Assembly (NCBI GenBank): GCA_963813075.1
Contig: CAWEXU010000011.1
Location: 1-13,444, forward strand
DNA from: Methanotrichaceae archaeon
GTDB lineage: Archaea > Halobacteriota > Methanosarcinia > Methanotrichales > Methanotrichaceae
Direction: 5' to 3'
DNA length: 13,444 nucleotides
Position numbers and translations under genes: made by a program
Notes under the pieces: model-generated
What the model saw: the letters and a program-made list of their open reading frames with translations, nothing else
What the model was told of the DNA's origin: nothing
Database searches by the model: none
Shown: piece by piece, positions 1 to 13,444 of the stretch
Numbering within the stretch: the first letter of the stretch is position 1
Layout: each line of letters begins with the position of its first letter

Positions 1-96
1 TATCTGCAGTGTGTAGGAAACAGCGCTTGCTGAAAGTGCAGAAAAAAAAATTACGGCAAACGCCATAGTAAGCAGAACACTCGCGTGCTTATTCAT
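1..96 (-). CDS. 5' fragment (runs off the window) of a substrate-binding protein paralogous to 404..1672
   Basis: Manual translation from ATG at 96 gives MNKHASVLLTMAFAVIFFSALSASAVSYTLQI, aligning with MNKHVSILLTVAVAAIFLTALSSNAVSYTLKI of the next gene. AGAGGA RBS lies 6 nt upstream. Confidence 0.85.
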   Translation of the reverse strand, partial: MNKHASVLLTMAFAVIFFSALSASAVSYTLQI

Positions 97-137
97 GATA
101 TTTCCTCTTTGCATGCCCAAGTGACAGATCTTATTGG

Positions 138-150
138 TATTAAAGTTTCC
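138..150 (-). promoter_or_regulatory. Putative BRE-TATA (GGAAAC-TTTAATA) for the left-edge SBP gene
   Basis: Purine-rich BRE then TATA-like box about 40 nt upstream of the ATG; conserved in the paralogous copy at 1715-1727. Confidence 0.6.
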
Positions 151-364
151 TATAATCGTATCAGTAAATGTTATAATTATAAAATCATTTATTAATTTAT
201 AGGCTCTATCAGATAACAATCATGCCATTAATGTCATTGTGAATCTTGAATAATTGCATGCGACTGTTCATATTTATATAATTAGAAATAAATGCAATTT
301 CAGATCGTGATCTTGGACTGCCATACGGAGCAGGACTGGCCTGCGCCAAAGAACAATACTAATA

Positions 365-397
365 GGGGAAAGACGATGAAGATCGCCATTTTTCCCC
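365..397 (-). terminator. Hairpin just downstream of the 404..1672 stop codon; possible terminator or 3' stabiliser
   Basis: GGGGAAA(365-371)/TTTCCCC(391-397) outer stem with inner CGAT-GAAG-ATCG. Confidence 0.4.
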
Positions 398-403
398 ATA
401 TAC

Positions 404-1672
404 TCATGCAGTCAACGGATAGGCCATAATGCATTTATTAACATCTATATCCAGATGCTGGAATTTGCTCACATACTCCTGATGGATCGCCTGCGCATCC
501 GTATCCGCAAAGAGATCTGGATAGAGCCACTTGGCGTAGTAAAGGGAGCACAATAATCCTGAAGCTCCGCCACATTTGAGGAACGCATGTGAGATCATGT
601 ACACTCTCTTATTCTTGACGGCATCCACAGTGGCAAGCTCGGGTTTCTGCAAGAATGTATTGATATATTCGGCCACTTCTTTTGAATCATGAGCATCATA
701 TCCTACCATTTGGTTAGTTGACAACAGTATTACCTGCGGGTTTCTTGAGACAATCCATTCCGCATCCACATCAACACTTATGCCTTTGATATCGATCTCA
801 TCATTGATGGGTATTCCTCCGGCATTTCTGACCTCTTGGCAGTAGTGATGTTTCTTAGATGGCGTCGAGTATTTGCTAGTGCTCACATCGGGTAAGCCTA
901 CGCAAACATAGACCGAAACTCTCTTGGACTCAGGAATGCTCTCCACTTTTTCACTGATCTTTTTTTCCTGGTCATTCATCCATGATACATACTCTTCTGC
1001 CTTAGAAACCTCGCCGAAGATATATCCATACCTCATGGTGGCTTCTTTGGGATTGGTTATGTTCACATCCAGTGCAATTGTTGGAAAGTCTGGCGTTTTT
1101 GTGGGATCATAGTATTCAAGATAATCCGTAATGATGAGATCCGGTTTGATGTTATTGATTACTTCATAGTTGATCGCTTGCAGACCACCTAGATTTTCGA
1201 CACTCAATAGCTCCGGGAAGTAAGTCTCGCTATACCTGCTTAAGCCAGGAGTAACATAATCACTATTGACACCGACAATCTTATTGGAGACTCCAATTGC
1301 TCTCAACGTCTCATAAACGAAGATATTATGCCCATGGTATACAAAGGAATCTATCGGTTCATCGACTCTAACAGTTCTACCCGCATCATCCTGGACAACA
1401 AGAAATTCTTCATCCCCTGCTATAATTTTTTTAATTTGCTCAATATCCTTTTCGTCCACAACATCGTCATTGTTAGCATCAGAGAACTCGGTTTTTTCCA
1501 CTTCGCCTTTGATCAATTTCTCCAGATAAGTTAAATCCTCATCGTTTATCGATTCATCCATATTCGCGTTTCCGTGGATTTTCAGCGTATACGAAACGGC
1601 GTTGGACGAAAGCGCTGTCAAAAAAATTGCAGCAACTGCTACAGTAAGCAGAATACTCACGTGCTTATTCAT
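404..1672 (-). CDS. ABC-type Fe-chelate/cobalamin-family (class III) substrate-binding protein with N-terminal dockerin-like domain
   Basis: Signal peptide; duplicated Ca-loop motif GNANMDESINDED...DANNDDVVDEKD; then DDAGRTVRV, NYEVINNIKPDLII, VDAEWIVSRNPQVI, AVKNKRVY, YAKWLYPDLF typical of Peripla_BP_2 proteins. ATG 1672 preferred over 1690 because AGAGGA lies 6 nt upstream. Confidence 0.9.
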   Translation of the reverse strand: MNKHVSILLTVAVAAIFLTALSSNAVSYTLKIHGNANMDESINDEDLTYLEKLIKGEVEKTEFSDANNDDVVDEKDIEQIKKIIAGDEEFLVVQDDAGRTVRVDEPIDSFVYHGHNIFVYETLRAIGVSNKIVGVNSDYVTPGLSRYSETYFPELLSVENLGGLQAINYEVINNIKPDLIITDYLEYYDPTKTPDFPTIALDVNITNPKEATMRYGYIFGEVSKAEEYVSWMNDQEKKISEKVESIPESKRVSVYVCVGLPDVSTSKYSTPSKKHHYCQEVRNAGGIPINDEIDIKGISVDVDAEWIVSRNPQVILLSTNQMVGYDAHDSKEVAEYINTFLQKPELATVDAVKNKRVYMISHAFLKCGGASGLLCSLYYAKWLYPDLFADTDAQAIHQEYVSKFQHLDIDVNKCIMAYPLTA

Positions 1673-1714
1673 AATCGTTCCTCTTTGCATGTCAAAAGTG
1701 ACAGATCTTATCGG

Positions 1715-1772
1715 TATTAAAGTTTTCTATATTTGTACTAATAAGTATTATAATTACCAAAAGTTTTATTAA
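1715..1772. promoter_or_regulatory. Divergent promoter region: minus-strand BRE-TATA (1715-1727) and plus-strand BRE-TATA CAAAAG-TTTTATTAA (1758-1772)
   Basis: Two back-to-back archaeal promoter-like boxes between divergent genes. The plus-strand 15-mer recurs exactly at 11580-11594. Confidence 0.65.
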
Positions 1773-1825
1773 TATGGGCATGCTCAGCAATTCATGTATC
1801 TATACATCAAATAGAGGAATCTAGA

Positions 1826-2540
1826 ATGCAAGAGAGCAAGATGGAATTGATGATGCAAGGCCACGAGATCTGGCTGGAAAAGTCCAAAGCGGAAGGCGAG
1901 GAATTAGAGTTGGCCCTTGTGTACGGCCACAATATGCGTCAAGATGGAATAGCAGACGCCAAGAGACTTAGAGCGTTCAACTATCATCCAGACGGCAGCA
2001 AATCGGATCTGAACCTCATCCCTGAGGAGACACGCTATCTCCTGAAGTTCACGGCGGATAAAGAAGGATCATATGCTATCGTAGTGGACATGGAATCGTC
2101 GATACTTTGCAAGACCAAGGACGGAAATAAGAGAGGCCCGCGTTCTCAGTTCAAGGATGTCACATATGCCGGGGCCTTCCACCAGATGGCCAAGATCCTT
2201 TGTCCCGTAGGCGGTGATGGAAAATACAGTGGCCAGGTTGTGCACGGCATCCTCGAGGCTGTCCCAATCATGCCTTGGTGCCAGGTAGGCCAGGAGGCTG
2301 AGCTGCAGGTATTCTATGAAGGAAAACCGCTGGCCTTTGCAGAAGTCAAGGCGGTATCCAAGAAAGAGGGGAACGGAGATGGCTCTGGTCAAGGCAGATG
2401 AGCAGGGCAAGGCGCGCATTCCTATAACCACGGATGGAGAATGGATGTTCCTGGTCAGGCATAAGGACCCTTCCAAGAAGGTCAACGATATGTTCGATGA
2501 ATCTGTCTTTGTCAGCACTCTGGTCATGGAAGCCAGATAG
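1826..2540 (+). pseudogene. DUF4198-family (Ni/Co uptake-associated) protein interrupted by a +1 frameshift at about 2368-2373
   Basis: GHEIWLE...YGH N-terminus, LEAVP, LQVFYEGKPLAFAEV, then in the shifted frame KADEQGKARIPITTDGEWMFLVRH. Span is 715 nt = 3x238+1; deleting one base in GAGGGGAACG gives a 237-aa ORF. Could be a sequencing error. Confidence 0.8.
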
Positions 2541-2738
2541 AAAGCGCATAATCTTCACAGGAAATGGCATTGCCACTATGATAATCTCTTTGGTATTCAC
2601 GGGAGTCGCAGGCATCTCATCTCCTTTTCTTATAGCGCGATAAAGCAGTAGCTTTAAGGCTAAGACTTAGGACTCAGGCTTAAGGATCATTGGGCTCAAC
2701 ATAGCCCATGCGCGTACCTTGGGGAAATAAGCTCAATC

Positions 2739-4500
2739 TCAGCTGCAGAACGATTGCGCCTCCACCAGCCGGGCATATCTCCCTTTCCGGGCGATGAGAT
2801 CCTCATGCCTTCCCTGCTCTACTACCCGTCCCTCATTTATGACGAAGATCCAGTCCGCATCCACTACAGTGCTCAGCCGGTGAGCGATCATGATGGTGGT
2901 GCGACCCTCTCTCCTTTCCATCAGAGCCTCTTTGATTGCCTTCTCGTTCTCTGCATCCAGGCTGGAGGTGGCCTCATCCAGGATGAGTATGGGCGCTCCC
3001 TTCAGGAGAGCTCTGGCGATGGCGATCCTCTGTCGCTCTCCGCCGCTGAGACGAACTCCCCTCTCTCCCACCAGGGTATCATACCCCTGGGGCAGGGTGG
3101 TTATAAAATCATGAATGCGGGCCCGGATAGCGACCTCTTCCACCTCGGCGTCGCTAGCTTCTGGCCAGCCTAACCGGATGTTCTCTCTGATGCTATCGCT
3201 GAAGAGGAAGACATCCTGAGAAACCACAGAAAACAAACGGCGCAACTCCTTCATGGGATAGCAGCGCAGATCACTTCCACCGAGCAATATTCTTCCCGCT
3301 TCCGGATCCCAAAAACGGAGCATCAGATTGATCACTGTGCTCTTTCCTGCTCCGCTCGTCCCCACCAGTGCCACTGTCGAGCCTGCGGGAATCTCCAGGC
3401 TGATGGAGCTTAAGATCAAAGGCTCATCCGGAGCATAGCGGAAGCTGACATCCTGCAGAGAAATGGATGGCTCTATGGATTCGATCGGAACTGCCGGACC
3501 CAGACCGGACTCGTCCCTTACCGCTGGCTGCTCATCCAATAGAAGAAAGAGTCTGCGAGCAGCAGCGCGGGTCAAAGAGAGCTGCTTGGAGATCTCCACC
3601 ACTGAGGTTATGGAGAGAAAGACGCTTGAGGCCAGGATCATGGTGATGGGAAGAAAGCCTGGCGCAAGGGAATTCTGCCTGACCAGGATGCTGGCACATA
3701 GGAGCACGGCAAGAGTCCCTGCAGAGACGATGCTGATGCTTCGCTGCGCTTTGCAGCCCGATGTTTCTCGCCTGCCTGGCCTGCAATGCCAGCAGTGTGG
3801 CAGAATTTTCAGATAGCTCTTCTAATCTTTGTCTGCTGTAGCCGAAAGACAGGATCTCCTTCATTCCCTGAATGGTATCCAGCACCTGGGAGTTGAGAAG
3901 TGCCTGCTGCCCTCTCAGCCTCTCCCCTAGAGTTGTGCCCAGCCAGAAAGCCAGCCTGGGCATGAGGATCAGCAGGATGAGAAATATGAGCAATGCCTCT
4001 GCCAAAAGCAGGTTGATGGTTGCCAGGGCGATGAGAGCGATGATGGGGACGATAAATGCTACTACCGCTGGTCCTGCAGTATGGGCGAAGAAGAGCTCCA
4101 GCAATTCTATGTCTGATACTGCTGTGCTGACCAGATCGCCCGTGCGCCTTCTGGCAAGCTTTGCCGGAGCGAGGGGCTCTATGGCCCAGAAGAACTCGTC
4201 CCTCAGGTCGACCAGGATGCGGAATGCGGCCACATGAGATAGATAAGGGCCTAAATAGCCAAAGGTCCCTCTGGCCAGGCCGAGGATGATCATGGCGGCA
4301 GCATAGGGATAAAGCTCCTCGATGGCCGTGCCGGCCACCGCCCGGGCGAAGAGAGCTGCACCAAGAACGGCAACGCCGATGCCCGAGACCTGTCTTAAGA
4401 TCTCGGATATGACGGCCAGGCTCATCAGTCCCAGATGAGGGCGAATAGGATAGATCAGCCGGCGCCAAACCGATCTGGAATCGAGAATGCCTCTTATCAT
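2739..4500 (-). pseudogene. Fused TMD-NBD ABC half-transporter (CydC/IrtB/YbtQ-like) with a +1 frameshift at about 3740-3741
   Basis: TMD in ORF 3532..4500 (HVAAFRILVDLR, RTGDLVS, DIELLELFFAHT) continues after GLQSAA in the other frame as SISIVSAGTLAVLLC into an NBD with GTSGAGKST, LSGGERQR, DEATSSLD, IAHRL. Span is 1762 nt = 3x587+1. Confidence 0.85.
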
Positions 4501-6308
4501 GGCTGTCCTCCCGCCACAGCGGCGAGATTGCTGCCAATTTTCATGGGGAGAGCATTCTCGTCATCCCTGCAATCTGGCATATCCAGGGACTGAGCCGCCA
4601 CCAGGTGGGCATAGATGCCTCCTTTAGCCAGCAGCTCCTCATGGCCGCCGGACTCGGCGATTCTCCCCATTTCCATGACTAAAATGCAGTCCGCCTTTCT
4701 GACTGTGCTCAGCCGATGGGCGATGATCATAACAGTGCGCTGGGCCTGCAGACGGCCGAGGGCCTTCTGGATGTCCTCTTCGTTCTCGGCATCGATGCTG
4801 GAGGTCGGCTCATCCAGGAGGAGAATCGGTGCCCCCTTGAGAAGGGCGCGGGCAATGGCGATTCTCTGCCGTTCTCCTCCGGAGAGAAGCACTCCCCTCT
4901 CGCCTATGATCGTCTGGTAGCCTTCAGGAAGCGCAACAATGAACTCATGAGCGTTGGCTGCTTTTGCTGCCCGGACGATCTCTTCATGGCTGGCCTTGGG
5001 ATTTCCCAAGCGCAGGTTATTCTCCACGGTATCATAGAATAGGTAGGACTCCTGAGCAACCAGAGCCATTTGGCTGCGCAGGAAATTGAGGGGCAAGCTG
5101 CGAATATCATGGCCCCCCAGGAGCACTCTGCCCTCTTGGGGATCGTGGAAGCGGAAGAGAAGATCGATGACTGTGCTCTTGCCAGTTCCTGTCGCCCCAA
5201 CCAAAGCCACAGTGCTGCCTGGCTTCACCTCAAATGAGATGTTATGCAAAACCGGCCTATCGCCGTGATAAGCGAAGTGAACCCCCTCAAACCTGATCTC
5301 CGGCTCAATAGCAGAAGGTGCTGTATCTTGGCCATCCCGGACCTCAGGCATCTGATCTAATAGCTCGAATATGGCGTTCGCGGTTCTTTTTCCCAGCAGG
5401 CTGTAGTGATGATATAAAAGCAGATGGCTGACGTGCTCGTAGAAGAGCGAGCCCAGCAAAAGGACCATGACCAGTTTGTCCATCGATAGGCTACCCTGGC
5501 TGAGGCGGAATGATGAGACGATCATGGTCAGGGAGTAGCCCAGAACTGGGACCACCTCGGAGACGAAACTGGCTCCGAAATAGAGCTGCAGGCTCTGCAC
5601 CAATGCCTTCTCCAGGTTCCTGGATCTTCTATGAAGCTCTTGCCCCCGGCGTTCTGTCTGGCTGAAGAGCTTGAGGGTGGTCAGTCCCTGCAGGCTCTCG
5701 GCAAAGTAAGCGGATAGCTCCCGGTACGTCTCCCATGCCCTTCTCCCCACCTTCCACTCCTCCAGATTGGTGAATATCAGCAGGGAAAGGGGGACCAGGG
5801 GGACAAAAGCCATAAGCATCAGGGCGGAGATCAGGTCTACATAGATGGCAAAGCCCAAAAAGAGGAGAACGGGCATAACCAGACAGAGAGCCATATAAGG
5901 AACATAAAGCCCCACGTAGGCCTCAAGCGCCTCCACTCCATCCAAGACCGTGGTGGCCAGGGCGCTTGTGTTGCGCATCTCGACGAAAGAGGGACCCAGA
6001 TCGAGAAGATGCTGATTGATCCTCTTTCGGACGCTGCTCTTGACCATGGCGGCGGAACGCTGGGCGGTGATATCTATGGAGGCCTCGGCAATGGCTCGCA
6101 GGCTTATGGCCGCCAGCATGCCTGAGAACAGATCCAGCATGGAGAGGAGAGTGCGACCATCATATATTCCCACGATGATCCTTCCCGCCAGGAAGAGGAG
6201 GGCGATGTTGGCAATAGATCCCATCAGGCCAGACAAGAAGGTGAGGGCGATCCAGCGCCTTGCACCAGGGGCGAACTTCAGAATCCGTTTGTCGATTAAG
6301 CCTTCCAT
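4497..6308 (-). CDS. Fused TMD-NBD ABC half-transporter (CydD/IrtA-TMD/YbtP-like)
   Basis: Multiple TM segments, Walker A GATGTGKST, LSGGERQR, DEPTSSID, IAHRL. AAGGAG RBS. ATGA stop/start overlap with the partner gene at 4497-4500. Confidence 0.92.
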   Translation of the reverse strand: MEGLIDKRILKFAPGARRWIALTFLSGLMGSIANIALLFLAGRIIVGIYDGRTLLSMLDLFSGMLAAISLRAIAEASIDITAQRSAAMVKSSVRKRINQHLLDLGPSFVEMRNTSALATTVLDGVEALEAYVGLYVPYMALCLVMPVLLFLGFAIYVDLISALMLMAFVPLVPLSLLIFTNLEEWKVGRRAWETYRELSAYFAESLQGLTTLKLFSQTERRGQELHRRSRNLEKALVQSLQLYFGASFVSEVVPVLGYSLTMIVSSFRLSQGSLSMDKLVMVLLLGSLFYEHVSHLLLYHHYSLLGKRTANAIFELLDQMPEVRDGQDTAPSAIEPEIRFEGVHFAYHGDRPVLHNISFEVKPGSTVALVGATGTGKSTVIDLLFRFHDPQEGRVLLGGHDIRSLPLNFLRSQMALVAQESYLFYDTVENNLRLGNPKASHEEIVRAAKAANAHEFIVALPEGYQTIIGERGVLLSGGERQRIAIARALLKGAPILLLDEPTSSIDAENEEDIQKALGRLQAQRTVMIIAHRLSTVRKADCILVMEMGRIAESGGHEELLAKGGIYAHLVAAQSLDMPDCRDDENALPMKIGSNLAAVAGGQP

Positions 6309-6344
6309 GTTCTCCTTCTTTTGCCGCAGCCCTTCTCCTGCGCC

Positions 6345-6389
6345 GTAAAATTAAATCCTGTCGTGTTACACTCGTTAATAAATCTGTCG
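6345..6389 (-). promoter_or_regulatory. Promoter of the ABC pair: TATA TTTATTAA (6375-6382) followed by palindrome GTAACA-N13-TTTTAC (6345-6369)
   Basis: Same TATA octamer as at 1765 and 11587. The spaced inverted repeat covers the expected transcription start. Confidence 0.55.
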
Positions 6390-6570
6390 TAGGAGATATT
6401 ATAAATTCATATTATTATCTTGCTTTGGAGGGTAAATGAAAATAAATTGGCTTCTGCTCGCTAGAGTTGGTAAGAGGGTATTCGTTTCCCATGGATTTTA
6501 TCCATTCAGACGCTGATCGAATACCCCCATATTCTCCATCCGCCTGCATTGGATGGCTCACGACATACGC

Positions 6571-6578
6571 TTTAAATA
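6571..6578 (+). promoter_or_regulatory. TATA box TTTAAATA, probably for the MC1 gene
   Basis: Methanogen-type TATA consensus about 65 nt upstream of the start codon. Confidence 0.5.
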
Positions 6579-6643
6579 GCACTTTGTGCAGAAAAGTTAA
6601 TATTATATCATCACTTCATCGATTCCTGTGTAGGTGGTATATT

Positions 6644-6916
6644 TTGAAAGAAAAGAGGAATTTCGCCCTCCGAGATGCTTCGGGCAATGAGGTTGGCATC
6701 TATACGGGAATGGCACCCAGGCAAGCAGCCCTCAAAGTGGCGAGCAGAGGAGTCAAGGATATAAGGCTGAGGGAAAGGGGCACAAAAAAGGTCCATATCT
6801 ATCAGGGCAACAGAAGAAAGGTCAAGAAGCCAAAGAACGCTCCTGCCTGGATGCCCGATAAGATCTGGAAGCCGACGGTAAAGAAGATTGGGATAGAGAA
6901 GCTGGAGAAGATCTGA
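6644..6916 (+). CDS. Non-histone chromosomal protein MC1
   Basis: KRNFALRD..GNE.G.YTG..PRQAALK.A.RG...IRLRERGTKKVH...PKN.PAWMP..I.KP.VKK is the MC1 signature. TTG at 6644 follows AGGTGG RBS; 90 aa. The ORF-track start at 6467 is overextended. Confidence 0.96.
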   Translation: MKEKRNFALRDASGNEVGIYTGMAPRQAALKVASRGVKDIRLRERGTKKVHIYQGNRRKVKKPKNAPAWMPDKIWKPTVKKIGIEKLEKI

Positions 6917-6943
6917 ACTCATCGTTACTCTGTCGGGGGCAGC

Positions 6944-6973
6944 GGCCAGCACATCTCCCGTGTTGGCCTTTTT
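6944..6973 (+). terminator. Hairpin plus T5 terminator of the MC1 gene
   Basis: GGCCAGCAC(6944-6952)/GTGTTGGCC(6960-6968) followed by TTTTT. Confidence 0.7.
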
Positions 6974-6998
6974 ATCTGCCTGAGTTCTCATCCTGTGC

Positions 6999-7032
6999 AG
7001 TAACAATTTTCTTATTTTGATTATGATTAAAT
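6999..7032 (+). promoter_or_regulatory. Conserved upstream element (operator/promoter), copy 1
   Basis: 28 of 34 positions identical, ungapped, to 9924-9957: AGTAACAwTTTTCTT-N7-TTATGATTAAAT. Confidence 0.7.
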
Positions 7033-7135
7033 TCTAATACAGGTTTGATTGATATGCCTACATGCGACCGCTATCTTCTCCTGCTTGCCGGATGGATCGC
7101 TTCGGCTGCAGGATGGAGGGCGGGGCAGAGGAAAG

Positions 7136-8428
7136 ATGGTGATGATACCCTTAAAAGCACTAATGCTGGCCTTTGCATTATTGATGCTCTCTGCATCGGG
7201 CAATGGCTATGTACTGCATATATTCGGCAATGCCAATCTCGACGATGATATCAATGACCAGGATTTAGCATATCTAGAGAGGATAATAGAGGGAACCGAA
7301 GAGCCGACATGGCTCTCTGATGCGGACAATAATGGAGAGATCGACGAATCAGACATCTCACTAGTGCAGAGCATCATCAACGGAACCCCTAGCGAGATCA
7401 CAATCGTTGATTCAGACAATAAGACAGTGACTGTAAAGCAGCCCCTGGAGAGGCTGGTCGTCTATACCCATCAGTGCGCTGAGATCCTCCAGCTCCTGGG
7501 AGCGGAGGAGAAGGTGGTGGGGGTCAGGGACACATTCGCTGAGCAGCCCAACAGGTTCCCGCGGTTGAGCAAGTACCAGAGCATAGGCAGTGGTGGAGAG
7601 CCCGATGTGGAGGCGGTCTTAAAGACCAATCCCGATGCCATCCTCGCTTATACCTGGTACCCATCTGAAGAGTCGCTGGACGATAAGCTTCCCCCAGAGG
7701 TTGAGGTCCTGCGATTCGATTGTGAGTGCAGCGGCCAGGGCCCCGACGACATGAGAGAGAGGGTCCGGTTGCTGGGAATCCTGATGGGTGCAAGGGATAG
7801 GGCAGAGGAGTATCTGCAGTGGCACGACGCCATCCTCGACCAGGTGGAGGATGAGGTCCGGAAGATCCCCCAGAATGAACGGGTGCGGGTATACCTGGAG
7901 AGCACGCCCGAGGGCGACCGGCCCATGAGTTCCCGAACGGCTATTGGCACCGGCCATGCAGCCCACAAGCTGGTGGAGATGGCAGGAGGTGTTAACATCG
8001 CTGCCGGCCGCCTTCCTGGATATGAGGATACAGCCTTCGAGTATGGCGAGATAGAGACTGAGTGGGTCCTCTCCCAGAATCCGGAGGTCATCGTAGGCCG
8101 GGCCATGGGCCCAGGGATCAGGCCTTATGAAAATGTCAATGACAGCCTCCTTGAAAGCTACGCCCAGGATATCAGGAGCCTGCCGGGATTCGATGAGGTC
8201 CGGGCCGTGAAGAACGATGGGATATACATCATAACCAATGACTATGCAATAACGCCCAACTACCCCTCTGCCGTCCTCCTTCTGGCCAGATGGTTCTATC
8301 CGGATCGATTCGCAGATATCGACCCCCAGGCGGCTCACCAGGAGTATGTGAATATGATGGGCTTGGACTATGATGTCCGAGAGAAGGGTGCGTTCTTCTT
8401 CTCTGAAGAGCAAGCAGAGGATCTATGA
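7136..8428 (+). CDS. Class III substrate-binding protein with N-terminal dockerin-like domain
   Basis: Signal peptide, GNANLDDDINDQD...DADNNGEIDESD, DSDNKTVTV..P.ERLV, PDVEAVLKTNPDAI, EWVLSQNPEVI, AVKND, LARWFYPDRF. AGAGGA at 7127-7132 supports a start at 7136, 7139 or 7142 rather than 7049. Confidence 0.9.
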   Translation: MVMIPLKALMLAFALLMLSASGNGYVLHIFGNANLDDDINDQDLAYLERIIEGTEEPTWLSDADNNGEIDESDISLVQSIINGTPSEITIVDSDNKTVTVKQPLERLVVYTHQCAEILQLLGAEEKVVGVRDTFAEQPNRFPRLSKYQSIGSGGEPDVEAVLKTNPDAILAYTWYPSEESLDDKLPPEVEVLRFDCECSGQGPDDMRERVRLLGILMGARDRAEEYLQWHDAILDQVEDEVRKIPQNERVRVYLESTPEGDRPMSSRTAIGTGHAAHKLVEMAGGVNIAAGRLPGYEDTAFEYGEIETEWVLSQNPEVIVGRAMGPGIRPYENVNDSLLESYAQDIRSLPGFDEVRAVKNDGIYIITNDYAITPNYPSAVLLLARWFYPDRFADIDPQAAHQEYVNMMGLDYDVREKGAFFFSEEQAEDL

Positions 8429-8486
8429 CATTTTTCAGCTGAGATTGATGAATTCGACAGCTACCATGAGAAAGGAGATGCTATAA

Positions 8487-9863
8487 TTGAGAGAAGATAA
8501 AATCTTTGTATTGGCGCTGGTTCTCCTCGCCAATATCATTCCCCTGTCATCGGGGTCAGGCTATGTACTCCATGTTTTTGGCAATGCCAATATGGACGGC
8601 ACAATCGACCAGGAGGATATAGCCACCCTCAGAGAGATCATCAGCAATAATATGAGTCCCACAGACCTGGCCGATGCCAACCTCGATGGCGAGGTTGATT
8701 TGCGGGATATAGCCCAGGTGGAGATGATCATCAATGGAACGGAGAAGGATCTGAGCCTTCTGGACGGGAACGATTTGCCCATCACCATCAATAAGCCAGT
8801 GGAGAGAATCGTGGTCGAATACCTGGACAATGCCGATCTGATGCAGATTCTCAAGAAGACGGATAAGGTAGTGGGGGTGGACCTGGCAGTGGCCAAATCC
8901 CCGGCGGAGTTTCCAGAGATGTCCAACCGGACGTGCGTGGGAGCCATGCACAAGGAACCGGACTATGAGAAGGTATTGAGTCTTGATCCCGATCTTCTCC
9001 TGGTATTCTCCAATGTCACCCAGGAGAAGAATAAGAACCTGCCTGGAGTGCCAGTGCTCTTTGCCGGCCTGTACTATCCCGACCTGCTCAAACCTGAGAC
9101 ATCTGCTTTCACCGATGCAGTGCGCAAGCTGGGCTATGTTCTTGACGCGCAACAGGATGCAGAAGAGTATATCCAATGGCATATGAATTCGCTCAATAGA
9201 CTGATTGAGACCACGGGAAGTATTCCTGATAGCGAGAGGCCGACGGTCCTGGTGGCCGCCTATCCCGAAGCTGATGAGAAGACCATCTTCACCTTTGCCC
9301 AGATAGATACCCTTACCAGCATGGTGGATCTGGCTGGCGGGAGGACGGTGGCGGCCGATCTGCCTGATTTTATGAAGTCCACCTATAGAATCGAGGTGGA
9401 CCCGGAGTGGGTCTTGCAAGAAGATCCGGATTATATCGTTTTGCTGGTTGTTGCCACCACTTACAGCGGATTGGTGTTGGATCCGCCCAGCGGCTATGAT
9501 GCCGATGATCCCACTGGAATGAAGGAGGCTCTGGAGGCCTTTATGAGCCGTCCGGAATATGCCAACCTCAAAGCGGTGCAGAACGGCGATGTCTACATAT
9601 TGAGCGGCAACCTCAGAAACGATGCCAGCAAAGGCCTTATTGGCGCAGCCTACCTGGCGCGGATATTCCATCCAGATGAGGCGGAGATGGATCCCGAGGA
9701 GCTGCATCAGGAGTACTTGCAGAGGTTCCTGGGGCTGGACTACGATTTGGATGAGCACGGAGTATTCATCTATCCGCCCCTGATCAAGGGCTCCGGAGAG
9801 CTGGAGGGGGTGCCGGATGGTTATTATGCTGCTGTATCCTATGAAGGGGCTGCCAAAGCCTGA
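8487..9863 (+). CDS. Class III substrate-binding protein with N-terminal dockerin-like domain
   Basis: TTG start after AAAGGAG; signal peptide; GNANMDGTIDQED...DANLDGEVDLRD; PVERIVV, PDYEKVLSLDPDLL, VDPEWVLQEDPDYI, AVQNGDVY. Confidence 0.9.
   Translation: MREDKIFVLALVLLANIIPLSSGSGYVLHVFGNANMDGTIDQEDIATLREIISNNMSPTDLADANLDGEVDLRDIAQVEMIINGTEKDLSLLDGNDLPITINKPVERIVVEYLDNADLMQILKKTDKVVGVDLAVAKSPAEFPEMSNRTCVGAMHKEPDYEKVLSLDPDLLLVFSNVTQEKNKNLPGVPVLFAGLYYPDLLKPETSAFTDAVRKLGYVLDAQQDAEEYIQWHMNSLNRLIETTGSIPDSERPTVLVAAYPEADEKTIFTFAQIDTLTSMVDLAGGRTVAADLPDFMKSTYRIEVDPEWVLQEDPDYIVLLVVATTYSGLVLDPPSGYDADDPTGMKEALEAFMSRPEYANLKAVQNGDVYILSGNLRNDASKGLIGAAYLARIFHPDEAEMDPEELHQEYLQRFLGLDYDLDEHGVFIYPPLIKGSGELEGVPDGYYAAVSYEGAAKA
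9688..9818 (+). repeat. 131-bp near-identical direct repeat; second copy at 11242-11372
   Basis: 5 mismatches in 131 bp by manual alignment, including a perfect 74-bp run (9702-9775 = 11256-11329). Confidence 0.95.
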
Positions 9864-9875
9864 GAAGAAAGAGTC

Positions 9876-9904
9876 GACAGGGCACAAGCCCTGTCCAAAT
9901 TTTT
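9876..9904 (+). terminator. Hairpin plus T-tract terminator after 8487..9863
   Basis: Perfect GACAGGGC-ACAA-GCCCTGTC stem-loop followed by CAAATTTTT. The same CAAATTTTT follows the next paralog at 11441. Confidence 0.7.
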
Positions 9905-9923
9905 ATCAATGCGGGCCAATTTT

Positions 9924-9957
9924 AGTAACATTTTTCTTTTGATAGTTATGATTAAAT
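9924..9957 (+). promoter_or_regulatory. Conserved upstream element (operator/promoter), copy 2
   Basis: 28/34 identity with 6999-7032; contains GTAACA-N13-AGTTAT and abuts a TTAAATA TATA-like box. Confidence 0.7.
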
Positions 9958-10064
9958 AGTAAAATATGCTGATAAGTATCATTGTGATAGAAAAAGGCTG
10001 CTTTTGATCGACCGATATGGTCTGCTCTGGCATGATCGAGCGGCCTGACATAAGGAGACTGGAA

Positions 10065-11411
10065 ATGAAGAGATGCTTAATAGCAGTGATTATGCTCTGC
10101 GGCCTTTTGGCGCAGGCATCGGCGGGAGACTATATCCTTCATATCTATGGCAACGCCAATATGGACGGGACCATAGATATGAAGGACATAGAATATCTCC
10201 AGGAGATAATAGCAGGATCGGTTAATGCTTCTCCCCTGGCAGATGCCAATTTCGACGGTAAGGTTGATGAAAATGACATATCCCAGGTGGAGATGATCAT
10301 CAATGATTCTCAAGAGAATATCACCATACTTGACGGAAATGGAAAGCCGGTGACGGTAAGGCTGCCCGTGGAAAGGGCCATCGTCGAGCACCTGGACAAT
10401 TCAGAGATGATGATGATCTTGAAACGGACGGATAAGGTGGCGGGTGTGGATCTGGCCATGTCCAAATCAGAGAAGGAGTTTCCCGATCTGGTCAAAAAGA
10501 CAAGCGTATCCGGCTTCTCTCCAGCCACAGATCCCGACTACGAGCAGGCTTTGAGTTTGAGCCCCGACCTCCTCCTCACCTTCTCCAACAAGACCGCAGA
10601 GAAGGAAGAGAAGATGCCAGAAGTGCCTGTTGTCTTTGCCGGACTATACTATCCTAACCTGATCAATCCAGAGAATTCCTCCTTTACCGATGCCGTGCAT
10701 AAGCTGGGGTATATCATGCAGGCGAGAGAGCAAGCAGAGGAGTACATCGATTGGCATATCAGCAAGATCGATGAGATCAAGTCATACACCGAGAATCTAG
10801 CCGAGGAAAAGAGGCCTAGAGTGCTCATAGCCACCCTGCCAAAAGAGGGAGATAATTCGATATTCACCTATGCAAAGATCGATACCTTAAGCCAGATGGT
10901 TACTTTGGCCGGAGGCAGAAGCATCGCCGAAGATCTGCCCGCCTACCTGGAATCAAGCTACAGAATCGAGGTGGACCCCGAATGGGTCATTAAGAGCGAT
11001 CCCGATTATATGATATTCATCACTATTGTTCTCACTCCGCCAATAGGATACGACTCTGATGACATCTCAGGCATTTCTCAAGCACTTTTATCATTCAAGA
11101 GCCGCCCGGAGTATGCCAATCTCACAGCGGTCAAGAACAACCAGGTCTACATCATCAACGGTAACCTGAGAAACGATGCCAGCAAAGGGCTTATAGGGGC
11201 TGCCTATCTGGCGCGGATCTTTCATTCTGACAATGTAGATCTGGATCCCGAGGATCTGCATCAGGAGTACTTGCAGAGGTTCCTGGGGCTGGACTACGAT
11301 TTGGATGAGCACGGAGTATTCATCTATCCACCCCTGATCAATGGCCCCGGAAAGCTGGAGGGGGTGCCGGATAGCTTCTATGCAAATGATTCTGAGGCAA
11401 GAGCTCAATGA
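10065..11411 (+). CDS. Class III substrate-binding protein with N-terminal dockerin-like domain; close paralog of 8487..9863
   Basis: ATG 10065 after AAGGAG; signal MKRCLIAVIMLCGLLAQASA; GNANMDGTIDMKD...DANFDGKVDEND; shares long motifs (GLYYP, IDTL, GNLRNDASKGLIGAAYLARIFH) with the upstream gene. Confidence 0.9.
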   Translation: MKRCLIAVIMLCGLLAQASAGDYILHIYGNANMDGTIDMKDIEYLQEIIAGSVNASPLADANFDGKVDENDISQVEMIINDSQENITILDGNGKPVTVRLPVERAIVEHLDNSEMMMILKRTDKVAGVDLAMSKSEKEFPDLVKKTSVSGFSPATDPDYEQALSLSPDLLLTFSNKTAEKEEKMPEVPVVFAGLYYPNLINPENSSFTDAVHKLGYIMQAREQAEEYIDWHISKIDEIKSYTENLAEEKRPRVLIATLPKEGDNSIFTYAKIDTLSQMVTLAGGRSIAEDLPAYLESSYRIEVDPEWVIKSDPDYMIFITIVLTPPIGYDSDDISGISQALLSFKSRPEYANLTAVKNNQVYIINGNLRNDASKGLIGAAYLARIFHSDNVDLDPEDLHQEYLQRFLGLDYDLDEHGVFIYPPLINGPGKLEGVPDSFYANDSEARAQ

Positions 11412-11440
11412 GGCTCCAGGCAATTCTGCGCCATTGTGCT

Positions 11441-11458
11441 CAAATTTTTTATAATTTT
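11441..11458 (+). terminator. Oligo-T tract, putative archaeal terminator
   Basis: CAAATTTTTTATAATTTT about 30 nt after the stop codon. Confidence 0.5.
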
Positions 11459-11579
11459 GAAAAACCCGGGGACCGGTCAAGGGAATTTCAGGCTTGATCG
11501 ATGGCTGATTTGCACTTGCATGCCATTGCCGAATTCTTCGCCTCCAAAGCCCGTCTCTGAGCTATATTGCTACTAATAG

Positions 11580-11594
11580 CAAAAGTTTTATTAA
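11580..11594 (+). promoter_or_regulatory. BRE-TATA promoter CAAAAGTTTTATTAA
   Basis: Exact 15-bp match to 1758-1772; flanked by the inverted repeat TATTGCTA...TAGTAATA. Confidence 0.7.
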
Positions 11595-11614
11595 CTAGTA
11601 ATATCTCTATAGGG

Positions 11615-11720
11615 AATACAGCGACAGAAAGCTGGTTGACCTCCTTTACCGTCGTCCGCCTGTCGTCGGTCTCCGGCCTCTGCCAGGGCCGGACTCCTCT
11701 TCTGAAAACAGCGGAGTTCA
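11615..11720 (+). ncRNA. Candidate structured sRNA or 5' leader with an anti-SD loop
   Basis: Three consecutive stem-loops starting about 25 nt after a TATA box. No family recognised; ends approximate. Confidence 0.4.
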
Positions 11721-11742
11721 TAGCGATTGAGGCTAATATGCC

Positions 11743-12012
11743 ATGACCTTGCTTATGATCACAGACATAAGAAAAAGCATCTATGACAGTGGATCGGATA
11801 TAGTCACTGCGGTATTTATGAATGGAGAGGTCCGTGGTGGCGACAAAATCAGGTCCCCGGATGAGAATATTCTTTTAGCACTGGAGAGCGCCACCGCACA
11901 AAAGGATATCCCGGCAATTGGGGTGCATTGCGGTGACCAGTACATCCGCCTGCGGGCCAATCCCGGCCACGGTCTGGCTGTCGGAGAAAGGATAAGCCTG
12001 GAGAGCATATAG
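11743..12012 (+). CDS. Hypothetical protein, 89 aa, possibly a small beta-barrel
   Basis: ATG after a TGAGG-like RBS; fills the gap to 8 nt before the convergent trpS stop; alternating hydrophobic strands with V..GD.I and L.VGE.I turns. No family recognised. Confidence 0.65.
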   Translation: MTLLMITDIRKSIYDSGSDIVTAVFMNGEVRGGDKIRSPDENILLALESATAQKDIPAIGVHCGDQYIRLRANPGHGLAVGERISLESI

Positions 12013-12020
12013 AGCAAAGC

Positions 12021-13355
12021 CTAAAGCCTAATTCCAAACTCCGGCAGCCTCTCTCGCGCCTCTTCGCGGGCTTGCTGGTGCTCGTCAAGGAACCTCTTTA
12101 TCCTCTCGGCCACATCCTTCTTGCAATTGCCGCACATCCTCCTGCCGCTGCGGCATTCAGCGTCAAGCTCCAAAAGCTCCTTGTCATCCTCAGATAGATG
12201 GAATAGAAGGAACTCATATATGGTGCACTTATCCGGCTCTCCTCCCAGCTTCTTCTGCTCTGCCAGGCTCTGCCTGCCGCCAGTGATGGCCCGCATGATC
12301 TTCCCTGCCGCCTCTTTGGGATCCTCAGTCAGAGCGATGTAGCTCTCCGGCTTGGAGGAGGACATCTTCCCCCCAGTAAGGCCGGTCATGAAGCGGTGGT
12401 AGATGGAGGCAGGGGGTATGAAGCCATACTCTCCGTGCTCCGTCTCCAGCCTTATGATTAACTCCTCTATCTCCTGCTGGGCCTCATCGATCCTCTGGCC
12501 CTCTCTCAGCTGGAGGTCTGTAATGTCGATATGCTCCTCATACCTCTTGACCTGTCCCAGCCCCGTCCCCCGCAGAGCCGATTCAGCCGCTTGCATCAAC
12601 TCCTGGCTAGCGGCCTTGCCCCGGACGCTGATGTAGTCTCCTCTCCTCTCGACCAGAAACCTCCTCATTCGATAGGCGAGGTCGCGGGTGAGCTTGATAT
12701 GGGGATCCTGATCTGCGCCCACCGGTATCACCACCGGCTTTGGCCCGCCGTACTCCTCGAGCTGTGGGTGGAGGATATCGGCGCTCTGGGCCATCACGCT
12801 CTCCATATGAGAGATGCAGGTCTCTCCGCTGAATCCATAGATGGCGCTGACCTCGGAGAAGTTGGCCTCTATCCCCAGCTCAAAGGCCAGGTTTCTGACG
12901 TGGTAGTTCTTGGACTGAAAATAGATGTGGCTGTTCTCTTTGGGCTGAAATCCCAGGGCGATGAGGCTGAGGATGTACTCCTCGATGCCAAACTGTCTGC
13001 ACCTCTCCCAGCTTATCCCCCGTACCGCATGGGCCTCCATATCGGCCACTGCAGCGAAGGCATCCCCGCCCTGCTGCTGGTGCCAGATGATCTCATTCAT
13101 GACCATCATGTGGCCGAAGTGAGCCCTGCCGGTAGGCATAAAGCCGCTCATGACGGCGAAAGGCCGGCCGCTTTTCATGGCCGCCAGCACAGCATCGTAG
13201 TTTCTGTGGCCGAATATTATCTTGCGCCTCATGTAGCGATGAGGATCTACCAGCTCGGGAAGGATATCATCGAAGCTCGATATCCCAAACTCCTCGAAGA
13301 GCTTGGTGTAATCTTCCACATGAACTGCACCCCAGGGATCAAGCCTCGTTTCCAT
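12021..13355 (-). CDS. trpS: Tryptophan--tRNA ligase, archaeal type
   Basis: LDPWG N-terminus, SGFMPTGRAHFGH (HIGH motif), QSADIL.PQ, PVGADQDPH..LTRD.A, GGKMSSS (KMSKS motif), A.TGGR. Confidence 0.97.
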   Translation of the reverse strand: METRLDPWGAVHVEDYTKLFEEFGISSFDDILPELVDPHRYMRRKIIFGHRNYDAVLAAMKSGRPFAVMSGFMPTGRAHFGHMMVMNEIIWHQQQGGDAFAAVADMEAHAVRGISWERCRQFGIEEYILSLIALGFQPKENSHIYFQSKNYHVRNLAFELGIEANFSEVSAIYGFSGETCISHMESVMAQSADILHPQLEEYGGPKPVVIPVGADQDPHIKLTRDLAYRMRRFLVERRGDYISVRGKAASQELMQAAESALRGTGLGQVKRYEEHIDITDLQLREGQRIDEAQQEIEELIIRLETEHGEYGFIPPASIYHRFMTGLTGGKMSSSKPESYIALTEDPKEAAGKIMRAITGGRQSLAEQKKLGGEPDKCTIYEFLLFHLSEDDKELLELDAECRSGRRMCGNCKKDVAERIKRFLDEHQQAREEARERLPEFGIRL

Positions 13356-13377
13356 GGCCGAAAGAGGAGGGAGCGCC

Positions 13378-13392
13378 TATATATCTATCTTC
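13378..13392 (-). promoter_or_regulatory. Possible TATA (ATATATA) for a leaderless trpS transcript
   Basis: TATA-like box ends about 23 nt upstream of the ATG, with no SD sequence in between. Confidence 0.45.
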
Positions 13393-13444
13393 TCATCATC
13401 CCTCCGTGTTCCTCTGCACCGGCGATCAAAGGACGAAGTGCTGG

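Follow-up and report, generated by a model that had tools for sequence, protein, structure and literature searches.

Dockerin-like modules on predicted secreted class III binding proteins of Methanotrichaceae form a polar class that probably does not dock

Substrate-binding proteins bearing dockerins have been published from ANME archaea (Chadwick et al. 2022, PMC9012536), and in the available parts of that paper these receptors show the same fusion as those studied here, a dockerin joined to a binding domain of the TroA superfamily (class III); the receptor-dockerin fusion is not new in itself. Among the dockerin/cohesin proteins in the accessible part of S4 Data (PMC9012536) is one from Methanosarcina acetivorans that has TroA-like domains; Methanothrix is not discussed in the accessible text, and three of its locus-tag prefixes were absent from S4 Data in a term search. 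No paper on Methanothrix dockerin receptors was found in our literature search. Dockerins were reportedly noted in cohesin-less genomes by Peer et al. in 2009, in work on non-cellulosomal cohesins and dockerins, and the occurrence of orphan modules is therefore probably not new. In ANME-type genomes cohesins are numerous, often beside the receptor arrays, and the recognition faces are hydrophobic and near-identical, whereas the family of the present locus shows neither feature; the binding domains of the window, that is, of the whole 13,444-nucleotide stretch analysed, are 51-55% identical to those of relatives with the hydrophobic class of module, a class to which named ANME-1, ANME-2c and ANME-3 records belong.

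Type I cellulosomal dockerins such as that of C. thermocellum CelS (PDB 1daq/2mte) share with the window modules the duplicated loop-helix and the calcium ligands at positions 1, 3, 5, 9 and 12, as given in the available sections of PMC6780208. Unlike them, the window modules have Asn at loop 1 position 1, lack conservation at positions 10, 11, 17 and 18, have no scaffoldin, and are N-terminal, fused directly to the first hairpin of the receptor. The receptor domain matches the fold of the class III (cluster A) proteins YiuA, Veillonella FepB and TM0189 (Z 30.9, rmsd 3.0 over 321 residues; PF01497), but the substrate is not transferable because identity is only about 20%, and solved chains of this type align from residue 58-66 onward, leaving the module uncovered.

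The window belongs to a Methanothrix methanogen; it is 98.9% identical to the near-complete genome G049 (99% complete), which is its likely host, and was probably mis-binned. The following features were located in it:

1..96, minus strand: 5′ end of a fifth binding-protein gene, signal region, 32 codons, truncated at the contig end, short of the first calcium loop
404..1672, minus strand: gene A, 422 aa; signal, dockerin-like module (Pfam match 1421-1564), class III binding domain
1826..2530, plus strand: DUF4198 gene between both binding-protein groups (PF10670, 71 bits), frameshifted in this assembly
2739..6308, minus strand: cydD/cydC-like ABC exporter pair between both groups, the second gene frameshift-split in this assembly
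7136..8428, plus strand: gene B, 430 aa; signal, dockerin-like module (7235-7378), class III binding domain
8487..9863, plus strand: gene C, 458 aa, TTG start; signal, dockerin-like module (8589-8732), class III binding domain
10065..11411, plus strand: gene D, 448 aa; signal, dockerin-like module (10155-10301), class III binding domain

The preliminary description had treated positions 1-11411 as one array; they instead hold two divergent binding-protein groups with DUF4198, cydD/cydC-like and MC1 genes in between. One base was absent at 2368 (the DUF4198 frameshift) and one at 3738 (that of the cydD/cydC-like pair) in the contigs of 4/4 runs, which are probably DNA. The cydD/cydC-like pair is an exporter, not an importer serving the binding proteins, and no FecCD permease/ATPase for them lies within the window. 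The preliminary count of four complete genes with a dockerin-like module and a class III domain, plus the start of a fifth, was confirmed. PF01497 scored 71-97 bits in genes A-D, well above its cut-off, while PF00404 (Dockerin_1) scored 18.1-21.6 bits by hmmscan, slightly below the cut-off of 22.9; in a six-frame genome search all four were above cut-off, one only when in-frame neighbours were counted. No NCBIfam model reached its cut-off on these binding proteins. Positions 2-120, at the fifth gene, are 77% identical to the start of gene A (1578-1696), genes C and D are 58% identical, and gene D gave an AlphaFold2 model with pLDDT 94.6 and pTM 0.93. Class III membership was indicated by both the PF01497 family score and the two-lobed helical-backbone fold, and the products of genes A-D are predicted to be secreted class III (metal-chelate type) binding proteins. 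As previously described, all four complete genes lack a lipobox and a C-terminal anchor (C-terminal hydropathy ≤0.65).

The duplicated motif had been taken as the dockerin signature, and the module is indeed a dockerin homologue. A profile of 31 such modules searched against the PDB ranked cellulosomal dockerins first (1daq, E 7.7e-5), and the AlphaFold2 model contains two loop-helix units (helices 18-29 and 48-58; pLDDT 94-99); the pattern is therefore not a chance one. Fold searches used the full receptor and were filled by the binding domain; covariation links the two helices of the module (L24-V54). Among 328 sequences of the polar class defined below (effective 187), the top covarying pairs were intra-domain and module-receptor pairs were near noise (best F42-T66, rank 23). 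The two D-initial loops proposed for each module were found to be duplicated as stated, but loop 1 opens with Asn, not Asp, reading G-N-A-N-x-D in 4/4 window genes and at 97-100% among 123 homologues. The presumed calcium ligands 1, 3, 5, 9 and 12 are D/N in almost every one of the 77 modules of the polar class (91-100%, counted as top residue or D+N). In the ESM Atlas, the best feature score, a lead only, was 0.83, for dockerin clusters.

The surface by which a dockerin would meet a cohesin separates these modules into two classes. The face was scored at positions 10, 11, 14, 17, 18 and 21 of both repeats (12 sites), which include the recognition positions 10, 11, 17 and 18 of the published scheme (PMC6780208, available sections). 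Among genomes that are kin and not independent, 5-8 of the 12 sites were hydrophobic in 46/46 modules of 6 cohesin-rich genomes, whereas 0-3 were hydrophobic in 77/77 modules, those of the window among them, of 14 genomes without a Pfam cohesin. At positions 10, 11, 17 and 18, paralogues are 0.72-1.0 identical in the cohesin-rich genomes and 0.20 identical in G000 and G049, and 38-62% versus 8-10% of these residues are hydrophobic; the calcium-ligand positions of the G000 and G049 paralogues are still 0.85-0.86 identical. Shared residues at these positions, as expected of modules binding one cohesin type, were not found in G000 and G049; an exception is G050, whose 12 polar-type modules are 0.66 identical there. 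In a prediction fixed in advance, cohesins were found in 5/5 hydrophobic-type records (2-50 matches) and in 1/5 polar-type records (one match); a stand-alone cohesin with an anchor is present in G300, a polar-type record. Since a conserved cohesin-recognition face is lacking, the module is likely non-docking. Simple decay does not explain the polar class, because position 4 of loop 1 is M/L in 88/90 of its modules versus E/Q in 68/69 of the hydrophobic class, which indicates a constraint of its own; that constraint could be a partner. Polar-class modules have a net charge near -10, but ANME-2-type hydrophobic faces are also net acidic (-2), and charge complementarity was therefore given little weight.

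Module class follows the host. Receptor subfamilies are common to hosts with and without scaffoldins, and receptor pairs up to 77% identical carry opposite module types; on the receptor tree 30 module-class changes were counted, 19 of them forced by well-supported branches, whereas the dockerin tree separates the classes with 1 change (both FastTree, unrooted), a split that is partly circular, since the columns behind it also supplied the class labels; position 4 alone is independent. The tracking of host across receptor subfamilies points to repeated module exchange. What appears to be new here, from sequence comparison, is the existence of two module classes that track host cohesin status, not receptor ancestry.

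No multi-cohesin scaffoldin was found with two profiles in 81 family genomes, although remote cohesins can escape profile searches. PF00963 matched 0/35 genus genomes and was above cut-off in 4/81 family genomes, none of which had a PF00404 match. A profile of 55 archaeal cohesins, taken from dockerin-receptor-bearing genomes, matched 3/81, each time the single S-layer domain described below; outside the family the same searches returned 5-24 cohesins in 7/10 genomes. All 10 modules of G049 sit on binding proteins, and neither cohesin model matched in that genome; module copies reach up to 37 per genome. The archaeal cohesin profile bore out that the window has no cohesin gene, and gave no match around 15 related array regions, the window or C2; related receptors in other archaea adjoin multi-cohesin genes. 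The earlier proposal that the modules plug onto a cohesin-bearing surface protein therefore stands only in that a cohesin-fold domain does exist on an S-layer-family protein encoded outside the window; no scaffoldin was found in the family and the recognition positions are polar and vary among paralogues, and a scaffold reading is unlikely for the host of the window. The candidate socket is:

G000:C10:50890-51219: S-layer cohesin-fold domain, 110 residues, single copy, one per genome in G000 and G049

The S-layer itself might be the scaffold, with the modules docking on this domain at the membrane-proximal end of the S-layer-family (PF07752) protein, a reading we consider doubtful. The domain aligns to archaeal cohesins at 97.5% probability, its model has cohesins first among fold matches (Z 14.5, rmsd 2.1 over 111 residues), it ranks first in G000 with the archaeal cohesin profile (E 0.055), and it sits ahead of a C-terminal anchor-like tail; the one surface-anchored cohesin-fold protein found is of the S-layer family. 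The gene is frameshifted in G000 and an intact 997-aa frame in G049; contigs of the four runs mentioned above gave it almost no cover. The domain shares the cohesin fold of the Archaeoglobus fulgidus non-cellulosomal cohesin (PDB 2xdh, Z 12.2), but is unlike it in its 110 residues, two conserved cysteines, location behind PF07752 domains and single copy, and in falling below the Pfam cut-off in most genomes; it is ~30 residues shorter than solved cohesins. Its distribution does not follow that of the modules: over 81 family genomes, 26 have both, 18 dockerin only, 32 the cohesin-fold domain only and 5 neither, so that it is present in 32/37 dockerin-less genomes and was not found in 18/44 dockerin-bearing ones. 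Intact S-layer orthologues without the domain occur in four genomes that retain modules: G031 (4 modules; one contig, 99% complete), G006 (2), G013 (3) and G009 (11). The paralogues also share no common recognition residues (identity 0.20). The net acidity of both partners (-13 or -9 versus about -11) is a weak objection, because partnered archaeal cohesins are acidic too. Docking of polar-class modules on this S-layer mini-cohesin through a code unlike that of solved pairs, with receptors that cross between archaea swapping their plug to fit the host, seems equally doubtful.

The remaining alternatives concern retention of the receptors. The dockerin had been proposed to replace the membrane anchor, and this idea failed: dockerin-less family receptors are equally anchorless (28/29 without a lipobox-like motif, and a C-terminal helix absent in all), and polar-type modules are also borne by relatives with strongly hydrophobic N-termini, predicted to be membrane anchors. 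Tandem fusions, (module+receptor) x2-3, keep one module per receptor unit. Retention of up to 37 module copies per genome, the class-specific M/L at loop position 4, the net charge near -10 and the AlphaFold2 pTM of 0.93, which suggests a fixed module position on the receptor, would suit a polar-class module that binds a non-cohesin target and helps to retain receptors inside the envelope, be it a basic S-layer, sheath or permease surface, glycans via calcium bridges, or the module itself by self-association; we regard this as unlikely, since the known recognition positions form no conserved exposed patch, no recurrent secreted neighbour was seen around the sampled arrays among the neighbours listed, and dockerin-less receptors cope without the module. 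More improbable still is retention by an uncleaved N-terminal signal anchor, which would make the module irrelevant to retention and is compatible with a structural role. In other archaeal groups the best 19-residue N-terminal hydropathy is 2.5-3.5 in 11/12 relatives examined, ahead of the same module, but the four window signals are weaker (1.8-2.3). Cleaved Sec signals end in small-residue motifs, and the window signals have such motifs right before the module, as judged by eye and hydropathy only.

From the domain identity, surface composition and gene distribution, we infer that the module is probably a non-docking, calcium-stabilised structural appendage on soluble receptors and not a tether. 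The receptors would be exported, with the signal probably cleaved, and may remain soluble between the membrane and the S-layer or sheath, as dockerin-less family receptors would. Their cargo there could be metal chelates or ligands of the corrinoid/tetrapyrrole type, to be passed on to a small set of common FecCD/ATPase importers whose genes lie outside the window. The suggestion of interchangeable receptors agrees with the gene counts, PF01497 matches exceeding full-length FecCD by 29 to 6 in G049 and 31 to 4 in G045, and related arrays are flanked by CobN-like chelatase and FecCD genes.

Scaffolds are often read into dockerin annotations. In the test fixed in advance, the presence of scaffoldins in a genome was predicted from a dozen surface positions (5/5 versus 1/5), which would give a simple discriminator of docking and non-docking modules in archaea. 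The family has cultured species, unlike ANME, and its matched receptor pairs, up to 77% identical with opposite modules, may serve as material for probing the roles of archaeal cohesin-dockerin pairs.

The dockerin–receptor feature of the window is real. As the preliminary description stated, four complete genes each encode a signal region, a dockerin-like module (PF00404) and a class III binding domain (PF01497), and a fifth is represented by its first 32 codons only:

1–96, minus strand, 5′ end of gene five
404–1672, minus strand, gene A
7136–8428, plus strand, gene B
8487–9863, plus strand, gene C
10065–11411, plus strand, gene D

Pairwise identity among the four receptors was 28–58%. Their Dockerin_1 scores in hmmscan (18.1–21.6 bits) lay slightly below the 22.9 cut-off, and a PDB search using a profile of 31 modules returned cellulosomal dockerins at the top, which supports the dockerin signature. 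The AlphaFold2 model of gene D (pLDDT 94.6, pTM 0.93, 79 alignment rows) predicts a class III fold preceded by two loop–helix units. The duplicated loop–helix of the proposed motif was thus found, but the first of its two calcium loops begins with Asn; likewise, the receptor genes are present but form two groups rather than a single array, with DUF4198, cydD/cydC-like and MC1 genes between. The upstream and signal regions of genes five and A are duplicated (2–196 and 1578–1773, 77–82% identical), and genes C and D have a 3′ block in common (9540–9829 and 11094–11383, 85% identical). An AT-rich 39-base motif upstream of genes B and D (6999–7037 and 9924–9962, 79% identical) is a possible shared promoter or operator. 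The DUF4198 and cydC-like genes are each put out of frame by one extra base (at 2368 and 3738, respectively); neither base is present in the contigs of four runs, so they are assembly errors or strain-specific lesions.

Homologues bear the names Methanothrix, Methanosaeta and Methanotrichaceae, and the 90% cluster of gene D includes proteins named Methanothrix soehngenii. The window is the entire contig C11 of assembly G000 (82.8% complete), and it matched genome G049 at 98.9% identity across 10.7 kb, trpS included (G049:C1:1800035–1810737). Since G000 carries a second trpS on C5 (34873–36698) at 88%, with gene order as in G049, and a core gene on its C10 is only 90% identical to G049, C11 is probably mis-binned; doubled trpS was also seen in G080. 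G049 (99% complete, two contigs) is therefore the better host genome for tests, and host-level counts were taken in both alike. The G049 match ends at window position 2752, so the left receptor group differs between strains.

The fusion is common in Methanotrichaceae: PF00404 matched at E ≤0.05 in 44 of 81 family genomes, with up to 37 per genome, counted as dockerin matches and not as confirmed fusions. All matches were on binding proteins in G000 (6/6) and G049 (10/10). Across the phylum, the module profile matched 19 of 201 genomes.

A cohesin scaffold encoded elsewhere in the genome, as had been proposed, was not borne out. No PF00963 cohesin was detected in the 35 genus genomes; nine of the 81 family genomes matched, the four over the cut-off carrying no dockerin match, and a profile of 55 archaeal cohesins, taken from outside genomes that have the module, matched only three of the 81. 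Thirteen outside genomes have the module; among the 10 tested for cohesins, three weak partial hits being set aside, seven carried 5–24, often adjoining arrays, and three none. At loci L124, L128, L132 and L134, genes with up to four cohesin domains lie immediately upstream of receptor arrays whose dockerins are near-identical and of the hydrophobic class, providing ready-made positive-control pairs. A cellulosome-like reading is unlikely for the window's organism.

The recognition face of the module was then compared using the dockerin positions 10, 11, 17, 18 and 22, with calcium ligands at 1, 3, 5, 9 and 12, as listed in the available part of PMC6780208, adding helix positions 14 and 21. 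Sampled loci gave 133 module hits; excluding 10 that were partial or lacked an in-frame binding domain left 123 modules. All 46 from six cohesin-rich genomes had 5–8 hydrophobic residues of 12 (hydrophobic class), and all 77 from 14 genomes without Pfam cohesin, several of which do have the S-layer mini-cohesin described below, had 0–3 (polar class). Paralogue identity at positions 10, 11, 17 and 18 was 0.72–1.0 in the cohesin-rich set and 0.12–0.38 in ten other genomes (0.20 in G000 and G049), G050 being an exception at 0.66, whereas binding-domain identity was alike (0.37–0.40 vs 0.26–0.37). Calcium-ligand positions in the polar class were 0.80–0.98 identical. Position 4, outside the labelling columns, was M/L in 88/90 polar and E/Q in 68/69 hydrophobic modules, and all 85 modules named Methanothrix, Methanosaeta or Methanotrichaceae were polar. 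With the prediction fixed before ten further records were scored, cohesins occurred in 5/5 of the hydrophobic class (2–50 matches) and, over the cut-off, in 1/5 of the polar class (one stand-alone anchored cohesin), with one more under it; as the genomes are kin, this agreement should be read as a trend across a few lineages and not as a statistic. In an unrooted FastTree of 136 binding domains (159 before redundancy filtering), module class changed 30 times (shuffled mean 45), and well-supported branches require 19 of these changes; cross-class pairs reached 77% identity in the binding domain and just 43–57% in the module, and the sister of gene A is a hydrophobic-class receptor. The simplest reading of these sequence comparisons is that two module classes may have been exchanged so as to match the host.

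The weak cohesin hits, when traced, pointed to an S-layer protein whose C-terminus carries a 110-residue domain followed by an anchor-like tail:

G000:C10:48394–51321 (L011:4395–7322), PF07752 S-layer-family protein with mini-cohesin; single copy, the G049 copy lying in L102

The gene is frameshifted in the G000 assembly. The domain, with two conserved cysteines, aligned to archaeal cohesins (97.5% probability), and its predicted model had cohesins as first matches (Z 14.5, rmsd 2.1, 111 residues); the cohesin-bearing surface protein foreseen in the preliminary description thus exists in form. It is present in 58/81 family genomes but does not track the modules: both occur in 26, the module only in 18, the domain only in 32 and neither in five. 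G031, G006, G013 and G009 have an orthologue whose reading frame is intact but stops without the mini-cohesin, and they nevertheless keep 4, 2, 3 and 11 modules. We regard docking of the module on this mini-cohesin as unlikely. Binding to a non-cohesin partner also appears improbable. A Bathyarchaeota record with a polar-class receptor module encodes a stand-alone 218-aa cohesin with a PEF-type C-terminal tail (L236:1369–2025); no dockerin was seen in long ORFs within 1.5 kb.

The idea that the dockerin replaces an anchor was contradicted. None of 160 family receptors in extracted loci had a C-terminal helix, and a lipobox-like motif occurred in 1/29 receptors without the module (three of them truncated or masked) and 1/131 with it, where the motif preceded the start; as module-less receptors are equally anchorless, anchor absence is a family trait. 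Polar-class modules are also joined to receptors whose N-termini are long and hydrophobic; the proteins concerned bear the names Methanomethylicia, Methanomassiliicoccales and Methanomethylophilaceae. Such N-termini would suit retention by a signal anchor, which we consider very improbable for the receptors of the window, whose signals are probably cleaved. Some of these proteins consist of two or three tandem module–receptor units (P0121, P0122 and P0241; the P0121 cluster is named Methanomethylophilaceae/Thermoplasmata). Other class III receptors (L017:7978–9168, L019:1977–3194, L184, L211) have an N-terminal module of another kind, made up of helices and one calcium-loop motif, G-D-x-D/N-G-D.

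A protein sheath encloses Methanothrix cells, according to the accessible portion of PMC11576556. Methanosaeta concilii binding proteins were found in an EPS proteome together with cytoplasmic enzymes, so the available text of PMC6367495 does not fix their location. For ANME, the consulted parts of PMC9012536 and PMC5244752 describe NikA/OppA and TroA receptors that bear dockerins, together with proteins resembling scaffoldins; the fusion itself was already known. Among the papers listed by our literature search, none addressed the expansion in Methanothrix, the pair of surface classes or the mini-cohesin of the S-layer protein, a point on which Peer et al. 2009 may bear.

PF01497 matches outnumber full-length FecCD (29 vs 6 in G049; 31 vs 4 in G045), and the CobN-like chelatase, methyltransferase and FecCD genes that flank related arrays hint at salvage of metal chelates or tetrapyrroles. 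One array adjoins a CobN-like chelatase at L027:14229–18556, and its neighbours include what we take, by eye, to be a nifH-like ATPase and two nifD/K-like partners. We consider it probable that the receptors would be exported, undergo signal cleavage and be retained by the S-layer and sheath, the dockerin-like module being a putative calcium-stabilised appendage, and that they would deliver to a few shared importers.
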